64,000 bases of DNA. It comes from Escherichia phage KIT06. The stretch lies in the sequence record OQ349392.1. The stretch is one strand, 5' to 3'. The stretch's first letter is position 1. Every line of letters begins with the position of its first letter. Below the pieces are notes generated by a model, which saw only the letters and a program-made list of their open reading frames with translations, was not told the DNA's origin and made no database searches. Positions 1 through 64,000 of this stretch are shown one piece after another. The position numbers and the translations under genes were made by a program.

Positions 1-246
1 ACTGATATTGAATCTGGCGTAATATTTTTGTTAGTATTAATTCTTCCATTAGTAGTTCCATTTTTATTGGTACCTGTAAATTGGGTAGGATATTGGTATC
101 AAGGAAGGCATTATCGTAAACGTGTACGTGAATGGAAAGCTCAGTGTAAAAAGATTAAAAAGGAACACCAGCTTAAACTAAATATGTATGAATTTAATGA
201 AATTATGAAATTTGTTAAGGAATCACGATGCAAAAGCCAAAACTAA
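1..246 (+). CDS. hypothetical membrane protein, 5' end outside window
   Basis: Frame 1 open from position 1 to stop at 246; hydrophobic stretch LVLILPLVVPFLLVP; lies in e.x region upstream of nudE. Confidence 0.4.
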   Translation, partial: TDIESGVIFLLVLILPLVVPFLLVPVNWVGYWYQGRHYRKRVREWKAQCKKIKKEHQLKLNMYEFNEIMKFVKESRCKSQN

Positions 247-602
247 ATAAAGTCAAATATTCTTTTTCTGAGTCATTTTTAATTTTTGCTGTGGCGTTGG
301 CTGCAGCTCTTGCTGGTAGTCTTATTGGATTAATGATTGACTGTATTATTTTAAACATCCGCAGTAACGTCAGCGGTATAGTAGATATAATAGAAGTTTG
401 GAGTGAACTTCATTATACTATAGCGATTTCATTATTTTCATTCTTTGGTATTATTTTATATTTTCATTATGATAATTTTAAAATAAATTGGCAAAGAAAA
501 AAGGATTACAAAATACAATTAAAAGAATATAATAACTACATGTCTTATATTGAAAATGAATCAATGAAAGAATTCGTGAATGATTGTAGGAAAATCAAAT
601 GA
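228..602 (+). CDS. hypothetical small membrane protein
   Basis: 124-aa ORF, ATG with AAGGA upstream, two hydrophobic segments, overlaps neighbours as in T4 gene packing. Confidence 0.5.
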   Translation: MQKPKLNKVKYSFSESFLIFAVALAAALAGSLIGLMIDCIILNIRSNVSGIVDIIEVWSELHYTIAISLFSFFGIILYFHYDNFKINWQRKKDYKIQLKEYNNYMSYIENESMKEFVNDCRKIK

Positions 603-1087
603 TTTTAAAAACTCGCTGGTATGATTTAGATGATGGGGACGATGGCATTCCAGTTGATAGAGTTGACTGGAATGGCTGTTCCGAAGATATGAAAAATTTG
701 TTAATTAGGGAGTTTAGAATGGGATATCAGCCAGTTAAGCCATCTACTGCAACAGATGATAAGTTTGTATGTATTCAAAATGGCCGCGCTAAGTTAACGA
801 ACGCTGATTGGTTCACAGATAAAATTATGATTCTGTGGTATATTATTAGTCTTCCTGTGACATCATTCGTATTTTACTTTTTTATAAAAAATCCAATGGA
901 CAGAATAGGAGATTGGATTCTTTTAACCATACTTGTTAATATTTTTACAGCAGCAATATTATCTGGGATATGGTACACGTTCATTGAAATGCCATGGCGG
1001 CTACGCAGACAACAAAAGATTTTTGATGAAAAGAAATATACTCAAAATTTAAATAACTTTATCACTGAATGCAGGAAATTAAAATGA
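599..1087 (+). CDS. hypothetical membrane protein
   Basis: 162-aa ORF, ATGA overlap with upstream gene, hydrophobic segments (ILWYIISLPVTSFVFYFFI, ILLTILVNIFTAAILSGIWY). Confidence 0.5.
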   Translation: MILKTRWYDLDDGDDGIPVDRVDWNGCSEDMKNLLIREFRMGYQPVKPSTATDDKFVCIQNGRAKLTNADWFTDKIMILWYIISLPVTSFVFYFFIKNPMDRIGDWILLTILVNIFTAAILSGIWYTFIEMPWRLRRQQKIFDEKKYTQNLNNFITECRKLK

Positions 1088-1524
1088 AAACATTATCAGC
1101 TGGTATTATCTTTATGACAGAAGATAAAGATTTATTCATGGGACGGGTTACTGGTTCTCGTAAGCCTGGAATGATGGCACATCGCTGGGATATCCCAAAG
1201 GGCCGCGTAGAAAATTCTGATTTAAGCGCACTAGATGCAGCACGAAGAGAATGTTTAGAAGAGACTGGTTTTAACAATTATAATCCAGACCTTCTAGAAG
1301 ACCTAGGTGTATTTAAATATTCTAGTAATAAAGACTTACATCTGTTTTATTATACGATTCCAGTAGAGCATGAGATGTTTAGAAATTGCCATTGCGAGTC
1401 TTATTTTGAAAATAAAGATGGCGTTATGATTCCAGAGATGGATGCTTTTGCTCTTATTCCTCGTACTCAGTGGCAATATGTGATGGGTCCTTCACTTTAC
1501 CGAATAATGAACAACCTCTTTTAA
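1069..1524 (+). CDS. nudE: Nudix hydrolase NudE (e.1)
   Basis: 151 aa; Nudix box GRVENSDLSALDAARRECLEETGF (GX5EX7REUXEEXGU); directly upstream of lysozyme as in T4; alternative start ATG 1084. Confidence 0.8.
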   Translation: MQEIKMKTLSAGIIFMTEDKDLFMGRVTGSRKPGMMAHRWDIPKGRVENSDLSALDAARRECLEETGFNNYNPDLLEDLGVFKYSSNKDLHLFYYTIPVEHEMFRNCHCESYFENKDGVMIPEMDAFALIPRTQWQYVMGPSLYRIMNNLF

Positions 1525-2055
<531 letters not shown>

Positions 2056-2059
2056 AGTT

Positions 2060-2089
2060 GTTTACTTTCTCCTAGAACTGTGATAGTAT
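2060..2089 (+). promoter_or_regulatory. T4 early-type promoter
   Basis: GTTTAC at 2060-2065, -10-like ATAGTAT about 17 nt downstream, upstream of ipII. Confidence 0.45.
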
Positions 2090-2126
2090 ATTCATAGTTA
2101 CTAATTAAAATATTTAAAGGAACCAT

Positions 2127-2444
2127 ATGAAAACGTTTAAAGAATTTATTGCAGAATCTGCCCAAGGACAACGTGTAGAAGGCGGTTATATCTGGATTGA
2201 ACAAGTTGAGCCGCCAAGTCGCACTTCTACAGGTAAATGGAAAATTACTGTTGATGGTCCTGGTGGTAAACGTAGGACTCTTAAAGAAATTAATGGGTAC
2301 TATGAAGAAGCTCTTTCGGATGCAGGAACTTACATGATGCAAATCATGATTAAAAACCCTGAAAACCGTTTTGCAGCTAGAGTTTTCCGACGCATCGGTA
2401 ATAAACTTTATGACGCATACTCTAAAAACTTCCCTAAAGAATAA
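2127..2444 (+). CDS. ipII: head internal protein II (CTS-bearing)
   Basis: 105 aa; N-terminal capsid targeting sequence MKTFKEFIAE; basic; adjacent to e as in T4; symbol assigned by size and position. Confidence 0.6.
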   Translation: MKTFKEFIAESAQGQRVEGGYIWIEQVEPPSRTSTGKWKITVDGPGGKRRTLKEINGYYEEALSDAGTYMMQIMIKNPENRFAARVFRRIGNKLYDAYSKNFPKE

Positions 2445-2470
2445 CATGAATTAAAACAATAGGAACAAAA

Positions 2471-3049
2471 ATGAAAACGTATCAAGAATTTATTGCTGAA
2501 GCTTCTGTAGTAAAGGCCAAAGGCATTAATAAGGACGAGTGGAACTATCGTGGTGGAAACGGCTTTGACCCTAAAACAGCCCCTATTGAACGATACTTAG
2601 CTACAAAAGCTTCCGATTTTAAAGCTTTCGCTTGGGAAGGACTTCGCTGGCGTACCGATTTAAATATTGAAGTTGACGGACTTAAATTTGGTCATATTCA
2701 AGATGTTGTTGCTAGTAACTTGGACGCAGCTTTTGTTAAAGCTGACGGTGACCTTCGTCGCTGGAATTTAAAACTATTCTCTAAACAGAAAGGCCCGGTG
2801 TTTGTGCCTAAAGCTGGTAAATGGGTTATTGATAATAAATTAGCTAAGGCTGTCAACTACGCTGGCCTTGAATTCGCCAAGCATAAATCATCATGGAAAG
2901 GTCTTGATGCAATGGCCTTCCGTAAAGAATTTGCTGATGTTATGGCTAAAGGCGGCTTTAAGGCAGAAATAGATACCTCTAAAGGTACGTTTAAGGACGC
3001 TAATGTTCAGTACGCTTATGCCGTTGCTAATGCAGCCCGTGGTAATTAA
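2471..3049 (+). CDS. ipIII: head internal protein III (CTS-bearing)
   Basis: 192 aa; N-terminal CTS MKTYQEFIAE; basic, Lys/Ala-rich; size matches T4 IPIII. Confidence 0.6.
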   Translation: MKTYQEFIAEASVVKAKGINKDEWNYRGGNGFDPKTAPIERYLATKASDFKAFAWEGLRWRTDLNIEVDGLKFGHIQDVVASNLDAAFVKADGDLRRWNLKLFSKQKGPVFVPKAGKWVIDNKLAKAVNYAGLEFAKHKSSWKGLDAMAFRKEFADVMAKGGFKAEIDTSKGTFKDANVQYAYAVANAARGN

Positions 3050-3226
3050 TAAGGCCGATACTTAGGCCTATTTACATTCAAATAACATGGGAACAACCTG
3101 GACCTCATGATTCTATGAGGGATTCCCGCCAACCTGTAATAAGGTCGAGCCCAAGTGCGGTAATGGGTAAATACAGAAATGGACAATTCATGCGCCATGG
3201 AATGGCCCAAATTTAGAGAGAATAAA

Positions 3227-3766
3227 ATGAGAACATTTTTAACTGGTCCTTATCTATCCCTGATGAATGCTTTTACACACCATTCTGATGCTAGAGTAGA
3301 AGAAATTTGTAAAAACGATTATATCCCACCATTTGAAGACTTACTCAAACAGTATTGTACACTTCGTTTAGATGGTGGCAGACAATCTGGTAAATCAACT
3401 GCAGTAACTAATTTTGCCGCTAATTGGTTATATGATGGTGGAACAGTTATTGTTCTTTCTAATACTTCAGCTTATGCTAAAATTTCTGCGGGCCACATTA
3501 AAAAAGAATTTTCTCGTTATTCTAGCGATGATATTCGATTCCGCTTATTTACCGATTCTGTCCGTAGTTTTATCGGTAATAAAGGAAGCAAGTTCAGAGG
3601 TTTATTGCTTTCGCGAATTTTGTATATAATTGATGATCCTGTTAAAGCTCCTGATATGGATAAAATTTACGATATTCATATTGAAACTGTGCACCACTGT
3701 TGCAATAGTAAATGCTGCATTGGTGGTATTACTCGTCCACAGTTTTTCATAATCGGAATGCAATGA
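3227..3766 (+). CDS. hypothetical P-loop NTPase
   Basis: Walker A GGRQSGKST and Walker B-like ILYIIDD; start 3227 chosen for GAGAG SD (ORF track start 3179). Confidence 0.45.
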   Translation: MRTFLTGPYLSLMNAFTHHSDARVEEICKNDYIPPFEDLLKQYCTLRLDGGRQSGKSTAVTNFAANWLYDGGTVIVLSNTSAYAKISAGHIKKEFSRYSSDDIRFRLFTDSVRSFIGNKGSKFRGLLLSRILYIIDDPVKAPDMDKIYDIHIETVHHCCNSKCCIGGITRPQFFIIGMQ

Positions 3767-4092
3767 TGACAGACACGCAACTTTTCGAATATCTTTATTT
3801 TTCGCCAAAAACTGTTAAAAATAAATTGGTGAATCATTTTGAAATTTTGGCAAATAACAACGTCTTGAGCGAATTTTATCCTAAGCAATACAAACTACAA
3901 AAAGGTGTATTCAAAGGATGCAGAGTTTTGTGCACTGCTCCTAATGTAAGATTAATGAATAAAATTCCATATTTTACCATGGAATTTATTGATGGGCCTT
4001 TTAAAGGACTAATCACGCAGAGTTTAATGGCATATGATTCTGAGCCATTTTTAATTAAAGAGCAATCTTGGATAAATTTATTTTCTAATTGA
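3763..4092 (+). CDS. hypothetical protein
   Basis: ATGA overlap with upstream stop; first in-frame ATG of ORF 3712..4092. Confidence 0.45.
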
Positions 4093-4100
4093 GAGGTTAT

Positions 4101-4463
4101 ATGAAAGCATATCAAATTCTTGAAGGCACGCATAAAGGTACTATTTATTTTGAAGACGGTATTCAAGCACGAATTATTGTCTCTAAAACTTTTAAAGAGG
4201 ACTCTTTTGTAGACCCAGAAATTTTCTATGGTTTGCATGCCCGTGAAATTGAAATTGAAACACAACCTACAGTTAAAATTGAAGGTGGTCAACACCTGAA
4301 CGTTAACGTTCTGCGTCGTGAAACTCTGGAAGATGCAGTTAAGCATCCGGAAAAATATCCGCAGCTGACCATCCGTGTATCCGGTTATGCAGTTCGCTTT
4401 AACTCTCTGACTCCGGAACAGCAGCGCGACGTTATCGCTCGTACCTTTACTGAGAGTCTGTAA
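4101..4463 (+). CDS. autonomous glycyl-radical cofactor (GrcA/YfiD-like; T4 Y06I-like)
   Basis: C-terminal 60 aa [59 protein letters not shown] matches E. coli GrcA glycine-radical motif RVSGYAV; SD GAGAGG before ATG 4101. Confidence 0.8.
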
Positions 4464-4684
4464 TGGCAAAGATAATTATTGAAGGTTCTGAAGATGTGTT
4501 AAATGCTTTCGCCGAATGGTTTAGTAATTCAGGCGAACAGCAATTTAATGAAGCGTGGAACATGGGTGATATTAGTGGAATTTATCCTACGACAGAAATT
4601 TCTGTTCAGGGATATGGCATTCATGAGCCTATTCGTTTAATTGAATATGATTTGGGTACTGGTGAGGAAGTAAAATATGATTGA
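4463..4684 (+). CDS. hypothetical protein
   Basis: 73-aa ORF, ATG overlapping upstream stop (TAATG). Confidence 0.45.
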   Translation: MAKIIIEGSEDVLNAFAEWFSNSGEQQFNEAWNMGDISGIYPTTEISVQGYGIHEPIRLIEYDLGTGEEVKYD

Positions 4685-4943
4685 AGATATTAAGGGTTAT
4701 AAGCCACATACTGAAGAGAAAATCGGTAAAGTGAATGCTATCAAAGATGCTGAAGTTCGTTTAGGACTTATCTTTGATGCTTTATATGATGAATTCTGGG
4801 AAGCACTAGATAATTGTGAAGACTGTGAATTCGCGAAGAATTATGCTGAAAGCCTTGATCAGTTAACTATTGCTAAAACTAAACTCAAAGAAGCCAGTAT
4901 GTGGGCTTGTCGTGCTGTGTTCCAACCAGAGGAAAAATATTAA
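4677..4943 (+). CDS. hypothetical protein
   Basis: 88-aa acidic ORF in vs.x region; short overlap with neighbours. Confidence 0.45.
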
Positions 4944-5221
4944 TGGCTCAATTAAGCGCAGGGTTTGGTTATGAGTATTATACTGCCCCTCGTCGTGTAT
5001 CTGTTGCTCCTAAGAAAATTCAAAGTCTTGATGATTTCCAGGAAGTAATTCGTAACGCTTTCCAGGACTATGCGCGTTATCTTAAAGAAGATTCACAGGA
5101 CTGTCTCGAAGAAGATGAAATTGCTTACTATGAGCAGCGTCTTGAACAGCTTAAAAACTTACATGAGGTTCGTGCAGAAGTTTCAAAGTCTATGAATAAA
5201 TTGATTAGATTTAAAGAATAA
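4943..5221 (+). CDS. hypothetical protein
   Basis: 92 aa from first ATG (ORF track 4901 is a non-ATG start); TAATG overlap. Confidence 0.45.
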
Positions 5222-5223
5222 CT

Positions 5224-5253
5224 GTTTACTTTTCCTCTTGACTGTGGTATAAT
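5224..5253 (+). promoter_or_regulatory. T4 early promoter upstream of regB
   Basis: GTTTAC 5224-5229, 18-nt spacer, TGGTATAAT with TATAAT at 5248-5253; SD GAGGAG then ATG 5281. Confidence 0.6.
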
Positions 5254-5280
5254 TTTTCTATCAGTTAAGAGGAGAATAAC

Positions 5281-5742
5281 ATGACTATCAACACAGAAGT
5301 TTTTATCCGTCGAAATAAGCTCCGTCGTCACTTTGAGTCGGAGTTTCGTCAAATTAACAATGAGATTCGTGAGGCATCAAAAGCAGCAGGGGTCTCATCG
5401 TTTCATCTAAAATATTCTCAGCATCTTCTTGATCGTGCAATTCAACGGGAGATTGATGAGACATATGTTTTTGAATTATTCCATAAAATAAAAGACCATG
5501 TTTTAGAAGTTAATGAATTCCTGAATATGCCTCCACGCCCTGACATTGACGAGGATTTTATTGATGGGATTGAATATCGTCCTGGGCGTTTAGAAATCAC
5601 AGATGGAAATCTTTGGCTTGGATTTACAGTTTGTAAACCTAATGCGAAGTTCAAAGACCCGTCGCTTCAATGCAGGATGGCAATTATCAACAGTCGTCGT
5701 TTACCGGGAAAGGCTTCTAAGGCAGTAATTAAAACTCAATGA
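5281..5742 (+). CDS. regB: RegB site-specific endoribonuclease
   Basis: 153 aa, same length as T4 RegB; sequence recognised (MTINTEVFIRRNKLRR...); own early promoter. Confidence 0.9.
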   Translation: MTINTEVFIRRNKLRRHFESEFRQINNEIREASKAAGVSSFHLKYSQHLLDRAIQREIDETYVFELFHKIKDHVLEVNEFLNMPPRPDIDEDFIDGIEYRPGRLEITDGNLWLGFTVCKPNAKFKDPSLQCRMAIINSRRLPGKASKAVIKTQ

Positions 5743-5749
5743 GGTAAGC

Positions 5750-6295
5750 ATGAGAAAAGCACTACTCGCTGGTCTATTGGCCATTTCTATGATGGCACAT
5801 AGCTCCGAGCATACTTTCAGTAATGTCCAACTCGATAACATGCGTTACGCGTATCAATTCGGGGAACAATTTTCTAAGGATGGAAAATATAAAACACACA
5901 AAAATATCCACAAGAGCGGATTAGGTCATATAATGGCTGCTATTTTATGGCAAGAAAGCTCTGCCGGAGTTAATTTAAAATCTAAACCAAAGCATCATGC
6001 CTACGGAATGTTCCAAAATTATTTGCCGACCATGCGCGCAAGAGTTAAGGAACTTGGTTATAATATGACCGATGCCGAAATAAAAAGAATGTTGAATAAA
6101 CGGTCCAATTCAGCTTCCTGGGCGTACATTGAACTTTCTTATTGGTTAAATATACATAAGGGCGATATAAGAAAAGCAATATCCTCTTATAATTCGGGAT
6201 GGAATGTTAAAGCAGGTTCTAAATATGCTTCTGAAGTCCTAGAAAAGGCTAACTACCTTAAAAATAATAAACTGTTGGAAATAGTAAATGACTAA
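5750..6295 (+). CDS. secreted lytic-transglycosylase-like protein (vs.1 position)
   Basis: Signal peptide MRKALLAGLLAISMMAHS; SLT-like motifs WQESS and SYNSGWN. Confidence 0.55.
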   Translation: MRKALLAGLLAISMMAHSSEHTFSNVQLDNMRYAYQFGEQFSKDGKYKTHKNIHKSGLGHIMAAILWQESSAGVNLKSKPKHHAYGMFQNYLPTMRARVKELGYNMTDAEIKRMLNKRSNSASWAYIELSYWLNIHKGDIRKAISSYNSGWNVKAGSKYASEVLEKANYLKNNKLLEIVND

Positions 6296-6629
6296 AATTT
6301 TGGTTTTATGTGTAGGATTAATTTCATTTTCTGCGTTAGCAGATATATCATATTCTGAAGTTAGAGAGTATGTAAACCGTACTGCCGCGGATTATTGTGG
6401 GAAAAATAAAGCATGCCAAGCTGAATTTGCGCAGAAATTAATATATGCATATAAAGACGGAGAAAGAGATAAATCAAGTAGATACAAGAACGATACTTTA
6501 TTAAAACGATATGCTAAAAAGTGGAATACCTTAGAATGTTCAGTTGCGGAGGAGAAAGATAAAGCCGCTTGTCATTCAATGGTTGACCGTTTAGTAGATT
6601 CTTATAATCGAGGATTGAGTACTAGATGA
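6288..6629 (+). CDS. small secreted protein (vs position)
   Basis: 113 aa, signal peptide MTKILVLCVGLISFSALA, several Cys; position corresponds to T4 vs but identity not verified. Confidence 0.45.
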   Translation: MTKILVLCVGLISFSALADISYSEVREYVNRTAADYCGKNKACQAEFAQKLIYAYKDGERDKSSRYKNDTLLKRYAKKWNTLECSVAEEKDKAACHSMVDRLVDSYNRGLSTR

Positions 6630-7105
6630 TTGTAAAATATATCAAGGGCGATATTGTCGCCCTATTTCTTCAAGGTAATATTATTGCGCACGGGTGCAAT
6701 TGTTTTCATACTATGGGTTCAGGTGTAGCAGGTCAATTAGCAAGGGCCTATCCTAAAATTTTAGAAATAGATAAAACTACTACCGAGTACGGTTCTCGCG
6801 ATAAATTAGGCGATATGTCTATTGTTTTTAAACATAGTCCTACGGGATTTGGTATATGCTATAACCTGTATACGCAATACGAACCGGGTCCTAATCTTGA
6901 TTATGGTGCTTTAGTAAACTGCATGATAGAATTAAATCTACAGGCAGAGACCCTTTTGTTTAAACCAGTAATTTACATTCCACGCATAGGTTGCGGTATT
7001 GCTGGCGGTGATTGGGATAAGGTTTCTAAATTAATCGATATGTTTACTCCTGATATTGATTTAATAGTGGTGGATTATGAAAGTACATTACCCGCATCCG
7101 TTTGA
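6626..7105 (+). CDS. macro-domain protein (ADP-ribose binding/hydrolase-like)
   Basis: 159 aa; KGDIVALFLQGNIIAHGCNCFHTMGSGVAGQL and IPRIGCGIAGGDW match macro-domain glycine-rich loops. Confidence 0.6.
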   Translation: MIVKYIKGDIVALFLQGNIIAHGCNCFHTMGSGVAGQLARAYPKILEIDKTTTEYGSRDKLGDMSIVFKHSPTGFGICYNLYTQYEPGPNLDYGALVNCMIELNLQAETLLFKPVIYIPRIGCGIAGGDWDKVSKLIDMFTPDIDLIVVDYESTLPASV

Positions 7106-7289
7106 TCCTAAAAACAAAGCGGAAATTATTCGTCAATGGGAACGCATTTGCCGTACTAAATGCCCAATTAATAGTTCTCATGATGTAGATAAAGATTATA
7201 TTGGAACATTCGTTGAATATACCTTTATTGATAGGAAAGGTCGTAAACAACATGTAGAAGAATATTGCTTAAAGGTTACATGGTTATGA
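7077..7289 (+). CDS. hypothetical protein
   Basis: 70-aa ORF between macro-domain gene and tk, overlaps neighbours. Confidence 0.4.
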   Translation: MKVHYPHPFDPKNKAEIIRQWERICRTKCPINSSHDVDKDYIGTFVEYTFIDRKGRKQHVEEYCLKVTWL

Positions 7290-7471
7290 GTCTGAGTAAA
7301 GAACAAAAAGATAAATTGTTTGAGCTTATCCATGAACTTCTAGATGAGCATACAGAAGCAAACACCTTTTATGATGAATACGGCCCGCTATCTCCCGAAC
7401 AGCAAGAAGAATTTGCTGACCGGTTTGATAAGAAAGAAAACGAATTAATAGCTTATGTGAATACGCTTTAA
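7280..7471 (+). CDS. hypothetical protein
   Basis: 63 aa from ATG 7280 (ORF track 7265 is TTG); acidic. Confidence 0.4.
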   Translation: MVMSLSKEQKDKLFELIHELLDEHTEANTFYDEYGPLSPEQQEEFADRFDKKENELIAYVNTL

Positions 7472-7480
7472 GAAGGTGAT

Positions 7481-8062
7481 ATGGCGAGTTTAATTTTTAC
7501 TTATGCAGCAATGAATGCTGGAAAATCTGCTTCTCTTTTGACTGCTGCGCATAATTATAAAGAACGCGGAATGGGTGTATTAGTTCTTAAACCTGCTATT
7601 GATACTCGCGATTCTGTCTGTGAAGTCGTTTCTCGCATTGGAATTAAGCAGGAAGCGAATATTATTACGGATGATATGGATATTTTTGAGTTCTATAAAT
7701 GGGCTGAAGCACAAAAAGATATTCATTGCGTATTTGTAGATGAAGCTCAGTTTTTAAAAACTGAACAGGTGCATCAATTAAGCCGAATTGTCGATACATA
7801 CAATGTTCCTGTTATGGCTTATGGTCTAAGGACTGATTTCGCTGGAAAATTATTTGAAGGTTCTAAAGAACTTTTGGCGATTGCAGATAAACTTATTGAA
7901 CTAAAGGCAGTTTGTCATTGCGGTAAAAAAGCGATTATGACGGCTCGATTAATGGAAGATGGAACACCAGTTAAAGAAGGTAATCAAATCTGTATTGGTG
8001 ATGAAATTTATGTTTCTTTGTGCAGAAAACATTGGAATGAATTAACTAAAAAGCTCGGTTAG
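7481..8062 (+). CDS. tk: thymidine kinase
   Basis: 193 aa, same as T4 Tk; P-loop AAMNAGKS, zinc-ribbon CHCGKKA...C; SD AAGGTG. Confidence 0.95.
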   Translation: MASLIFTYAAMNAGKSASLLTAAHNYKERGMGVLVLKPAIDTRDSVCEVVSRIGIKQEANIITDDMDIFEFYKWAEAQKDIHCVFVDEAQFLKTEQVHQLSRIVDTYNVPVMAYGLRTDFAGKLFEGSKELLAIADKLIELKAVCHCGKKAIMTARLMEDGTPVKEGNQICIGDEIYVSLCRKHWNELTKKLG

Positions 8063-8104
8063 TGCAAAAGTTATAAATAGGTTTATCTAACTAAAGGGGT
8101 ATAT

Positions 8105-8317
8105 ATGCTACAATTAACTGAAAAGCAACTTCGCAATCTTACTGTTCTTCAATTAGATGAAATTCGTAGGGAAGTTGGAAATATCATTTCAGCTTTGCGT
8201 CGAGAAGTATCACTCAACCAATCTCCGGCAGACTATACTAGATTGCGAAATTTTGAAAAATACCTTGATAAAGTTAAGGCCGTGCATCGGCACAAAGTAA
8301 ATACAGGACAAAAATGA
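8105..8317 (+). CDS. hypothetical protein (rI.1 position)
   Basis: 70-aa ORF between tk and rI; TATAAATA late-promoter-like motif at 8072-8079 upstream. Confidence 0.5.
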
Positions 8318-8329
8318 TAGGAGGCCTTT

Positions 8330-8623
8330 ATGGCCTTAAAAGCAACGGCACTATTTGCCATGCTAGGATTAGCGTTTGCTTTATCTCCACCGATTGAAGC
8401 GAATGTCGATCCTCATTTTGATAAATTTATGGAATCTGGCATTAGACATGTTTATATGCTTTTTGAAAATAAAAGCGTAGAATCATCTGAACAGTTCTAT
8501 AGTTTTATGCGAACGACCTATAAAAATGACCCGTGCTCTTCCGATTTTGAATGTATAGAGCGAGGCGCGGAGATGGCACAATCATACGCTAGAATTATGA
8601 ACATTAAATTGGAGACTGAATGA
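8330..8623 (+). CDS. rI: lysis inhibition regulator RI
   Basis: 97 aa; signal anchor MALKATALFAMLGLAFALSP and remainder near-identical to T4 RI as recalled. Confidence 0.9.
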   Translation: MALKATALFAMLGLAFALSPPIEANVDPHFDKFMESGIRHVYMLFENKSVESSEQFYSFMRTTYKNDPCSSDFECIERGAEMAQSYARIMNIKLETE

Positions 8624-9006
8624 AATTCAGCGACTTTTCACAAAGTGGAAAACCTTCAAAGGCAGATGAATACTTAGGTTTATTAATGGCTGCACAAGCT
8701 TATTTTCATTCTGCACATTTTGAAACTAAAAGTTATGCTAGACACAAAGCATACGATTTTATTTTCTCTGAGTTGCCAGATTTGATTGATAAATTTGGTG
8801 AGCAATATTTGGGGTATTCTGGTAGAAAATACACACCTTCTATTCCAGATGCCAGTAAACTTCCTACCGACACAATTAAAATGATTGATCGCATATTAGA
8901 CCAATCTAACAGCATTTACAAAGAAATGCCTCCAGCCATTCAAAGCACGATAGATGATATTACTGGAATGTTTTATCAAAGTAAATATCTTCTTTCCCTC
9001 GAATAA
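8620..9006 (+). CDS. hypothetical protein (rI.-1 position)
   Basis: 128-aa ORF, ATGA overlap with rI stop, followed by terminator. Confidence 0.55.
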
Positions 9007-9010
9007 CATT

Positions 9011-9034
9011 AGTCTCCTTCGGGAGACTTTTTTC
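9011..9034 (+). terminator. rho-independent terminator (UUCG tetraloop hairpin)
   Basis: AGTCTCC TTCG GGAGACT followed by TTTTTT. Confidence 0.75.
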
Positions 9035-9043
9035 ATTTTACCG

Positions 9044-9074
9044 GTTTACTTTCCATTTGAGCTGTGATACTATA
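9044..9074 (+). promoter_or_regulatory. T4 early-type promoter with conserved leader
   Basis: GTTTAC 9044-9049; -10 region TGATACTATACAACTATC shares the leader motif repeated at 12950, 14869, 40921. Confidence 0.5.
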
Positions 9075-9101
9075 CAACTATCGGATAAAGAGGAGAACAT
9101 C

Positions 9102-9290
9102 ATGAAAATTGAAGCACTTAATCAAGAAGGAAATATCTACGTCATCATTAATGGTGATTTTTTCGTCGACATGGATGAAGTTACCAGTGAAGAACTTGAA
9201 AAACTTCTTAAGAAACGTTATGATATGTGTGATGAAGCTGCAACTCATATGGCGTGTGCAATATTCTCTCTTTCATATGTGGTGGAATAA
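9102..9290 (+). CDS. hypothetical protein
   Basis: 62 aa from ATG 9102 with SD AGAGGAG (ORF track 9057 is a non-ATG start). Confidence 0.5.
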
Positions 9291-9493
9291 TGATTAGTAT
9301 CGAACAAGCAGATAAAATTAAAGAATTGGTAGCTTTAATTCGCAAAGCAGACGAGGAACTTAGTGACTTTGCTTGGTTTTCGGCAGGCATTGCAAATAAA
9401 GGCGCTGAAGAACTTGAAGCTAAAGTTGATAATGCTGTAGAAGCTTTAGATATGTTTCTTGATGAAATTATCGATCATAATACGAGAGTTTAA
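9290..9493 (+). CDS. hypothetical protein
   Basis: 67 aa from ATG 9290; TAATG overlap with upstream gene. Confidence 0.45.
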   Translation: MISIEQADKIKELVALIRKADEELSDFAWFSAGIANKGAEELEAKVDNAVEALDMFLDEIIDHNTRV

Positions 9494-9495
9494 GT

Positions 9496-9690
9496 ATGCT
9501 AACACGTGAACAGTTTGAAAAAATCATTAAATTAGCACGTGATATTGAAATAGATTCATACCAATTGGCAGTTGAGCATTGTGAAGGATATTCATACGAT
9601 GGTATAGAAGCAGCTAAAAAGGATTTGGATAAATCCAAAGCTAAGTTAGTTCAATATCTTGAAATGATTAGGTGGAATAATGAAAACTGA
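9496..9690 (+). CDS. hypothetical protein
   Basis: 64-aa ORF, ATG start. Confidence 0.45.
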   Translation: MLTREQFEKIIKLARDIEIDSYQLAVEHCEGYSYDGIEAAKKDLDKSKAKLVQYLEMIRWNNEN

Positions 9691-9853
9691 AAAGCAGATG
9701 TTTTTAATGAAGCTAATTGAAGAATATGCTAATGCAGTTTCTGACTATGAGTATTCTTCTCGTGAAAGAGGTACAGCTTTCGCAAAGGAAGAAATGAAAA
9801 TCATGGTTGATGCTCACACAAAGCTTCAGAATTTTATTGAAAACGTCATTTAA
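9680..9853 (+). CDS. hypothetical small protein
   Basis: 57-aa ORF below ORF-track threshold; ATG 9680 with SD AGGTGG; ends at TAA 9851-9853. Confidence 0.35.
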   Translation: MKTEKQMFLMKLIEEYANAVSDYEYSSRERGTAFAKEEMKIMVDAHTKLQNFIENVI

Positions 9854-9855
9854 TG

Positions 9856-9885
9856 GTTTACAAGTTGGCAAGGTTATGGTATAGT
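9856..9885 (+). promoter_or_regulatory. T4 early promoter
   Basis: GTTTAC 9856-9861, TGGTATAGT with -10 at 9880-9885. Confidence 0.6.
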
Positions 9886-10066
9886 AATCTTGTCAACTGC
9901 CAAGGAGAAGAGAATGAAAATTTTGTTTGTTGTGTATGTGATGATTCAATATAATTACCCAATGTTTACTTATAATCTAGTGAACAACATTATTGATATT
10001 ATTCAAAGGAGTATGTAATGACAAATGAACAAGCTTTTAAGTTAAGAGAATTAATTGAAACTTTAA

Positions 10067-10345
10067 TTGGTGAATAATGTGAGCTTTCCGAAATTAGAAG
10101 TAGGTGATTTAGTCTTAACAAAATTGTGGAATGATGCTCAATCAGTAGAAATCTGCCAATATCGTGGAGCAACAGGTAATTTGATGTACACGATTTATAA
10201 TCCAGAAATTTTATTAGAGTGTCATTTGGAACGCTTTATAAAAGACACTGATAGTATGCCTTATAGTGTATCGATTGTGCGTAAATCTGATACAAAGGAA
10301 TACTCTAAAATTTTAGAAAAAATTCATGCCAATAAAAAGGATTAA
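10067..10345 (+). CDS. hypothetical protein (start uncertain, non-ATG)
   Basis: 92-aa ORF with TTG/GTG candidate starts only (GTG 10079 has GGTGA upstream). Confidence 0.35.
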   Translation: MVNNVSFPKLEVGDLVLTKLWNDAQSVEICQYRGATGNLMYTIYNPEILLECHLERFIKDTDSMPYSVSIVRKSDTKEYSKILEKIHANKKD

Positions 10346-10346
10346 T

Positions 10347-10877
10347 ATGAAACGATTAGTACTAGAAGTTAGTTCACTTTTTGGTGAATTGGCTATAGAA
10401 AAAGTAAATAATATGTATCGTTTGACGCAAGAAGACGATATGCTGTATTTTACACCTAGTGAAATTATTCATTTAACCCAAATTGAAAAACCTTATACTG
10501 ATAAAATTGTAAGCATTAATGATGAGCATAAAATTCATTTCTATTCTTTATGCCCAGGATTTAACATTGAAAGCGAGTCAATATGCTTATCAATTAATAA
10601 TTGGGATAATTTTATAACTAAAATTAAATATTTTTATTATTCTAACGAAAGAAAACATGGTTTAAAATGGTTTAAAAATTGCAATGCTATTATTACTAAC
10701 GCTTGTAATCAAAATTATGAAACTGTTTTAAATGTATCAAAGTGTTACGAAGAAGGAGATGTCTTAACTATTCGTCAATCGGTAAATGATGTTAATGTTG
10801 TTGTATTAAACAAAGAAGAAGCTGTTTTATTAAAGACTTATCTTGATTCTGTCATTCCAACTATGATTTCAAAGTGA
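10347..10877 (+). CDS. hypothetical protein, paralog of 10884..11405
   Basis: 176 aa from ATG 10347; C-terminus EEAVLLKTYLDSVIPTM resembles downstream neighbour. Confidence 0.5.
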   Translation: MKRLVLEVSSLFGELAIEKVNNMYRLTQEDDMLYFTPSEIIHLTQIEKPYTDKIVSINDEHKIHFYSLCPGFNIESESICLSINNWDNFITKIKYFYYSNERKHGLKWFKNCNAIITNACNQNYETVLNVSKCYEEGDVLTIRQSVNDVNVVVLNKEEAVLLKTYLDSVIPTMISK

Positions 10878-10883
10878 GGAAAT

Positions 10884-11405
10884 ATGTTTATTTCAAGTGA
10901 AAGCGGTTTAATTCGTGTTGAATTTAAAAATGACATCTTCCTTATTCAAGGAGATGATATTATTAAAATGAGTTATGATGAAATTAAGAAAATTTGTAAT
11001 GCTCTTGAAAATCATGGAAAGGTGAATGCTGTCATTGATATTGGCGATTTATGGGTGACACTTTATGAAGTATCCGAAGGATTTAACATTGAAGATGAAA
11101 ACAACATCTTAGCTATTGATAAAAGAAGTGATTTGTTTGATGTGTTAAAAGTTTATGAACAGTCAAACGGTGGAAGAAAAGCTGCATTGATTTATCAAAA
11201 ACCACATTCATGCGGAACTGCTTCAATCATTTCAGATATTGAAGATGAAACTGATACTTATATGTGTATTTTAAAAGCTGGTGGTGACCGTCATCCGGAT
11301 TTTATTTCTATTCGTCAAAACAATGGAGAAATTTCATTATCAAAATCAGAAGCTGAAGCTATGATTAAGTATTTAACAACTGTTACACCTTCAATGAAAG
11401 GATAA
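10884..11405 (+). CDS. hypothetical protein, paralog of 10347..10877
   Basis: 173 aa; SD GAGGAA; C-terminus SEAEAMIKYLTTVTPSM resembles upstream neighbour. Confidence 0.5.
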   Translation: MFISSESGLIRVEFKNDIFLIQGDDIIKMSYDEIKKICNALENHGKVNAVIDIGDLWVTLYEVSEGFNIEDENNILAIDKRSDLFDVLKVYEQSNGGRKAALIYQKPHSCGTASIISDIEDETDTYMCILKAGGDRHPDFISIRQNNGEISLSKSEAEAMIKYLTTVTPSMKG

Positions 11406-11407
11406 TT

Positions 11408-11869
11408 ATGATTATTAATGAAAGCTCTTGGCACTATAAATTATTCAAAATGTTTAACGACGAATGGAAACGACCTAAGACACTGTGTGCATATTTTTGG
11501 TCTATTGTTATCCCTACATTTTTCGTTTCTTTTTTCGGATGTACTATACTCGCAGGTCTAACTATCATCTGCGCAGAAATCATGCAGAAATGGCTTATTT
11601 TTGGTAGTTTATGGACTCTTATTCCATCAGCATTTATACTTGCTATTTTGCTTGTTTTACTTATTATTGGTTCATTTGTTATTCCTGCACAATTGCATGA
11701 AAAATATAAAGATTATAAATGGAAAAAGGATTATGCTTTACATGTAGAAAATATTGATAGAGCGTATAAAGGTTTACCTCCTATTCAACCAAAGAAATCT
11801 ATTATCGTCGAATTTTTAAAAGCGCGTAAAGCTAAAGTATGTCCTGTTATTGAATATAAGGCTGAATGA
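11408..11869 (+). CDS. hypothetical integral membrane protein
   Basis: 153 aa with 3-4 hydrophobic helices. Confidence 0.5.
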   Translation: MIINESSWHYKLFKMFNDEWKRPKTLCAYFWSIVIPTFFVSFFGCTILAGLTIICAEIMQKWLIFGSLWTLIPSAFILAILLVLLIIGSFVIPAQLHEKYKDYKWKKDYALHVENIDRAYKGLPPIQPKKSIIVEFLKARKAKVCPVIEYKAE

Positions 11870-12879
11870 TGAAAACAGTAATGAAAAGCTATTTTGGTAG
11901 TCATCTTTATGGAACTTCTACTCCAGAATCTGATGTAGATTTTAAAGAAATCTTTGTTCCTCCTGCTCGTGATATTCTTATCGGAAATGTTAAAGAGCAT
12001 ATGAGTAAAAACACTAACAACACATCATCTAAAAACACTAAAGATGATATTGACCATGAACTATACAGTCTTAAGTATTTCTTTAAATTAGCAGCAGATG
12101 GTGAAACTGTAGCATTGGATATGCTCCACACTCCACCTGAACTGGTAGTTAAATCTGATTTGCCTGATGTATGGAAGTTTATTCAAGACAATCGTTCTCG
12201 TTTTTATACAACTAACATGAAATCTTATTTAGGATATGTCCGCAAGCAAGCTTCTAAATATGGTGTCAAGGGTTCTCGTTTGGCCGCATTGCGTGATGTA
12301 TTGAAAGTAGTTAATCAAATCCCTGAGCAATGGGTTGATTACCAAGAAGACGGTTCCATTAAGCAGCGTCGAACTAAAGTTGAAGATATTAAGCATCGTC
12401 TTCCAGAGAACGAATTCTGTGAATGGGTATTCCATAATCATGAGAAAACAGGCCCACAAACGTTCTACACTGTGTTGGGCCGTAAATATCAGACAACGCT
12501 TTCTCTTATCGAGCTTAAGCAGTCACTGAACAAATTAGATGCTGAATATGGCGAGCGCGCTCGTAAGGCTGAAGCTAATGAAGGTATTGACTGGAAAGCT
12601 CTGAGTCATGCTTGTCGTGGTGGACTCCAACTATTGGAAATTTACAAAACTGGTGACTTAGTCTATCCACTTCAAGACGCTCCTTTTATTCTCGACGTGA
12701 AGTTGGGTAAACATCCATTTAAAACTGTTCAAGAGTTTTTGGAAGATGTGGTCGATCAAGTAGAAGCAGCATCCATTGAAGCTTCTAAGAACGGTATGCA
12801 GCAAAAAGTAGATATGAGTTTCTGGGATGACTTCCTTGAGAGGGTTTATCTTGAAAACCACCGAAGTTATTATAAATGA
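11866..12879 (+). CDS. predicted nucleotidyltransferase (pol-beta superfamily fold)
   Basis: 337 aa; N-terminal motif YFGSHLYGTSTPESDVDF fits the GS...DxD nucleotidyltransferase signature; ATGA overlap with upstream gene. Confidence 0.55.
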   Translation: MMKTVMKSYFGSHLYGTSTPESDVDFKEIFVPPARDILIGNVKEHMSKNTNNTSSKNTKDDIDHELYSLKYFFKLAADGETVALDMLHTPPELVVKSDLPDVWKFIQDNRSRFYTTNMKSYLGYVRKQASKYGVKGSRLAALRDVLKVVNQIPEQWVDYQEDGSIKQRRTKVEDIKHRLPENEFCEWVFHNHEKTGPQTFYTVLGRKYQTTLSLIELKQSLNKLDAEYGERARKAEANEGIDWKALSHACRGGLQLLEIYKTGDLVYPLQDAPFILDVKLGKHPFKTVQEFLEDVVDQVEAASIEASKNGMQQKVDMSFWDDFLERVYLENHRSYYK

Positions 12880-12880
12880 T

Positions 12881-12906
12881 AGGGAGCCTTCGGGCTCCCT
12901 TTTTTG
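12881..12906 (+). terminator. rho-independent terminator (UUCG tetraloop)
   Basis: AGGGAGCC TTCG GGCTCCCT followed by TTTTTT. Confidence 0.8.
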
Positions 12907-12927
12907 TTTAAATGACGTCACAAAGTT

Positions 12928-12957
12928 GTTTACAAGCATAAAGCTTTGTGGTACTAT
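12928..12957 (+). promoter_or_regulatory. T4 early promoter with conserved leader cassette
   Basis: GTTTAC 12928-12933, TGGTACTAT -10 at 12952-12957, then leader ACAACTATCAACTGATG...GGAATAAAATG. Confidence 0.6.
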
Positions 12958-12991
12958 ACAACTATCAACTGATGTGGATTTGGGGAATAAA

Positions 12992-13141
12992 ATGAAAACT
13001 ACGTTAATTGAAGTAAAAAAGTTGATTGACACAGAAGAGATTTCAGCTTATTTTGAAAATTTCTTAGAAGATGCAACTGAAGATAACGCGGTTTATCTCG
13101 CTCAGAAAATTATAGAAACATATTTGGAGCAGAATCAATGA
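12992..13141 (+). CDS. hypothetical small protein
   Basis: 49 aa from first ATG (ORF track 12827 is a non-ATG start spanning terminator and promoter). Confidence 0.4.
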   Translation: MKTTLIEVKKLIDTEEISAYFENFLEDATEDNAVYLAQKIIETYLEQNQ

Positions 13142-13401
13142 CAGTTTACGTAGATGTTTTAATGAATCATGGATGGAAACTTCGCGGTCATCCAACTAAA
13201 AATTGTCATATGTTCACTGATGGAGATATTGAAGAGCTTCATGAAATGGCAGAAGCAATAGGAATGAAACGTTCTTGGTTTCAAGATAAACGCATTAAAC
13301 ATTATGACTTACACGCGCGGCGACGCCAAAAAGCCGTAGAACTTGGAGCTGTAGAAGTATCTCGTCGCGAAGCAGTAAAAATTTGGCGAACATTAAAATA
13401 A
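13138..13401 (+). CDS. hypothetical protein (DUF4031-like)
   Basis: 87 aa; recalled resemblance to the DUF4031 family (CHMFTDGDIEELHEMAEAIGMKRSWFQ...HYDL); not verified. Confidence 0.45.
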   Translation: MTVYVDVLMNHGWKLRGHPTKNCHMFTDGDIEELHEMAEAIGMKRSWFQDKRIKHYDLHARRRQKAVELGAVEVSRREAVKIWRTLK

Positions 13402-13404
13402 ATT

Positions 13405-13434
13405 GTTTACAGTAGGGTAGTAGTGTGATACTAT
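13405..13434 (+). promoter_or_regulatory. T4 early promoter embedded in inverted repeat
   Basis: GTTTAC 13405-13410, -10 GATACTAT; flanked by AGGGTA (13413-13418) and TACCCT (13435-13440). Confidence 0.5.
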
Positions 13435-13470
13435 TACCCTATCAAAACAAATGTGAAATTGGAGAATAAA

Positions 13471-14439
13471 ATGAAAACTGTAACTATCAATAAGGGTATC
13501 TACTTCGGTAAAGAAATCTCTGGAACTTTTGAGCTTTTAGGCGAATGGTTCCCAGATAATGCTCCGGTAGATGCACAAGGAGATGGTAAAGTTTTTGTTG
13601 AAATTGACGGTAAACGTCGCGGTGTTTGGGTTTACAAATCAGATATTTCATATGATGGTGTAAAAGTTGAAGAAGTTAAAGAATCATATGAAGATATGAA
13701 AACCCGCATTAATAAAAGATTTAATGTTATGGGAATGATGACGAATGGTATTATTAACGGAAATATTCGTTCATTGATTATCTCTGGCGCAGCAGGTATT
13801 GGTAAAACGTATTCTTTAGATAAAGCTTTAAATAAAGCAAATGATATTGGATACATTGAATATAAAAGCATTAATGGTAAAATCTCTGGTATTGGTCTTT
13901 ATGAACAGCTTTGGAATAATCGTGAAGAGAATTCTGTCCTTTTGATTGATGATGTGGATGTTTTCTCTGATATGGACATTCTTAATCTTCTAAAAGCTGC
14001 TCTGGACACTGGAGAGACCCGTAAAGTCTGCTGGAGCACTGCATCTTCTTACTTAGAAGAAAAAGGCATTGACCGTGAGTTTGAATTTAAAGGAACGATT
14101 GTTTTTATCACAAACGTTGACATTGACCGCGAATTAGACCGTGGTACTAAACTTGCCCCACACTTACAAGCATTAGTGTCCCGCTCAGTTTATTTGGATT
14201 TGGGTGTTCACACTAATGAAGAAATTATGGTCAGGGTTGAAGATGTTATTCTTTCAACTGACATGATGCAAAAGCGCGGTCTTTCTGATGAAGAAACTTA
14301 TAAAGCATTATCATGGATGAAAGTTAATGTTAATCGTTTACGCAATGTTTCACTGCGTACTGCTCTTTATCTTGCTGACTTTATTATGACCGACAAAAAC
14401 GGTTGGGAAGAAATTGCTGAGGTTACTCTTCTGAAATAA
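13471..14439 (+). CDS. AAA+-type ATPase
   Basis: 322 aa from ATG 13471; Walker A ISGAAGIGKTYS, Walker B VLLIDDVD; SD GGAGAA. Confidence 0.6.
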   Translation: MKTVTINKGIYFGKEISGTFELLGEWFPDNAPVDAQGDGKVFVEIDGKRRGVWVYKSDISYDGVKVEEVKESYEDMKTRINKRFNVMGMMTNGIINGNIRSLIISGAAGIGKTYSLDKALNKANDIGYIEYKSINGKISGIGLYEQLWNNREENSVLLIDDVDVFSDMDILNLLKAALDTGETRKVCWSTASSYLEEKGIDREFEFKGTIVFITNVDIDRELDRGTKLAPHLQALVSRSVYLDLGVHTNEEIMVRVEDVILSTDMMQKRGLSDEETYKALSWMKVNVNRLRNVSLRTALYLADFIMTDKNGWEEIAEVTLLK

Positions 14440-14540
14440 TTCATAAGAGGACTTCTATGACAAAAAGGCAGTTCAGAAATAGATTATATGGACTGCCATC
14501 AAAAAGATGACTAGAATTAAACTGGTGAATGGAGGTAGTG

Positions 14541-14843
14541 ATGTTATACTCAAAGGCTCGTGAAATTTACGAAACTAAGATTAAAGAAGCTGTATTTCAA
14601 TTCGCAACGACAATGCGATGGACAAATGATTGGGAATATTCAAAAAATCATAAGAAGCCCTTGGTGACAAGAAAGGCTCATATGTTAGTGTTAATAGACC
14701 GTGAGCAGATTAAAGCCCGAGAAGCCCTCCAGAATCATAAAAAGGCTGCCTTTGAATGGTTTATGGATAACACTGCTCCTGAGACTAAGAAAGCAGTGAG
14801 CGCTTGGTTCAGTGGAAAAAATTGTGAAAGAAGTTTCTTTTAG
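14541..14843 (+). CDS. hypothetical protein
   Basis: 100 aa from ATG 14541 with SD GGAGG. Confidence 0.45.
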   Translation: MLYSKAREIYETKIKEAVFQFATTMRWTNDWEYSKNHKKPLVTRKAHMLVLIDREQIKAREALQNHKKAAFEWFMDNTAPETKKAVSAWFSGKNCERSFF

Positions 14844-14845
14844 TG

Positions 14846-14875
14846 GTTTACAAGACTGTTCCTCTGTGGTACTAT
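14846..14875 (+). promoter_or_regulatory. T4 early promoter with conserved leader cassette
   Basis: GTTTAC 14846-14851, TGGTACTAT -10 at 14870-14875; 9-bp inverted repeat CTGTTCCTC/GAGGAACAG at 14856-14864 and 14892-14900. Confidence 0.6.
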
Positions 14876-14903
14876 ACAACTATCAACTACGGAGGAACAG
14901 AAA

Positions 14904-15431
14904 ATGAACGCTAAAGATATTTTCAACTTGGTAAATTACAATGATGGTAAATTTAAATCTGAAGCACAGAGTAAGTTCTTTAATGACATCTCAATCGGAG
15001 GTGAAATCACTGTTGATGGAGGACAAATTTACAAATCCCGTTGGAATTGGATCGTTATTATTGATGAGATTGGTATTGTAGAAATTTACAAGAATACGAA
15101 TAAAAATCGTACATTACACTGGTCTCGTGATACTAACGAACAGTACAAAAAGGATAAAGCATCTAAATTATCTCGTGTAACTCAAGAAGATATTGAGTTC
15201 ATCAAGAAAGATATTTTAATGTATGATAACTTAATTGCTGAAGAGCAAGCTGTTATTGATAAATTTGATGAGATTAAAGCTTCTCGTGAAATTCCTGATT
15301 TTATGAAAGAATCAGTAAATGAACGATACACTCTCATTTCAGAGCGTATTGAAACTTACAAAAAGCAAAGAGCTGAACGCCAAAATACTCTTCGGAAGTT
15401 TGAAGAACGGTTAAAGACGGTACTCGCATAA
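14904..15431 (+). CDS. hypothetical protein
   Basis: 175-aa ORF with SD GGAGGAA, charged coiled-coil-like C-terminus. Confidence 0.5.
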   Translation: MNAKDIFNLVNYNDGKFKSEAQSKFFNDISIGGEITVDGGQIYKSRWNWIVIIDEIGIVEIYKNTNKNRTLHWSRDTNEQYKKDKASKLSRVTQEDIEFIKKDILMYDNLIAEEQAVIDKFDEIKASREIPDFMKESVNERYTLISERIETYKKQRAERQNTLRKFEERLKTVLA

Positions 15432-15486
15432 CCGCTTTATACCAAGGATGGTATAATGGTTCTAAGCCCTTTTAATTGAGATTATT

Positions 15487-15894
15487 ATGAAACAGTTGAT
15501 AATTAAAAGATTGAATTTATTGATATGTTGTTTATGTGTAGTAGTTGCATACGGTTATTATGCTATTAATGATTATATGCATTATAAAGATTATGATGTT
15601 ACTGTAGTTAATACCATTACAGGAACACAAGGAAAAGGGTCTAGTTTATCGTTTATTGCCGTATATGAACTTAAAGACGGTTATAGATTTAGTGAATATA
15701 TTTCCCCAGAGATGTATTCTTCAATAGAAAAAGGTGATAATATTACTGTAAGTTTACGTCCTTTCGACGTAAAACAGACACTGTTTGATAATATTGTTTG
15801 GTTCTTTGGGATGGTATTAGTTCAATCTGTGTGCGGTGCTTATGTAGTCTGTTCCATCTTATTCTGTATATTTAGTAAAATTGAAATTGAGTGA
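15487..15894 (+). CDS. hypothetical membrane protein
   Basis: 135 aa, N-terminal and C-terminal hydrophobic helices. Confidence 0.5.
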   Translation: MKQLIIKRLNLLICCLCVVVAYGYYAINDYMHYKDYDVTVVNTITGTQGKGSSLSFIAVYELKDGYRFSEYISPEMYSSIEKGDNITVSLRPFDVKQTLFDNIVWFFGMVLVQSVCGAYVVCSILFCIFSKIEIE

Positions 15895-15901
15895 GGAAAA
15901 T

Positions 15902-16792
15902 ATGTCAGTAGTAATTAATAATGTCAATGCAGTAATTAAATCTTTAGTTAATAAAAAAATGATGAATGAATGGACTGTATTTCGTCGTGGAGAGCCAGAT
16001 AAATTTTTTCATAGATTTAACCCAACTTTGGATTTGAATGTTATCGACAAAGATGTTCATGCAGAAATTTTAGATAAGTTTAAAGTTGATATTGGATTTG
16101 GATTAGAAAAACATTTACAGCGAACAACCGGGTCTGGAATGAGTTTATCTAATCGCATTATGAAAGCCCTTAATAAAATTGGAGCGTTGTCTCGTATTAA
16201 TGCGAGTGAAATTCTTCGTAATTATAATAAAGGATATGACCTTTATGGTCGACTAATGCCGAAATTATCATTCGATCAAATGATTGCGGATTTGTGGGAA
16301 AATCAACGACGATTATTAGCATTAGGCGCTCGATTAGCTAAAGGTCTAGATAAACAAATGATTTTTAAGACCAATAATACAGAAGACCTTAAATGCTTTA
16401 AATTTAGTATTCGTGGAGATGATTATTACATCAGAGCTCGCTCTACCGATTATATTAATATGGGACATCATCTCTGTTTAGCTTTTGAAGTTTTAAAAGA
16501 AGCTGGAACACTAGAATATTCATCTGGTGCAAAATGCCCTATTGGTTCAAGTTGTATTTTAATTTATCGCCCGGATGAATCTAGTTCAACTAAATTGCCT
16601 ACAAAACCTGTACCGGTTCGTAGTAACGAAAAACATTCTGAACAAATTGATTATTTTAATAAGCAGATTGAAGAGCTGAATATTTCTATTCAACAATATG
16701 ATGATGAAATTTTCAGACTATCTGGATTGAGTAGTAAAGCTAAATCTGAGCGTGAAAAGTTAATTAAAATTGTTGATTTACTTAAATCTTAA
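15902..16792 (+). CDS. hypothetical protein with C-terminal coiled coil (paralog family member 1)
   Basis: 296 aa from ATG 15902, SD GAGGAAAA; C-terminal heptad-like segment. Confidence 0.5.
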   Translation: MSVVINNVNAVIKSLVNKKMMNEWTVFRRGEPDKFFHRFNPTLDLNVIDKDVHAEILDKFKVDIGFGLEKHLQRTTGSGMSLSNRIMKALNKIGALSRINASEILRNYNKGYDLYGRLMPKLSFDQMIADLWENQRRLLALGARLAKGLDKQMIFKTNNTEDLKCFKFSIRGDDYYIRARSTDYINMGHHLCLAFEVLKEAGTLEYSSGAKCPIGSSCILIYRPDESSSTKLPTKPVPVRSNEKHSEQIDYFNKQIEELNISIQQYDDEIFRLSGLSSKAKSEREKLIKIVDLLKS

Positions 16793-16800
16793 GGAACACC

Positions 16801-17829
16801 ATGAAAACTCGTTCTCAAATTGAAGATATGGTTCGTACTGCCAGTGATACTCGTAATGTTATGACATTTTTGTGTGAAAATAATTTAGACCCTGATAAAG
16901 TTAATCGTGTTATTCATCACTTTAAGTATACGAATAGCAGTGAATGGGTGCGTAATTTTAGTAAAGCGGGTTATATTACACAAATGACTGCTCGTGAGCA
17001 ACTCACCGATTTCTGTAAAACTATTGATTATAAAAATCCTCTATTTGTTCAAGGCGTTGGTCAAAGTAAGGTCGATTTATCATCTGGATTTTTCAATCCA
17101 AATCATTATCGTATTGAATGGAGATTTATTGCTCTGTTCCGTAGACAATTAAAGCAAATTTTATCAACTGCGAGTCGATTAAAAGGTTCTGATATTAATT
17201 TAAAGAATCTGAAATTTGATGGTTATACTCTTCAGATGGAAGTAAGACCATTAAAAGAAAATAATAGAACTGCACGAATTAGCTTTAAACCTAATACAAA
17301 AAATTCTCTTTCAATTTGCGAATGCCTTAAATCGCAGTTGACAGAAGCATTTAAGTATATGGATGTTGTTGCCGCTGTTCAGTCTAAGATTTTACCTCGT
17401 TTTGAGCGATTTAAATTAGACACAACAACATATGAACTTGATATGATCGTTTCATTTAAATACGATTTTTTGAGAAAGGATGAAGTCACGCAAGAGAAAA
17501 AGCAAGAAGTGCAAGATAACTTAAATTTAAATTTATCCAATTACTCATCAAACGACCCTAAATTTTGGATGTATAGCTCAAGCAATATAGATGCATGTAA
17601 ACTTAATAAAGTGAGTTTTCTTCCTACTGAAAATTCAAATTTTAAACCTGTAGAAAAATGGCACGCTGACGCGATTGAGAAGTCTCTTGAGGCAGTAGAT
17701 GATGAACTCGTTAAAGCGACCAATGAAGTGCTAGAAGCTGAAAAGGTGTTAGAACAAGCTCAGTCAAGGGTTCAAAATCTGACAAAGCAACGTTCTAAAC
17801 TGAACAATGCACTAAATGCACTGAACTAG
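16801..17829 (+). CDS. hypothetical protein with C-terminal coiled coil (paralog family member 2)
   Basis: 342 aa; C-terminus EAEKVLEQAQSRVQNLTKQRSKLNNALNALN. Confidence 0.5.
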   Translation: MKTRSQIEDMVRTASDTRNVMTFLCENNLDPDKVNRVIHHFKYTNSSEWVRNFSKAGYITQMTAREQLTDFCKTIDYKNPLFVQGVGQSKVDLSSGFFNPNHYRIEWRFIALFRRQLKQILSTASRLKGSDINLKNLKFDGYTLQMEVRPLKENNRTARISFKPNTKNSLSICECLKSQLTEAFKYMDVVAAVQSKILPRFERFKLDTTTYELDMIVSFKYDFLRKDEVTQEKKQEVQDNLNLNLSNYSSNDPKFWMYSSSNIDACKLNKVSFLPTENSNFKPVEKWHADAIEKSLEAVDDELVKATNEVLEAEKVLEQAQSRVQNLTKQRSKLNNALNALN

Positions 17830-17858
17830 TTTACTTTGCCACAAGGATGTGGTATAAT
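17829..17858 (+). promoter_or_regulatory. T4 early promoter
   Basis: GTTTAC 17829-17834, TGGTATAAT with TATAAT 17853-17858; near-identical copy at 63946-63975. Confidence 0.65.
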
Positions 17859-17886
17859 GTTCTTACTTTCTACTGAGGAGATTAAT

Positions 17887-18888
17887 ATGACTCGTAACGA
17901 ATATATCAAATCATTCAATAGTGTTATTGATGATAAAGCTATACCGATGTTTGGCCAAAATAGCGTTCTTTCTATTATCAATCAATGGCTCAATAGTGTT
18001 GATGCAGGTATTGTTTCTTCTACTAAATTTATTCATGAAATTCGTAAAATTTCTAGTCGTGTAGATAAAGATGTTATCAAGAAAACCTTTAAAGAGTCTC
18101 GTCTTCTTTCATATTTGGTTAATCGGGATATTCTTGGTAATTTTGGGAAAGAAATTAAACGAACCAAAGATGTAGTAGGATATAATTGGTTCGGTGATGT
18201 TAATTCTTATCATCTTAATAATAAAGAAGACCCTGAGAATATTTTTACTCGTCGTTGGATTAGTAATTTCAGACTTTTCAAAGGACAGATTCTAAAATCA
18301 GCTTCTAAATTATGTTATGGCGATTATCGTCAAATTCATCCTTTGGCTTCTGATATGATTATCATAAAAGAATATGAACTTGATAAAAATAAAGTATCTA
18401 TTTTTGTGAATTATGGATTTTTTACACCAGAAACTAACCAAAAGAATATTAATAAATTTTTCTCAATTGCTAGCACTATAACTCGTCAATTAGAAACCGC
18501 ATTACTTTGTATGGAAACGGTAGAAAATATTCATACTTATCCTTTTAAGAATATGTGTGGTTGGGAAGGATATAAAATTATAATTAGCCTTCGTGAAGTG
18601 AAATGCGCTTATTCACCGACTGATAAAGAAATTTACCAACAAAAATGTGATGAAATTGTGAATACTCCTAAAGAAGAAACTACCCTTGAAGAACTAATGG
18701 ATAATCTTGACGATTCGCCTGAACCGATAGAAATTCGTCCAGAAGTTATTGCACTAGAAAAAGCTTATAAAGAAGTTCTAGAAATTTCTAATAAAGCGCA
18801 GAAAGAATATGAGAAGGCTAAAAGGATTTGGGAAGAATCTGTTAATCGTCTGGATCGTCTTGAACAAGCTTTACAGCTAATTAAGTAA
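17887..18888 (+). CDS. hypothetical protein with C-terminal coiled coil (paralog family member 3)
   Basis: 333 aa from ATG 17887, SD GAGGAG; ORF track 17836 start lies inside the promoter. Confidence 0.5.
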   Translation: MTRNEYIKSFNSVIDDKAIPMFGQNSVLSIINQWLNSVDAGIVSSTKFIHEIRKISSRVDKDVIKKTFKESRLLSYLVNRDILGNFGKEIKRTKDVVGYNWFGDVNSYHLNNKEDPENIFTRRWISNFRLFKGQILKSASKLCYGDYRQIHPLASDMIIIKEYELDKNKVSIFVNYGFFTPETNQKNINKFFSIASTITRQLETALLCMETVENIHTYPFKNMCGWEGYKIIISLREVKCAYSPTDKEIYQQKCDEIVNTPKEETTLEELMDNLDDSPEPIEIRPEVIALEKAYKEVLEISNKAQKEYEKAKRIWEESVNRLDRLEQALQLIK

Positions 18889-18940
18889 TTTAAAGCCAAG
18901 GATGGCTCGGAGTATAAATCATTAACCAAATGAGAAGAAC

Positions 18941-19870
18941 ATGAAAACTCGTAAACATTATATTGATTATTTTGATAGTCTTATTACTAAACACCGTAAT
19001 TATCAGATCGGACACAGAGCAGTAATCAATAATATTCTTCGTGATTTCCTTCAATATGTTGGCCAGGAAAATCATATCTGTAAAGATACACAGAACGCTT
19101 ATTCTCATTCGTTGGGCAATTTGCTTCAATGGTTTAAACGTTCTCGTATGTTATCTTCTACTGTAGCTCGCGATAACATTAAAAACTTTATGAAGCCGAG
19201 TTTTATTAAATCTGCGACATCTATAACTGATTTGGTTGAATTTACTATTGTTAACGATGTTAAAAAGACCCATTTGGCTGATTGGCTATCTACCATTCCT
19301 GAAACTAAATTTGCTGATAAATTTGCCTGTCAATTTAATGACCAAGTGAATATGCTTTTTAAGCATGCTCGTAAACTATTTACCGCAGGCGATGACCGTA
19401 CAAATACAGTTCATGTTAAGGACTGGGTTATTGCTGATGAAGTAACACACAAGCCAGGTGGTTCATCAGTATTAATTAATATCCAGGTTCCTTATTATTA
19501 CTCACGTAATCTCGGCACCATGACAGCTAGAGAAATTAATAAGCACAACAAAACTATTCGTTCGTTGTCTTATAAACTCCGCATGATGCTAAAAATTATG
19601 GACGTAGTGGAAATGTATGACGAAACCGAAGATAACGGTTCAATGTTATACAGTTCACGCATTCTAATTAAACTGAAGAACCCTAATACATATAAGACAG
19701 TTGTAAAAGAGCCTAAAGTAGAAAAGATTGATAACTTGAGCGAAGAACGTGAATATCTCAATGCTCGCTTAATTGAAGTTGAATCCCAGATTGCCGAACA
19801 CACCAAATTGTTAAAAGCTCTTAATGCAAAAGCAAATGGTTTACGCAATGCTATTGAGGTATTGAAATGA
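18941..19870 (+). CDS. hypothetical protein with C-terminal coiled coil (paralog family member 4)
   Basis: 309 aa; C-terminus [37 protein letters not shown]. Confidence 0.5.
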   Translation: MKTRKHYIDYFDSLITKHRNYQIGHRAVINNILRDFLQYVGQENHICKDTQNAYSHSLGNLLQWFKRSRMLSSTVARDNIKNFMKPSFIKSATSITDLVEFTIVNDVKKTHLADWLSTIPETKFADKFACQFNDQVNMLFKHARKLFTAGDDRTNTVHVKDWVIADEVTHKPGGSSVLINIQVPYYYSRNLGTMTAREINKHNKTIRSLSYKLRMMLKIMDVVEMYDETEDNGSMLYSSRILIKLKNPNTYKTVVKEPKVEKIDNLSEEREYLNARLIEVESQIAEHTKLLKALNAKANGLRNAIEVLK

Positions 19871-20184
19871 AAAAGCGTCTATTAGAAGATATTGCAGCTT
19901 CAAGTAATTCCAGTCTAATTAAAATTATTATGGCTGGTGAAGAAGACGATCTGGAAATGCGTGGAAAGATTCATGGTTGCGATGATTTAGACTTTAAACC
20001 TCCAGCCTGGGATGCCATTATGGTTATGGTTGAACGCCGCGAAAGGGCTTCTAAGAATGTTCCGAACTGCCCAAAATGTGGTACTGAACAGGTTCAATTA
20101 ATTCATTGGCAGACTAGTAATCTTCGTTATAAATGTCGTCATTGCAAACACCGATTTAACCGAGAAGAAAATGACCAAGCGTAA
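19867..20184 (+). CDS. zinc-ribbon protein
   Basis: 105 aa; CPKCG...18 aa...CRHCKH four-Cys zinc ribbon. Confidence 0.5.
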
Positions 20185-20413
20185 AGAATATATGGAGATT
20201 GCTGAAAAGGCAGTCCGCGAATTAGCAATAGCTTATTATTATGAACATGGTAAATTTCCTGATAGATACAGCGTGCTTAAATCTGCTTTAACTCGTTCAT
20301 ATAAAAATATGCTATCAGAAGTAAGTGATATTATATACAAACATAAAGAACAAACAGGTCAAAGTCTTGATTACGACGAGACTTTTAAACAAGTACTAGG
20401 AATTAAGGAATAA
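20171..20413 (+). CDS. hypothetical protein (nrdC.1 position)
   Basis: 80-aa ORF immediately upstream of nrdC. Confidence 0.45.
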
Positions 20414-20414
20414 T

Positions 20415-20678
20415 ATGTTTAAAGTATATGGTTATGATAGCAGCATCCATAAATGTGTGTATTGCGATAATGCAAAACGTCTTTTGACTGTGAAGAAACA
20501 GCCGTTTGAATTTATCAACATTATGCCGGAAAAAGGTGTTTTTGATGATGAGAAAATCGCTGAGCTTCTAACTAAACTGGGTCGTGATACTCAAATTGGT
20601 TTGACAATGCCACAAGTATTTGCTCCTGATGGAAGTCATATTGGTGGATTTGACCAATTGCGGGAATACTTTAAATGA
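20415..20678 (+). CDS. nrdC: phage thioredoxin/glutaredoxin NrdC
   Basis: 87 aa, same as T4 NrdC; active site CVYC in MFKVYGYDSSIHKCVYCDNAKRLL. Confidence 0.88.
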   Translation: MFKVYGYDSSIHKCVYCDNAKRLLTVKKQPFEFINIMPEKGVFDDEKIAELLTKLGRDTQIGLTMPQVFAPDGSHIGGFDQLREYFK

Positions 20679-20890
20679 TGCTCGAAGGAACTGATTATAT
20701 CCATGACTACCGCGGAAGCTCGGTATATGTAGGTGATGAGGTTGCAGTTTATTACGGGTATGGAACTTTGATGACAGCAAAGGTTATTCAAATTAAAAAT
20801 AATCGTGCTAAACTCGAAGTTTATTATTCTAACGGTGAAAAGTCTATTTCTAAATGGAAATACGGCGATTGCATGGTCAAACTGGGGTAA
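20675..20890 (+). CDS. hypothetical protein
   Basis: 71-aa ORF, ATGA overlap with nrdC. Confidence 0.45.
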   Translation: MMLEGTDYIHDYRGSSVYVGDEVAVYYGYGTLMTAKVIQIKNNRAKLEVYYSNGEKSISKWKYGDCMVKLG

Positions 20891-20892
20891 AT

Positions 20893-21063
20893 ATGATTTA
20901 CGATATTAGTGTATCAAGAACTCCGTCAATGGTTACTATTCCAGCCGAAGAATTAGATCGTCTTCAGAAAATTGAAGAGCTTCTTTGGGAAATTGAATCT
21001 GATTTGCCATCAGGATTAGAATCCTGGATTGATTATGAAGAACTTAATAAATTGCGAAATTAA
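20893..21063 (+). CDS. hypothetical small protein
   Basis: 56 aa from ATG 20893 (ORF track 20854 is a non-ATG start). Confidence 0.4.
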   Translation: MIYDISVSRTPSMVTIPAEELDRLQKIEELLWEIESDLPSGLESWIDYEELNKLRN

Positions 21064-21074
21064 AGTGGTGAAAA

Positions 21075-21395
21075 ATGAATATTGAAAATAAATTAGATGT
21101 TGATGCAGTTCTGAGTGAAATCATCGAAGACCATGATGCATTTTCAGAAAATTATGATTTCGATTTTTCGGATTATCTTAAACCTGTCGAAATAGAAGAT
21201 TGGGTACAAGATGGCAAATGCCAATATCGGAAGTGCGTTTATTTTAGTCCGAAACATAATGTACATGTTTCCGTAAATGAATCTCGCTCAGGTTCTTACC
21301 ATTCTGACTGGTATTATGCAGTTCCAACTGTTGAACTAGTCGAGCCTCGTGAACGCGTAGTAACTCAGACAATACGAGAATGGATTACGCTATAA
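21075..21395 (+). CDS. hypothetical protein
   Basis: 106-aa ORF, SD GGTGA. Confidence 0.45.
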   Translation: MNIENKLDVDAVLSEIIEDHDAFSENYDFDFSDYLKPVEIEDWVQDGKCQYRKCVYFSPKHNVHVSVNESRSGSYHSDWYYAVPTVELVEPRERVVTQTIREWITL

Positions 21396-21518
21396 AACCT
21401 TGGTGGGCGGCTAGATGGGAAACTGTAGAGCCAGAGCCGGAAGAACCGGTTTACACTGATGAAGAAACAGTATATAATGAACCTACGATAAATGACTTAA
21501 TTGATATGGAGATGGGAC

Positions 21519-21965
21519 ATGATTACAGTAGATAAGTGGTTTAGAATTAATCGTGCTGATACAGGGCTGTGTAATTATTGGCCGGAACTTAGTGCAGGTA
21601 CTGTCTTTAAAGTTCGTGAACTTACAAAAGAATGCGAAGATGATATAGAACCTGATACTGGAATTATTGAAATTGAACTTTCTGATGGAAAGATTATTAA
21701 CATCTACGATAAGCCAATTACGTATTGGTGCTTATGGAATACTGAATCAGTAGAAAATGGCGAAATTGAAGAGGTCGTAGAACGAGTTGATCAAGCTATT
21801 CATAAACCTAAAGCCGCTTTTCAAGGTGAACGTATTTCATATGCATTAGCTAAATTAGCTGCGCAAGAAAACAACGATGGCTATGAAGGAAATTTGATGC
21901 AAGCTGCGGCAGAATATATTGAATGGCTTGAAACTCAAATTTCTTTTTCTGACCGAGCATTTTAA
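21519..21965 (+). CDS. hypothetical protein (pin/49.x region)
   Basis: 148 aa from ATG 21519 with SD GGAGATGGGA; position corresponds to T4 pin region but identity not verified. Confidence 0.45.
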   Translation: MITVDKWFRINRADTGLCNYWPELSAGTVFKVRELTKECEDDIEPDTGIIEIELSDGKIINIYDKPITYWCLWNTESVENGEIEEVVERVDQAIHKPKAAFQGERISYALAKLAAQENNDGYEGNLMQAAAEYIEWLETQISFSDRAF

Positions 21966-21983
21966 TACTTGAAAATAATAAAT

Positions 21984-22014
21984 ACCCTTATCTATTCAAG
22001 GTAAGGGTTTTATT
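21984..22014 (+). terminator. hairpin plus U-tract immediately upstream of gene 49
   Basis: ACCCTTA ... TAAGGGT 7-bp stem (21984-21990 / 22002-22008) followed by TTTATT; may also regulate gene 49 translation. Confidence 0.5.
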
Positions 22015-22488
22015 ATGTTATTGACTGGCAAATTATACAAAGAAGAAAAACAAAAATTTTATGATGCACAAAACGGTAAATGCTTAATTTGCCAACGAGA
22101 ACTAAATCCTGATGTTCAAGCTAATCACCTTGACCATGACCATGAATTAAATGGACCAAAAGCAGGAAAGGTACGTGGGTTGCTATGTAATCTCTGTAAT
22201 GCTGCAGAAGGTCAAATGAAGCATAAATTCAATCGTTCTGGCTTAAAGGGACAAGGTGTTGATTATCTTGAATGGCTAGAAAATTTACTTACTTATTTAA
22301 AATCCGATTACACCCAAAATAATATTCACCCTAACTTCGTTGGAGATAAATCAAAGGAATTTTCTCGTTTAGGAAAAGAGGAAATGATGGCTGAGATGCT
22401 TCAAAGAGGATTTGAATATAATGAATCTGACACTAAAACACAATTAATAGCTTCATTTAAGAAGCAGCTTAGAAAGAGTTTAAAATGA
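22015..22488 (+). CDS. 49: endonuclease VII (Holliday junction resolvase, gp49)
   Basis: 157 aa, same as T4 gp49; MLLTGKLYKEEKQKFYDAQNGKCLICQRELNP... with Cys4 zinc site and HDH motif. Confidence 0.92.
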   Translation: MLLTGKLYKEEKQKFYDAQNGKCLICQRELNPDVQANHLDHDHELNGPKAGKVRGLLCNLCNAAEGQMKHKFNRSGLKGQGVDYLEWLENLLTYLKSDYTQNNIHPNFVGDKSKEFSRLGKEEMMAEMLQRGFEYNESDTKTQLIASFKKQLRKSLK

Positions 22489-24302
22489 CAATTGAAAAAG
22501 AAATTGAAGGATTGATTCATAAAACTAATAAAGACCTTTTAAACGAGAATGCTAATAAAGATTCTCGTGTTTTTCCAACTCAACGGGACCTTATGGCTGG
22601 TATTGTGTCTAAACACATTGCCAAAAATATGGTCCCGTCTTTTATTATGAAAGCGCATGAAAGCGGAATTATTCATTTCCATGATATTGATTATTCCCCT
22701 GCTCTTCCATTTACTAATTGCTGTTTAGTAGATTTAAAAGGAATGCTTGAGAACGGATTTAAGCTCGGTAATGCACAGATTGAAACTCCTAAATCAATCG
22801 GTGTTGCTACTGCAATTATGGCACAAATTACTGCACAGGTTGCTTCCCATCAATATGGTGGAACGACTTTTGCGAATGTAGATAAAGTACTTTCTCCTTA
22901 TGTTAAACGCACCTATGCAAAACATATTGAGGACGCAGAAAAATGGCAAATCGCTGATGCGTTGAATTATGCCCAATCTAAAACAGAAAAAGATGTATAC
23001 GATGCATTCCAAGCTTATGAATACGAAGTAAATACTCTCTTTAGTTCAAACGGACAAACGCCTTTTGTAACAATTACATTTGGTACGGGAACTGACTGGA
23101 CTGAACGAATGATTCAGAAAGCAATTCTGAAAAATCGTATTAAAGGCCTTGGTCGCGACGGGATAACTCCTATTTTCCCTAAACTTGTTATGTTCGTTGA
23201 AGAAGGTGTTAATCTTTATAAAGACGATCCGAACTATGATATTAAGCAGCTTGCTCTAGAATGTGCAAGTAAAAGAATGTATCCTGACATCATTTCGGCT
23301 AAGAACAATAAAGCTATCACCGGTTCATCTATTCCTGTTTCTCCAATGGGTTGTCGTAGTTTCTTGGGTGTATGGAAAGATTCGACTGGTAATGAAATTC
23401 TTGATGGACGTAATAATCTTGGTGTTGTAACACTGAATCTTCCTCGCATTGCACTAGATTCTTATATTGGAACACAGTTCAATGAACAGAAATTTGCCGA
23501 ATTGTTCAATGAGAGAATGGATTTATGTTTTGAAGCATTGATGTGTAGAATTAGTTCATTAAAAGGAGTTAAAGCTACTGTTGCTCCTATTCTTTACCAA
23601 GAAGGTGCATTCGGGGTTCGTCTTAAACCTGATGACGATATAATTGAGTTATTTAAAAACGGTAGAAGTTCAGTGTCTTTGGGATACATTGGTATTCACG
23701 AATTGAATATTCTTGTCGGTCGTGATATTGGACAAGAAATTTTAACTAAAATGAATGCTCATCTTAAGCAGTGGACTGAAAGAACTGGTTTTGCTTTTAG
23801 TTTGTATTCGACACCTGCTGAAAACCTGTGCTATCGCTTCTGTAAACTTGATACCGAAAAATATGGAAGTGTAAAAGATGTTACCGATAAAGGCTGGTAC
23901 ACTAACAGTTTCCACGTTTCAGTAGAAGAAAATATCACTCCGTTTGAAAAGATTTCTCGTGAAGCACCATATCATTTCATTGCGACAGGTGGTCACATTT
24001 CTTATGTTGAACTTCCTGATATGAAAAATAACCTAAAAGGTCTTGAGGCTGTATGGGATTATGCTGCGCAACATTTAGATTATTTTGGCGTTAACATGCC
24101 AGTAGATAAATGTTTTACGTGTGGAAGTACCCATGAAATGACTCCTACTGAAAACGGATTTGTTTGTTCTATTTGTGGAGAAACTGATCCTAAAAAGATG
24201 AACACAATAAGAAGAACATGCGGATATCTTGGAACTCCTAGCGTTGTTCCATGGAATTTAGGTAAAATGAAAGAAATGGTAAAACGAGTAAAACATGCAT
24301 AG
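22485..24302 (+). CDS. nrdD: anaerobic ribonucleoside-triphosphate reductase NrdD (intronless)
   Basis: Continuous 605-aa ORF; C-terminal zinc ribbon CFTCGS...CSICGE and glycyl-radical region RRTCGYLG; no intron interruption unlike T4. Confidence 0.95.
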   Translation: MTIEKEIEGLIHKTNKDLLNENANKDSRVFPTQRDLMAGIVSKHIAKNMVPSFIMKAHESGIIHFHDIDYSPALPFTNCCLVDLKGMLENGFKLGNAQIETPKSIGVATAIMAQITAQVASHQYGGTTFANVDKVLSPYVKRTYAKHIEDAEKWQIADALNYAQSKTEKDVYDAFQAYEYEVNTLFSSNGQTPFVTITFGTGTDWTERMIQKAILKNRIKGLGRDGITPIFPKLVMFVEEGVNLYKDDPNYDIKQLALECASKRMYPDIISAKNNKAITGSSIPVSPMGCRSFLGVWKDSTGNEILDGRNNLGVVTLNLPRIALDSYIGTQFNEQKFAELFNERMDLCFEALMCRISSLKGVKATVAPILYQEGAFGVRLKPDDDIIELFKNGRSSVSLGYIGIHELNILVGRDIGQEILTKMNAHLKQWTERTGFAFSLYSTPAENLCYRFCKLDTEKYGSVKDVTDKGWYTNSFHVSVEENITPFEKISREAPYHFIATGGHISYVELPDMKNNLKGLEAVWDYAAQHLDYFGVNMPVDKCFTCGSTHEMTPTENGFVCSICGETDPKKMNTIRRTCGYLGTPSVVPWNLGKMKEMVKRVKHA

Positions 24303-25125
24303 GTATTATATAATTTATAAAATAACAAATATAATTAATTCAAAGGAATATATCGGTGCGCATAGCACCGATAACATAAATGACGGTTATATGGGGTCAG
24401 GAACATTGATTCGTGCCGCTTTATTAAAATATGGTAGAAAAAATTTTAATAAAGAAATTTTACATGTTTTTGATAATGAAAAACAAATGTATGATAAAGA
24501 AGCTGAACTCGTAACCGAAGAGTATTGTCTAAAAGAAAATACATATAATATTAAACCTGGTGGAAAAGGTGGAACTGCCTATGAACAGACACTTGAACAT
24601 CGCCGCAAAAATAGTTTAGCAAATAAAGGTAAAAAGAGAACAGAAGAAACTAAAATAGCTATTTCACGTGCTTTAAAGAAATATAAACGTACGCCAGAGC
24701 ATCAAGCAAATTTAAATAAAGCCGTAAGCATAGCTATGAAGCGAAAAGATGTTAGAAGTAAATTAGCTGGAGAGCGGTCTGAGAAAGATAAATTATCTAT
24801 ATCAAACGGTGTTAAAAAATATTACAATTCTTTGAGTGAAGAAGAACGCGAACTTCATCGCAAGCGAATTATTGAAGGTAAAAAGAATTCTCCCATGTCA
24901 TTGGAATCTAGACAAAAGCTTTCAAAAGCTTTAAAAGGACTTCAAGTTGGTTCAAAAAATCCAATGTATGGAAAAATTTCTCCAACTAGCAAAACCGTTT
25001 CAGTTGACGGTATTAAATATGATTCAATTAAAAAGTGCTCAAATGCCATAAAAGTTTCTAGACATCTTATACTAAAACGCTGTAATTCTACTGATGAAGC
25101 TTGGAAAAATTGGATATTATTATGA
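24295..25125 (+). CDS. GIY-YIG homing endonuclease (Seg/Mob-like), free-standing between nrdD and nrdG
   Basis: 276 aa; GIY-YIG motifs YIIYKITN...EYIGAHS...GSG...NTYNIKPGG; repeated NUMOD3-like DNA-binding repeats (KNSLANKGKKRTEETK, SRQKLSKALKG). Confidence 0.85.
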   Translation: MHRYYIIYKITNIINSKEYIGAHSTDNINDGYMGSGTLIRAALLKYGRKNFNKEILHVFDNEKQMYDKEAELVTEEYCLKENTYNIKPGGKGGTAYEQTLEHRRKNSLANKGKKRTEETKIAISRALKKYKRTPEHQANLNKAVSIAMKRKDVRSKLAGERSEKDKLSISNGVKKYYNSLSEEERELHRKRIIEGKKNSPMSLESRQKLSKALKGLQVGSKNPMYGKISPTSKTVSVDGIKYDSIKKCSNAIKVSRHLILKRCNSTDEAWKNWILL

Positions 25126-25592
25126 ATTATGACAGAATATACCCGTGTTGCTTTGTTAACGGTCCTGGGTGCCGAACTGTTCTTTTCGTTACAGGTTGTT
25201 TGCATAAATGTGAAGGGTGTTATAATAAATCAACATGGAATGCTAGAAATGGCGTTCCATTCACTGGTGAAACACTAGAACAATTAATTAAATGTTTGAA
25301 TAATGATTATATAGAAGGATTAACTATAACTGGAGGAGACCCTCTCTATCCAGATAACCGAGATGTTGTTCATTGCATTGTTCAAACAGTAAAAAATCTT
25401 TATCCGAATAAAAGCATTTGGTTGTGGACAGGATATAAGTTTGAAGATATTAAACAACTAGAAATGCTTAAATATGTTGATGTTATTATTGATGGGAAGT
25501 ATGAGAAAAATCTTCCGACCAAAAAGCTGTGGCGAGGTTCAGATAATCAGCGACTTTGGTCAAATACCGATGGGGTGTGGAAACATGATTAA
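25122..25592 (+). CDS. nrdG: anaerobic ribonucleotide reductase activating protein NrdG
   Basis: 156 aa from ATG 25122; radical-SAM-like cysteine motifs CCFVNGPGC and CLHKCEGC. Confidence 0.9.
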   Translation: MNYDRIYPCCFVNGPGCRTVLFVTGCLHKCEGCYNKSTWNARNGVPFTGETLEQLIKCLNNDYIEGLTITGGDPLYPDNRDVVHCIVQTVKNLYPNKSIWLWTGYKFEDIKQLEMLKYVDVIIDGKYEKNLPTKKLWRGSDNQRLWSNTDGVWKHD

Positions 25593-25706
25593 ACTGAATT
25601 ATATTATTGATACTATAAATGATATGATTTTTCATTTTGGTCCAGAATTTTATTCGCAGTATAGTTTAGTACTTATCAATGCTTGGTTAATCAATTAAGG
25701 GTAAAT

Positions 25707-25922
25707 ATGTATAAATTTCGTAAAGGTTTAGCTGATTTTCTTACAACTGTAACATTCTTTTTGTTTATGGCAGTTGGTGCTATTTTTCTTATTCCTTTTA
25801 TTGCTATATTTTTCGTGATTAGCTTAATTTCTCCAGAAAAAGGACTATCTTCTAGCGAGTTCAATGAGCGTCTGGATAAAATTACTAACAAACTGAATGC
25901 TGTTCTTGATAAAAAGGCTTAA
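25707..25922 (+). CDS. hypothetical small membrane protein
   Basis: 71 aa from ATG 25707; one hydrophobic helix FLFMAVGAIFLIPFIAIFFVISLI. Confidence 0.45.
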   Translation: MYKFRKGLADFLTTVTFFLFMAVGAIFLIPFIAIFFVISLISPEKGLSSSEFNERLDKITNKLNAVLDKKA

Positions 25923-25924
25923 TT

Positions 25925-26236
25925 ATGATTAGTTTTGAGCGGTATGTGGTAGAGAGTTGGAAGGGTTTTGATATGTTCGGTAATGACTATTATTTCTATG
26001 AATGTAGTCTAAATCCTAGTTTTTGGGCTGGACGAGAACGAGAACTTGAAGAAATTAATAACCGCGCTGAATTGTTAGGTGAATTACCTACGGTTTATTT
26101 TACCTTTGATGCATCTGGATTTGTTATCCAGGTTTATTTTCCTGAAGAAAATTCTGGCGATGATTCTGTTAACCCGCCATACTGGGCTTATCAAGGAATT
26201 ATTTCTCGTGGAACAAAACTCGAACTTAAAGAATAA
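25925..26236 (+). CDS. hypothetical protein
   Basis: 103-aa ORF, TAATTATG start context. Confidence 0.5.
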   Translation: MISFERYVVESWKGFDMFGNDYYFYECSLNPSFWAGRERELEEINNRAELLGELPTVYFTFDASGFVIQVYFPEENSGDDSVNPPYWAYQGIISRGTKLELKE

Positions 26237-26531
26237 GATTGAAGTCTATGGAATTCCAGATGAAGTAGGTCGTTGTCCTGGATGTCAATCAGTTACAAAA
26301 CTTCTAAAGGAGCTCAATGCTCCTTTTACTTTCTATAAAGTTCTTACAAATAATGGTAAGATTGAGTATGATCGCCCACTGATTGTATCTCTTGCTAAAC
26401 GTGCTGGATTCACATCTCTTAACATTCGTTATCCAGTCATTTTCATCAATGATTCTAGACAAAAGAACATTAAACACTTCAAAGAAACTCTCATTTCACT
26501 TGGATATGATAGAGATATCATAGAAGATTAA
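26208..26531 (+). CDS. glutaredoxin-like protein (NrdH position), probable GTG start
   Basis: Glutaredoxin-like pattern KIEVYGIPDEVGRCPGCQ...RYPVIFIND; no in-frame ATG near N-terminus; GTG 26208 preceded by AAGGA; overlaps upstream gene by 29 nt. Confidence 0.5.
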   Translation: MEQNSNLKNKIEVYGIPDEVGRCPGCQSVTKLLKELNAPFTFYKVLTNNGKIEYDRPLIVSLAKRAGFTSLNIRYPVIFINDSRQKNIKHFKETLISLGYDRDIIED

Positions 26532-26533
26532 GA

Positions 26534-26556
26534 CGGGCCCTCTGGGCCTTTCTTTC
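26534..26556 (+). terminator. rho-independent terminator
   Basis: GGGCCC TCT GGGCCT hairpin followed by TTCTTTCT. Confidence 0.5.
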
Positions 26557-26629
26557 TCGCATTCTGTATATTACCATTCTAAGCTATCGTTCCCTTCTTA
26601 TCATTCCCTAAAATAATTTTCACAAAGTT

Positions 26630-26659
26630 GTTTACAAGAAGTTCAAACTGTGGTATTAT
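26630..26659 (+). promoter_or_regulatory. T4 early promoter
   Basis: GTTTAC 26630-26635, 18-nt spacer, TGGTATTAT with -10 at 26654-26659. Confidence 0.6.
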
Positions 26660-26689
26660 TAACATATGAATTGCCTTTGAGGATTTGAT

Positions 26690-26866
26690 ATGGTTGATAA
26701 AGAGATTAAAAGGGATCAGTATTATCGTGTTAACGGACATATTGTTATTGTTACAGCAGTAGATGATCTAGATGTTCATTATACTGTACTTAAATGGAAC
26801 AAACACATGATTTGTGACCGTGCTGTATTTAGTTCAGTTGCTAAGGAAATTAAACTCCATGGGTAA
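26690..26866 (+). CDS. hypothetical small protein
   Basis: 58-aa ORF below track threshold; SD GAGGA before ATG 26690; overlaps next gene by ATGGGTAA. Confidence 0.4.
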   Translation: MVDKEIKRDQYYRVNGHIVIVTAVDDLDVHYTVLKWNKHMICDRAVFSSVAKEIKLHG

Positions 26867-27152
26867 AACGTATCGTCGTAAAGATTTAAAAGTACGTGAT
26901 TATGACTATTTCGGAAAGCGTAAAGCTCCTGATGGTGTAAGTCATAAAGATATGGTTGAAAACATTTTTCGCTCTGATAAATGGCGTAGAATGAAAGGCA
27001 TTGATTCAGAAGTTAAAGATGAGCTAAATCGTCAATTACGTAGTGAAGTAAGAAAGTTGAAAAAATCAGTTTACATTGATGACGATTTTGATTATAATAC
27101 TTCTCAACGAGTTGCTAAACGTAAATCAAACGAGTGCTATCGTTACAGCTGA
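26859..27152 (+). CDS. hypothetical basic protein
   Basis: 97 aa from ATG 26859; Lys/Arg-rich. Confidence 0.45.
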   Translation: MGKTYRRKDLKVRDYDYFGKRKAPDGVSHKDMVENIFRSDKWRRMKGIDSEVKDELNRQLRSEVRKLKKSVYIDDDFDYNTSQRVAKRKSNECYRYS

Positions 27153-27159
27153 GGAAAAT

Positions 27160-27291
27160 ATGAATATCAAACGTATGCTTTTTAAACAAGGATTATACAC
27201 TTTAAATGTTGCTCCAAAAGGCGATACGACCAAGTGGTCAGTAAATGACTGGATTAAATTCATTGATGAAAATGGCAATTGGAAAATTTAA
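27160..27291 (+). CDS. hypothetical small protein
   Basis: 43 aa; SD GAGG 4-5 nt before ATG 27160; stop abuts next ATG. Confidence 0.35.
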   Translation: MNIKRMLFKQGLYTLNVAPKGDTTKWSVNDWIKFIDENGNWKI

Positions 27292-27492
27292 ATGAATCCT
27301 GAATCTAAATTATCACAACGAATTGCCGAAGCTCGTCGTCAGTTCTTTGAAAATATGATAGCCCAAGGTATTGATGACGAAGTTTTTCTGAACTGGTTTT
27401 GGAATCACAAATATTCAAGTTGTTCAGGGGCAATATTAATATCAGCCGCAATGATGTATGAAGGCTGGAAGGGTGCCAAACAGTTTAGCTAA
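27292..27492 (+). CDS. hypothetical protein
   Basis: 66-aa ORF, TAAATG start, terminator follows. Confidence 0.45.
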   Translation: MNPESKLSQRIAEARRQFFENMIAQGIDDEVFLNWFWNHKYSSCSGAILISAAMMYEGWKGAKQFS

Positions 27493-27510
27493 GGGCTTCG
27501 GCCCTTTTTG
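27491..27510 (+). terminator. rho-independent terminator (UUCG tetraloop)
   Basis: AGGGC TTCG GCCCT followed by TTTTT. Confidence 0.75.
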
Positions 27511-27544
27511 GATAATAAAATTTTAACGCAATTGAGGATAATGT

Positions 27545-27871
27545 ATGACTATTCAAATTAAAAACGCCATCAATTCTTATGCATATGATAAAGTAGTTTC
27601 TCTGCTAGAAAAAGGCGATATTGTAACTCCTCAAATTTTGGATAAATGGGAAAAAGAGCTTCATCAGATGATGAAACAGAATGATCAGAAAATTGGACGA
27701 AATACTATTCGTGAATTGTTGGTTCAATATATCTTGTCAGAATTTGATGTTAAAGCTTTTGGTGTAGAATCTAAAGCTTATCAAAAGCATGAAATTTCTG
27801 ATAAAACTATTCGTCGTATGAAAAATCAACGCAAGAAAAAATTTGCTGATCTGAAAATTACTAAGGTATAA
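27545..27871 (+). CDS. hypothetical protein
   Basis: 108-aa ORF, SD GAGGATAA. Confidence 0.5.
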   Translation: MTIQIKNAINSYAYDKVVSLLEKGDIVTPQILDKWEKELHQMMKQNDQKIGRNTIRELLVQYILSEFDVKAFGVESKAYQKHEISDKTIRRMKNQRKKKFADLKITKV

Positions 27872-27873
27872 TT

Positions 27874-28089
27874 ATGAATGAATCTCTTATCAATGATTTG
27901 CGTCTTGCCGGATATGAAGTAAATACAAATGGCATTGGTTTAACTCAAATTGAAGGAAATGGATTTATCCTTGAGTATGAATTTAGCCAATGGTGGTTAT
28001 ATGCTAATTACGGCGAATTGATTGAATATGCCGATCAATTTGATTCACTAGATGCAGCTCTTGAAGCGGCTAAGTTGATGAATGCATGA
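27874..28089 (+). CDS. hypothetical protein
   Basis: 71-aa acidic ORF. Confidence 0.45.
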   Translation: MNESLINDLRLAGYEVNTNGIGLTQIEGNGFILEYEFSQWWLYANYGELIEYADQFDSLDAALEAAKLMNA

Positions 28090-28355
28090 AATTTATTAAT
28101 ATTTCTATTACTATTGAAAATTATGGAATTTTCTATGTTGACCAATATATGAAAATTTCATTTTTCCCAAATAAGACTGGTGTTGGATATTGGGAAAGCC
28201 ATGTTTCTGAATTAAATGAAAGCGAATATGTTAGCACACATGAAAAGTTTTTAGACTTTTTATATCATGCTGATTTAACTAGTCATTATATAGATATTCA
28301 TGAATTTAAAAAGATGATGGAGAAAGTATTCCAAGCATACTGTTTACTTAGATAG
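28086..28355 (+). CDS. hypothetical protein
   Basis: 89-aa ORF, ATGA overlap. Confidence 0.45.
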   Translation: MKFINISITIENYGIFYVDQYMKISFFPNKTGVGYWESHVSELNESEYVSTHEKFLDFLYHADLTSHYIDIHEFKKMMEKVFQAYCLLR

Positions 28356-28368
28356 CTGATTTATCCTC

Positions 28369-28398
28369 TATGCTTTAAGATAGATCTTCAAATATTAT
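28369..28398 (+). promoter_or_regulatory. possible MotA-dependent middle promoter upstream of gene 55
   Basis: MotA-box-like TATGCTTTA at 28369-28377, -10-like TATTAT about 15 nt downstream; flanking inverted repeat TAGATCT...AGATCTA. Confidence 0.4.
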
Positions 28399-28435
28399 GA
28401 TATAATAGATCTATGAATTGAGCTAAGAGGTGAAA

Positions 28436-28993
28436 ATGTCAGAAACTAAGCCTAAATATAATTACGTAAACAATAAAGAGCTTTTACAAGCTATTATTGA
28501 TTGGAAAACAGAATTAGCAAATAATAAAGACCCAAATAAAGTAGTTCGTCAGAATGATACTATCGGATTAGCCATTATGCTTATTGCAGAAGGCTTATCT
28601 AAACGTTTCAACTTTTCAGGATACACCCAATCCTGGAAACAAGAAATGATTGCAGATGGTATAGAAGCTTCTATTAAGGGGCTTCATAATTTTGATGAAA
28701 CGAAATATAAAAACCCACATGCATATATAACTCAAGCTTGTTTTAATGCATTCGTCCAACGTATTAAAAAAGAACGTAAGGAAGTTGCAAAGAAATATAG
28801 TTACTTCGTTCACAATGTCTATGACAGTCGTGACGACGATATGGTTGCGTTAGTAGATGAAACTTTTATTCAAGACATCTACGATAAAATGACGCATTAC
28901 GAAGAATCAACCTATAGAACACCGGGGGCTGAAAAGAAAAGTGTTGTAGACGATTCTCCTAGTTTGGATTTTTTATATGAGGCTAACGATTAA
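28436..28993 (+). CDS. 55: late-transcription sigma factor gp55
   Basis: 185 aa from ATG 28436, same length as T4 gp55; [35 protein letters not shown]... recognised. Confidence 0.93.
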
Positions 28994-29195
28994 CCTCTCC
29001 GGATTCTTGGAAGAAATACCTGAAGTTGAAGCTATTCCCTATTTACTTAAAATGTATCTCAGGGAAGTTTTAGCTCTTGACATTGATATTGATCCAGAAA
29101 ATCCGTATGATACCGCTTTTAAATCTAATGGTGTAGAATTAAACTATCGGTATCATTTAACAGATGATGATTTTTATTTTATATTAGAGAAATAA
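28977..29195 (+). CDS. hypothetical protein
   Basis: 72-aa ORF overlapping end of gene 55. Confidence 0.45.
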
Positions 29196-29196
29196 T

Positions 29197-29514
29197 ATGA
29201 CTGATAAACCCGAAATTAATGATGAAGTGGAAAAGCTTATTTCTTCTATTGAAGAAAAGAACCGTCTTGAAGCAGAAAGAAAAGCAAATAAGTTATTGTC
29301 TAAAAACAAACGCGAACTGAACCGTCTTTATAAGCACGCTCAGATTGCAGCTGAAAACAATAATTTTGCTCAATACGAATATGCTATCAAGAAAAGTCGG
29401 GATATTCTAAAACAGCCATATAACGATGAACTTATTAGTATTCTTTGGAAGACTACTAGATCGCAGATTGAGGATATGATTGATGCTTACACACGTAAAA
29501 TTCAAGCGTCTTAA
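29197..29514 (+). CDS. hypothetical protein (coiled-coil)
   Basis: 105-aa ORF, charged helical sequence. Confidence 0.5.
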   Translation: MTDKPEINDEVEKLISSIEEKNRLEAERKANKLLSKNKRELNRLYKHAQIAAENNNFAQYEYAIKKSRDILKQPYNDELISILWKTTRSQIEDMIDAYTRKIQAS

Positions 29515-29686
29515 AATTAACGCAGGATTTACTGAATCTTTGAATGGTCATCTTTGTGTGAAAATTTCTGAAAAAGAATACCATGATAGTTCAATTAAAG
29601 AAGTTAATCCTCCTATTGTAAGAGCAGACCCTAATATGAAAGTGTGGGTTGATTCTTATCAAGTCAAAAAATGGTGGCAACTGTGA
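29483..29686 (+). CDS. hypothetical protein
   Basis: 67 aa from ATG 29483 (track start 29480 is TTG); overlaps upstream gene. Confidence 0.4.
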   Translation: MLTHVKFKRLKINAGFTESLNGHLCVKISEKEYHDSSIKEVNPPIVRADPNMKVWVDSYQVKKWWQL

Positions 29687-29862
29687 AAGATGAACACCAG
29701 ACTTCTGAAATAGATTATAATAAAATTCGTTCCTCTAAAGTAGAAATGATGAGACGCTTTAAAGAGGCTCATGATAAAGCTAAAGCAGAAGGAACTATAA
29801 CGTATAAGCGTATTAAATTTAGAAGCTCTAATGAGCCTCTGTACGGTGTATTATGCGGATAG
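29671..29862 (+). CDS. hypothetical protein
   Basis: 63-aa ORF followed by terminator. Confidence 0.45.
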   Translation: MVATVKDEHQTSEIDYNKIRSSKVEMMRRFKEAHDKAKAEGTITYKRIKFRSSNEPLYGVLCG

Positions 29863-29880
29863 GAGCTTCGGCTCCTATAT
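29860..29880 (+). terminator. rho-independent terminator (UUCG tetraloop), weak U-tract
   Basis: TAGGAGC TTCG GCTCCTA followed by TATATTG. Confidence 0.5.
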
Positions 29881-29928
29881 TGCTTTATAAATTTTTGGTA
29901 AAATAAACCAAAACAATGAGGATATTAA

Positions 29929-31131
29929 ATGAAAGTATGTATTTTTATGGCTCGAGGTCTTGAAGGTTGCGGTGTAACTAAATTTTCTCTTGAGCAGCGT
30001 GATTGGTTTATTAAAAATGGTCATGAAGTAACTTTGGTTTATGCTAAAGATAAATCATTTACTCGTAATTGCGCGCATGATTATAAATCATTTTCAATTC
30101 CGGTTTTATTGGCAAAAGAATACGATAAAACGCTTAAGCTGGTAAATGATTGTGATATTCTAGTTATCAATTCAGTTCCTGCTACTTCAGTCGAAGAAGA
30201 CACAATTAATAACTATAAAAAAATTATTGATAACATTAAACCTTCGGTTCGTGTTGTAGTTTATCAGCATGACCATTCTTCTCTTTCTTTGCGTCGAAAT
30301 TTGGGATTAGAAGAAACTGTTCGTCGAGCTGATGTTATTTTTAGCCATTCTGATAATGGCGATTTTAATAAAGTTTTAATGAAAGAATGGTATCCAGAAA
30401 CTGTTTCACTGTTTGATGATATTGAAGAAGCACCGACTGTATATAACTTTCAGCCTCCTATGGATATTGCGAAGGTTCGATCAACTTACTGGAAAGATGT
30501 TTCTGAAATTAACATGAATATCAACCGTTGGATTGGTCGTACTACTACATGGAAAGGCTTTTATCAGATGTTTGATTTTCACGAAAAACATCTTAAACCT
30601 GCAGGACTAAGTACTATTATGGAAGGTCTGGAACGTTCTCCAGCGTTCATTCCTATTAAAGAAAAAGGAATTCCATACGAGTATTATCGTCTTCATCAAG
30701 TAGACCAAATTAAAATTGCTCCTAATTTGCCGACGCAAATTCTCGACCGTTATGTAAATAGCGAAATGCTTGAACGCATGAGTAAATCCGGATTTGGTTA
30801 TCAGCTGAGTAAATTAGATAAAAAATATCTACAGCGTTCTTTAGAATATACTCATCTCGAGCTTGGTGCGTGTGGAACAATTCCGGTATTTTGGAAATCT
30901 ACTGGCGAAAATTTAAAATTCCGTGTTGATAATACTCCGTTAATTTCACATGATAGTGGTATCGTTTGGTTTGATGAAAATGACATGGAATCAACATTTG
31001 AACGTATTAAAGAACTGTCATCTGATCGAGCTCTTTATGACCGTGAACGTGAAAAAGCTTATGAATTTTTGTATCAGCATCAAGATTCAAGCTTCTGCTT
31101 TAAAGAACAGTTTGACATTATTACAAAATAA
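29929..31131 (+). CDS. a-gt: DNA alpha-glucosyltransferase
   Basis: 400 aa, same as T4 alpha-gt; sequence recognised along whole length. Confidence 0.9.
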   Translation: MKVCIFMARGLEGCGVTKFSLEQRDWFIKNGHEVTLVYAKDKSFTRNCAHDYKSFSIPVLLAKEYDKTLKLVNDCDILVINSVPATSVEEDTINNYKKIIDNIKPSVRVVVYQHDHSSLSLRRNLGLEETVRRADVIFSHSDNGDFNKVLMKEWYPETVSLFDDIEEAPTVYNFQPPMDIAKVRSTYWKDVSEINMNINRWIGRTTTWKGFYQMFDFHEKHLKPAGLSTIMEGLERSPAFIPIKEKGIPYEYYRLHQVDQIKIAPNLPTQILDRYVNSEMLERMSKSGFGYQLSKLDKKYLQRSLEYTHLELGACGTIPVFWKSTGENLKFRVDNTPLISHDSGIVWFDENDMESTFERIKELSSDRALYDREREKAYEFLYQHQDSSFCFKEQFDIITK

Positions 31132-31150
31132 AGGGCTTCGGCCCTTTAGC
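31131..31150 (+). terminator. rho-independent terminator (UUCG tetraloop)
   Basis: AAGGGC TTCG GCCCTT followed by TAGCTTTAT. Confidence 0.65.
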
Positions 31151-31170
31151 TTTATACGGAGTTTGATATA

Positions 31171-31311
31171 ATGATATTTCTTGGATATGTGATACTTTTT
31201 CTTGCATTTTATCTATTTGCTAGAGCATGTTGGATTGGGTTCTTTAGCACTCCAGATGGATTTATTTCAATAATTTTATTTTGCATTTCAATGACGGTTC
31301 TTGATATATGA
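31171..31311 (+). CDS. hypothetical small hydrophobic peptide
   Basis: 46 aa (MIFLGYVILFLAFYLFARACWIGFF...), ATG 31171, stop overlaps gene 47 start (ATGA). Confidence 0.35.
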   Translation: MIFLGYVILFLAFYLFARACWIGFFSTPDGFISIILFCISMTVLDI

Positions 31312-32327
31312 AAATTTTAAATTTAGGTGATTGGCATTTAGGCGTTAAAGCTGATGATGAGTGGATTCAATCAATCCAGTTGGATGGAATTAAGCAAGCG
31401 ATAGAATATTCTAAGAAAAACGGAATTACTACATGGATTCAATACGGCGATATTTTTGATGTGCGAAAAGCAATCACACATAAAACTATGGAGTTCGCCC
31501 GTGAAATAGTTCAAATGCTTGATGATGCTGGTATTACCCTGCATACTGTTGTAGGAAACCATGATATGCACTTTAAAAATACTTTAACTCCAAATGCTTC
31601 TACTGAGCTTTTGGCTAAATATTCTAATGTTAAAGTATATGATAAGCCTACTACAGTAGATTTTGACGGATGTTTGATTGATTTAATTCCTTGGATGTGT
31701 GAAGAAAATACTGGTGAAATTCTTGAACACATCAAAACTTCATCTGCTTCTTTTTGTGTCGGTCACTGGGAACTGAATGGATTTTATTTTTATAAAGGAA
31801 TGAAATCTCACGGTCTTGAACCTGATTTCCTTAAGACTTATAAAGAGGTGTGGTCTGGTCACTTCCATACTATCTCTGAGGCTGCTAACGTCAGATATAT
31901 TGGGACACCATGGACACTAACTGCAGGTGACGAGAATGACCCTCGTGGGTTCTGGATGTTTGATACAGAAACAGAACGAATGGAATTTATTCCAAACAAC
32001 ACTACCTGGCATCGTCGAATTCAATATCCATTTAAGGGAAAAATTGACTATAAAGATTTTACAAATCTATCAGTACGTGTTATAGTAACTGAGGTAGACA
32101 AAAATCTGACGAAGTTCGAATCTGAACTAGAAAAAGTTGTGCATTCATTACGAGTTGTGTCAAAGATTGATAACTCTGTCGAGTCAGATGATAGTGAAGA
32201 AGTTGAAGTTCAATCTCTTCAGACGTTAATGGAAGAATACATTAATGCAATTCCAGACATCACTGATTCTGACCGCGAAGCACTTATTCAATATGCAAAT
32301 CAGTTATATGTAGAGGCAACACAATGA
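31308..32327 (+). CDS. 47: recombination endonuclease subunit gp47 (Mre11-like)
   Basis: 339 aa as in T4; phosphoesterase motifs LGDWHLG, GDIFD, GNHD, GHWE, GHFH. Confidence 0.93.
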   Translation: MKILNLGDWHLGVKADDEWIQSIQLDGIKQAIEYSKKNGITTWIQYGDIFDVRKAITHKTMEFAREIVQMLDDAGITLHTVVGNHDMHFKNTLTPNASTELLAKYSNVKVYDKPTTVDFDGCLIDLIPWMCEENTGEILEHIKTSSASFCVGHWELNGFYFYKGMKSHGLEPDFLKTYKEVWSGHFHTISEAANVRYIGTPWTLTAGDENDPRGFWMFDTETERMEFIPNNTTWHRRIQYPFKGKIDYKDFTNLSVRVIVTEVDKNLTKFESELEKVVHSLRVVSKIDNSVESDDSEEVEVQSLQTLMEEYINAIPDITDSDREALIQYANQLYVEATQ

Positions 32328-32587
32328 CTTTTGATGAATTTAAAAATGTTATGATGAGTCAGCATTTTGAATGCGAAGTAAAAGATGATATTGGGCATAA
32401 AGAAATTATTGAATATTGGTTTGAACCGCTAGAGGTTGAAGATAATTGTATTAAAAAGGTCACGGTCTGCACTGACTGGGCTGTATCTTTTAACTTCAAC
32501 ATTTTAGATAATGACACACCTAAATCATTACAAGATATGGCTGTATCTTGTATTAAGGATGCATACTGTGAAGTTTTCGACATTTGA
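32324..32587 (+). CDS. hypothetical protein
   Basis: 87-aa ORF, ATGA overlap with gene 47. Confidence 0.45.
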   Translation: MTFDEFKNVMMSQHFECEVKDDIGHKEIIEYWFEPLEVEDNCIKKVTVCTDWAVSFNFNILDNDTPKSLQDMAVSCIKDAYCEVFDI

Positions 32588-32774
32588 CATTAATGATGAA
32601 TTCATAGCAAATATTGATTACACCGAAGAAGATTCTAGATATGTTGGAATAATTTATATCACATCAAAAGCAGCACAAGGTGTTGTTTGCATGGCTGAAT
32701 TTGATGAATACTTTTTAGATTATGACGATATGATAGAATGGTCTAAAAGATACATTAAAAGGAATCTTTTGTGA
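32559..32774 (+). CDS. hypothetical protein (start uncertain)
   Basis: ORF 32511..32774; first ATG 32559, possible GTG 32568 with AAGGA upstream. Confidence 0.35.
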   Translation: MHTVKFSTFDINDEFIANIDYTEEDSRYVGIIYITSKAAQGVVCMAEFDEYFLDYDDMIEWSKRYIKRNLL

Positions 32775-34453
32775 AGAATTTTAAACTAAACCGAGTTAGG
32801 TATCAAAATATAATGTCAGTAGGTGGAAATCCTATTGACATTCAACTAGATAAGGTTCAAAAAACTCTTATTACTGGACGAAATGGCGGTGGTAAGTCTA
32901 CTATGTTAGAAGCCATCACATTTGGGCTTTTCGGCAAGCCATTCCGTGATGTAAAGAAAGGTCAATTAATAAACAGCACAAATAAGAAAGAACTTTTAGT
33001 TGAACTGTGGATGGAATATGATGAGAAAAAGTACTATATCAAAAGAGGACAAAAACCAAACGTTTTCGAAATCACCGTTAACGGTACACGTCTTAATGAA
33101 TCTGCCAGCAGTAAAGATTTCCAAGCAGAATTTGAACAGCTTATCGGAATGTCATATGCCAGTTTCAAGCAGATTGTTGTCCTTGGTACAGCAGGGTATA
33201 CCCCTTTCATGGGTTTGTCGACCCCTGCGCGAAGAAAGCTTGTGGAAGACCTGCTTGAGGTAGGAACATTAGCTGAAATGGATAAGCTTAATAAAGCACT
33301 AATACGTGAATTAAATTCACAAAACCAAGTGCTTGATGTTAAAAAAGATAGTATTATCCAACAAATTAAAATATATAATGATAACGTTGAACGCCAGAAA
33401 AAATTAACTGGTGATAATCTTACTCGTCTGCAGAATATGTATGATGATTTAGCAAAAGAAGCTAGAACGTTAAAATCGGAAATAGAAGAAGCTAATGAAA
33501 GATTAGTTAATATTGTTTTGGATGAAGACCCGACTGATGCATTTAATAAAATCGGTCAAGAAGCATTTTTAATTAAATCAAAAATTGACTCGTATAATAA
33601 AGTTATTAATATGTATCACGAAGGTGGATTATGTCCAACCTGTTTGTCACAATTAAGTTCCGGTGATAAAGTTGTTTCTAAAATTAAAGATAAAGTTTCT
33701 GAATGCACGCATTCATTTGAACAGCTTTCAACACATCGTGATAATTTAAAAGTTCTTGTTGATGAATACCGAGATAATATTAAAACCCAACAGACGTTGG
33801 CAAATGATATTCGCAATAAAAAGCAATCTCTAATCACGACTGTAGATAAAGCTAAAAAGGTTAAAGCGGCTATAGAAAAAGCATCATCTGAGTTTATTGA
33901 CCATGCTGATGAAATAGCACTGCTTCAAGAAGAACTTGATAAAATTGTTAAGACAAAAACTAATTTAGTAATGGAAAAATACCACAGAGGAATTTTGACT
34001 GACATGCTCAAAGATTCTGGTATTAAAGGTGCTATTATTAAAAAGTACATTCCATTATTTAATAAGCAAATTAACCATTATCTTAAAATAATGGAAGCGG
34101 ATTATGTGTTTACATTAGATGAAGAATTTAATGAGACAATTAAATCCCGTGGTCGTGAAGATTTTAGTTATGCTTCATTTAGTCAAGGTGAAAAAGCACG
34201 AATTGATATTGCTCTTTTATTTACTTGGCGTGATATTGCTGAAAAAGTTTCAGGTGTTAAAATAAACACACTAATTCTTGATGAAGTTTTTGATTCAGCA
34301 ACTGATGTTGAAGGCGTAAAAGCTATTTCAACTATTTTAGATAGTTTAAAAAATACTAATGTTTTTGTTATTTCGCATAGAGACCATGACCCACAAGCAT
34401 ATGGTCAGCATCTTCAAATGAAGAAAGTTGGTCGATTTACTGTAATGGTTTAA
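32771..34453 (+). CDS. 46: recombination endonuclease subunit gp46 (Rad50/SbcC-like ATPase), GTG start
   Basis: 560 aa as in T4; Walker A GRNGGGKST, zinc hook CPTC, signature SQGE, Walker B LILDEVFD; GTG start with AAGGA. Confidence 0.93.
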   Translation: MKNFKLNRVRYQNIMSVGGNPIDIQLDKVQKTLITGRNGGGKSTMLEAITFGLFGKPFRDVKKGQLINSTNKKELLVELWMEYDEKKYYIKRGQKPNVFEITVNGTRLNESASSKDFQAEFEQLIGMSYASFKQIVVLGTAGYTPFMGLSTPARRKLVEDLLEVGTLAEMDKLNKALIRELNSQNQVLDVKKDSIIQQIKIYNDNVERQKKLTGDNLTRLQNMYDDLAKEARTLKSEIEEANERLVNIVLDEDPTDAFNKIGQEAFLIKSKIDSYNKVINMYHEGGLCPTCLSQLSSGDKVVSKIKDKVSECTHSFEQLSTHRDNLKVLVDEYRDNIKTQQTLANDIRNKKQSLITTVDKAKKVKAAIEKASSEFIDHADEIALLQEELDKIVKTKTNLVMEKYHRGILTDMLKDSGIKGAIIKKYIPLFNKQINHYLKIMEADYVFTLDEEFNETIKSRGREDFSYASFSQGEKARIDIALLFTWRDIAEKVSGVKINTLILDEVFDSATDVEGVKAISTILDSLKNTNVFVISHRDHDPQAYGQHLQMKKVGRFTVMV

Positions 34454-34508
34454 TTTATAAGAGATTATGCTTTAATTTATTAGAGTATAATCTCTATGGA
34501 GGAAAAAC

Positions 34509-34697
34509 ATGGAATATTCAACTGGACAGCATCTATTAACTATTCCTGAAATAAAACGATATATTCTGAGAAATAATTTTTCTAATGAAGAGCATATAGT
34601 TACTGAATCTATGCTTAAGAATGCATTTAAATCAGAATATACGAAAATAATGTCCAACAGAAATGAAGCTTGGACTGTTACTGATTATTATGACTAA
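34509..34697 (+). CDS. hypothetical protein
   Basis: 62-aa ORF, SD GGAGGAAA. Confidence 0.45.
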   Translation: MEYSTGQHLLTIPEIKRYILRNNFSNEEHIVTESMLKNAFKSEYTKIMSNRNEAWTVTDYYD

Positions 34698-34706
34698 AGG
34701 TGTATT

Positions 34707-35096
34707 ATGACTAAAATTACCGTGAATTATACTGTTGATGTAAAAGATATTCAGCCAAAACACGTGCGTTCTGAATCAAATCCACAAAACCAAAATAAAA
34801 TTCGTCGAGCATGGGTTTTGTCTCTTTCTGATAACGCGATGGAAGTTATTCAGAACAAAATTAAATCTGCACCTGCTCGTCATGCGTATTATGAAGCTAT
34901 CGATCGTGAAGTTAGTGATAAATGGATTGAACTGATGCGCAAACATACGGCAGAATCTCTAAATGCTGGTGCTAAATTTATTATGACTTCATGCGGTGAA
35001 CGCCTTGAAGATGATTATTGCGGTAATGCAGATGAACGTCTAATTGTTGCTGCTCAAATTGTTGCGGAAACAATTGCTGCTGATTTTAATCGTTAA
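34707..35096 (+). CDS. rpbA: RNA polymerase binding protein RpbA
   Basis: 129 aa as in T4 RpbA; located immediately upstream of gene 45; sequence recognised from memory. Confidence 0.8.
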
Positions 35097-35151
35097 TTGC
35101 TTTATTAAATTAGTTATAAAATTAAATCTCATTTGAATTGAAGGAAATTAC

Positions 35152-35838
35152 ATGAAACTGTCTAAAGATACTACTGCTCTGCTTAAAAATTTCGCTACTA
35201 TTAACTCTGGTATTATGCTTAAATCCGGTCAATTTATTATGACTCGCGCGGTTAATGGTACCACTTATGCGGAAGCAAATATTTCTGACACTATTGATTT
35301 TGATGTAGCAATTTACGATTTGAACGGTTTTCTCGGTATTCTGTCTCTAGTTAATGACGATGCAGAAATTTCCCAGTCAGAAGATGGAAATATTAAAATT
35401 GCTGATGCCCGTTCAACAATTTTTTGGCCAGCAGCCGATCCGAGTACAGTAGTTGCTCCTAATAAACCAATTCCATTCCCGGTAGCATCTGTTGTTACTG
35501 AAATTAAAGCTGAAGACCTTCAACAGCTGTTGCGTGTATCTCGTGGTCTGCAGATTGATACAATTGCTATCACAGTAAAAGAAGGTAAAATCGTAATTAA
35601 CGGTTTTAATAAAGTAGAAGATTCTGCTTTGACTCGTGTTAAATATTCTTTGACTCTTGGTGATTATGATGGTGAAAATACATTTAATTTCATTATCAAT
35701 ATGGCAAATATGAAAATGCAACCAGGAAATTATAAACTTCTTCTCTGGGCAAAAGGTAAACAAGGCGCTGCTAAATTTGAAGGTGAACACGCGAATTATG
35801 TAGTAGCTCTTGAAGCTGATTCTACCCACGATTTTTAA
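35152..35838 (+). CDS. 45: sliding clamp gp45
   Basis: 228 aa as in T4; MKLSKDTTALLKNFATINSGIMLKSGQFIMTRAVNGTTYAEANISDT... recognised. Confidence 0.95.
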   Translation: MKLSKDTTALLKNFATINSGIMLKSGQFIMTRAVNGTTYAEANISDTIDFDVAIYDLNGFLGILSLVNDDAEISQSEDGNIKIADARSTIFWPAADPSTVVAPNKPIPFPVASVVTEIKAEDLQQLLRVSRGLQIDTIAITVKEGKIVINGFNKVEDSALTRVKYSLTLGDYDGENTFNFIINMANMKMQPGNYKLLLWAKGKQGAAKFEGEHANYVVALEADSTHDF

Positions 35839-35840
35839 TA

Positions 35841-35862
35841 GAGGGCTTCGGCCCTTTATAAT
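35841..35862 (+). terminator. hairpin (UUCG tetraloop) between 45 and 44
   Basis: AGGGC TTCG GCCCT followed by TTATAATTT. Confidence 0.55.
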
Positions 35863-35889
35863 TTACACTAAAACTTGAATGAGGAAATT

Positions 35890-36849
35890 ATGATTACTGT
35901 AAATGAAAAAGAACACATTCTTGAACAGAAATATCGTCCATCTACTATCGATGAATGTATTCTTCCCGCCTTTGATAAAGAAACCTTTAAATCTATTACA
36001 AGTAAAGGTAAGATTCCACATATTATTCTTCATTCTCCTTCTCCAGGAACAGGTAAAACAACTGTAGCAAAAGCATTGTGTCATGATGTAAATGCTGATA
36101 TGATGTTTGTGAATGGATCAGATTGTAAAATTGATTTCGTTCGTGGTCCTTTGACTAATTTTGCCAGTGCAGCTTCATTTGATGGTCGTCAAAAAGTAAT
36201 CGTTATTGATGAATTTGACCGTTCAGGGTTAGCAGAGTCTCAGCGACATCTTCGTTCCTTTATGGAAGCTTATAGTTCAAACTGTAGTATTATTATTACT
36301 GCTAACAATATTGATGGTATTATTAAACCGCTTCAGTCACGCTGCCGAGTTATTACGTTCGGTCAACCGACCGATGAAGATAAAATTGAAATGATGAAGC
36401 AGATGATTCGTCGATTGACTGAAATCTGTAAGCATGAAGGAATTGCTATAGCTGATATGAAAGTTGTAGCAGCTTTGGTTAAAAAGAATTTTCCTGATTT
36501 TCGTAAAACTATTGGCGAGCTCGATAGTTATTCATCTAAAGGTGTTTTGGATGCTGGTATTTTATCACTGGTTACTAACGATCGTGGTGCTATTGATGAT
36601 GTTCTTGAGTCTCTCAAAAATAAAGATGTTAAACAACTCAGAGCTTTAGCACCAAAATATGCGGCTGATTATTCGTGGTTCGTTGGTAAACTTGCCGAAG
36701 AAATTTATACACGCGTAACTCCGCAAAGTATTATTCGTATGTATGAAATTGTTGGTGAAAATAACCAGTATCATGGAATTGCGGCTAATACGGAATTACA
36801 TTTAGCATATCTTTTCATTCAATTGGCATGTGAAATGCAGTGGAAGTGA
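35890..36849 (+). CDS. 44: clamp loader large subunit gp44
   Basis: 319 aa from ATG 35890; Walker [11 protein letters not shown], Walker B VIVIDEFD; matches T4 gp44. Confidence 0.95.
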
Positions 36850-36850
36850 T

Positions 36851-37414
36851 ATGAGCTTATTTGAAGATGATATTCAATTAAACGAGCATCAAGTTGCTTG
36901 GTATTCAAAAGATTGGACAGCTGTCCAATCTGCTGCTGATTCTTTTAAAGAAAAAGCTGAAAATGAATTTTTTGAAATAATTGGAGCTATTAATAATAAA
37001 ACTAAATGCTCTATTGCTCAAAAAGATTATTCAAAATACATGGTTGAGAATGCATTATCACAATTTCCTGAATGTATGCCAGCTGTATATGCTATGAATT
37101 TAATTGGATCAGGTTTAAGCGATGAAGCCCATTTTAATTATCTAATGGCTGCTGTTCCTCGGGGTAAAAGATATGGTAAATGGGCAAAACTGGTAGAAGA
37201 TTCTACCGAAGTATTGATTATTAAGTTACTTGCTAAGCGGTATCAAGTTAATACAAATGATGCAATTAACTATAAATCAATTCTTACTAAAAATGGAAAA
37301 CTCCCTTTAGTATTAAAAGAACTAAAAGGTTTAGTCACGGATGATTTTTTGAAAGAAGTGACTAAGAACGTAAAAGAACAGAAACAACTCAAAAAACTAG
37401 CATTGGAATGGTAA
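36851..37414 (+). CDS. 62: clamp loader small subunit gp62
   Basis: 187 aa from ATG 36851; position between 44 and regA. Confidence 0.9.
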
Positions 37415-37415
37415 A

Positions 37416-37784
37416 ATGATTGAAATTACTCTTAAAAAACCTGAAGATTTTCTGAAAGTTAAAGAAACTCTGACTCGTATGGGAATTGCTAATAATAAAG
37501 ATAAAGTTCTATATCAGTCCTGTCATATTCTTCAGAAAAAAGGACTATACTATATCGTTCATTTTAAAGAAATGCTTCGTATGGATGGTCGCCAGGTTGA
37601 AATGACAGAAGAAGATGAAGTTCGTCGTGATTCGATTGCATGGCTGTTAGAAGATTGGGGACTGATTGAAATCGTTCCTGGTCAAAGAACTTTTATGAAA
37701 GATTTAACCAATAACTTCCGAGTTATTTCTTTTAAACAAAAACATGAATGGAAACTCGTTCCAAAATATACGATTGGTAATTAA
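37416..37784 (+). CDS. regA: translational repressor RegA
   Basis: 122 aa as in T4 RegA; MIEITLKKPEDFLKVKETLTRMGIANNKDKVLYQSCHILQKKGLYYIVHFKEM recognised. Confidence 0.93.
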   Translation: MIEITLKKPEDFLKVKETLTRMGIANNKDKVLYQSCHILQKKGLYYIVHFKEMLRMDGRQVEMTEEDEVRRDSIAWLLEDWGLIEIVPGQRTFMKDLTNNFRVISFKQKHEWKLVPKYTIGN

Positions 37785-37785
37785 T

Positions 37786-38007
37786 ATGACTGCTATAACC
37801 CCACAAGAATACATGGCGTCTCTTAAAGAAAAATATAATCTTTCTGCAACAGAAACACTTTTTGATTTACCAGAAAATCTCCAACTAAAATTTCAGGTAG
37901 AATTTCAAAAATTAGTTCACCCAGAACAAAAACACTTTACCGCAGTGGTTAAGTCAATTAATGCAGATGGATTGACAATTTTTCACCGACAAATGGTATT
38001 AATTTAA
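37786..38007 (+). CDS. hypothetical protein
   Basis: 73 aa from ATG 37786 overlapping regA stop. Confidence 0.45.
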   Translation: MTAITPQEYMASLKEKYNLSATETLFDLPENLQLKFQVEFQKLVHPEQKHFTAVVKSINADGLTIFHRQMVLI

Positions 38008-38009
38008 GC

Positions 38010-38033
38010 AAGGGGCTTCGGCCCCTTATTTGG
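38010..38033 (+). terminator. rho-independent terminator (UUCG tetraloop)
   Basis: AGGGGC TTCG GCCCCT followed by TATTTGG. Confidence 0.6.
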
Positions 38034-38085
38034 AGTATAATATATCAAGAGCCTAATAACTCGGGCTATAAACTAAGGAATATCT

Positions 38086-40782
38086 ATGAAAGAATTTTAT
38101 ATCTCTATCGAAACAGTCGGAAATAATATTGTTGAGCGTTATATTGATGAAAACGGAAAGGAACGTACTCGTGAAGTAGAATATCTTCCGACTATGTTTA
38201 GGCATTGTAAGGAAGAGTCAAAGTACAAAGACATTTACGGTAAAAATTGCGCTCCTCAAAAATTTCCATCAATGAAAGATGCACGAGACTGGATGAAGCG
38301 AATGGAAGACATCGGTCTCGAAGCTCTTGGTATGAACGATTTTAAACTCGCTTATATCAGTGATACATATGGTTCAGAAATTGTTTATGACCGAAAATTT
38401 GTTCGTGTAGCTAACTGTGACATTGAGGTTACTGGTGATAAATTTCCTGACCCAATGAAAGCAGAATATGAAATTGATGCTATCACTCATTATGATTCAA
38501 TTGACGACCGTTTTTACGTCTTTGATTTGTTGAATTCAATGTACGGTTCAGTATCAAAATGGGATGCAAAGTTAGCTGCTAAGCTTGACTGTGAAGGTGG
38601 TGATGAAGTTCCTCAAGAAATTCTTGACCGAGTAATTTATATGCCATTTGATAATGAGCGCGATATGCTCATGGAATATATTAATCTCTGGGAACAGAAA
38701 CGACCTGCTATTTTTACTGGTTGGAATATTGAGGGATTTGACGTTCCGTATATCATGAATCGTGTTAAAATGGTTCTCGGTGAACGTAGTATGAAACGTT
38801 TCTCTCCAATCGGTCGAGTAAAATCTAAACTAATTCAAAATATGTACGGTAGCAAAGAAATTTATTCTATTGATGGCGTATCTATTCTTGATTATTTAGA
38901 TTTGTACAAGAAGTTCGCATTTACTAATTTGCCATCGTTCTCTTTGGAATCAGTTGCTCAACACGAAACCAAAAAAGGTAAATTGCCGTACGATGGTCCT
39001 ATTAATAAACTTCGTGAGACTAATCATCAACGATACATTAGTTATAACATCATTGACGTAGAATCAGTTCAAGCAATTGATAAAATTCGTGGGTTTATCG
39101 ATCTAGTTTTAAGTATGTCTTATTACGCTAAAATGCCTTTTTCTGGTGTAATGAGTCCTATTAAAACTTGGGATGCTATTATTTTTAACTCATTGAAAGG
39201 TGAACATAAGGTTATTCCTCAACAAGGTTCGCACGTTAAACAGAGTTTTCCAGGTGCATTTGTATTTGAACCTAAACCGATTGCTCGTCGATACATTATG
39301 AGTTTTGACTTGACGTCTCTGTATCCTAGCATTATTCGTCAGGTTAACATTAGTCCTGAGACTATTCGTGGACAGTTTAAAGTTCATCCAATTCATGAAT
39401 ATATCGCAGGAACAGCTCCTAAGCCAAGTGATGAATATTCTTGTTCTCCGAATGGATGGATGTATGATAAGCATCAAGAAGGTATCATTCCAAAGGAAAT
39501 CGCTAAAGTATTTTTCCAACGTAAAGATTGGAAAAAGAAAATGTTCGCTGAAGAAATGAATGCCGAAGCTATTAAAAAGATTATTATGAAAGGTGCAGGG
39601 TCTTGTTCAACTAAACCAGAAGTTGAACGATATGTTAAGTTCAATGATGATTTCTTAAACGAATTATCGAATTACACTGAATCTGTTCTTAATAGTCTGA
39701 TCGAAGAATGTGAAAAAGCAGCTACACTTGCTAACACAAATCAGCTGAACCGTAAAATTCTTATTAACAGTCTTTATGGTGCTCTTGGTAATATTCATTT
39801 CCGTTACTATGATTTGCGAAATGCTACTGCTATCACAATTTTTGGTCAAGTTGGTATTCAGTGGATTGCTCGTAAAATTAATGAATACCTAAATAAAGTA
39901 TGTGGAACTGATGGTGAAGATTTCATCGCGGCGGGTGATACTGATTCGGTATATGTTTGTGTAGATAAAGTTATTGAAAAAGTAGGTCTTGACCGCTTTA
40001 AAGAACAAAATGATTTAGTTGAATTCATGAATCAGTTTGGTAAGAAAAAGATGGAACCTATGATTGATGTTGCATATCGTGAGTTATGTGATTATATGAA
40101 TAACCGCGAGCATCTGATGCATATGGACCGTGAAGCTATTTCTTGCCCTCCACTTGGTTCAAAGGGTGTTGGTGGATTTTGGAAAGCGAAAAAACGTTAT
40201 GCTCTGAACGTTTATGATATGGAAGATAAACGATTTGCTGAACCGCATCTAAAAATCATGGGTATGGAAACTCAACAAAGTTCAACACCAAAAGCAGTAC
40301 AAGAAGCTCTCGAAGAAAGTATTCGTCGTATTCTTCAGGAAGGTGAAGAGTCTGTCCAAGAATACTATAAGAACTTTGAGAAAGAATACCGTCAACTTGA
40401 CTATAAAGTTATTGCTGAAGTAAAAACCGCGAACGATATAGCGAAATATGATGATAAAGGTTGGCCAGGGTTTAAATGCCCGTTCCATATTCGTGGTGTA
40501 CTAACTTATCGTCGAGCTGTTAGTGGTTTAGGTGTAGCTCCAATTTTGGATGGAAATAAGGTAATGGTTCTTCCATTACGTGAGGGAAATCCATTTGGTG
40601 ACAAGTGCATTGCTTGGCCGTCGGGTACGGAACTTCCAAAAGAAATTCGTTCTGATGTACTGTCTTGGATTGACTACTCAACTTTGTTCCAAAAATCGTT
40701 TGTTAAACCGCTTGCGGGCATGTGTGAATCGGCAGGTATGGACTATGAGGAAAAAGCTTCGTTAGACTTCTTGTTTGGCTGA
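38086..40782 (+). CDS. 43: DNA polymerase gp43 (family B)
   Basis: 898 aa as in T4; exonuclease and polymerase motifs (DIE, YGDTDS, KxxxNSxYG) recognised. Confidence 0.97.
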   Translation: MKEFYISIETVGNNIVERYIDENGKERTREVEYLPTMFRHCKEESKYKDIYGKNCAPQKFPSMKDARDWMKRMEDIGLEALGMNDFKLAYISDTYGSEIVYDRKFVRVANCDIEVTGDKFPDPMKAEYEIDAITHYDSIDDRFYVFDLLNSMYGSVSKWDAKLAAKLDCEGGDEVPQEILDRVIYMPFDNERDMLMEYINLWEQKRPAIFTGWNIEGFDVPYIMNRVKMVLGERSMKRFSPIGRVKSKLIQNMYGSKEIYSIDGVSILDYLDLYKKFAFTNLPSFSLESVAQHETKKGKLPYDGPINKLRETNHQRYISYNIIDVESVQAIDKIRGFIDLVLSMSYYAKMPFSGVMSPIKTWDAIIFNSLKGEHKVIPQQGSHVKQSFPGAFVFEPKPIARRYIMSFDLTSLYPSIIRQVNISPETIRGQFKVHPIHEYIAGTAPKPSDEYSCSPNGWMYDKHQEGIIPKEIAKVFFQRKDWKKKMFAEEMNAEAIKKIIMKGAGSCSTKPEVERYVKFNDDFLNELSNYTESVLNSLIEECEKAATLANTNQLNRKILINSLYGALGNIHFRYYDLRNATAITIFGQVGIQWIARKINEYLNKVCGTDGEDFIAAGDTDSVYVCVDKVIEKVGLDRFKEQNDLVEFMNQFGKKKMEPMIDVAYRELCDYMNNREHLMHMDREAISCPPLGSKGVGGFWKAKKRYALNVYDMEDKRFAEPHLKIMGMETQQSSTPKAVQEALEESIRRILQEGEESVQEYYKNFEKEYRQLDYKVIAEVKTANDIAKYDDKGWPGFKCPFHIRGVLTYRRAVSGLGVAPILDGNKVMVLPLREGNPFGDKCIAWPSGTELPKEIRSDVLSWIDYSTLFQKSFVKPLAGMCESAGMDYEEKASLDFLFG

Positions 40783-40794
40783 TAGAATAAATCT

Positions 40795-40818
40795 AGGGAC
40801 CTCCGGGTCCCTTTTTCA
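40795..40818 (+). terminator. rho-independent terminator
   Basis: GGGACC TCCG GGTCCC followed by TTTTTC. Confidence 0.8.
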
Positions 40819-40899
40819 TACAAGTAATATAAATCTATACTTAGGAAAAATAGATGATTCTGGGCCCTTTGAATTCATTAAAAATTTTTTCACAAAATG

Positions 40900-40929
40900 G
40901 TTTACATCCCGGTTCCTTTATGGTACTAT
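40900..40929 (+). promoter_or_regulatory. T4 early promoter with conserved leader cassette
   Basis: GTTTAC 40900-40905, TGGTACTAT -10 at 40924-40929, leader ACAACTATCAACTGATG...GGAGAATGAAATG. Confidence 0.6.
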
Positions 40930-40963
40930 ACAACTATCAACTGATGCGGATTTGGAGAATGAA

Positions 40964-41344
40964 ATGAAAATCGCTATTTTGGTTATTGCATTGGGTCTTA
41001 CTGGTTGTGTAGCTCAAGGACCAGTAGTAAATCAGTCTGATGTAGGAAAAATTGTAAACTGTTCAAGCAAATTTTATAATCCTAATGTTAAGTGTTATAA
41101 AGAAGCTCCAAAACAGACAGTAGAACAAATGCAGGCGAATTTTGACGAAGCTATTCGTCCAGATGAATCTGCCCAAGCATATCGTAATTCAGATGTAATT
41201 ACACGCGAAGAAAAAATTGAAAGCTACTGCGCTGAACTTTGGGCAAATTGGGCTAATAATTACCAATGGCGTACTGGTAAAAATGCTCCGATGGAGTATG
41301 TAGTAAATTCTTATAATTCATGTGTAAAAAATTTAACTAAGTGA
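40964..41344 (+). CDS. lipoprotein (imm.1 position)
   Basis: 126 aa from ATG 40964; signal peptide with lipobox LTGC. Confidence 0.55.
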   Translation: MKIAILVIALGLTGCVAQGPVVNQSDVGKIVNCSSKFYNPNVKCYKEAPKQTVEQMQANFDEAIRPDESAQAYRNSDVITREEKIESYCAELWANWANNYQWRTGKNAPMEYVVNSYNSCVKNLTK

Positions 41345-41351
41345 GGAAAAC

Positions 41352-41603
41352 ATGGAAACTTTAGTAGCAGGTTCAATTTTTATGGTTTTAGTTTCAGGCG
41401 TGTTGGCTATTATTATATACATGCTTCCATGGTTCATCGCCTTGATGCGTGGGTCAAAATCTACAGTAGGAATCTTTTTCACATCTTTACTGTTTAACTG
41501 GTCAATTATTGGTTGGTTTATTACATTTATTTGGTCAATTGCCGGTGAAACTAAAAAATCTGCACAGCAAAACCAAGTAATTATCATCAGAGAGAAGGAA
41601 TGA
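41352..41603 (+). CDS. imm: superinfection immunity protein Imm
   Basis: 83 aa as in T4 Imm; two TM helices; located between 43 and 42. Confidence 0.85.
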   Translation: METLVAGSIFMVLVSGVLAIIIYMLPWFIALMRGSKSTVGIFFTSLLFNWSIIGWFITFIWSIAGETKKSAQQNQVIIIREKE

Positions 41604-41749
41604 AAAGCAAAATTATAGCAGTGCTGCTTTTAATCTTGATGATTATAATAAGTATATACTATAGTGTAACGGTTCCTCTTATGATTCCAACGCTTATTAT
41701 AGGGTGGAGTTTATTACTGTTACAAGTTAAATATGAATGTATCAATTGA
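41600..41749 (+). CDS. hypothetical small membrane peptide
   Basis: 49 aa hydrophobic (MKSKIIAVLLLILMIIISIYY...), ATGA overlap with imm stop. Confidence 0.35.
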   Translation: MKSKIIAVLLLILMIIISIYYSVTVPLMIPTLIIGWSLLLLQVKYECIN

Positions 41750-41756
41750 GGTTTAA

Positions 41757-42497
41757 ATGATTAATGACTCTATGACAGTTGAAGAAATTCGTCTTCATTT
41801 GGGAATTGCATTAAAGGAAAAAGATTTTGTAATTGACAAAACCGGGGTTAAAACTATTGAAATTATTGGTGCATCATTTGTAGCAGATGAACCTTTTATT
41901 TTTGGTGCTCTTAATGACGAATACATTCAGCGTGAACTTGAATGGTATAAATCTAAAAGCTTGTTTGTTAAAGATATTCCAGGTGAAACACCGAAGATTT
42001 GGCAACAAGTAGCATCTTCTAAAGGTGAAATTAACTCGAATTATGGTTGGGCTATCTGGTCAGAAGATAACTATGCTCAGTATGATATGTGTTTAGCTGA
42101 ACTTTGTCAAAATCCTGATTCTCGACGTGGTATCATGATTTATACTCGTCCATCCATGCAATTTGACTACAATAAAGATGGTATGTCAGATTTCATGTGT
42201 ACTAATACAGTACAGTACCTGATTCGTGATAAGAAAGTCAATGCAGTCGTTAACATGAGAAGCAATGATTGCTGGGCAGGCTATCGTAATGATTATGCAT
42301 GGCAAAAATACGTATTAGATAAATTAGTATCTGATTTGAATGCAGGCGACCCATCGCGGCAATATAAAGCAGGTTCTATTATATGGAACGTTGGAAGTCT
42401 TCATGTGTACGAAAATCAGTTTTATTTAGTTGACCATTGGTGGAACACTGGTGAAACTCATATTGCTAAAAAGGATTATACTGGAAAATGGAAGTAA
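41757..42497 (+). CDS. 42: dCMP hydroxymethylase gp42
   Basis: 246 aa as in T4; thymidylate-synthase-like fold; sequence recognised. Confidence 0.95.
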   Translation: MINDSMTVEEIRLHLGIALKEKDFVIDKTGVKTIEIIGASFVADEPFIFGALNDEYIQRELEWYKSKSLFVKDIPGETPKIWQQVASSKGEINSNYGWAIWSEDNYAQYDMCLAELCQNPDSRRGIMIYTRPSMQFDYNKDGMSDFMCTNTVQYLIRDKKVNAVVNMRSNDCWAGYRNDYAWQKYVLDKLVSDLNAGDPSRQYKAGSIIWNVGSLHVYENQFYLVDHWWNTGETHIAKKDYTGKWK

Positions 42498-43129
42498 ATG
42501 TGCCACATGTTTATAAGTATAAACATCCTAAAACTAAAAAGTGGTATATAGGAAGTCATGATGGTCACAACCCGAATTATGATGGTTCGGGTGTAGTTTG
42601 GCAACATGCTAAAAAGAAATATGGAATAAAATCCTTTAATAAAGAAATATTATATGAAGGACCAATGTTTAGACAAGTTGAAGAAATTATTTTAACTTGT
42701 TTAGATGCTGCTAATTGTCCGGATTCATATAATTTAAAGAATGAAGCATGGGGAGGAAGTTTTCCAGGCAAATTAAATGGAATGTACGGTAAAAAACTAT
42801 CTCCAGAAGAAAGATATAAGTGCGGAAATGCCTTTCGTGGAATCAAGCGTCCTGATCATTCTAAAAGAATGAAAGGCGAAGGTAATCCAATGTATGGTAA
42901 AAATGAGCAGGCATATGGAATTATAAATCGAGCAAAGGAAAATTCTGGTAAAACTTATGAAGAAATTTTTGGCGCAGAAAAAGCTAAAATAATTAAAGAA
43001 ACGATGTCTAAAAATCGTAAAGGAAAACCTCATAATTTGATAGAAAAAATATGTCCGCATTGCGGACTAAAAGGACGTGGGCCAAATATGACAAGATACC
43101 ATTTTGACAAATGTAAGGCACTTAAATGA
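42488..43129 (+). CDS. GIY-YIG homing endonuclease (Seg-like), free-standing
   Basis: 213 aa; GIY-YIG motifs VYKYKHP...KWYIGSH...GSG...YNLKNEAWGG; NUMOD3-like GEGNPMYGK; C-terminal zinc finger CPHCG...HFDKC. Confidence 0.8.
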   Translation: MEVNVPHVYKYKHPKTKKWYIGSHDGHNPNYDGSGVVWQHAKKKYGIKSFNKEILYEGPMFRQVEEIILTCLDAANCPDSYNLKNEAWGGSFPGKLNGMYGKKLSPEERYKCGNAFRGIKRPDHSKRMKGEGNPMYGKNEQAYGIINRAKENSGKTYEEIFGAEKAKIIKETMSKNRKGKPHNLIEKICPHCGLKGRGPNMTRYHFDKCKALK

Positions 43130-43968
43130 TTCAATTTGTAATTCCAAGTTATCAACGCGTAGGGGCAGTTTCTGCCCTTGATATGTTTCCGACTGATTAT
43201 GAACCTCATATTGTAGTACGTGAACACGAAGAAAAAGCTTATTTTGACGCTTACGGGTCTAGAGCTAAAATTATAACTATTCCTGATGATGTTAATGGAA
43301 TTGCTGGAACTCGTAAAGCAATTACTGATATGTATGCAGGTCAACGAATTTGGATGATCGATGATGATACTACTATTCGTATGAGTTCAATGCGAAAGAA
43401 AGATGATCGTCGCTGCGTAGATAAAATTAATCAGTTAACTCGTGAACAGTTCTATGAATTGATTCAATATGTTGAAGATGCCATGGATTGCGGATATTAT
43501 CATGGCCATGCTCGTTTACCAATTTTTAAAATTACTTCATCTTGGGGTAATTATCGTGAAAATTCATATGGATTCACGAATACATGGTATGACCTTGGAA
43601 AACTTACGACAGAACAAATTGGGTATGGAAAAATTGATTTATGCGAAGATATGTATGCATTTCTCAATTTAATTAATCAAGGTTATCCGCATTTGGCCTT
43701 GTTCAAATATCTGGTTGTGTCTGGAAAAGCACAAGCTCCAGGTGGATGTAGTTCAATTCGTAGTAATTCAAAACATAATAGAGCTCTTGAGCAAATCAAT
43801 AGAGAGTTTCCAGAGCAAGCTCGTTGGAAAACATCGAATATTGAAAAGAGAAAATCGTTGGGTGAAGAAGACGAGCCATTAAAGGTTCTTCGCATGTGTG
43901 TTTCGCGCAAAGAAAAATCAGAAGCGTTTCATAAGTTTAATGCTATTCATCCAATAGCAGTCGATTAA
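43126..43968 (+). CDS. GT-A-fold glycosyltransferase at the beta-gt locus (candidate beta-glucosyl-HMC-alpha-glucosyltransferase)
   Basis: 280 aa; GT2-like N-terminus FVIPSYQR and DXD motif WMIDDDT; not similar to T4 beta-gt (351 aa) by recall. Confidence 0.55.
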   Translation: MIQFVIPSYQRVGAVSALDMFPTDYEPHIVVREHEEKAYFDAYGSRAKIITIPDDVNGIAGTRKAITDMYAGQRIWMIDDDTTIRMSSMRKKDDRRCVDKINQLTREQFYELIQYVEDAMDCGYYHGHARLPIFKITSSWGNYRENSYGFTNTWYDLGKLTTEQIGYGKIDLCEDMYAFLNLINQGYPHLALFKYLVVSGKAQAPGGCSSIRSNSKHNRALEQINREFPEQARWKTSNIEKRKSLGEEDEPLKVLRMCVSRKEKSEAFHKFNAIHPIAVD

Positions 43969-44045
43969 TGCCTAAATTTATTGTGTTATAATTACTTTAT
44001 CTTTAACCAGTGAGGAAAATATAATGATGCCTATGGAAAAAATGA

Positions 44046-45227
44046 ATGTCTATTGCAGATTTAAAATCCCGTTTGATTAAAGCTTCCACTTCTAAAATGA
44101 CTGCTGAACTGACTACATCTAAATTCTTTAATGAAAAGGATGTAATCCGTACAAAAATCCCAATGCTTAATATCGCTATTTCTGGTGCGATTGATGGTGG
44201 TATGCAGTCTGGTTTAACCATTTTTGCAGGTCCTTCTAAACACTTTAAATCAAATATGTCTTTGACTATGGTTGCGGCGTATTTGAACAAATATCCTGAT
44301 GCGGTTTGTTTATTTTATGATAGCGAATTTGGTATTACTCCAGCTTATTTGCGATCCATGGGAGTTGACCCGGAACGAGTAATTCATACACCAATTCAGT
44401 CAGTTGAACAGCTGAAAATTGATATGGTGAATCAGCTTGAAGCTATTGAGCGCGGTGAAAAAGTTATTGTATTCATCGACTCAATCGGTAATATGGCTTC
44501 TAAGAAAGAAACGGAAGATGCCTTGAATGAAAAATCTGTGGCAGATATGACTCGTGCTAAATCACTGAAGTCATTATTCCGTATTGTTACTCCTTATTTT
44601 AGTATTAAAAACATTCCGTGTGTTGCGGTTAACCACACAATTGAAACAATTGAAATGTTTAGTAAAACCGTGATGACAGGTGGTACAGGCGTAATGTATT
44701 CGGCTGATACTGTATTCATTATCGGTAAGCGCCAGATTAAAGATGGTTCTGATCTTCAGGGGTATCAATTTGTTCTAAATGTAGAAAAATCTCGTACCGT
44801 TAAAGAAAAAAGTAAATTCTTTATTGATGTTAAATTTGACGGTGGTATCGATCCTTATTCTGGATTGTTAGATATGGCTCTTGAATTAGGATTTGTAGTA
44901 AAACCTAAAAATGGTTGGTATGCTCGTGAATTTCTTGACGAAGAAACCGGCGAGATGATTCGCGAAGAAAAATCTTGGCGTGCAAAAGATACCAATTGCA
45001 CTACATTCTGGGGTCCTTTATTTAAGCATCAACCATTCCGAGATGCTATTAAACGTGCTTATCAGTTAGGTGCTATTGATAGTAATGAAATTGTTGAAGC
45101 TGAAGTTGATGAATTGATTAACTCAAAGGTTGAAAAATTTAAATCTCCAGAAAGTAAAAGTAAATCAGCCGCTGATTTAGAAACTGACCTAGATCAGTTA
45201 AGTGATATGGAAGAATTTAATGAATAA
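44046..45227 (+). CDS. uvsX: RecA-like recombinase UvsX
   Basis: 393 aa; Walker A GPSKHFKS, near-identical to T4 UvsX along length with small N-terminal indel. Confidence 0.97.
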   Translation: MSIADLKSRLIKASTSKMTAELTTSKFFNEKDVIRTKIPMLNIAISGAIDGGMQSGLTIFAGPSKHFKSNMSLTMVAAYLNKYPDAVCLFYDSEFGITPAYLRSMGVDPERVIHTPIQSVEQLKIDMVNQLEAIERGEKVIVFIDSIGNMASKKETEDALNEKSVADMTRAKSLKSLFRIVTPYFSIKNIPCVAVNHTIETIEMFSKTVMTGGTGVMYSADTVFIIGKRQIKDGSDLQGYQFVLNVEKSRTVKEKSKFFIDVKFDGGIDPYSGLLDMALELGFVVKPKNGWYAREFLDEETGEMIREEKSWRAKDTNCTTFWGPLFKHQPFRDAIKRAYQLGAIDSNEIVEAEVDELINSKVEKFKSPESKSKSAADLETDLDQLSDMEEFNE

Positions 45228-45564
45228 AGATGATTTAGATTTAGATCTAGAAATTATCGATGAATCCCCCTCTTCGGAGGGGGAAGAAGAAAGAAAAGAA
45301 CGTCTTTTTAATGAATCTCTTAAGATAATTAAATCTGCCATGGAAAATGTTATCCAGGAGATTGTCATTAAACTAGAAGACGGTTCTACACACATTGTGT
45401 ATGTGACAAAATTAGATTGGGTTGATGGAAAAGTCGTAATGGACTTTGCTGTTCTTGACCAAGAAAGAGGAGCTGAGTTAGCTCCTCATGTAGAAAAATG
45501 TATTACAATGCAACTACAAGATGCATTTAATAAAAGGTCAAAGAAAAAATTTAAATTCTTTTAA
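45220..45564 (+). CDS. 40: head vertex assembly chaperone gp40
   Basis: 114 aa from ATG 45220 overlapping uvsX stop; position between uvsX and 41. Confidence 0.75.
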   Translation: MNKDDLDLDLEIIDESPSSEGEEERKERLFNESLKIIKSAMENVIQEIVIKLEDGSTHIVYVTKLDWVDGKVVMDFAVLDQERGAELAPHVEKCITMQLQDAFNKRSKKKFKFF

Positions 45565-45573
45565 GGAGTAAGT

Positions 45574-47001
45574 GTGGTAGAAATTATTCTTTCTCATCTC
45601 ATATTTGATCAAGCTTATTTTTCAAAAGTTTGGCCATATATGGATTCAGAATATTTTGAAAGTGGTCCGGCTAAAAATACGTTCAAATTAATTAAATCTC
45701 ATGTTAATGAGTATCATAGCGTTCCATCCATTAATGCGTTAAATGTTGCATTAGAAAATAGTTCATTTACTGAAACAGAATATTCTGGTGTAAAAACACT
45801 TATTTCAAAACTAGCCGATTCTCCGGAAGACCACAGCTGGTTAGTAAAAGAAACAGAAAAATATGTTCAGCAAAGGGCAATGTTTAATGCCACGTCTAAA
45901 ATAATTGAAATTCAAACTAATGCTGAGCTTCCTCCGGAAAAACGAAATAAGAAAATGCCAGATGTAGGTGCTATTCCTGACATCATGCGCCAAGCATTAT
46001 CAATTTCATTTGATAGTTACGTTGGTCATGATTGGATGGATGACTACGAAGCACGTTGGCTATCTTATATGAATAAAGCTCGTAAGGTTCCATTTAAACT
46101 CAAAATTCTAAATAAAATTACTAAAGGCGGAGCTGAGACTGGAACACTGAACGTTTTAATGGCTGGTGTTAACGTTGGTAAGTCATTAGGTCTGTGTTCA
46201 TTGGCAGCAGATTATTTACAGCTTGGACATAATGTTCTTTACATTTCCATGGAAATGGCAGAAGAAGTCTGTGCTAAGCGTATTGACGCTAATATGCTTG
46301 ATGTTTCTCTTGATGACATTGATGATGGGCATATTTCTTACGCTGAGTATAAAGGAAAAATGGAAAAATGGCGTGAGAAATCTACTCTCGGTCGTTTAAT
46401 CGTTAAACAGTATCCTACTGGTGGAGCAGACGCTAATACATTTCGATCGCTTTTAAACGAATTAAAGCTCAAGAAGAATTTTGTTCCAACAATCATTATT
46501 GTTGACTATCTAGGTATTTGTAAATCTTGCCGCATCAGAGTTTACTCAGAAAATAGTTACACAACTGTTAAAGCTATCGCAGAGGAATTGCGTGCTCTGG
46601 CTGTTGAAACCGAAACTGTTCTTTGGACTGCAGCACAGGTTGGTAAGCAAGCTTGGGATTCTTCTGATGTTAACATGAGCGATATTGCAGAATCTGCCGG
46701 TCTTCCAGCAACAGCCGATTTTATGCTTGCGGTCATTGAAACCGAGGAGTTAGCAGCTGCTGAACAACAACTCATTAAGCAAATCAAATCACGATATGGT
46801 GATAAGAATAAATGGAATAAGTTTTTGATGGGTGTTCAAAAAGGAAATCAGAAATGGGTAGAAATTGAACAAGATTCTACTCCAACTGAAGTGAACGAAG
46901 TAGCAGGTTCACAGCAGATTCAGGCTGAGCAGAATCGCTATCAAAGAAACGAATCTACTCGAGCCCAGTTAGATGCTTTGGCAAATGAATTAAAATTTTA
47001 G
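45574..47001 (+). CDS. 41: replicative DNA helicase gp41 (DnaB-like), GTG start
   Basis: 475 aa as in T4; Walker A GVNVGKS; GTG start with SD AAGGAG. Confidence 0.97.
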   Translation: MVEIILSHLIFDQAYFSKVWPYMDSEYFESGPAKNTFKLIKSHVNEYHSVPSINALNVALENSSFTETEYSGVKTLISKLADSPEDHSWLVKETEKYVQQRAMFNATSKIIEIQTNAELPPEKRNKKMPDVGAIPDIMRQALSISFDSYVGHDWMDDYEARWLSYMNKARKVPFKLKILNKITKGGAETGTLNVLMAGVNVGKSLGLCSLAADYLQLGHNVLYISMEMAEEVCAKRIDANMLDVSLDDIDDGHISYAEYKGKMEKWREKSTLGRLIVKQYPTGGADANTFRSLLNELKLKKNFVPTIIIVDYLGICKSCRIRVYSENSYTTVKAIAEELRALAVETETVLWTAAQVGKQAWDSSDVNMSDIAESAGLPATADFMLAVIETEELAAAEQQLIKQIKSRYGDKNKWNKFLMGVQKGNQKWVEIEQDSTPTEVNEVAGSQQIQAEQNRYQRNESTRAQLDALANELKF

Positions 47002-47030
47002 TTTACAAGCTGACAGGACTATGGTATAGT
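47001..47030 (+). promoter_or_regulatory. T4 early promoter
   Basis: GTTTAC 47001-47006, TGGTATAGT with -10 at 47025-47030. Confidence 0.65.
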
Positions 47031-47059
47031 AGTCTTGTTGGTTAAATGAGGAGATTGTT

Positions 47060-47242
47060 ATGGAATTGGTAAAGGTAGTTTTTATGGGGTGGTTTAAGAA
47101 TGAAAGCATGTTTACTAAAGAAATCACAATGATGAAAGACGACGTTCAATGGGCTACTACTCAATATGCTGAAGTTAATAAAGCATTAGTTAAAGCTTTC
47201 ATTGATGACAAGAAAGTATGCGAAGTGGATTGCCGAGGGTAA
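47060..47242 (+). CDS. dmd: Dmd-like antitoxin (61.5 position)
   Basis: 60 aa, same size and position as T4 Dmd; SD GAGGAG; identity from recall, not verified. Confidence 0.55.
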   Translation: MELVKVVFMGWFKNESMFTKEITMMKDDVQWATTQYAEVNKALVKAFIDDKKVCEVDCRG

Positions 47243-47243
47243 T

Positions 47244-47486
47244 ATGCATATCGTTTTATTTAAACCTACTCCGTATAATGTCAGGAAAAATACTCAATTC
47301 AAAGCACTTATTGCAGATACGTGGGAATTGGTGTTAGATATTCCAGCAGAAGAAAGTCCTCCATTTGGTCGAGTGGAATTTATTAAGTTTGCTGTGCGCC
47401 CTACGAAGCGGCAGATTCGCCAATGCAAAAGATACTTTCGTAAAATCGTCAAGTTAAAGAAACAGTTATTGATGCTAGTAAAATAG
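47244..47486 (+). CDS. hypothetical basic protein
   Basis: 80 aa from ATG 47244. Confidence 0.45.
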   Translation: MHIVLFKPTPYNVRKNTQFKALIADTWELVLDIPAEESPPFGRVEFIKFAVRPTKRQIRQCKRYFRKIVKLKKQLLMLVK

Positions 47487-47488
47487 TA

Positions 47489-47518
47489 GTTTACAAGCTG
47501 ATAGAGTTGTGTTATAGT
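47489..47518 (+). promoter_or_regulatory. T4 early promoter embedded in 10-bp inverted repeat
   Basis: GTTTAC 47489-47494, TGTTATAGT -10 at 47513-47518; inverted repeat AGCTGATAGA (47496-47505) / TCTATCAGCT (47522-47531). Confidence 0.6.
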
Positions 47519-47549
47519 AATTCTATCAGCTAATCGCGGAGAAAAGAAA

Positions 47550-47804
47550 ATGATGCTAGTTAATAGAGAATATCAGTTTAAATCAGAAGAAGATTTGGAA
47601 AAATTCGCAAGTGGTTGTGAACTGAATAGACGCACAGCTAAAGTCATAGGATTAAAACCCTTTACAGTTCTAGATTGTGAAGTTTCTAAATTCCGCAGAG
47701 GGTGTTCTATTAGCGGTCATGCTCTGGTTGATGGGAACACATTTTTCTTTGTTTTTAGCGTCAGAGAACTTTTATTGATTAACGAACTTGAGGAAATAAA
47801 ATAG
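47550..47804 (+). CDS. hypothetical protein
   Basis: 84-aa ORF. Confidence 0.45.
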   Translation: MMLVNREYQFKSEEDLEKFASGCELNRRTAKVIGLKPFTVLDCEVSKFRRGCSISGHALVDGNTFFFVFSVRELLLINELEEIK

Positions 47805-47862
47805 TTTACTTTTGTTAGAAATTGAGATACTATTATAAACATAAACTACTGAGGAGATTATC

Positions 47863-48156
47863 ATGAAAAAATTTGTTTTTGCTGCAATTTTTGCTTTGGC
47901 TTCTTGTGCTGCTCAGCCTGCTATGGCGGGTTATGATAAAGATTTGTGCGAATGGTCTATGACTGCAGATCAGACTGAGGTTGAAACTCAGATTGAAGCA
48001 GATATTATGAATATCGTTGAGCGTGATCGCCCTGAAATGAAAGCTGAAGTACAAAAACAGCTTAAGTCTGGTGGTGTAATGCAGTATAATTACGTTCTGT
48101 ATTGTGATAAAAACTTCAATAATAAAAATATCATCGCTGAAGTAGTAGGTGAATAA
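47863..48156 (+). CDS. sp: spackle periplasmic protein (superinfection exclusion)
   Basis: 97 aa; signal peptide MKKFVFAAIFALASCAAQPAMA; near-identical to T4 Sp as recalled. Confidence 0.85.
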   Translation: MKKFVFAAIFALASCAAQPAMAGYDKDLCEWSMTADQTEVETQIEADIMNIVERDRPEMKAEVQKQLKSGGVMQYNYVLYCDKNFNNKNIIAEVVGE

Positions 48157-48782
48157 TGCTCTATCAAATGCACAAGTGTAAAGACACGTACAATTATAAA
48201 GGTGCCCAGTGTTATATCATCAATCGTGAAAACGTGGGTCCAGGTCATTCGCATCAATCACGGTTTGTATTCGTTAAAAATAATGAAATTATAGCAGTTG
48301 CTAATTACATGCTTGTGACTAATGATGTTAATCCGGTGCCTTTTACGTATTATAATCTAATGGATTTGGCGTACGATTATAATTGGTTTAATCATGATAA
48401 TTTGGCTCATATTGAAGGCGTAGGATTTGACATCTCTTATTCTAGTTACTCGTTGTGTCCTATGAGCCGAGCTCATAAAGAGCCTGAATATTTTTCATTT
48501 CGTCGGCGTGTAGACTTTGAACGCAGCACAGAGTATATCGGTGGAATTTTTGTTAAAGATAATCGAATTACTCGCATTATTTATCCTTTGGGCTGTGGTC
48601 AAAAAGATATTGATGTTGATTTAGACTTTACTGAAAACATCATTAATCATATTGCTTCTGTGTATTTTGATATTGATCATAAAATTGTAATATGTGGATA
48701 TGAATTACCATCAGAAAAACAGTCTAAAGTGAATGTTTCTATTGATGACCAAATTTTTAATGCTTTTATGAATAGAGGTTAA
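48156..48782 (+). CDS. hypothetical protein
   Basis: 208-aa ORF, ATGA overlap with sp. Confidence 0.5.
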   Translation: MLYQMHKCKDTYNYKGAQCYIINRENVGPGHSHQSRFVFVKNNEIIAVANYMLVTNDVNPVPFTYYNLMDLAYDYNWFNHDNLAHIEGVGFDISYSSYSLCPMSRAHKEPEYFSFRRRVDFERSTEYIGGIFVKDNRITRIIYPLGCGQKDIDVDLDFTENIINHIASVYFDIDHKIVICGYELPSEKQSKVNVSIDDQIFNAFMNRG

Positions 48783-48783
48783 T

Positions 48784-48948
48784 ATGAAAACGTTTAAAGA
48801 ATTTATCAAAGAAGATATGGTCGCTGGAGATTCAGGTGGTAATCCTGAAAATATCTCTACTGGAACAACGTCAGGCGCTGTAGTAAATAAAGGTCCTGAA
48901 CAGATTCCTAAAAAGAAAAAAGAGGAATCTAAAGAAAAAGAAGAGTAA
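48784..48948 (+). CDS. small CTS-bearing protein (candidate capsid internal peptide)
   Basis: 54 aa; N-terminus MKTFKEFIKE resembles capsid targeting sequence of ipII/ipIII in this window; Lys/Glu-rich tail; tightly packed between neighbours. Confidence 0.45.
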   Translation: MKTFKEFIKEDMVAGDSGGNPENISTGTTSGAVVNKGPEQIPKKKKEESKEKEE

Positions 48949-48950
48949 AA

Positions 48951-49979
48951 ATGTCATCAATACCTTGGATTGATAATGAGTTTGCATACCGTGCGCTAGC
49001 TCATTTACCTAAATTCACACAAGTAAATAATAGTTCAACTTTTAAATTACGGTTTAGATGCCCTGTTTGTGGAGATTCAAAAACCGACCAAAATAAAGCC
49101 CGTGGATGGTATTATGGTGATAATAATGAAGGAAATATTCATTGTTATAACTGTAACTATCATGCACCAATCGGAATATATTTAAAGGAGTTTGAACCTG
49201 ATTTATATCGTGAGTATATCTTTGAAATAAGAAAAGAAAAAGGTAAAAGTCGTCCAGTAGAAAAACCTAAAGAACTTCCTAAACAACCTGAGAAGAAAAT
49301 AATTAAATCTCTTCCGTCATGTATTAGATTAGATAAACTGGCGGAAGACCATCCAATTATAAAATACGTAAAAGCTCGCTGTATTCCAAAGGATAAATGG
49401 AAATATCTTTGGTTTACAACCGAATGGCCTAAATTAGTTAATAGTATAGCACCAGGAACATACAAAAAGGAAATACCTGAGCCCCGTCTTGTTATTCCAA
49501 TTTATAATGCTAATGGAAAAGCTGAGTCTTTTCAAGGACGTGCATTAAAGAAAGATGCTCCCCAAAAATATATCACAATCAAAGCTTATCCTGAGGCAAC
49601 AAAAATCTATGGAGTCGAACGAGTCAAAGATGGTGATGTATATGTTCTAGAAGGACCTATAGATTCACTTTTTATTGAAAACGGTATAGCTATTACGGGT
49701 GGTCAATTAGACCTAGAAATTGTTCCATTTAAAGATAGACGTGTATGGGTTTTAGATAATGAACCTCGTCACCCTGACACTATTAAACGAATGACTAAAT
49801 TAGTTGATGCAGGAGAAAGGGTTATGTTTTGGGACAAATCTCCCTGGAAATCAAAAGATGTTAATGATATGATTAGAAAGGAAGGTGCAACCCCTGAACA
49901 AATTATGGAATATATGAAAAATAATATTGCACAGGGGTTGATGGCTAAAATGCGGCTATCTAAATATGCTAAGATTTAA
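48951..49979 (+). CDS. 61: DNA primase gp61
   Basis: 342 aa as in T4; zinc-binding CPVCGDS...CYNC and TOPRIM-like region. Confidence 0.95.
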   Translation: MSSIPWIDNEFAYRALAHLPKFTQVNNSSTFKLRFRCPVCGDSKTDQNKARGWYYGDNNEGNIHCYNCNYHAPIGIYLKEFEPDLYREYIFEIRKEKGKSRPVEKPKELPKQPEKKIIKSLPSCIRLDKLAEDHPIIKYVKARCIPKDKWKYLWFTTEWPKLVNSIAPGTYKKEIPEPRLVIPIYNANGKAESFQGRALKKDAPQKYITIKAYPEATKIYGVERVKDGDVYVLEGPIDSLFIENGIAITGGQLDLEIVPFKDRRVWVLDNEPRHPDTIKRMTKLVDAGERVMFWDKSPWKSKDVNDMIRKEGATPEQIMEYMKNNIAQGLMAKMRLSKYAKI

Positions 49980-50176
49980 ATTAACCCAACTAAAGCAAAT
50001 GCTAAATCTACGAATGTATCAAGAGTAATTACTGGAATACTAACGCCATGAGCAATAGCAACTGGCGATAAAACAAAATTCCAAAGTAAAATTCCTATCA
50101 TAGCAGAAATAGTAAAAGCTATACGTTTTTTATTACCTTTGATGGCATTAACAAGTGCCATTAATTTTTGTACCAT
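49976..50176 (-). CDS. hypothetical small membrane protein (convergent with gene 61)
   Basis: 66 aa, two hydrophobic segments; minus-strand SD AAGGAGG 5 nt upstream of ATG; fills otherwise ORF-free 270-nt gap between 61 and 56. Confidence 0.45.
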   Translation of the reverse strand: MVQKLMALVNAIKGNKKRIAFTISAMIGILLWNFVLSPVAIAHGVSIPVITLDTFVDLAFALVGLI

Positions 50177-50187
50177 ATGTCCTCCTT

Positions 50188-50213
50188 ATTGCTTTATATA
50201 TTTATTGTATAAT
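50188..50213 (+). promoter_or_regulatory. possible MotA-dependent middle promoter upstream of gene 56
   Basis: MotA-box-like ATTGCTTTA 50188-50196, TATAAT at 50208-50213. Confidence 0.35.
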
Positions 50214-50249
50214 TAATCTACTAACCCATGAATTGAAAGGAAAAATAAC

Positions 50250-50768
50250 ATGCCACATTTTAACGAATGTAGTCATCTGATCGAAGGCGCTGATAAAGCT
50301 CAAAATGAATACTGGGATATTCTCGGTGATGAAAAAGACCCGCTGCAGGTTATGCTTGATATGCAGAAATCTTTGCAGGTTCGTTTAGCTAAAGATAAAC
50401 CTGAATATAACCGTCATCCTGATGATTTGGCTACTGCTGGTGAAGTTGTTGATTGGCTGCGTAATCAGAAAGATTATATTGATGATGAATTCCGCGAACT
50501 TCTGACTTCTCTTGGCGGTATGAGCAATGGCGAAAAAGATGCATCTGCTGTATGGAAACCTTGGAAGTCACAGCACGGTGAACGCCGTGAAACTCTAATT
50601 ACTGATTTGTCTCCACAAGACCAGTTAGAAATTAAATTCGAAATGATTGATATTCTTCATTTCGTTCTGAATATGTTCCAAGGTCTCGGTCTTACGGCTG
50701 AAGAAATCTTTAAACTTTATTATCTGAAAAATGCTGAAAACTTCGCTCGTCAAGATCGAGGTTATTAA
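50250..50768 (+). CDS. 56: dCTP pyrophosphatase gp56
   Basis: 172 aa, MazG-like; MPHFNECSHLIEGADKAQNEYWDILGDEKDP... matches T4 gp56 as recalled. Confidence 0.92.
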   Translation: MPHFNECSHLIEGADKAQNEYWDILGDEKDPLQVMLDMQKSLQVRLAKDKPEYNRHPDDLATAGEVVDWLRNQKDYIDDEFRELLTSLGGMSNGEKDASAVWKPWKSQHGERRETLITDLSPQDQLEIKFEMIDILHFVLNMFQGLGLTAEEIFKLYYLKNAENFARQDRGY

Positions 50769-50977
50769 TGGCTCGTTTAAATAAACGCCAGCTTAAGAAA
50801 GCCCGCAAGAAACGTATTGACCAGCTATTTAAAAATTATGACAAAGAGCTCGTATGTGAGCTCTTATCTAATCAGCTTCGTGTGGTTGATTGGGTTGATT
50901 GGGTTGTAGAAGAAGGTCCTGATGAAATTTTTGTCAGCGAAGAAGCCTTAAAATTAATTATAGAACATTCAAAATGA
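50768..50977 (+). CDS. hypothetical protein
   Basis: 69-aa basic ORF, overlap with gene 56 stop. Confidence 0.45.
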   Translation: MARLNKRQLKKARKKRIDQLFKNYDKELVCELLSNQLRVVDWVDWVVEEGPDEIFVSEEALKLIIEHSK

Positions 50978-51183
50978 AATTTGATTTTTATGCATGGCAA
51001 AAAGCCGGGAGACCGGCTAGTCGAGCATTTGGTTCTGATGGATATAATATTAGAGCCCATTGGAAATTTAATGCTCCAGAAGATTATTCTCCGGTAATTA
51101 TTAACGGCGATGTTGTTATATTAACTAAAATCGGGTATTTTAACGTTCCGCGAGAATTTATTATAAATAATCATGTAATTTAA
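50974..51183 (+). CDS. hypothetical protein
   Basis: 69-aa ORF, ATGA overlap. Confidence 0.45.
   Translation: MKFDFYAWQKAGRPASRAFGSDGYNIRAHWKFNAPEDYSPVIINGDVVILTKIGYFNVPREFIINNHVI
51162..51169 (+). promoter_or_regulatory. T4 late promoter motif upstream of soc
   Basis: TATAAATA about 30 nt upstream of soc ATG; soc is a late gene. Confidence 0.55.
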
Positions 51184-51199
51184 ATAAAAGGAGAATTAC

Positions 51200-51457
51200 A
51201 TGGCTAGTACTCGCGGTTATGTTAATATCAAAACATTTGACCAAGCAGTTGATGGTGGTACAATTCAGGGTAAAGAAATTTCTGTAGCTTTCCCTCTTTA
51301 TTCTGATGTTCACAAAATTTCTGGTGCTCATTATCAGACATTCCCTTCTGAAAAAGCAGCATATTCTACAGTATATGAAGAAAATCAGCGTACTGAATGG
51401 ATCACTGCTAATGAAGGTCTTTGGACTGTTACACCTACACCAGGTGTAGGTGGTTAA
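51200..51457 (+). CDS. soc: small outer capsid protein Soc
   Basis: 85 aa; MASTRGYVNIKTF...GKEISVAFPLYSDVHKISGAHYQTFPSEKAAYSTVYEENQRTEWI near-identical to T4 Soc. Confidence 0.92.
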   Translation: MASTRGYVNIKTFDQAVDGGTIQGKEISVAFPLYSDVHKISGAHYQTFPSEKAAYSTVYEENQRTEWITANEGLWTVTPTPGVGG

Positions 51458-51464
51458 ATAATTT

Positions 51465-51490
51465 AAGGAATCCTTCGGGGTTCCTTTTTC
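51465..51490 (+). terminator. rho-independent terminator (UUCG tetraloop)
   Basis: AAGGAATCC TTCG GGGTTCCTT followed by TTTTC. Confidence 0.8.
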
Positions 51491-51499
51491 GTTTTTGCA

Positions 51500-51529
51500 G
51501 TTTACATATCAAAATGAGTGTGGTATAAT
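51500..51529 (+). promoter_or_regulatory. T4 early promoter
   Basis: GTTTAC 51500-51505, TGGTATAAT with TATAAT 51524-51529. Confidence 0.65.
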
Positions 51530-51555
51530 AGAATTATCTTATAGAGGAGAACACT

Positions 51556-51768
51556 ATGTTAAATCGTTGGATTAAACCAAATGAAGACCTCCAGAAGGTT
51601 CTTGATAAAGCTATCGCTGATAAATGGGGTATGAAAAGCTGGGATTGTGATGTCGTCACGCATTCATTCATGATGCATGCAGATGGTTCAGTCGAGTTCA
51701 ATGCTGAAATGCGATACACTGACTGGGGTGGATTTCAAAGAGTCGAATTTCAAAGAGGCTTTTTGTAA
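51556..51768 (+). CDS. hypothetical protein
   Basis: 70-aa ORF with SD GAGGAGAA. Confidence 0.5.
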   Translation: MLNRWIKPNEDLQKVLDKAIADKWGMKSWDCDVVTHSFMMHADGSVEFNAEMRYTDWGGFQRVEFQRGFL

Positions 51769-52109
51769 TGTTTATCTTTAATTGGTTTAAAAGTTTCTTT
51801 ACGGATTTTTTCTCTACAACTCCCGGAGAAGGTGTAGTTCCTATTTCAAACGACTACCTTCCTTTAACTGTAGTTGAATATGTTTATATGGGAGATGGAA
51901 CAGTAGAAGCAGTTACTATGACTTATGAAGAAGCCCAAGAATATTATAAAAATCCTTGGCGCTGGTCAACACCTACTACATCATCTAATACACAGAATAC
52001 GCAGTCTAGTTCTGATTCATATGATACTAATGTTCCTGTTCATGTATGGACGGGCGATTCATGTGGAAGTTCTTGTGATTCTAGTTGTTCATCTACATCT
52101 TGTGATTGA
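51768..52109 (+). CDS. hypothetical protein with Ser/Cys-rich C-terminal tail
   Basis: 113 aa; tail [16 protein letters not shown]...[18 protein letters not shown]. Confidence 0.5.
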
Positions 52110-52117
52110 GGAAAATT

Positions 52118-52603
52118 ATGGAAGCGATTTTGTTTGAAATGTATATTAGCAGTAATAGTATGTCGTTTGCTAAAGACGTTCCAATTACTGTAGCAGTAAT
52201 GATTGATAAAAGATATGATAATAGCATGTATCTAGTAGAAGATTTTATTTCAATGCCAGTTCCAGAAGATGCTGAAATAAAACTTAAAAAGATTGGTATT
52301 ATTGAAACTGTACGAAATTCTCCATTTATGTCAATTCAAGCATTTACTAAATCTAACTATATTGATGTTGCTGAAGCATATTATAACAATAAACCGTTGC
52401 CATTATATTCATATGATTCAATATATGACTGGAAAGTAGATAAGGGAAATAAATTTATAATTACGGAAGAAAATGCGCTATCATATTTTATTACCTCTTT
52501 ATGGAATAATTTAAATCCAAATTTGCTAAAAATTCATAAATTCGATGATGCTCCTACTGTTGTTTTAGGTAAAATAAATGAAAGTTCTGAAGAAAATGTT
52601 TGA
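52118..52603 (+). CDS. hypothetical protein
   Basis: 161 aa from ATG 52118 with SD GAGGAAAA (track start 52106 is TTG). Confidence 0.5.
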
Positions 52604-52781
52604 ATGGTTCAATAGACCAAACTCAATGTACATTGATGATGGTTGGGTTGAACAAGCAAATAAAGAAATACAGAATGAATCAGAAGAATGGATGAAATCA
52701 ATGATTAGTGCTGAGAAAGAAAAGAAATTAGAACGCTCAGCGCTTAAATTGATGAGAGACATCTATGGGGATAAATCATGA
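52578..52781 (+). CDS. hypothetical protein (start uncertain)
   Basis: 67-aa ORF; alternative ATG 52596 overlaps upstream stop. Confidence 0.4.
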
Positions 52782-52938
52782 ACAGAGATATGACGCTAGA
52801 AGAGGCCAAGGCTAAAGCAAATGAAGCATTGGATTTGCTTCTTAAAATCGGTAGTAAAATGATGAAAGAAAATGAGAAATATATCCAGGAAAACAAAATT
52901 CCTGACGGCCCGTTAGTAGGCAAGAGGAAATCACATGA
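52777..52938 (+). CDS. hypothetical small protein
   Basis: 53-aa ORF with ATGA overlaps at both ends. Confidence 0.35.
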
Positions 52939-53405
52939 TTGAAGTAGCAAAACATTATTCAATAGAATTTATGTCTAAAGAAGGTAAATCGGTAAATACA
53001 CTTGATAAAGAGTGCTCATTAATTATTCCTTTAGCAGAAAATCCGGATATTTTAATTAAAGATATAAAAGAAAGAAAATATCCAGAAAATGTTATTCTAA
53101 TTATAAAGCATACTGAAGATATTTTGCAGAATACTGATTCACCGTTTTCTTCTTCCGAAGCTTTAACTATTAAAGGCTATAAAAGAGCCCATGAATATGG
53201 TCTTTTTGACCTGTTTGAAGACGATAAAGTTAAATTAGCGAGTCAACCTTCTAAAAGTAAAACATTCATTATTGAAGATATTAAAGATATAAATGCATTT
53301 GTTAAGATGGTCTGGGCTCATTTTGATGTTGGACTACGCTGGAGAATGTCCGAAGAAGAAAGAAAAATTATTGAAGCTAATCGTTATTTTGGTTTTTATC
53401 GCTAG
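52935..53405 (+). CDS. hypothetical protein
   Basis: 156-aa ORF. Confidence 0.5.
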
Positions 53406-53413
53406 GAATTAAT

Positions 53414-53596
53414 ATGGATTTATTTGAGATGTTAGAAGATAATCATTCTACGAATATCCAGAATGATTCTAGTGATTATAAGAAAGAGTACCGTATAGTA
53501 TTACAGAATTATGGAATTGAAGCCCCAGATGCTCTTCTAGAAGAACTAGCTTCATACCATCTTGACCCTCCGCCCTGGGCTCCCTGGGCAAAATAA
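53414..53596 (+). CDS. hypothetical protein
   Basis: 60-aa acidic ORF. Confidence 0.4.
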   Translation: MDLFEMLEDNHSTNIQNDSSDYKKEYRIVLQNYGIEAPDALLEELASYHLDPPPWAPWAK

Positions 53597-53607
53597 TTCA
53601 AAAAGTT

Positions 53608-53637
53608 GTTTACTTTCCTTCCTAACAATGATATGAT
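53608..53637 (+). promoter_or_regulatory. T4 early-type promoter
   Basis: GTTTAC 53608-53613, -10-like ATATGAT about 17 nt downstream; upstream of modB. Confidence 0.5.
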
Positions 53638-53663
53638 AGCTTCTGAAGTATATGGAGGCTATC

Positions 53664-54287
53664 ATGATTATTAATCTTGCAGATGTTGAACAGTTATCTA
53701 TAAAAGCTGAAAGCGTTGATTTTCAATATGATATGTATAAAAAGGTCTGTGAAAAATTTACTGACTTTGAACAATCAGTTCTTTGGCAATGTATGGAAGC
53801 CAAAAAGAATGAATCTCTTCATCGGCAGTTGAATAAAATCATTAAAAAGCATTTAACTAAATCACCTTATCAGCTATATCGTGGTATATCAAAATCGACA
53901 AAAGAACTCATTAAAGATTTACAAGTTGGAGAAGTGTTTTCAACGAATAGAGTAGATTCATTTACTACTAGTTTGCACACAGCATGTGGTTTTTCTTATG
54001 TTGAGTATTTCACTGAAATAATATTTCGCTTAAAAACTGATAAAGCTTTTAATTATTCTGACCATATCAGCGATATTATACTTTCTTCTCCTAATACTGA
54101 GTTTAAGTATACATATGAAGATACTGATGGATTAGATTCAGAACGTACTGATAACTTAATGATGATTGTGCGTGAACAAGAATGGATGATTCCAATTGGA
54201 AAGTATAAAATAACTTCTATTTCAAAAGAAAAATTACACGATTCGTTTGGAACATTTAAAGTGTATGATATTGAGGTAGTTGAATGA
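53664..54287 (+). CDS. modB: ADP-ribosyltransferase ModB
   Basis: 207 aa from ATG 53664 with SD GGAGG; R-S-E motifs (LYRG, STS-like FTTS, EQEWMIP); paralog of downstream gene. Confidence 0.75.
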   Translation: MIINLADVEQLSIKAESVDFQYDMYKKVCEKFTDFEQSVLWQCMEAKKNESLHRQLNKIIKKHLTKSPYQLYRGISKSTKELIKDLQVGEVFSTNRVDSFTTSLHTACGFSYVEYFTEIIFRLKTDKAFNYSDHISDIILSSPNTEFKYTYEDTDGLDSERTDNLMMIVREQEWMIPIGKYKITSISKEKLHDSFGTFKVYDIEVVE

Positions 54288-54886
54288 AATATTCAGCAAT
54301 GCAATTAAAAGATTTTAAAATCAAATCAATGGATGCATCGGTGCGTGCTTCTATTCGTGAAGAATTACTTTCTGAAGGATTTAATTTATCCGAAATTGAA
54401 CTTTTAATTCATTGTATTACTAATAAGCCAGACGATCATTCTTGGTTAAATGAAATAATCAAATCTCGTTTGGTTCCAAACGATAAACCTCTTTGGAGAG
54501 GTGTTCCAGTTGAGACTAAGCAGGCGTTAAATCAAGGAATTGATATTATTACATTTGATAAAGTAGTATCAGCTTCATATGATAAAAATATAGCTTTACA
54601 TTTTGCTTCTGGATTAGAATACAATACACAAGTTATTTTTGAATTCAAAGCTCCTATGGTATTTAATTTCCAGGAGTATGCTATAAAAGCTTTACGTTGT
54701 AAAGAATATAGTCCGAGTTTTAAATTTCCAGATAGCCATCGCTATCGTAATATGGAATTAGTTTCAGATGAACAAGAAGTAATGATACCAGCTGGAAGTG
54801 TATTTAGAATTGCGGATAGATATGAATATAAAAAGTATTCAACATACACTATCTATACTCTTGATTTTGAAGGATTTAATCTATAA
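54284..54886 (+). CDS. modA: ADP-ribosyltransferase ModA
   Basis: 200 aa as in T4 ModA; R-S-E motifs (LWRG, SAS, EQEVMIP). Confidence 0.75.
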   Translation: MKYSAMQLKDFKIKSMDASVRASIREELLSEGFNLSEIELLIHCITNKPDDHSWLNEIIKSRLVPNDKPLWRGVPVETKQALNQGIDIITFDKVVSASYDKNIALHFASGLEYNTQVIFEFKAPMVFNFQEYAIKALRCKEYSPSFKFPDSHRYRNMELVSDEQEVMIPAGSVFRIADRYEYKKYSTYTIYTLDFEGFNL

Positions 54887-54942
54887 TGGAAGGACTTAGA
54901 TTCATTATACCATGAAAGTTTTAAAGCATTTTTCATAAAGTT

Positions 54943-54972
54943 GTTTACAAGCTGAAGTAAAAATGTTATAGT
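54943..54972 (+). promoter_or_regulatory. T4 early promoter
   Basis: GTTTAC 54943-54948, TGTTATAGT with -10 at 54967-54972. Confidence 0.6.
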
Positions 54973-55002
54973 ATAAGTAGTTAACCCGTCCGTGAGAAAA
55001 AT

Positions 55003-55749
55003 ATGAAACTGTCTAAAAATCAAATTCGTAAAATTACACGTCGTTTAGAGCATACTCAGGCATCTGCCAAAAGACGTTCTAAAGATTTTAACTTAGACTT
55101 CAATTACATTAAGAACATTTTAGATCAGAAAGTTTGCGCTTACTCGGGAGAACCTTTTGATAATCGTATTGAAGGAGAGAAATTATCGTTAGAACGTTTT
55201 GATAATAACGTTGGATACATTAAAGGGAATGTTATTGCAGTAAAGAAAAAGTATAATACATTTCGTTCTGATTATACTTTAGAAGAGTTGATTGAAAAGC
55301 GTGATTTATTTGCTTTGCGAATTGGTCGTTCATCTGCGAAAAAAGTTCATAAACTAAATTTAGATGAAAAGAAATGGGCTAAAATCAAAAAGACTTATAA
55401 TCAAATTAAAGCTATACAGAAAAAACGTGAAAACCGAATTGAGCACATTTCTCAGCTTTCTAAATCAAAACAAACTTCTGACGTTAAGCTAACGATTATA
55501 GCACTCAAAGCTCGTATTGATGGTTCTCGTATAGCAGAAGGCGCTGAAGTTGTTAAATTGAACGTTCTTCTTAAAGGCTCGGATTGGAAAACTGTGAAAA
55601 AGTTGTCAGAAGCAGAAATGCAATATGATATGTGTGATAAAATTATTCAAGGTGTAGAGCGGTATCAAAACTTGTCTTTTATTGATAAACTTAAACTGAA
55701 AAGAGGATACCCGCTAAATTGTTCAATTTTTAAACTTATCCGAGGATAA
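55003..55749 (+). CDS. hypothetical protein (srd position)
   Basis: 248-aa basic ORF between modA and dda.1; identity as Srd suggested only by position and size. Confidence 0.45.
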   Translation: MKLSKNQIRKITRRLEHTQASAKRRSKDFNLDFNYIKNILDQKVCAYSGEPFDNRIEGEKLSLERFDNNVGYIKGNVIAVKKKYNTFRSDYTLEELIEKRDLFALRIGRSSAKKVHKLNLDEKKWAKIKKTYNQIKAIQKKRENRIEHISQLSKSKQTSDVKLTIIALKARIDGSRIAEGAEVVKLNVLLKGSDWKTVKKLSEAEMQYDMCDKIIQGVERYQNLSFIDKLKLKRGYPLNCSIFKLIRG

Positions 55750-55750
55750 T

Positions 55751-56062
55751 ATGTTTTATGTATATGCGATAGTGTATAGAGATAAAGATGGATTTGCGGT
55801 GCCTGTTCCTCTTGATGAACATCGTCCTGCTGTATTTTTTGAAAGGGAGATTGCTGATAAAGTATTTACTACTCTTAAAGAGCAGTATCGACTAGCTTTA
55901 GGTATGGGAATTCCGAGATTAGTTGAGACTCCACGCAAGTTTTGGTTTAATAAAATAGAAGTTAAACATGTTAAGCCTGATGTAGACACACAAAGATTAT
56001 ATCGGCGAATTTTAGATACTGGGCGTATTGTTAGTATACCAATTGCAGGGAATTTACGATGA
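55751..56062 (+). CDS. hypothetical protein (dda.1 position)
   Basis: 103-aa ORF immediately upstream of dda, SD GAGGATAA. Confidence 0.5.
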   Translation: MFYVYAIVYRDKDGFAVPVPLDEHRPAVFFEREIADKVFTTLKEQYRLALGMGIPRLVETPRKFWFNKIEVKHVKPDVDTQRLYRRILDTGRIVSIPIAGNLR

Positions 56063-57378
56063 CATTTGATGATTTGACAGAAGGCCAGAAAAATGCCTTT
56101 AACATCGTTATGAGGGCTATTAAAGAAAAGAAACATCATGTAACTATTAATGGACCTGCTGGTACTGGTAAGACTACTCTTACTAAGTTCATCATTGAAG
56201 CCTTAATATCTACAGGCGAAACTGGCATTATTTTAGCAGCTCCTACTCATGCAGCTAAAAAGATTCTTTCAAAACTGTCAGGGAAAGAAGCGAGTACTAT
56301 TCACAGTATTCTTAAAATTAACCCAGTAACATACGAAGAAAACGTTCTTTTTGAGCAAAAAGAAGTACCGGATTTGGCTAAATGCAGAGTACTAATCTGC
56401 GACGAAGTGTCAATGTATGATAGAAAGCTATTTAAAATTCTGCTTTCAACTATTCCACCTTGGTGTACTATAATTGGAATAGGCGATAATAAGCAAATTA
56501 GACCTGTTGACCCAGGAGAAAATACTGCTTATATCAGTCCATTCTTTACGCACAAAGACTTTTATCAGTGTGAACTCACTGAAGTTAAACGCAGTAATGC
56601 TCCTATTATTGATGTAGCTACTGATGTTCGTAACGGTAAGTGGATTTATGATAAAATTGTTGACGGACATGGAGTACGTGGATTTACTGGTGATACCGCT
56701 TTACGCGATTTTATGGTAAATTATTTTTCAATCGTCAAATCACTAGATGATTTGTTTGAAAATCGCGTAATGGCATTTACGAATAAATCTGTTGATAAGT
56801 TAAATAGCATTATTCGCAAAAAGATTTTTGAAACCGATAAAGATTTTATCGTTGGTGAAATTATTGTAATGCAGGAACCATTAATTAAAACATATAAAAT
56901 TGATGGAAAGCCTGTGTCAGAAATTATTTTTAATAACGGGCAATTAGTTCGTATTATAGAAGCAGAATATACATCAACATTTGTTAAAGCTCGTGGTGTT
57001 CCTGGAGAATATCTAATTCGTCATTGGGATTTAACAGTAGAAACTTACGGCGATGATGAATATTATCGTGAAAAGATTAAAATAATTTCATCTGATGAAG
57101 AGCTGTATAAGTTTAACTTATTTTTAGGTAAAACTGCAGAAACTTACAAAAATTGGAATAAAGGCGGAAAGGCTCCATGGAGTGATTTTTGGGATGCTAA
57201 ATCACAGTTTAGTAAAGTGAAAGCACTTCCTGCATCAACATTCCACAAAGCTCAGGGCATGTCTGTAGATCGTGCTTTCATCTATACACCTTGTATTCAT
57301 TATGCAGATGCTGAACTAGCTCAGCAGCTTCTTTATGTTGGTGTAACACGTGGTCGTTATGATGTGTTTTATGTATGA
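56059..57378 (+). CDS. dda: DNA helicase Dda (SF1B)
   Basis: 439 aa as in T4 Dda; Walker A GPAGTGKTT, Walker B ICDEVSM. Confidence 0.95.
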   Translation: MTFDDLTEGQKNAFNIVMRAIKEKKHHVTINGPAGTGKTTLTKFIIEALISTGETGIILAAPTHAAKKILSKLSGKEASTIHSILKINPVTYEENVLFEQKEVPDLAKCRVLICDEVSMYDRKLFKILLSTIPPWCTIIGIGDNKQIRPVDPGENTAYISPFFTHKDFYQCELTEVKRSNAPIIDVATDVRNGKWIYDKIVDGHGVRGFTGDTALRDFMVNYFSIVKSLDDLFENRVMAFTNKSVDKLNSIIRKKIFETDKDFIVGEIIVMQEPLIKTYKIDGKPVSEIIFNNGQLVRIIEAEYTSTFVKARGVPGEYLIRHWDLTVETYGDDEYYREKIKIISSDEELYKFNLFLGKTAETYKNWNKGGKAPWSDFWDAKSQFSKVKALPASTFHKAQGMSVDRAFIYTPCIHYADAELAQQLLYVGVTRGRYDVFYV

Positions 57379-57399
57379 TTAAATTTGAGGAAGCTATTC

Positions 57400-57645
57400 G
57401 TGGAAATAACTAAAGACCAGTTTTATCTGCTTCAAGATAAAGTAAGCGAAATTTATGAAATAGCTTATAGTAAAAATCGTAAAAACGTGAAAATTGAATC
57501 AGGCAAGTTAATGCTTCAATTGGAAGAAATTGAACGAGATTTGATTGCGTTAGAATTCTTTTGTGGTGAAGTGAAAACTGTTACAATCAGTGATTACGTT
57601 TTAGGTGAAATTAGCCATCTTTATAAGGCGGTTATTAATGATTGA
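57400..57645 (+). CDS. hypothetical protein (dexA.2 position), probable GTG start
   Basis: ORF track 57385..57645 begins TTG; GTG 57400 has GAGG 9 nt upstream; paralog of next gene. Confidence 0.4.
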   Translation: MEITKDQFYLLQDKVSEIYEIAYSKNRKNVKIESGKLMLQLEEIERDLIALEFFCGEVKTVTISDYVLGEISHLYKAVIND

Positions 57646-57880
57646 ATTAAGTTTGCATCAGTTTAAATCTCTTATGACAAATGTTAAAGCTGTCATTCAA
57701 GAAAATTCAGGACCTGATAATGTTACTATTCGCGAAAAAGCTTTAAAGATAGTATACAGTCTTGAAGAGATACAAAAAGATATTGAATCTATGGCAAAAT
57801 TTATTGATGAGCCCATTAATAAAGTTTATATCCAGGATTATACTGTAGGTCAAATTCGCGATTTAGCGAGGAAAATTTAA
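57638..57880 (+). CDS. hypothetical protein (dexA.1 position)
   Basis: 80 aa from ATG 57638; shares LEEI..D...Y.QDY.VGQI pattern with upstream gene. Confidence 0.45.
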   Translation: MIELSLHQFKSLMTNVKAVIQENSGPDNVTIREKALKIVYSLEEIQKDIESMAKFIDEPINKVYIQDYTVGQIRDLARKI

Positions 57881-58563
57881 TGTTTGATTTTATTATAGAT
57901 TTTGAAACAATGGGAAGCGGTGAAAAAGCAGCTGTTATTGACTTAGCTGTTATTGCCTTTGACCCTAACCCAGAAGTAGTTGAATCCTTTGATGAATTAG
58001 TTTCACGCGGCATTAAAATCAAGTTTGATTTAAAAAGCCAAAAAGGACATCGTCTTTTTACTAAAAGCACTATCGAATGGTGGAAAAATCAATCTCCTGA
58101 AGCTCGAAAAAATATTGCACCATCAGATGAAGATGTAAGCACTATCGATGGTATTGCAAAATTTAATGATTACATCAATGCACATAACATCGATCCTTGG
58201 AAATCTCAAGGCTGGTGCCGTGGAATGTCATTTGATTTTCCAATTTTAGTCGATCTCATTCGCGATATTCAGCGTCTCAACGGCGTTTCTGAGAATGAAC
58301 TTGACACATTTAAGTTAGAACCATGTAAATTCTGGAATCAACGTGATATTCGTACCAGAATTGAAGCACTTCTGCTTGTTCGTGATATGACCACGTGTCC
58401 TCTTCCAAAGGGAACTTTAGATGGATTCGTTGCACATGATTCTATTCATGACTGTGCGAAAGACATCTTGATGATGAAGTATGCTTTGCGATATGCTATG
58501 GGTCTTGAAGACGCTCCGTCAGAGGAAGAGTGCGATCCTCTATCTCTTCCAACAAAACGATAA
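57880..58563 (+). CDS. dexA: exonuclease A (DEDDh 3'-5' exonuclease)
   Basis: 227 aa as in T4 DexA; MFDFIIDFETMG exo motif I. Confidence 0.92.
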   Translation: MFDFIIDFETMGSGEKAAVIDLAVIAFDPNPEVVESFDELVSRGIKIKFDLKSQKGHRLFTKSTIEWWKNQSPEARKNIAPSDEDVSTIDGIAKFNDYINAHNIDPWKSQGWCRGMSFDFPILVDLIRDIQRLNGVSENELDTFKLEPCKFWNQRDIRTRIEALLLVRDMTTCPLPKGTLDGFVAHDSIHDCAKDILMMKYALRYAMGLEDAPSEEECDPLSLPTKR

Positions 58564-58569
58564 AAAGTT

Positions 58570-58599
58570 GTTTACTTCCTCGGTTAGTTGTGGTATTAT
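58570..58599 (+). promoter_or_regulatory. T4 early promoter
   Basis: GTTTAC 58570-58575, TGGTATTAT with -10 at 58594-58599. Confidence 0.6.
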
Positions 58600-58626
58600 A
58601 ACACCATAGCTACTGAGGATAATAAA

Positions 58627-59127
58627 ATGAAAATTTATCGTGTTGAATCATCGTTTAGTATTCTTGATTATGAAGATGCTATAACAATACGTCGAAATCT
58701 TTGTGTTCAAATAACGCCGTACAGGAGTATAATAGATTCATGGAGCGAAGAGTGGTTATTACACGTAGGTTATGACAGACCTAATTTTATGCATCATAGC
58801 GATAATAATAAAAGAATTCCTTTACCACACGAAGATAAACTATTAGTTAAAAACACTAATATAGTAATTAATACTAAGTTCAAGAAAGATTATGTTGGAG
58901 TAGAATATCATATTCCAGGATGGTTTATAGCTCTTTATCATTTTGCTTTCGCTAGTGAATATGATATGATGAGATGGTTCACACGAGAAGAGCGGGAAGA
59001 ATTATCTTCTAAAGGATTTTATCTCGCTGTATACGAAGTTCCTGAAGATGAAGTTATCATTGGCGGGCACCAAGTAATGTTCCGCAAATCGCATGCTGAA
59101 CTCATAGATTTTATTGAAATGAGATAA
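58627..59127 (+). CDS. hypothetical protein (motB position)
   Basis: 166 aa from ATG 58627 with SD GAGGATAA; size/position similar to T4 MotB, not verified. Confidence 0.45.
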   Translation: MKIYRVESSFSILDYEDAITIRRNLCVQITPYRSIIDSWSEEWLLHVGYDRPNFMHHSDNNKRIPLPHEDKLLVKNTNIVINTKFKKDYVGVEYHIPGWFIALYHFAFASEYDMMRWFTREEREELSSKGFYLAVYEVPEDEVIIGGHQVMFRKSHAELIDFIEMR

Positions 59128-59129
59128 TT

Positions 59130-59672
59130 ATGAAATTTAATTATAATCCTGAATACATACCAAATCCGGTAGCTAAACTGATTGATTTTGATGTTGTAAG
59201 CACTTATGTATGCCCTGTTAAACCACTGGAAATTAAGGAACCTACTATGACTACCGCTATTGAAATCGGCAAAACCTACAAACTGGTTGAACCTGAAATT
59301 AAAACCAATGCCTTGATTTCCGGCTATAAAACTTTGACTGATGTTTTTGGCGAAGGCGAATTTACCGTTGAAGACTTTGAAAAAAGTAAATGGTTTACTA
59401 AATCTTATATTGTCCACGGTCGTCGTTTAGACAATAACAAAATAGAGAAAATCCTGGTTTATGAAGCAGAGTTCATCCTGTTCCAAGAAGTTGAAGAACA
59501 AGACCCTACCGACCTTCTAACTCGTGCAGTAGCTATCAAGACTCCATTTATTTCGGTCTGTGGTTGGGTAACAGACCAATGGATTGAAGATGGCGTTGAA
59601 CTTCTGAACGTTGTTCATGCAGGTGATTTTAGCGTAGTACCTCGTAGTGCAGTGGTAGCTATTTTGAATTAA
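59130..59672 (+). CDS. hypothetical protein, paralog of 59749..60240
   Basis: 180 aa; C-terminus VTDQWIEDGVELLNVVHAGDFSVVP shared with downstream gene. Confidence 0.5.
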   Translation: MKFNYNPEYIPNPVAKLIDFDVVSTYVCPVKPLEIKEPTMTTAIEIGKTYKLVEPEIKTNALISGYKTLTDVFGEGEFTVEDFEKSKWFTKSYIVHGRRLDNNKIEKILVYEAEFILFQEVEEQDPTDLLTRAVAIKTPFISVCGWVTDQWIEDGVELLNVVHAGDFSVVPRSAVVAILN

Positions 59673-59674
59673 TA

Positions 59675-59704
59675 GTTTACAAACTCTTGGGACCAGAGTA
59701 TAAT
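59675..59704 (+). promoter_or_regulatory. T4 early promoter with flanking inverted repeat
   Basis: GTTTAC 59675-59680, GAGTATAAT with TATAAT 59699-59704; inverted repeat GGGACCA (59689-59695) / TGGTCCC (59704-59710). Confidence 0.6.
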
Positions 59705-59748
59705 GGTCCCGCGGAGTATAAAATCTTTTTAACAAGTGAGAGATAACT

Positions 59749-60240
59749 ATGATTATTAATATTGGTGAAATTGCTCGTGTATCTGATAAATCCCGTTCTA
59801 AAGCAGCAGGAAAATTGGTCGAAATTGTAAGCATTCAGCTTAAACATGGTGTTAAAGATGAAGATTCTGAAGTAAAAGTGCGTATCATTCCTAAAGATGG
59901 AAAGTCTAAACCTCAGTTTGGCTATGTTCGTGCGAAATTTCTTGAATCTGCGTTTTTGAAAGCTGTTCCTGCTAAAGGAATTGAAACAATTGATACTTCG
60001 CATGTAGGTGTAGACTTTAAGTGGAAACTCGGTCAGGCTATTAAGTTCGTTGCTCCTTGTGAATTCGAATTTACCGAAGGTGAGGAAGGGGTTGTTCACC
60101 GTACCCGCGCTATGTGTGCATACATTACCGATCAATGGGTAGAAGATGGCGTTAAGTTGTACAACGCAGTATTTTTAGGAACATACAAAGTCATTCCCGA
60201 AAGTTGGATTAAACACTATAGCAAAGCCCGCTATGCATAA
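59749..60240 (+). CDS. hypothetical protein, paralog of 59130..59672
   Basis: 163 aa; SD GAGAGA; C-terminus ITDQWVEDGVKLYNAVFLGTYKVIP. Confidence 0.5.
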   Translation: MIINIGEIARVSDKSRSKAAGKLVEIVSIQLKHGVKDEDSEVKVRIIPKDGKSKPQFGYVRAKFLESAFLKAVPAKGIETIDTSHVGVDFKWKLGQAIKFVAPCEFEFTEGEEGVVHRTRAMCAYITDQWVEDGVKLYNAVFLGTYKVIPESWIKHYSKARYA

Positions 60241-60270
60241 AATTTAAATTTTTTTCATAAAACTATATAC

Positions 60271-60313
60271 ATCAGTAGTTGATTATGGTACTATATCAAT
60301 ATCAACTACTGAT
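60271..60313 (+). repeat. 13-bp perfect inverted repeat around a -10-like element (promoter stem-loop)
   Basis: ATCAGTAGTTGAT (60271-60283) and ATCAACTACTGAT (60301-60313) flank TATGGTACTATATCAAT; no GTTTAC -35 upstream. Confidence 0.6.
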
Positions 60314-60337
60314 ACAGAAAACAACTTGGAGAATAAA

Positions 60338-60607
60338 ATGGAAAACTTAATTATCATCGAACAATCTTTCAACGATTATGGTATGGCTTACGGTTATCGT
60401 GCGATAATGGAAGATTCTCGTGGATGTGTTATCGATATTGCTGAATGTAAAGATTTACTGCAGCTTTTGAAGACTGTTCGCAAAAATTGGGATTGTGAAA
60501 ACATTAAAGTTCGTGTTGTAACGGAAGAAAAAACTGTTTTTCATGATGTAAAATTTGCCAAAGGTGCTGCTACTCTTCTGAAACGCATCGCTCCACTGTT
60601 CAATTAA
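60338..60607 (+). CDS. hypothetical protein
   Basis: 89 aa from ATG 60338 with leader GGAGAATAAAATG shared with other cassettes. Confidence 0.5.
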   Translation: MENLIIIEQSFNDYGMAYGYRAIMEDSRGCVIDIAECKDLLQLLKTVRKNWDCENIKVRVVTEEKTVFHDVKFAKGAATLLKRIAPLFN

Positions 60608-60620
60608 TGAGGAAATTGTA

Positions 60621-60836
60621 ATGAAACGTAAAATTGTTCAGAACTGCACTAATGACGAATTTGAAGATGTATTATTCGATCCAGATTTGGTAGTAGTTCA
60701 AAAGGAACACACCATTAAGTTTACTCACTTGACTTCGGTTTATGTTTATGAAAAGGTTGGTGATAAACAGCCAATTTACGGTGTATTTCGTGAAATTACT
60801 GAAGATGGCACAACTTACTGGAAGGAAATTTATTAA
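60621..60836 (+). CDS. hypothetical protein
   Basis: 71-aa ORF, SD GAGGAAA. Confidence 0.5.
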
Positions 60837-61240
60837 TGGCTATTAAATTTGAAGTTAATAAATGGTATCAATTTAAAAATAAACAAGCTCAAGAAAATTT
60901 TATTAAAGACCATACTGATAACGGAATCTATGCACGACGTTTAGGTATGGAACCTTTTAAAATTTTAGATGCTGATTATCTTGGGCGTCCTACTAAAATT
61001 GTGACATCCACAGGTGTACTCAAACGTTGTGCCGGCGCTGATATCCTTGACGAAAACTTTATCTGGCTCTCTACTAACGAAGCTGGGTTCTTTGATGAAG
61101 TGGAAAATCCATACCAAGCTTCTGAAGAGCAAGAACAAATAGAAGATTTCACAGAATTCCCTGTCATGAAAGTTACTATTGAAAATAATGAACAGGCATG
61201 GTCTTTGTATCAGATGTTGAAAGCACACTTTAAGGAATAA
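60836..61240 (+). CDS. hypothetical protein
   Basis: 134-aa ORF, TAATGG overlap. Confidence 0.5.
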
Positions 61241-61242
61241 TT

Positions 61243-61419
61243 ATGCCAATGTATGATTATAAATGCCAATCCGAAGATTGTGGGCATGAATATGAAAAAA
61301 TTAAAAAGATTTCTGAACGAGAAAATGATGTTTGCCCTAAATGTCATCGTTTGTCTACTCGTCGGCCTTCTGCTCCTAAGCATGTGAATGGCGGATTTTA
61401 CGACTTACTTAAAGGGTGA
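61243..61419 (+). CDS. small zinc-ribbon protein (FmdB-like)
   Basis: 58 aa below track threshold; MPMYDYKCQSEDCGHEYE...CPKCH two CxxC pairs; SD AAGGAA. Confidence 0.45.
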   Translation: MPMYDYKCQSEDCGHEYEKIKKISERENDVCPKCHRLSTRRPSAPKHVNGGFYDLLKG

Positions 61420-61421
61420 TT

Positions 61422-61793
61422 ATGTTTAAAATCGGTAAGAAATATCGTGTTCGCGAAGGTGAAGAAAAGAAATATCTACTTTCTTCTATTTATAGGAATG
61501 GTTCTATTAATGCCGTAATATCTACAAGTGAATTTATCGTTGAAGATATGAAAGGTAATAATGTTACAATGATTAGTACAGCATCTGGAAATGATGGAAA
61601 AATTCTTCATAGTTTTCAGGGTAATGTTCTAATTTATGATGAAGAATTTGACTTCTTCGAAGAAGTTACAGAAGATTTTGATTTTGAATGCACTATCACT
61701 ATGAAATCTGGTGACCCTCTTTCTTTTACAGTTAAAGATGAAAGAAGTCGCTTGAGAATTATTAGTCTCCTTCAAGCCATTAAATTTAAGTGA
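61422..61793 (+). CDS. hypothetical protein
   Basis: 123 aa from ATG 61422 (track start 61416 is GTG). Confidence 0.5.
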   Translation: MFKIGKKYRVREGEEKKYLLSSIYRNGSINAVISTSEFIVEDMKGNNVTMISTASGNDGKILHSFQGNVLIYDEEFDFFEEVTEDFDFECTITMKSGDPLSFTVKDERSRLRIISLLQAIKFK

Positions 61794-62059
61794 AAATTAT
61801 GAAATATGTTAATCGTTCTATCGCAGCATTAGTATTAGCAGTATCTTTAGTAGGATGTACTGATGCTGATAATGCAACCAAAGTTTTGTCTTCAAGTGGT
61901 TTTACTAATATTGAAATCACTGGATATAATTGGTTCGGTTGCTCTGAAAATGATTTCCAGCATACTGGATTTCGTGCTATTGGACCTACCGGGCAGAAAG
62001 TAGAAGGAACAGTATGTTCTGGTCTATTCTTCAAGGATTCGACTATCCGTTTTAAATAA
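61790..62059 (+). CDS. lipoprotein
   Basis: 89 aa; signal peptide with lipobox LVGC. Confidence 0.55.
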   Translation: MKIMKYVNRSIAALVLAVSLVGCTDADNATKVLSSSGFTNIEITGYNWFGCSENDFQHTGFRAIGPTGQKVEGTVCSGLFFKDSTIRFK

Positions 62060-62083
62060 AAGGCCTTCGGGCCTTTAGCTTTA
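62060..62083 (+). terminator. rho-independent terminator (UUCG tetraloop)
   Basis: AGGCC TTCG GGCCT followed by TTAGCTTTAT. Confidence 0.65.
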
Positions 62084-62128
62084 TGATTACCGGAGTATAA
62101 TATTCCCGAAACCAAACGAGGATAAGTG

Positions 62129-63946
62129 ATGATTAAGAATGAAATTAAAATTCTGAGCGATATTGAACATATCAAAAAGCGTAGCGGCATGTATATTGGC
62201 TCTTCTGCTAATGAAATGCATGAGCGCTTTCTGTTTGGTAAATGGGAAAGTGTTCAGTATGTACCTGGTCTTGTTAAGCTTATTGATGAAATTATCGATA
62301 ACTCAGTAGATGAAGGTATTCGTACTAAGTTTAAATTCGCAAATAAAATTAATGTTACTATCAAAAACAATCAAGTAACAGTTGAAGATAACGGTCGTGG
62401 TATTCCACAAGCGATGGTTAAAACACCTACTGGTGAAGAAATTCCTGGTCCTGTTGCTGCCTGGACTATTCCAAAAGCAGGTGGTAACTTTGGTGATGAT
62501 AAAGAACGCGTCACTGGCGGTATGAACGGTGTTGGTTCTAGTTTAACTAACATTTTTTCTGTGATGTTTGTCGGTGAAACTGGCGATGGTCAAAATAATA
62601 TTGTAGTTCGTTGTTCAAATGGCATGGAAAATAAATCATGGGAAACTATTCCTGGAAAATGGAAAGGAACACGTGTTACTTTCATTCCTGATTTTATGTC
62701 ATTTGAAACTAATGAGCTATCTCAAGTTTATCTTGACATTACACTAGATCGTCTCCAGACACTTGCAGTAGTTTATCCTGATATTCAATTTACCTTTAAT
62801 GGTAAAAAGGTTCAGGGTAATTTTAAGAAATATGCACGCCAATATGATGAACATGCTATCGTTCAAGAACAAGAAAATTGTTCTATTGCGGTTGGTCGTT
62901 CACCTGATGGTTTTCGTCAATTAACATACGTCAATAACATTCATACTAAGAATGGTGGCCATCATATTGACTGTGTTATGGATGATATTTGTGAAGACCT
63001 TATTCCACAAATCAAACGTAAGTTCAAAATTGATGTAACTAAAGCACGCGTTAAAGAATGTTTGACTATCGTTATGTTTGTTCGTGATATGAAAAACATG
63101 CGATTTGATTCTCAGACTAAAGAGCGTTTGACTTCTCCATTTGGTGAAATTCGTAGTCATATTCAGCTTGATGCTAAAAAGATTTCACGTGCTATTTTAA
63201 ATAATGAAGCAATTTTAATGCCAATTATTGAAGCTGCCTTGGCTCGTAAATTGGCGGCAGAAAAAGCAGCAGAAACTAAAGCAGCTAAAAAGGCTTCTAA
63301 AGCTAAGGTTCATAAACATATTAAAGCGAATCTTTGCGGTAAAGATGCTGACACTACTCTTTTCTTGACTGAGGGTGATTCTGCTATTGGATATCTTATT
63401 GATGTTCGTGATAAAGAACTTCATGGTGGTTATCCATTGCGTGGTAAAGTTCTTAACAGTTGGGGTATGTCATATGCTGATATGCTTAAAAACAAAGAAC
63501 TGTTTGATATTTGCGCAATCACTGGATTAGTTCTTGGTGAAAAAGCCGAAAACTTGAATTATCATAATATTGCTATTATGACCGATGCTGACCATGATGG
63601 TCTAGGAAGCATTTATCCTTCTTTGCTCGGATTTTTTAGTAATTGGCCAGAACTGTTTGAACAAGGAAGAATTCGCTTTGTTAAAACTCCTGTAATCATC
63701 GCTCAGGTCGGTAAAAAACAAGAATGGTTTTATACAGTCGCTGAATATGAGAGTGCTAAAGATGCTCTACCTAAACATAGCATCCGTTATATTAAGGGAC
63801 TTGGCTCTTTGGAAAAATCTGAATATCGTGAGATGATTCAAAATCCAGTATATGATGTTGTTAAACTTCCTGAGAACTGGAAAGAGCTTTTTGAAATGCT
63901 CATGGGAGATAATGCTGACCTTCGCAAAGAATGGATGAGCCAGTAG
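62129..63946 (+). CDS. 39: DNA topoisomerase II large (ATPase) subunit gp39, unsplit form
   Basis: 605 aa from ATG 62129; GyrB-like ATPase motifs (EHIKKRSGMYIGS, DNGRGIP) and TOPRIM region in one ORF; no gene-60 split. Confidence 0.93.
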   Translation: MIKNEIKILSDIEHIKKRSGMYIGSSANEMHERFLFGKWESVQYVPGLVKLIDEIIDNSVDEGIRTKFKFANKINVTIKNNQVTVEDNGRGIPQAMVKTPTGEEIPGPVAAWTIPKAGGNFGDDKERVTGGMNGVGSSLTNIFSVMFVGETGDGQNNIVVRCSNGMENKSWETIPGKWKGTRVTFIPDFMSFETNELSQVYLDITLDRLQTLAVVYPDIQFTFNGKKVQGNFKKYARQYDEHAIVQEQENCSIAVGRSPDGFRQLTYVNNIHTKNGGHHIDCVMDDICEDLIPQIKRKFKIDVTKARVKECLTIVMFVRDMKNMRFDSQTKERLTSPFGEIRSHIQLDAKKISRAILNNEAILMPIIEAALARKLAAEKAAETKAAKKASKAKVHKHIKANLCGKDADTTLFLTEGDSAIGYLIDVRDKELHGGYPLRGKVLNSWGMSYADMLKNKELFDICAITGLVLGEKAENLNYHNIAIMTDADHDGLGSIYPSLLGFFSNWPELFEQGRIRFVKTPVIIAQVGKKQEWFYTVAEYESAKDALPKHSIRYIKGLGSLEKSEYREMIQNPVYDVVKLPENWKELFEMLMGDNADLRKEWMSQ

Positions 63947-63975
63947 TTTACTTTACCACAAGGATGTGGTAAAAT
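63946..63975 (+). promoter_or_regulatory. T4 early promoter (near-duplicate of 17829-17858)
   Basis: GTTTAC 63946-63951, ACAAGGATGTGGTAAAAT; differs from the 17829 promoter at two positions. Confidence 0.6.
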
Positions 63976-64000
63976 TAATTGGGCAAATGAGGATATTGAA

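Follow-up and report, generated by a model that had tools for sequence, protein, structure and literature searches.

Gene 61.1 of T4-like phages encodes a small paralogue of the maturation junction and N-fist of gp23

The 54-codon ORF that lies just ahead of the DNA primase gene of Escherichia phage KIT06 is gene 61.1 of T4; it is a real gene, and purifying selection acts on it. The product (MKTFKEFIKEDMVAGDSGGNPENISTGTTSGAVVNKGPEQIPKKKKEESKEKEE) is a small paralogue of gp23 residues ~55–98; it spans the gp21 cleavage site and the N-fist and then runs into a Lys/Arg-rich tail. The gene itself was already known, as an uncharacterised one. The analysis was carried out on a 64,000-nt stretch of this genome (OQ349392.1), which is referred to as the window, and the features used below are collected in Table 1.

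Table 1. Coordinates of gene 61.1, its parts, its neighbours and the comparison features in the window.
Feature	Position	Strand	Basis and remarks
Gene 61.1 CDS	48784..48948	+	54 codons + TAA, ATG start; ORF list
Shine-Dalgarno GAGG	48775..48778	+	5 nt ahead of 61.1 ATG; read from sequence
61.1 leader, residues 1–10, MKTFKEFIKE	48784..48813	+	CTS-like; aligns with gp23 56–65 (AQAFGSFLTE); I-K-E, gp21-type end
61.1 core, residues 11–38, DMVAGDSGGNPENISTGTTSGAVVNKGP	48814..48897	+	paralogue of gp23 N-fist region, gp23 66–93
61.1 linker, residues 39–42, EQIP	48898..48909	+	alignment; E39 and P42 invariant among short forms
61.1 tail, residues 43–54, KKKKEESKEKEE	48910..48945	+	K/R-rich composition kept family-wide, sequence not
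61.2 (adfA, anti-DarT factor A, in some records)	48156..48782	+	upstream neighbour
Gene 61, DNA primase	48951..49979	+	downstream neighbour
ipII-like internal protein gene, 105 aa	2127..2444	+	leader MKTFKEFIAE; comparison partner
ipIII-like internal protein gene, 192 aa	2471..3049	+	leader MKTYQEFIAE; comparison partner
Two exact late-promoter consensuses, TATAAATA	1527–1534, 1540–1547	+	13 nt apart; ahead of the ipII-like and ipIII-like genes by ~600 nt
Candidate early sigma-70-type promoter, TTTACA-17-TGnTATAGT	47002..47030	+	consensus scan; upstream of the dmd-61 block
Second candidate early sigma-70-type promoter	47490–47518	+	consensus scan

The window region is Tequatrovirus DNA and is 97–98% identical to its nearest deposited relatives. 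The 61.1 protein that it encodes is identical to T4 NP_049649 at 53 of 54 positions, with T26 in the window and I26 in T4. A preliminary description of this DNA had treated the ORF as unannotated; it is annotated as gene 61.1 in T4, T2, JS98 and hundreds of records, and merely falls under the cut-off of the ORF track. The gene order is that of T4 (41 - dmd - 61.4 - sp - 61.2 - 61.1 - 61), and 61.1 is on the same strand as gene 61. The same description had placed the ORF 2 nt from both a 208-aa ORF and gene 61. This spacing is correct for the gene 61 ATG, and the gap behind the stop codon of 61.2 is 1 nt. A 38-aa ORF on the opposite strand (48871–48987) was set aside as a by-product of the purine-rich tail codons of 61.1.

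61.1 is widespread. DNA at least 90% identical to it is present in 500 phage records, and tblastn with the protein reaches 1,438 phage records, whose hosts include Escherichia, Klebsiella, Acinetobacter, Aeromonas, Vibrio and others. NP_049649 is labelled 'gp61.1 hypothetical protein', and the T2 and JS98 homologues are likewise 'hypothetical'. The gene corresponds to T4-GC 1491 'Hypothetical-Protein' (T4 19130–18966), which is found in 10 of 10 genomes of T4-like phages other than cyanophages with a length of 165 to 501 nt (Sullivan et al., 2010, PMC3037559 Table S3). It matches a function-less PHROG of its own, phrog_1823, over residues 1–54 (E 6.8e-34), and scans of the 54-aa protein against Pfam and NCBIfam gave no match. 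In the literature search, 'gp61.1' occurred only in two annotation tables and no paper found assigns it a role; a combined search for 61.1, 61.2 and dmd returned nothing, and a review of T4-related genomes does not mention 61.1.

Residues 2–38 of 61.1 align with T4 gp23 residues 57–93 without gaps over 37 residues, at 46% identity (BLASTP, E 4e-9). When a profile of the short forms of the family was compared with all PDB sequences, gp23 chains alone were significant (E 1e-5), and the next match had an E value above 1. Profile-profile alignment by hhalign gave the same result for the short forms (97.8%, E 1.2e-12), where 61.1 1–43 falls on gp23 55–98, and for the long forms (98.2%, E 6.6e-14), which cover gp23 53–101. 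The motif G-D-x-G...N-I-A-x-G-x-T-S-G-A-V...G-P is common to gp23 and 61.1. With the junction marked by a slash, FIKE/DMVAGD of 61.1 lies on FLTE/AEIGGD of gp23 in the same register. In gp23, FLTE/AE is the site at which gp21 cuts to remove the 65-residue propeptide, between Glu65 and Ala66 (PMC9546572, PMC5694885), and residues 66–91 form the N-fist (PMC7136217), with which 61.1 residues 11–36 align. The (L/I)-x-E motif described for gp21 (PMC5694885) is present in 61.1 as I8-K9-E10, aligned to L63-T64-E65 of gp23. The P1' residue of the 61.1 junction is usually Asp or Glu.

Before the head expands, the N-fist segment of gp23 is disordered inside it and probably lies against the scaffolding core; expansion brings the segment to the outer surface, where it touches four subunits and helps to form the Soc site (PMC9958956, PMC9546572). 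A helical density under gp24* in the T4 head maps is noted as unexplained (PMC9546572). The 61.1 product is probably disordered as well, so that both segments are disordered, by prediction or observation, when undocked. In contrast to gp23, which has an HK97-fold body, an I domain and a Gol region, the 54-residue 61.1 protein has none of these and does not match Pfam Gp23; 61.1 contains the N-terminal maturation junction and N-fist motif of the Gp23 family, and the HK97-fold body is absent. The N-arm of gp23 is replaced by the K/R-rich tail in 61.1, and gene 23 is a late gene of the head cluster, whereas 61.1 is an early gene beside the primase. The 61.1 cores resemble one another at 17–24 of 28 positions and the gp23 N-fists at 13–18 of 28, and the reverse holds too, which indicates one old duplication followed by two separate old lineages. 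A comparison of matched and mismatched pairs of 61.1 core and own gp23 N-fist, which looked for co-variation and gene conversion, was not significant (22/120 permutations, n=5 phages).

This similarity has also reached the databases. Homologues of 61.1 are labelled 'major capsid protein' or 'major capsid domain-containing protein' in many GenBank phage records, among them PV390659 (31776–31940), OP870144 (17421–17585) and MW388002 (27342–27818), which we attribute to automated propagation from the genuine ~40-residue similarity to gp23. The 'major capsid protein' labels are spreading misnomers, and they are misleading. One GenBank record labels the 61.1 site 'exonuclease'.

The preliminary description had noticed that the N-terminus MKTFKEFIKE matches the capsid targeting sequence (CTS) of the ipII and ipIII proteins, and this observation was borne out: among the six-frame ORFs of the window, the motif occurs in just three, namely 61.1 and the ipII-like and ipIII-like genes. 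The leaders of 61.1 and the ipII-like gene agree at 9 of 10 residues and 27 of 30 nt, with the first 23 nt identical, and the DNA identity stops within codon 8. All three genes use ACG for the Thr at position 3. The common 23 nt and the ACG codon suggest that the leader is a module acquired by common descent or recombination, and not by convergence. In the CTS, residues 4 and 7 serve targeting and residues 8 and 10 serve processing (Mullaney & Black, as summarised in PMC9026906), and the leader of 61.1 carries all four determinants mapped in that summary (F4, F7, I8 and E10). The equivalents in gp23 are F59, F62, L63 and E65. Each deviation of 61.1 from MKTYQEFIAE is known in ip-type leaders: F4/K5 in the ipII-like gene of the window, and K9 in the JS98 ORF at the ipI locus. 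As a separate observation, F4/K5 of the ipII-like leader in the window differs from the MKTYQEFIAE that is described in the literature for T4 IPII and IPIII.

A strict leader pattern is found in 4 of 186 window ORFs, three of which are 61.1, ipII and ipIII. A looser CTS-like pattern, K-x-F-x-[ED]-F-hydrophobic-x-E, is found in 6 of 186 ORFs including the same three, which leaves 3 of 183 unrelated ORFs. A 103-aa ORF at the T4 nrdH position (25925–26236, + strand) begins with MISFERYVVE, in agreement with the strict CTS pattern (F4, Y7, V8, E10). This match is probably due to chance at the pattern level, and it shows a background of ~1 in 180 ORFs for the strict pattern.

In T-even-type phages, the leader of 61.1 reads as indistinguishable from a CTS. 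CTS-like leaders recur in ~18 of 28 short forms, very divergent ones included (MIKFKDFVES, MKNFNIFYEE and MRLMKTFNEFLKEA). Some short forms have minimal leaders (MVEE/VVAGD and MMDINES/VVAGD), and others have insertions of 2–5 residues before the junction. In JS98, MKTY.EF[IL].E is kept in five ip-type ORFs, whereas the leader of 61.1 has drifted to MKSFKEVMNE (V7, M8); by this comparison, the 61.1 leader is less well conserved than true CTSs across related genera. The ORF at the ipI locus of JS98 (NC_010105), which encodes 97 aa and begins with MKTYQEFIKE, lies on the minus strand between trna.4 and 57B (record positions 72260–72553; 17554–17261), in an unannotated gap at the T4 ipI position, and is likely an internal-protein gene that the annotation lacks. 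gp114 (MKTYNEFIAE) and gp135 (MKTYNEFLNE) also have CTS-type leaders and are annotated as hypothetical only.

61.1 belongs to a narrow, phage-specific family, as only 51 family representatives were recovered when 1.84 billion cluster representatives were searched exhaustively with a profile. A word-indexed homologue search with the short protein found 14 close relatives only; the diversity described here comes from tblastn and the exhaustive profile search. The members are either short (50–70 aa) or long (112–165 aa, typically ~155 aa), with a few of ~240–250 aa. Long forms (phrog_2086; about 155–165 aa) occur in KVP40, Aeh1, RB43, Lw1, Cronus and Acinetobacter phages; the gene beside the primase encodes ~155–163 aa in Erwinia phage Cronus, Acinetobacter phage Mokit, Lw1, Vibrio VH7D and KVP40-type phages. 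The long forms share the junction, the core, the basic tail and the primase-adjacent position with the 61.1 of the window, and the 61.1-like segment is C-terminal. In place of the CTS-like leader they have a conserved helical N-domain of ~100 aa, which has no relative in Pfam, the window or the T4 head-gene cluster and, in profile comparison, no similarity to gp67, gp68, gp22 or Inh. AlphaFold2 predicted a long form with low confidence (mean pLDDT 57), with the core and tail disordered.

Both forms share the junction: a hydrophobic-x-Glu sequence followed by D, E, A or S is found in ~24 of 28 short and 26 of 28 long representatives. In the long forms, another conserved [IL]xE lies 13 residues upstream of the junction. 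The core consensus of the family is [MV][VI][AS]GD[SA]GG....I[AS].G.[TN][ST]G.[VI]...GP, and a Lys/Arg-rich tail is present in all forms. The long form of Cronus reads ...L-IKE-DMVAGD at the junction, which, together with the DNA identity that ends in codon 8, would be expected if a CTS module had replaced the N-domain at the junction. Two side observations were made. Residues ~144–167 of T4 gp22 (8118–8924; ...ESPRLFEELN...) resemble the long-form junction consensus ...ALPLFE/DMVAGD; the similarity is insignificant by hhalign (E 0.079, probability 0.7%) and possibly reflects a common gp21-site context. The deep-search representatives P0109 and P0128 read MKIFKEFIKEDMVVGDLGGNFENIFIGIILGVVVNKGFEQIF, in which each codon with C at its second position seems to have T there instead (T>I, A>V, S>L/F, P>F). 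Reads in which C had been converted to T (bisulfite-like or deaminated) seem to have been assembled into these sequences, which do not look like real variants.

To locate the constraint along the gene, the 61.1 of the window was compared with that of JS98 segment by segment. The core has pN 0.08 and pS 0.75, the leader pN 0.15 and pS 0.25, and the tail pN 0.43 and pS 1.0, which indicates that the constrained element is the junction and core and not the tail. Residues 11–42 are the most conserved part of 61.1. The earlier characterisation of everything behind the leader as low-complexity and Lys/Glu-rich is true of residues 43–54 (K+E 0.92) and not of residues 11–42 (K+E 0.09). In T6-type variants of 62 aa (P0003 and P0004), a frameshift in a poly-A run of the tail leads to ...KKKKRNLKKKKSKNVINTLD; these proteins are 8 residues longer, and their frame must continue beyond the normal stop in the direction of the gene 61 start, or into it. 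The T6-type tail is found on 17 contigs and is still basic, which suggests that the exact sequence of the tail is dispensable.

The tail codons double as a purine-rich stretch just ahead of the gene 61 start, and they could be taken to mean that 61.1 is not a functional protein and that a chance or decaying frame is kept for ribosome binding of gene 61 or for possible middle-promoter signals. A MotA-box-like TGCTTT lies at 48761 (+), and TAATAT, 13 nt behind it (48780–48785), runs into the start codon of 61.1; were this a real middle promoter, its transcripts would start inside 61.1 and serve gene 61 only. The T6-type frameshift and a protein that is unseen in proteomics agree with such a frame. 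It is opposed by a core pN/pS of ~0.1 at saturated synonymous change, by a protein motif that is kept across genera whose DNA is no longer alignable, by presence in all non-cyanophage T4-likes and by the good Shine-Dalgarno sequence. The substitution pattern effectively refutes this explanation, to which we leave only a minute probability.

The location of the gene raises a different alternative, in which 61.1 is a small basic helper of gp61 and gp41 and its likeness to gp23 is a relic of its origin. In all of the T4-like genera that were covered (Tequatrovirus, Dhakavirus, Jiaodavirus, Krischvirus, Roskildevirus, Pseudotevenvirus, Hadassahvirus, Biquartavirus and Schizotequatrovirus), the family lies directly or almost directly upstream of the primase. 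This adjacency in nine named genera, the 2-nt spacing to gene 61, early expression and the K/R-rich tail all agree with a replication accessory. However, the constraint falls on the gp23-like core and junction and not on the tail, the core-region gene order of T4 is kept for many unrelated genes, and the protein has no similarity to any nucleic-acid-binding family of Pfam or NCBIfam. T4 replication has moreover been reconstituted in vitro without gp61.1. We regard a role in replication as very unlikely.

The expression of 61.1 was assessed from promoter scans and published time courses. The exact T4 late-promoter consensus TATAAATA is absent from the + strand between 8072 and 51162, and one-mismatch variants occur at chance level only, which is uninformative in AT-rich DNA. 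The whole window holds five exact copies against a shuffled expectation of ~10. The ip genes are preceded by late promoters whereas 61.1 is not, and the dmd-61 block has candidate early promoters instead. In T4, 61.1 has an early-class transcript, and time-resolved proteomics did not detect its protein (Class_P = NA; PMC9697503 Table S2). In the same data set, T4 ipII and ipIII have early-class transcripts and late proteins (PMC9697503 Table S2), and the head-assembly gene 40 is a member of the same early cluster as 61.1. The transcript class of 61.1 alone thus does not exclude a role in the head. A mass spectrometry study of T4 virions and its supplements do not mention 61.1 (PMC5694885).

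Taken together, the explanation that we prefer, tentatively and at somewhat less than even odds, is that gp61.1 is a gp21 substrate that is co-assembled into the prohead and yields a 44-residue peptide. gp61.1 would enter the prohead interior like its gp23 counterpart, which faces the scaffolding core until it is cleaved, and it may be targeted by the CTS-like leader, the gp23-like core or both. gp21 would then cut after Glu10 (I-K-E/D) and release 44 residues that comprise the N-fist-like segment and the basic tail. This cleavage predicts a semi-tryptic peptide that starts at Asp11, DMVAGDSGGNPENISIGTTSGAVVNK, i.e. DMVAGDSGGNPENIS(T/I)GTTSGAVVNK. The 44-residue peptide might stay with the DNA or the capsid lattice, or exit with other core fragments. 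In the long forms of ~155 aa, the N-domain would take the leader's part and be removed at the same junction. The gp23 paralogy, the register of the junction, the CTS determinants and the recurrence of CTS-like leaders all argue for a prohead substrate, as do the family-wide basic tail (internal proteins are basic too), the nearby gene 40 and the early transcripts of ipII and ipIII. The early-only promoters, the undetected protein, a leader that is less constrained than true CTSs and the minimal leaders of some short forms weaken it, and so do the lack of any role in the literature found, an N-domain that is unlike prohead core proteins and a P1' residue that is mostly Asp or Glu.

61.1 resembles IPI, IPII and IPIII (and Alt) in its leader, its Glu10 junction and its small basic product, but it has no similarity to IPI, IPII and IPIII past the leader (profile search: phrog_5341, E 0.35 only). 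Between phages the internal proteins are hypervariable, and 61.1 by contrast is a core gene; IPI, IPII, IPIII and Alt are known prohead-core proteins whose CTS is removed by gp21, and 61.1 is not a known head component. The comparative and expression data weaken the simple reading of 61.1 as another internal protein. The preliminary description had proposed that a CTS directs a peptide of ~44 aa into the capsid. The leader determinants and the junction uphold this proposal at the level of sequence; the expression data and the drift of the leader in JS98 speak against it. Its further suggestion of an anti-restriction cargo like IPI was abandoned, as the peptide is instead a paralogue of the gp23 segment with the maturation junction and N-fist.

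The early transcript of 61.1 and its early-type promoters agree with a protein that acts in the cytoplasm and never enters the head. In such a scenario, which we hold to be unlikely, though less so than the other alternatives, gp61.1 would be an early mimic of the nascent gp23 N-terminus that binds a partner of the junction and N-fist. That partner might, with the same reservation, be a host sensor or protease, a chaperone, the gp21 zymogen, Inh or unassembled gp23, and the mimic might, again doubtfully, act as a decoy, a competitor or a timing regulator. The core is the most constrained part of 61.1, and its conservation parallels that of the gp23 N-fist across very large distances, which is what a partner common to the two would lead one to expect; the core alone is predicted to be disordered. 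The neighbours dmd, adfA/61.2 and sp counter host defence or exclusion, and gp23 is a documented trigger of CmdTAC (PMC11618068) and, through Gol, a 29-residue gp23 element, of the Lit protease (PMC3014915). However, a titration-type sensor such as CmdC would be triggered and not blocked by a mimic. The recurrent CTS-like leaders and the kept Glu-ending junction are left unexplained by a mimic, which has no known partner, and its core does not co-vary with the phage's own gp23 in the matched-pair comparison. The homology also stops at Gly92-Pro93 of gp23, or at ~101 at most, which we take to be upstream of the Gol element. Mimicry of Gol in the Lit system in particular was considered and rejected, since the gp23 alignment stops at ~93–98 and nothing in gp23 beyond that point matches the tail of 61.1.

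A further reading offers two possible roles, and we consider it improbable: 61.1 may be a free 'N-fist' module, which is loaded by its CTS and docks on the lattice at vertices or the portal, where gp23 N-fists are missing or disordered, or which serves as an early mimic of the capsid N-terminus that pre-empts capsid-sensing immunity or controls gp21/gp23 maturation. The probability that is left after the four readings (prohead substrate, cytoplasmic mimic, replication accessory and non-functional frame) belongs to something else.

61.1 is among the few function-less genes that are common to all non-cyanobacterial T4-like phages, and it belongs to the best-studied phage. A free-standing copy of the gp23 junction and N-fist, behind a near-perfect CTS in T-even phages, turns an anonymous ORF into a specific hypothesis, and the pre-cleavage segment of gp23 is a possible origin of the CTS recognition principle. 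If gp61.1 is packaged, it would be a new component of the T4 head and would add to CTS-based protein-delivery engineering; an unpackaged gp61.1 would instead be an early-made capsid mimic, which is of interest for capsid-sensing immunity.

Follow-up and report, generated by a model that had tools for sequence, protein, structure and literature searches.

A conserved gene for a predicted small membrane protein converges on the primase gene of T4-like phages

Escherichia phage KIT06 carries a 66-codon open reading frame, ORF66, on the minus strand between the genes for DNA primase (gene 61) and dCTPase/dUTPase (gene 56). Analysis of a 64,000-nucleotide stretch of its DNA (OQ349392.1; hereafter the window) and comparison with related phages lead us to regard ORF66, with a probability of about 0.8, as a genuine conserved gene of T4-like phages that encodes an inner-membrane protein and is most likely expressed late from a promoter with the octamer AATAAATA. 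Many records already annotate this ORF as "hypothetical protein", RB69ORF029w being one instance.

Results

An open frame that meets gene 61 stop to stop

ORF66 (49976–50176, minus strand) starts with ATG and ends where the primase gene ends. Gene 61 (48951–49979, plus strand) encodes 342 residues with 98.5% amino acid identity to T4 gp61 and is annotated as DNA primase in every matching record. Its stop codon TAA (49977–49979) and that of ORF66 (the complement of 49976–49978) have the palindrome TTAA in common, a stop–stop overlap of 4 nt (49976–49979, both strands). Annotated coordinates give the same overlap in phages fPS-2, JK42, phiC120, RB69, Marfa and CIP9; in VR26, which has two paralogues, the 4-nt overlap with gene 61 is that of the second. 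At the other end, the Shine–Dalgarno sequence AAGGAGG (50181–50187, minus strand; CCTCCTT on the plus strand) stands 4 nt before the ATG, and each of the 11 homologues examined has GGAGG or GGAG in the corresponding position.

When this stretch is read in six frames, that of ORF66 is the sole open one, the other five containing 2–9 stops. Of random 274-nt sequences with the composition of the window, 0.4% contain a complete ORF that begins with ATG and spans 66 codons or more. The window holds 37 minus-strand ATG ORFs of at least 60 amino acids, among which ORF66 alone sits in a gap between plus-strand ORFs: 2% of it is overlapped, compared with at least 76% of each of the others. A preliminary description of the sequence had called it the only convincing minus-strand gene in the window, with 66 residues, the AAGGAGG sequence and the 4-nt overlap with gene 61, and each of these points was borne out.

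A family with conserved synteny

ORF66 matches the phrog_2024 profile HMM over its full length (E = 1.9e-30; residues 2–66 on profile positions 1–65 of 65). Two subfamilies can be told apart, A, to which ORF66 belongs, and B; members of subfamily B and those from Mosigvirus match phrog_2024 too, and the category of this PHROG is "unknown function". Orthologues include RB69ORF029w and RB32ORF030w, together with an ORF of T4 that has no CDS in either T4 record examined. RB69ORF029w and RB32ORF030w are as long as ORF66 and occupy the same site, where they converge on gene 61 at its 3' end; nothing material sets ORF66 apart from them, and it is a plain member of the family. A protein 100% identical to ORF66 is present in phages IME339 and VIPECOOM02, where the features are annotated "hypothetical protein".

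Homologues were detected by tblastn in 692 phage records. When 1.84 billion cluster representatives were searched with a profile, only six clusters came up, every one within the family of ORF66 itself. A scan of IMG/VR for related loci gave only five near-identical ones, and the diversity described here was taken from GenBank phage records. In T4-like phages sampled from eight genera (Tequatrovirus, Mosigvirus, Gaprivervirus, Dhakavirus, Marfavirus, Kanagawavirus, Mosugukvirus and Gelderlandvirus), the ORF lies on the strand opposite to gene 61 and abuts its 3' end.

Conservation acts on the protein

Judged by its substitutions, ORF66 is under purifying selection. In most of the informative within-genus pairs (Tequatrovirus, Mosigvirus), dN/dS is 0.07–0.2. 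Between genera, synonymous sites are saturated (pS 0.70–0.93), as against a pN of 0.13–0.35. In the nine Tequatrovirus-type copies that were compared, the variable columns fall 7/2/11 on the three codon positions. Residues W32, N33, P38, A40, G44 and P48 are invariant in both subfamilies.

The same DNA also carries a feature of the opposite strand. A terminator-like hairpin with a T run (50139–50174, plus strand; 11-bp stem, 4-nt loop) lies within codons 2–13 of ORF66, in a region that has two terminator-like sites where 0.7 are expected. The centroid fold retains the hairpin, and the annotation of fPS-2 has a terminator at this position. It probably marks the end of the gene 61 mRNA, whose predicted 3' untranslated region (UTR) would take in ORF66 as a whole, up to 2–6 nt from its start codon. 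Moreover, no gene is annotated here in the T4 records NC_000866.4 and MT984581.1 or in X01416 from 1984. These observations would suit an ORF that is open by accident, in a region conserved as non-coding DNA or RNA, either as the gene 61 3' UTR with its terminator or as part of the oriA region. Against this explanation stand the protein-type substitutions with their low dN/dS and a frame of 63–74 amino acids kept across the eight genera. The hairpin, judged by eye from the alignment, has no evident counterpart in Mosigvirus and Gaprivervirus, although the ORF, the Shine–Dalgarno sequence and the upstream motif are kept there, and the annotated oriA point of T4 is inside gene 56. On the codon-level pattern and this apparent absence, we rejected the plus-strand hairpin as the source of the conservation, and we hold an accidental ORF to be highly improbable. 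The proposal that ORF66 is a genuine gene is supported by its open frame, purifying selection, family and synteny.

A probable late-promoter octamer inside a predicted middle promoter

The late-promoter octamer AATAAATA (50199–50206, minus strand) lies 22 nt upstream of the ORF66 ATG and matches TATAAATA at seven of eight positions. Late genes of T4, which depend on gp55, gp33 and gp45, carry an octamer of this type near the gene start, some one helical turn before transcription begins. Octamers of this class are depleted in the window (8 sites compared with 25 expected), and six of the eight stand 13–30 nt before ORF starts. Two of the genes preceded in this way we take, from their N-termini, to be e and 49; another is soc, identified also by annotation, whose late promoter is annotated in the T4 record X01416. 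ORF66 resembles these late genes in the early region of T4, which likewise have an octamer 13–30 nt upstream and mostly a Shine–Dalgarno sequence, in a genome that avoids the octamer. It differs from them in its strand, as soc, e and 49 share that of the early genes and ORF66 lies opposite, and in its octamer, the A(-13) variant; its late timing is predicted. A(-13) is the commonest variant of TATAAATA in T4, accounting for 9 of 50 listed sites (PMC2988020).

In 9 of the 10 sequence contexts, the ATAAATA core stands at -20 to -29 relative to the start codon, for which reason we read ORF66 as a late gene and, going by this promoter motif, as probably dependent on gp55. The octamer is a perfect TATAAATA upstream of the homologue in Marfa and CIP9 and has G or C at -13 in T4 and VR26, the T4 counterpart on the clockwise strand being GATAAATA; upstream of the CGG4-1 homologue, there is no clear match. 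VR26_032, which is also without the motif, follows VR26_031 at a distance of 8 nt and is the second of the two paired genes; an operon would predict this lack. Given the distance of 22 nt between octamer and start codon, the predicted leader of ORF66 is about 17 nt long and includes the strong Shine–Dalgarno sequence. Searches of the literature on T4 ribosome profiling, start-site mapping and the dam/56/primase interval yielded no study relevant to ORF66 and no data on its expression, and searches under the names RB32ORF030w and RB69ORF029w found no mention of the ORF.

AATAAATA sits inside the spacer of the plus-strand middle promoter of gene 56. This gene (50250–50768, plus strand; 172 amino acids) has a product with 74% amino acid identity to T4 gp56 and 90% to JS98 gp56, and relatives annotate it as dCTP pyrophosphatase. 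The MotA-type promoter (50190–50213, plus strand) has a MotA box TGCTTTA, separated by 11 bp from the -10 sequence TATAAT, in agreement with the MotA-box-like element that had been pointed out upstream of gene 56. MotA-dependent promoters have a box (a/t)(a/t)TGCTT(t/c)A at about -30, followed after 11–13 bp by a sigma-70 -10 sequence TAnnnT. In the window, the TGCTTTA–TATAAT type of pattern is found 13 times where 4.8 are expected, 11 of the 13 on the plus strand, and none of 100 shuffles reaches 13. The promoter aligns to P(M)16.53 of T4, which has the same TGCTT(T/A)A box and TATAAT ahead of the conserved gene 56 leader ATGAATTGAAAGGAAAA; the gap between the MotA box and the -10 sequence is 11 nt in the window and 12 nt in T4. 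X01416 places the mot-box of P(M)16.53 and its -10 directly upstream of "69"/56; the oriA note of NC_000866 identifies the primer RNA as the gene 56 transcript; and in fPS-2, a predicted middle promoter is annotated at the same place. By position, this promoter is the orthologue of P(M)16.53, which is tied to oriA, and it would be used by MotA/AsiA. P(M)16.53 follows dam in T4, whereas the promoter here abuts ORF66 and overlaps its late octamer, and a role at an origin is suggested by position.

Because of the overlap, part of the conservation of the octamer could serve the other strand. In the T4-type context with dam, the motif is kept without overlapping the middle promoter. In the arrangement found in the window, a single stretch of 25 bp would serve as promoter to the right at middle times and to the left at late ones.

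Antisense geometry

If the gene 61 mRNA ends at the hairpin, its 3' UTR runs antisense to almost all of ORF66. In the other direction, no intrinsic terminator was found on the minus strand for at least 3.4 kb downstream of ORF66, so that late ORF66 transcripts would be antisense to 61, 61.1 and 61.2. In T4, both strands undergo transcription at distinct times at several sites (PMC2988020). This layout could be taken to mean that ORF66 belongs to a type I toxin–antitoxin-like or antisense pair, either as a peptide held in check by the primase 3' UTR, which would come within 2–6 nt of its start, or through a late transcript whose main purpose would be to silence gene 61 late in infection. The argument is one of geometry throughout, and in CGG4-1 gene 61 and the ORF66 homologue do not overlap. 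Selection at the protein level implies, in addition, that the peptide matters and that the element is not only an antisense RNA. We think such a pair improbable.

A predicted inner-membrane protein

ORF66 is strongly hydrophobic (GRAVY 1.29). Residues 19–42 have a mean Kyte–Doolittle value of 2.0 and are preceded by five basic residues within positions 4–18 (K4, K13, K16, K17 and R18). AF2 places helices at 2–13, 16–42 and 52–63, with a moderate pLDDT of 75 from a seven-sequence alignment. Hydropathy and the AF2 model together give one clear transmembrane helix of 24–27 residues, at about 16–42, with a basic flank; an integral membrane protein would need one hydrophobic helix of about 20 residues with basic residues on its cytoplasmic side. 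Of the two hydrophobic helices in the preliminary description, this one stands; the second, at 52–63, is shorter, contains two acidic residues that are conserved within subfamily A, and is a candidate span only. We conclude from this topology that ORF66 is a putative small inner-membrane protein. Its N-terminus would be basic, amphipathic and probably cytoplasmic, its single long transmembrane helix would bear the invariant W-N...P motif, and its C-terminus would form a short acidic hydrophobic helix.

Searches for a function by homology gave no Pfam match at E ≤ 10 and none in NCBIfam. A sequence profile search of the PDB matched nothing beyond an NqrE transmembrane helix, at chance level (E = 0.019); a fold search of BFVD returned only family members and noise; and the profile search of 1.84 billion representatives provided no link to any characterised protein.

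A small phage protein that is inserted into the membrane and made late, as topology and promoter motif suggest for ORF66, could be a holin, an antiholin or another lysis-timing factor. A homologue in vB_EcoM_OE5505 carries the label "Holin" in UniProt and in UniRef/BFVD, and the fold of ORF66 bears a weak resemblance (E > 5) to those of some phage holins. However, that name stands alone and unsupported, the remainder of the 33 clusters being called hypothetical, and ORF66 matches no holin family in Pfam or PHROG, phrog_2024 itself being classed as "unknown function". Its C-terminus (...DLAFALVGLI) is hydrophobic and acidic, in contrast to the typical basic, hydrophilic tail of holins. The gene is not close to e, t, rI or the spanin genes and has primase and dCTPase genes for neighbours, and T4 already has a defined holin, T. 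We therefore rejected holin as a family assignment, since there is no family match, no hydrophilic charged tail and no linkage to endolysin or spanin genes, and we regard a lysis-timing role of any such kind as unlikely. An accessory function in the envelope or in lysis timing is a guess that we hold weakly.

The slot for dam

The preliminary description had ORF66 standing where T4 carries dam and gene 69. Comparison with T4 alters this picture. T4 has the same ORF, with 92–94% amino acid identity, beside dam, in the 309-bp gap between dam and gene 61, and this gap has no CDS in NC_000866.4 or MT984581.1. As the alignment has it, ORF66 does not replace dam, which forms a separate cassette of about 0.9 kb between the Shine–Dalgarno sequence of ORF66 and the middle promoter of gene 56. 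As for gene 69, which had been placed together with oriA between 61 and 56, the "69" of X01416 is one frame that runs from the start of gene 56 through the present segF, and "69*" is segF. This obsolete fused frame puts gene 69 downstream of gene 56.

The absence of dam at this locus, which had been claimed as well, was confirmed. Genes 61 and 56 are spaced by only 270 nt, with no Dam ORF between them, and a tblastn search of the 64-kb window with T4 Dam found no homologue (best E = 1.4). LF73P3, a complete relative with 96% identity, gave no Dam match at E ≤ 1 in 166,650 bp. That the loss is noteworthy, as had been implied, does not follow: a Dam at least 90% identical to that of T4 is found in about 182 phage records, compared with about 500 that have the Tequatrovirus-type ORF, and in Mosigvirus, Dhakavirus and others the order 61–ORF–56 is likewise without dam. 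Since most Tequatrovirus records are without dam, its absence is no distinguishing trait. The slot that separates ORF66 from the gene 56 promoter, filled in T4 and T2 by the gene for Dam (a GATC N6-adenine methyltransferase), is empty here; in one relative it holds a DpnII-like ORF plus dam, and in others an HNH homing endonuclease. By these contents, the slot is a variable insertion site.

Discussion

A more far-reaching reading makes ORF66 an unrecognised late gene on the clockwise strand of T4, hidden between dam and 61 and conserved in the enterobacterial T4-like phages sampled. It would code for a small membrane protein with a genuine phenotype that might concern, for instance, lysis timing, lysis inhibition or the integrity of the envelope, and expression of ORF66 or of primase would be tuned by the antisense overlap and the strand-switching promoter pair. 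We consider this full combination unlikely. The reading that we prefer, a conserved T4-like gene for an inner-membrane protein, most likely late, is of value chiefly for annotation. The RefSeq record NC_000866.4 and MT984581.1 omit a gene that comparison supports and that is annotated in hundreds of relatives; screens by proteomics, transcriptomics or knockout that take these T4 records as their basis will therefore miss it. The analysis also brings two corrections: no "gene 69" separates 61 from 56, and the lack of dam is common, ordinary variation. Finally, the overlapping promoters, a predicted middle one directed rightward and a predicted late one directed leftward, would provide a compact and testable case of temporal strand switching.

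ORF66 is a genuine minus-strand gene

This segment of the window is Tequatrovirus (T4-like), its plus strand running in the direction of the early genes. Its genes, in order, are 61.2, 61.1, primase gene 61 (48951–49979, plus), ORF66 (49976–50176, minus, 66 codons), dCTPase gene 56 (50250–50768, plus), two 69-codon ORFs and soc. The features that the preliminary description had ascribed to ORF66 were borne out: a length of 66 aa, a strong SD sequence (AAGGAGG, 4 nt ahead of the ATG; CCTCCTT on the plus strand, 50181–50187) and a 4-nt overlap with gene 61, both stops lying in a common TTAA (49976–49979). It is also the sole convincing minus-strand gene. Among the 37 minus-strand ATG ORFs of at least 60 aa within the window, only ORF66 is not buried in plus-strand ORFs, with 2% overlap versus at least 76% for all others. 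Each of the other five frames contains 2–9 stops across this stretch, and the chance of a complete ORF of such length in random 274-nt sequences of window composition is 0.4%.

The ORF66 protein was matched in 692 phage records by tblastn. Within Tequatrovirus and within Mosigvirus, dN/dS was 0.07–0.2 in most informative pairs, those with almost no differences being uninformative. Between genera, synonymous sites were saturated (pS 0.70–0.93 versus pN 0.13–0.35), with a divergent Kanagawavirus member as the exception. The reading frame was 63–74 codons long in all homologues compared. Judged by its sequence, ORF66 is a genuine gene.

A family of T4-like phages with uneven annotation

All ORF66 variants match a single family, phrog_2024, which has no assigned function. 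Subfamily A, which includes ORF66, occurs in Tequatrovirus, Mosigvirus and Gaprivervirus; subfamily B in Gaprivervirus, Dhakavirus, Marfavirus, Mosugukvirus, Gelderlandvirus and Kanagawavirus. Residues W32, N33, P38, A40, G44 and P48 are invariant in both, and in every case the homologue adjoins the 3' end of gene 61 on the strand opposite the early genes. Each other sampled genus has a single copy, and only Gaprivervirus has two: VR26 (L010 1995–2401) carries tandem paralogues 8 nt apart, VR26_031 (A) and VR26_032 (B), a pattern that points either to an ancestral pair that underwent reciprocal loss or to functional redundancy. When 1.84 billion cluster representatives were searched with a profile, only six clusters were returned, all inside the family, which therefore seems restricted to T4-like phages; those sampled here have Enterobacterales hosts.

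The T4 copy (92–94% aa identity) lies inside the 309-bp dam–61 stretch, in which neither NC_000866.4 nor MT984581.1 has a CDS. The homologue is likewise left unannotated in JS98, F48 and VR7. The RB69 orthologue is annotated as RB69ORF029w, RB32ORF030w is cited in another record, and IME339 and VIPECOOM02 encode proteins identical to ORF66 in features labelled "hypothetical protein"; the gene was thus already known as hypothetical. Two homologues are mislabelled, that of CGG4-1 (L019 1501–1725, BI049_gp026) as "dCTP pyrophosphatase" and that of OE5505 as "Holin". Overall, the family is an ordinary one of hypothetical genes that had already been annotated.

The interval between ORF66 and gene 56 is a variable insertion slot

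The preliminary description had placed ORF66 where T4 carries dam and gene 69, and had concluded that this phage would lack Dam methylase at this locus. Its observation of the sequence stood, and its interpretation stood in part: ORF66 is a gene, and dam is absent from the locus and throughout the 64-kb window, the part of the phage genome analysed, but neither the dam/69 placement nor dam loss as a notable trait was upheld. T4 has the same ORF between dam and 61, and in the alignment dam is a ~0.9-kb insertion between the ORF66 ribosome-binding site and the gene 56 middle promoter. Gene 69 was likewise misplaced. The 1984 T4 record X01416 shows "gene 69" as a single 1179-nt frame that begins where gene 56 starts, immediately behind mot-box promoter P(M)16.53; "69*" is shown as a 675-nt frame. 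Compared with the T4 RefSeq, these correspond to present-day 56+segF and segF, so "69" is an obsolete reading that lies downstream of 56 rather than a gene of the 61–56 interval.

The absence of dam is common. Dam proteins at least 90% identical to that of T4 occur in ~182 records, versus ~500 for Tequatrovirus-type ORF66 at 80% or more, and the 61–ORF–56 arrangement without dam is also found in Mosigvirus (RB69, JK42, phiC120) and Dhakavirus (JS98). For a Dam check we assembled the complete genome of Tequatrovirus LF73P3 (166,650 bp), which matches the window at 96% identity across 59 kb and shares its ORF–56 junction; tblastn with T4 Dam gave no match in it at E ≤ 1. At this variable insertion slot, lack of dam is a common polymorphism.

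Other insertions were seen here. In fPS-2 (L002 2148–2798), an HNH homing endonuclease gene of ~650 bp is inserted precisely between gene 56 and its middle promoter, as it is in the near-identical relatives LH2, GRNsp7, WL-3, JE01 and RPN226; this is the slot that dam occupies in T4. In L008 (IMGVR_UViG_2974787500_000001), a minus-strand 186-aa ORF (1341–1901) separates the ORF66 homologue from dam, whose start it overlaps by ATGA. Besides a D...EIK motif, the ORF shows Pfam matches to DpnII (GATC) and BanI endonucleases that are weak and below threshold (E = 0.0045, 16.8 bits versus a cut-off of 23). It may form with dam a phage-borne GATC restriction-modification pair.

The surrounding sequence is mosaic. 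A 1-kb query around ORF66 matched 739 phage records (top identity 98%), and a 12-kb query found no near-identical record (maximum ~97%), which marks the source as a mosaic related to known isolates. While gp61 (48951–49979) is 98.5% identical to that of T4, gp56 (50177–50768 side) is 74% identical to T4 and 90% to Dhakavirus JS98, which puts a breakpoint at the ORF66 locus; an exchange of gene 56 between genera seems to have taken place immediately downstream of ORF66. At 50768–51183, the two 69-codon ORFs fill the position of T4's homing endonuclease segF, which is absent from this locus. The second belongs to DUF7422 over its full length (E = 1e-46), and the pair resembles the T2 soc.1/soc.2 arrangement.

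A small hydrophobic protein

The ORF66 protein is strongly hydrophobic (GRAVY 1.29), with a basic, amphipathic N-terminus (five K/R across residues 4–18), a hydrophobic core (residues 19–42) and a C-terminal hydrophobic helix, with D53 and D57 in subfamily A members and E/H in those of subfamily B. AlphaFold placed helices at 2–13, 16–42 and 52–63 (mean pLDDT 75, from a shallow 7-sequence alignment). The positive-inside rule would place the N-terminus in the cytoplasm. ORF66 shares 54% identity with its Mosigvirus orthologue, versus 74% for gp61 and 80% for gp56; on these comparisons it is evolving quicker than the neighbouring proteins. Accessory membrane proteins typically evolve fast. Searches of Pfam, NCBIfam, PDB and BFVD yielded no functional lead, and the lone "Holin" label carried by one homologue is unsupported. 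We weakly prefer an accessory role in the envelope or in lysis timing.

Opposed predicted middle and late promoters

The MotA-like element noted upstream of gene 56 is present as TGCTTTA-N11-TATAAT at 50190–50213. This type of pattern occurs 13 times in the window (4.8 expected; no shuffle reached 13), with 11 of the 13 on the plus strand. The gene 56 promoter aligns with P(M)16.53, and a note in the T4 RefSeq links oriA priming to the transcript of gene 56.

Inside the spacer of this promoter, on the minus strand, lies a late-promoter octamer, AATAAATA (50199–50206), 22 nt upstream of the ORF66 ATG. Among listed T4 late sites, 32 of 50 are TATAAATA and nine carry A at -13 (PMC2988020); conservation of the -13 T is poor in other T4-like phages (PMC1524935). 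Sites of the WATAAATA class are three-fold fewer in the window than expected (8 observed versus 25; 8 or more in 100 of 100 shuffles), with sites at 1527, 1540, 4142(-), 8072, 21977, 50199(-), 51162 and 61487(-). Six of the eight stand 13–30 nt ahead of ORF starts, mostly with an evident SD: those of e (tandem), a 70-aa ORF at ~8105, gene 49, ORF66 and soc. We take e and 49 to be such from recognised N-termini; soc is also backed by annotation. No convincing ORF was found downstream of the minus-strand octamers at 4142 and 61487, which could drive antisense late RNAs.

An ATAAATA core lies 20–29 nt upstream of the start in nine of ten otherwise divergent contexts, including a perfect TATAAATA upstream of the Marfa and CIP9 homologues and a T4-type context without the overlapping middle promoter. 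Exceptions are VR26_032, second of its pair and 8 nt behind VR26_031, and CGG4-1, where no clear ATAAATA match was seen. From the octamer's position, the depletion pattern and the conserved core, we infer that ORF66 is probably a gp55-dependent late gene, with a predicted leader of ~17 nt. A literature search found no expression data for ORF66.

On the plus strand, an 11-bp terminator-like hairpin followed by a T run (50139–50174), annotated as a terminator at the corresponding position in fPS-2, looks like the gene 61 mRNA terminator. An mRNA ending there would have a 3' UTR antisense to nearly all of ORF66. Past ORF66, the minus strand showed no intrinsic terminator for at least 3.4 kb, so a late transcript would run antisense into 61.

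What these results add is evidence for ORF66 as a real and probably late gene that the examined T4 records omit. If gene 56 is transcribed at middle times and ORF66 late, the opposed, overlapping promoters would constitute a testable middle-to-late strand switch.

Follow-up and report, generated by a model that had tools for sequence, protein, structure and literature searches.

Downstream of motB in the DNA analysed here (the window, 64,000 nt of a Tequatrovirus, with 98.8% identity to phage IME339 over the stretch), what looks like a T4-type sigma-70 early promoter is embedded in a 43-nt hairpin-forming palindrome, and the hairpin is predicted to form only in RNAs that read through from motB. 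This composite element (the target in what follows) would belong to the promoter-early stem-loops (PeSLs) of T4-type phages, a reading to which a probability of roughly 0.55 is assigned on the strength of the sequence. The target fits an already described class of promoter/stem-loop elements and is, in this sense, well founded but not new in kind; its sequence was made public decades ago, and the PeSL class received its name in 2010. What is added here is incremental, namely that translational gating and classical termination are excluded for the target hairpin, that its 3' arm is the conserved leader of a promoter family, and that promoter-centred hairpins recur at the same locus across genera. 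If the reading is true, the motB/cef boundary of T4 provides a clean natural test case for the function of PeSL stem-loops.

The genes of this region lie on the + strand in the order dexA, motB.2, motB.1, motB, an ORF of 89 aa, cef, goF, 39.2, 39.1 and gene 39 (the features at the target are collected in Table 1). Two promoters are of importance for the argument. The first is the strong early promoter of motB itself, the -10 of which ends at 59704 and whose transcripts would run on into the palindrome. The second is the promoter inside the palindrome, which would drive the 89-aa ORF, cef and goF from about A60301.

Table 1. Features of the target and of the genes on either side of it (window coordinates).
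Feature	Position	Strand	Description
motB (163 aa)	59749..60240	+	upstream gene; PHROG MotB-like transcriptional regulator, E 1e-76
A/T-rich tract	60241..60265	+	after the motB stop, in UP-element position; left edge of the conserved cassette; aligns with the tracts of Pe.8, PmotA and the window cassette at 40929
-35-like hexamer TATACA	60266..60271	+	17 bp upstream of the -10
5' arm ATCAGTAGTTGAT	60271..60283	+	promoter spacer, about -31 to -19; unique to the target among paralogous cassettes
Palindrome centre	60284..60300	+	TGG 60286-60288, TACTAT 60289-60294, discriminator ATCAAT
Inner 5-bp helix	60286-60290 with 60294-60298	+	loop CTA
3' arm ATCAACTACTGAT	60301..60313	+	start of the conserved early leader; predicted +1 A60301, 7 nt past the -10
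Unstructured leader ACAGAAAACAACTTGGAGAATAAA	60314..60337	+	Shine-Dalgarno GGAG 60329-60332
89-aa ORF (phrog_3720)	60338..60607	+	function unknown; would be the first gene served by the promoter
cef (71 aa)	60621..60836	+	next gene, in the same transcription unit as the 89-aa ORF

The palindrome is confirmed as real and non-random. Its two arms, ATCAGTAGTTGAT and ATCAACTACTGAT, are perfect reverse complements over 13 bp and are separated by the 17-nt TATGGTACTATATCAAT, which contains both TGG and TACTAT; sequence and coordinates are exactly those of the original prediction, which had claimed a 13-bp perfect inverted repeat around a -10-like element. When the repeat is extended inwards, arms of 20 nt with 85% complementarity and a loop of 3 nt are obtained, one of the extra inner pairs being G.T. 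Could a structure of this kind be nothing but chance complementarity within A/T-rich DNA? It is the sole perfect inverted repeat of at least 13 bp with a loop of at most 60 nt in the whole window, and since 11% of dinucleotide shuffles of the window hold at least one such repeat (mean 0.16), the repeat by itself is only mildly improbable. Its local z-scores of -5.5 to -6.3, its centring on the -10 of the promoter cassette, its invariance across hundreds of genomes and its membership in a recurrent pattern of promoter hairpins, however, make an origin by chance scarcely credible.

The elements around this centre would amount to a T4-type sigma-70 early promoter, composed of an A/T tract, a weak -35, a 17-bp spacer, a TGn motif and TACTAT. 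The A/T-rich sequence TAAAATTTAAATTTTTTTCATAAAAC (60238-60263) aligns with its counterparts in other cassettes, TACTAT aligns with the annotated -10 of T4 PmotA, and TGG turns it into an extended -10. The original prediction had stated that there is no GTTTAC -35, which is correct, but TATACA sits 17 bp upstream of TACTAT; this hexamer agrees with TTGACA at 4/6 positions and with TTTACW at 5/6, and is one mismatch away from the T4-type TTTACA. Because only 8 of the 12 hexamer positions match, the promoter was omitted by a sigma-70 consensus scan. The orthologous promoter has TATACA in Dhakavirus QL01 as well, and TGTACA in Mosigvirus ATK48. The spacing from the -10 suggests A60301 as the start of transcription (a dRNA-seq data set is available for T4: GSE255091; bioRxiv 10.1101/2024.04.04.588121), and the leader sequence GGAGAATAAAATG occupies 60329-60341, with the ATG of the first ORF at 60338. 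Two other assignments were tried and rejected: no middle (MotA-dependent) promoter is listed in T4 between P39 (5349) and Pdex.2 (10058), the target lying at about 6.6 kb in T4, and a replication origin is disfavoured by the position of oriA, which maps near soc. As a separate observation, a laboratory T4 mutant has TA deleted in the TATATA of its -35 region.

How did a promoter come to be enclosed by a palindrome? A multiple alignment identifies the target as a paralogous copy of the early-promoter/leader cassette of T4, and the proposed match of its -10 and leader to the cassettes at 12950, 14869 and 40921 was borne out. With T4 PmotA, the -35 and -10 of which are annotated, the target shares the initial 19 nt of its leader, and the 42 nt from ATCAACTACTGAT through ATGGA are identical to those of the Pe.8 cassette of RB3 and T2L. 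T4 PmotA and the Pe.8 cassettes of RB3 and T2L also contain the sequence of the 3' arm, together with an ordinary GTTTAC -35 and unrelated spacers. Since the 3' arm corresponds to the leader conserved in the family and the spacers of the paralogues are unrelated to that of the target, it is the 5' arm that is special to this locus. When the target is compared with five paralogous cassettes, the differences are confined to the -35, to 11 contiguous spacer bases and to the discriminator (CAACT to TCAAT), and the changes in both the spacer and the discriminator raise the self-complementarity of the target. The palindrome probably originated in an ordinary cassette whose spacer was overwritten by the complement of the cassette's own leader, for which a single templated strand-switch event would be the most economical route.

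The same event could, however, have left behind a hairpin that does nothing at all, i.e. a neutral by-product of one templated strand switch (a quasi-palindrome-correcting replication error) that persists by descent because it leaves the promoter unharmed. That 11 contiguous spacer bases differ from Pe.8 between near-identical flanks is indeed better accounted for by one event than by stepwise substitution, and Tequatroviruses are closely related, with much of the block being constrained as a promoter anyway. Moreover, no function can be assigned to the hairpin from its sequence, in that it lacks a U-tract and leaves the ribosome binding site (RBS) unmasked. What weighs against neutrality is in the first place the pattern of conservation. 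An identical palindrome is present between motB and cef in T4 (AF158101, about 6582-6624, minus strand) and in PST, and of 518 phage records that match the 63 nt from 60258 to 60320, at least 428 do so with 99% identity or more; a lack of arm conservation among relatives had been named beforehand as grounds for giving up the idea, yet the two arms recur unchanged in T4, in PST and in at least 428 records. In an alignment of 15 relatives, one natural variant falls within the 58-nt block 60256-60313, whereas the 36 flanking non-coding positions contain seven variable sites (Fisher p 0.005, or 0.018 without the loop positions that were fixed by the search). The promoter spacer, which is normally free in sequence, is invariant in at least 428 records while adjacent non-coding bases vary. 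The sole natural variant in an arm, an A-to-G change at 60274 in vB_SsoM_113, still pairs (G.U), and the discriminator, too, has changed in the direction of extra inner pairs. Recent common descent and promoter constraint may nevertheless explain part of this conservation, and the copies are so nearly invariant in Tequatrovirus that a base-pair covariation test is impossible. When IMG/VR was scanned with the 17-nt loop, only near-identical T4-like copies came back, apart from chance matches, among them a single group of unrelated phages with that -10 context.

A second argument against neutrality comes from recurrence. In 8 of 11 phages sampled from other genera, a hairpin lies over the -10 upstream of cef, each time with different arm sequences: QL01 (Dhakavirus, z -3.0), Kosakonia phage 305 (Kanagawavirus, z -4.3), X20 (Winklervirus, z -4.2), KM16 (Moonvirus, z -3.7), VR7 (Gaprivervirus, z -3.9), the Klebsiella phage kv_tblp2 (genus absent from its record, z -4.9), EnA02 (Karamvirus, z -2.6) and IT22 (Roskildevirus, z -2.8). 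A canonical terminator is present upstream in IT22 as well, and the hairpin of VR7 occurs where no clear promoter was identified. In ATK48 (Mosigvirus), JD18 (Jiaodavirus) and Roth19 there is a weak hairpin or none, the latter two phages having the same sequence. The hairpins of other genera are out of base-pair register with that of the target; they attest to recurrence, not to homology.

A similar tendency is seen among the promoters of the window itself. Thirteen early promoters with a downstream Shine-Dalgarno sequence and ATG were counted and folded from -36 to +30; six of them fold with z-scores of -3.7 or lower, against a background in which 9% of random 66-mers fall below -2 (Fisher p 0.0016). 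The upstream part (spacer) of a promoter complements its own leader better than the leaders of other promoters (permutation p 0.0018). Taken with the near-invariance of the spacer, the recurrence of -10 hairpins, with unrelated arms at the cef locus of other genera and at six promoters of the window, renders the view of the hairpin as a functionless relic doubtful. Together with the sister promoters that hide their RBS (see below), the recurring hairpins at cef suggest a general design rule for the early units of T4-type phages, a rule that has so far been described in outline only.

What would the PeSL-type hairpin then do? RNA folding, which had been recommended as a check, returned a stable stem-loop of -20.2 kcal/mol (z -5.5), with 0 of 200 shuffles equally stable, and the hairpin was kept in the centroid structure of its 221-nt context. 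A search of 59600-60900 against Rfam gave no match at E <=1. The placement of the arms relative to the start site is the crux of the proposed mechanism: whereas the 5' arm falls within the promoter spacer, the first 13 nt of the transcript would be made up by the 3' arm. Because the 5' arm is upstream of +1, RNAs initiated at the promoter would carry the 3' arm alone and stay unstructured (z -0.4 for the predicted transcript from A60301), and for the same reason the hairpin would be limited to RNAs reading through from motB, which hold both arms and could form a stem of 13 + 5 bp at about -20 kcal/mol. The hairpin would in effect mark read-through RNA only.

One candidate task for a structure in this position would be that of a Rho-independent terminator of motB, and exactly this stretch is annotated as one, from a WebGeSTer prediction, in OL960581 (SA20RB). 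Like intrinsic terminators, the target has a stable stem-loop soon after a stop codon, here 31 nt past that of motB. Unlike them, it has an A/U-rich stem with a promoter inside and no U-tract, the 12 nt that follow the stem (ACAGAAAACAAC) being devoid of any U, and a terminator scan of 57500-62500 came out empty on the + strand. A genuine terminator does exist in the cassette family, upstream of another cassette (12876-12905), and with its G/C stem and T6 it looks quite different. As there is no U-tract after the stem, classical intrinsic termination is unlikely, and the negative scan in addition leaves the annotation in OL960581 unsupported; the terminator was rejected as a candidate despite that annotation, and is regarded as a very unlikely identity for the palindrome.

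A function in translation was considered as well, since promoter-embedded hairpins that sequester the RBS are known from the T4 late genes e, soc, 49 and I-TevI (PMC3014915). The likeness is that long RNAs initiated upstream fold, while promoter-proximal RNAs come without the 5' arm. Those hairpins, however, are associated with late promoters and place their 3' arm over the Shine-Dalgarno sequence or the AUG, whereas the target has a promoter of the early type and a 3' arm that ends at 60313, stopping 15 nt before the Shine-Dalgarno sequence (which starts at 60329) and leaving the RBS uncovered. The energy needed to open the RBS is 3.7 kcal/mol in the read-through RNA versus 3.1 kcal/mol in the promoter-initiated transcript, and with a difference of only 0.6 kcal/mol the best-documented role of promoter hairpins in T4 is not applicable here. 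Translational gating was rejected for the target hairpin on these values, and the hairpin would have no control over translation of the downstream ORF. Three sister promoters of the window, whose -10 elements end at 5253, 14875 and 58599, do follow the e/soc/49/I-TevI pattern: their 3' arms cover the Shine-Dalgarno sequence, and opening of the RBS in read-through RNA costs an extra 10.7, 14.8 and 5.6 kcal/mol, respectively. The first of these precedes the gene for the RegB endoribonuclease and the last precedes motB.2.

With no U-tract and an unmasked RBS, any effect of the hairpin must, if the PeSL-type reading is right, be exerted through attenuation, RNA processing or RNA stability. Its likeliest role would accordingly be that of an attenuator working without a U-tract, of a processing site, or of a 3'-end-stabilising structure at the motB/cef boundary, a barrier by which the motB RNA would be protected at its 3' end.

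All of this presumes that the palindrome acts in RNA. Inverted repeats that coincide with a promoter core are, however, also found where DNA structure could gate initiation: the promoters of phage N4 are small DNA hairpins recognised by the phage (virion) RNA polymerase, and a synthetic palindromic E. coli promoter was reportedly described by Horwitz and Loeb (1988). The target resembles both in the position of its repeat, but N4 promoters are read by a phage RNA polymerase, whereas the target would have an ordinary sigma-70 architecture. It is conceivable that the palindrome serves as a switch at the DNA level, either as a symmetric operator to which a dimeric protein of the phage or the host binds or as a supercoil-driven cruciform, which would occlude the -10 and shut the promoter off. 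It is perfect and centred on the -10, and as single-stranded DNA it forms a stable hairpin (-11.5 kcal/mol, z -4.95). Nor does it have a sense-strand bias that would argue for RNA: the sense and antisense hairpins differ by -2.2 kcal/mol, a difference reached by 43% of random windows and so within the background range, which means that strand bias does not separate RNA-level from DNA-level action at the target itself. There is, moreover, a vacancy for such a switch, since it is not known, according to PMC2988021, what brings T4 early transcription to a stop.

Several properties of the palindrome nonetheless speak against a switch in DNA. The centres of its 13-bp half-sites are separated by 30 bp, an unusual distance for an operator, and the imperfect 17-nt centre disfavours cruciform extrusion. 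The orthologous hairpins of other genera have quite different arms and therefore offer no conserved recognition sequence. Four sister hairpins in the window, finally, show a significant and strong sense-strand bias and contain G.U pairs, as expected of structures that act in RNA. The unlike arms in other genera and the bias of these four sister hairpins favour action at the RNA level over action at the DNA level, and an operator or cruciform at the target is held to be improbable. The broader proposition, that the palindrome acts in DNA and that promoter-centred inverted repeats of T4-type phages are part of the early-transcription shut-off minutes after infection, would appear very improbable indeed.

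How closely, then, does the target correspond to published PeSLs? The resemblance put forward in the original prediction is supported by the combination of an A/T tract, a sigma-70-like promoter, a stem-loop, a Shine-Dalgarno sequence with its ATG, and an intergenic site beside variable genes; so far as nucleotide sequence can tell, the PeSL features are present at the target, with a candidate -35 that is a one-mismatch variant of the consensus. The PeSL consensus comprises a -10 of TAYWAT (in T4/PST) and a -35 of TTTACW located 17 bp upstream of the -10. The class is further defined by promoter activity early in infection, by a stem-loop that attenuates or terminates transcription arriving from upstream, and by recombination between cassettes that yields mini-circles. 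Arbiol et al. (2010) placed the stem-loop mostly between the -35 and -10 or overlapping the -10, and in RB49 and phi1, stem-loops overlapping the -10, as at the target, form one of the most frequent PeSL subclasses (PMC2839356). In the same work, one PeSL stem-loop cut the expression of downstream lacZ as strongly as rrnB T1 (PMC2839356). The target cassette is also like PeSLs in being repeated in the genome and in adjoining genes that vary between relatives. It is unlike them in having an A/T-rich stem instead of a polyG/polyC one, a degenerate -35, and a 3' arm that would lie inside the transcript (+1 to +13). In addition, Comeau et al. (2014; PMC4122927) locate the stem-loops of T4 and PST immediately upstream of the promoter, whereas that of the target surrounds the -10. 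The GenBank record of PST has no PeSL features annotated.

PeSLs have also been linked, in the original prediction, to modular shuffling, for which the flanking genes were to be compared across T4-like genomes in search of rearrangements bounded by the cassette; in this comparison, genes were seen to differ on both sides of it. The 89-aa ORF is internally deleted in T4, PST, ACG-C40, ESh28 and SA20RB, and in T4 and PST cef directly follows the promoter, past a short remnant of the ORF. The deletion in T4 and PST, however, joins two AAAA microhomologies inside the 89-aa ORF, and so this neighbouring rearrangement, unlike what would be expected of a PeSL, is not bounded by the cassette. In RB10, one additional ORF separates motB from the cassette; the right boundary of this ORF coincides with the left edge of the cassette, homology with the window resuming at 60234. 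The 42-nt identity with Pe.8 would offer a potential substrate for ectopic recombination.

Three early promoters in the window lie in hairpins that would cover the downstream gene's ribosome-binding site in read-through RNA, which starts upstream of the embedded promoter and holds both hairpin arms, whereas the promoter-initiated transcript holds the 3' arm only. At the RegB gene, the promoter hairpin is predicted to fold at -22.4 kcal/mol (z -5.0), with the Shine-Dalgarno sequence AAGAGGAG taken up in its 3' arm; opening the ribosome-binding site is calculated to cost 10.7 kcal/mol more in read-through RNA than in the promoter-initiated transcript. This follows the logic of T4 e, soc and 49, where the 3' arm of a late-promoter hairpin hides the Shine-Dalgarno sequence or AUG in read-through RNA, with the difference that the promoter at the RegB gene is early. 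Upstream of phrog_2274, a hairpin of predicted energy -25.5 kcal/mol (z -6.3) joins the promoter spacer, CTGTTCCTCTG, to CGGAGGAACAG in the leader and Shine-Dalgarno region, and the computed opening penalty in read-through RNA reaches +14.8 kcal/mol. The corresponding penalty at motB.2 is +5.6 kcal/mol, with the Shine-Dalgarno GAGGA covered by a promoter hairpin folding at -23.7 kcal/mol (z -5.6); judged by map position, this promoter may be the much-studied T4 promoter P8.1. The -10 of the motB promoter is also flanked by an inverted repeat, TTGGGACC / GGTCCCGCGGAG (predicted -19.7 kcal/mol, z -3.7), which leaves the motB ribosome-binding site uncovered.

Features of the window and their counterparts in comparison records (L002, T4; L042, PST; L031, Dhakavirus QL01)
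Feature	Position	Details
regB early-promoter hairpin	5224-5283	RegB endoribonuclease ATG at 5281, phrog_1323
Canonical terminator and early promoter	12876-12960	GGGAGCC TTCG GGCTCCC, then T6
Shared hairpin-forming spacer/-10	13405-13445; L031 1435-1475	
Early promoter with leader-pairing spacer	14846-14906	downstream: 175-aa protein, function unknown, phrog_2274
Perfect 12-bp inverted repeat	24419-24454	CTTTATTAAAAT, 12-nt loop
Perfect 12-bp inverted repeat	56701-56770	TTACGCGATTTT, 46-nt loop
motB.2 early-promoter hairpin	58570-58629	promoter upstream of motB.2
Strong motB promoter	59683-59717	TTTACA, 17-bp spacer, TATAAT
89-aa ORF	60338-60607; L002 1984-2070; L042 1283-1360	phrog_3720; after the promoter within the 60271-60313 repeat

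The hairpin-forming spacer and -10 AGGGTAGTAGTGTGATACTATTACCCT are common to the window promoter at 13434 and to the promoter upstream of cef in QL01. Because these promoters occupy different loci in different genera, the shared sequence suggests that whole cassettes may move, or undergo conversion, between sites. The canonical terminator in the window is followed immediately on its 3' side by an early promoter (GTTTAC 12929-12934, TACTAT 12952-12957), the terminator-then-promoter form of the promoter-early stem-loop (PeSL) cassette described for T4 and PST.

The locus of the 13-bp repeat itself (60271-60313), between motB and cef, varies among relatives. RB10 (L037 1078-1500) carries an additional 139-aa ORF between a divergent motB and the cassette. 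A brief duplicate of the last part of motB, TGCATAAAG, persists 3' of the inserted ORF and places the right breakpoint at the cassette's left edge. On the other side, the 89-aa ORF has suffered an internal deletion with endpoints at AAAA microhomologies in T4, PST, ACG-C40, ESh28 and SA20RB; an 11-codon remnant is left in T4, and the remnant's Shine-Dalgarno sequence has decayed in PST (GGAG to GAAG). The laboratory T4 mutant T4_7t1 (OL964745) has lost 2 bp (TA) from the -35-region TATATA of the repeat's promoter, at the equivalent of window 60264-60265; TATACA still stands at 17 bp and the A/T tract lies 2 bp nearer.

Perfect 12-bp inverted repeats with loops of up to 60 nt occur in the window, besides the 13-bp repeat, only at the two tabulated sites, and 12-mer inverted-repeat matches number four (two from the 13-bp repeat) against 0.59 expected from shuffles. 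The exact 17-nt centre TATGGTACTATATCAAT is also present in an unrelated group of IMG/VR metagenomic viral contigs (L006, L008, L010-L012, L015, L016 and L019); in these contigs the flanking inverted repeat is absent around it, and it sits upstream of an ATG in a promoter-like context.
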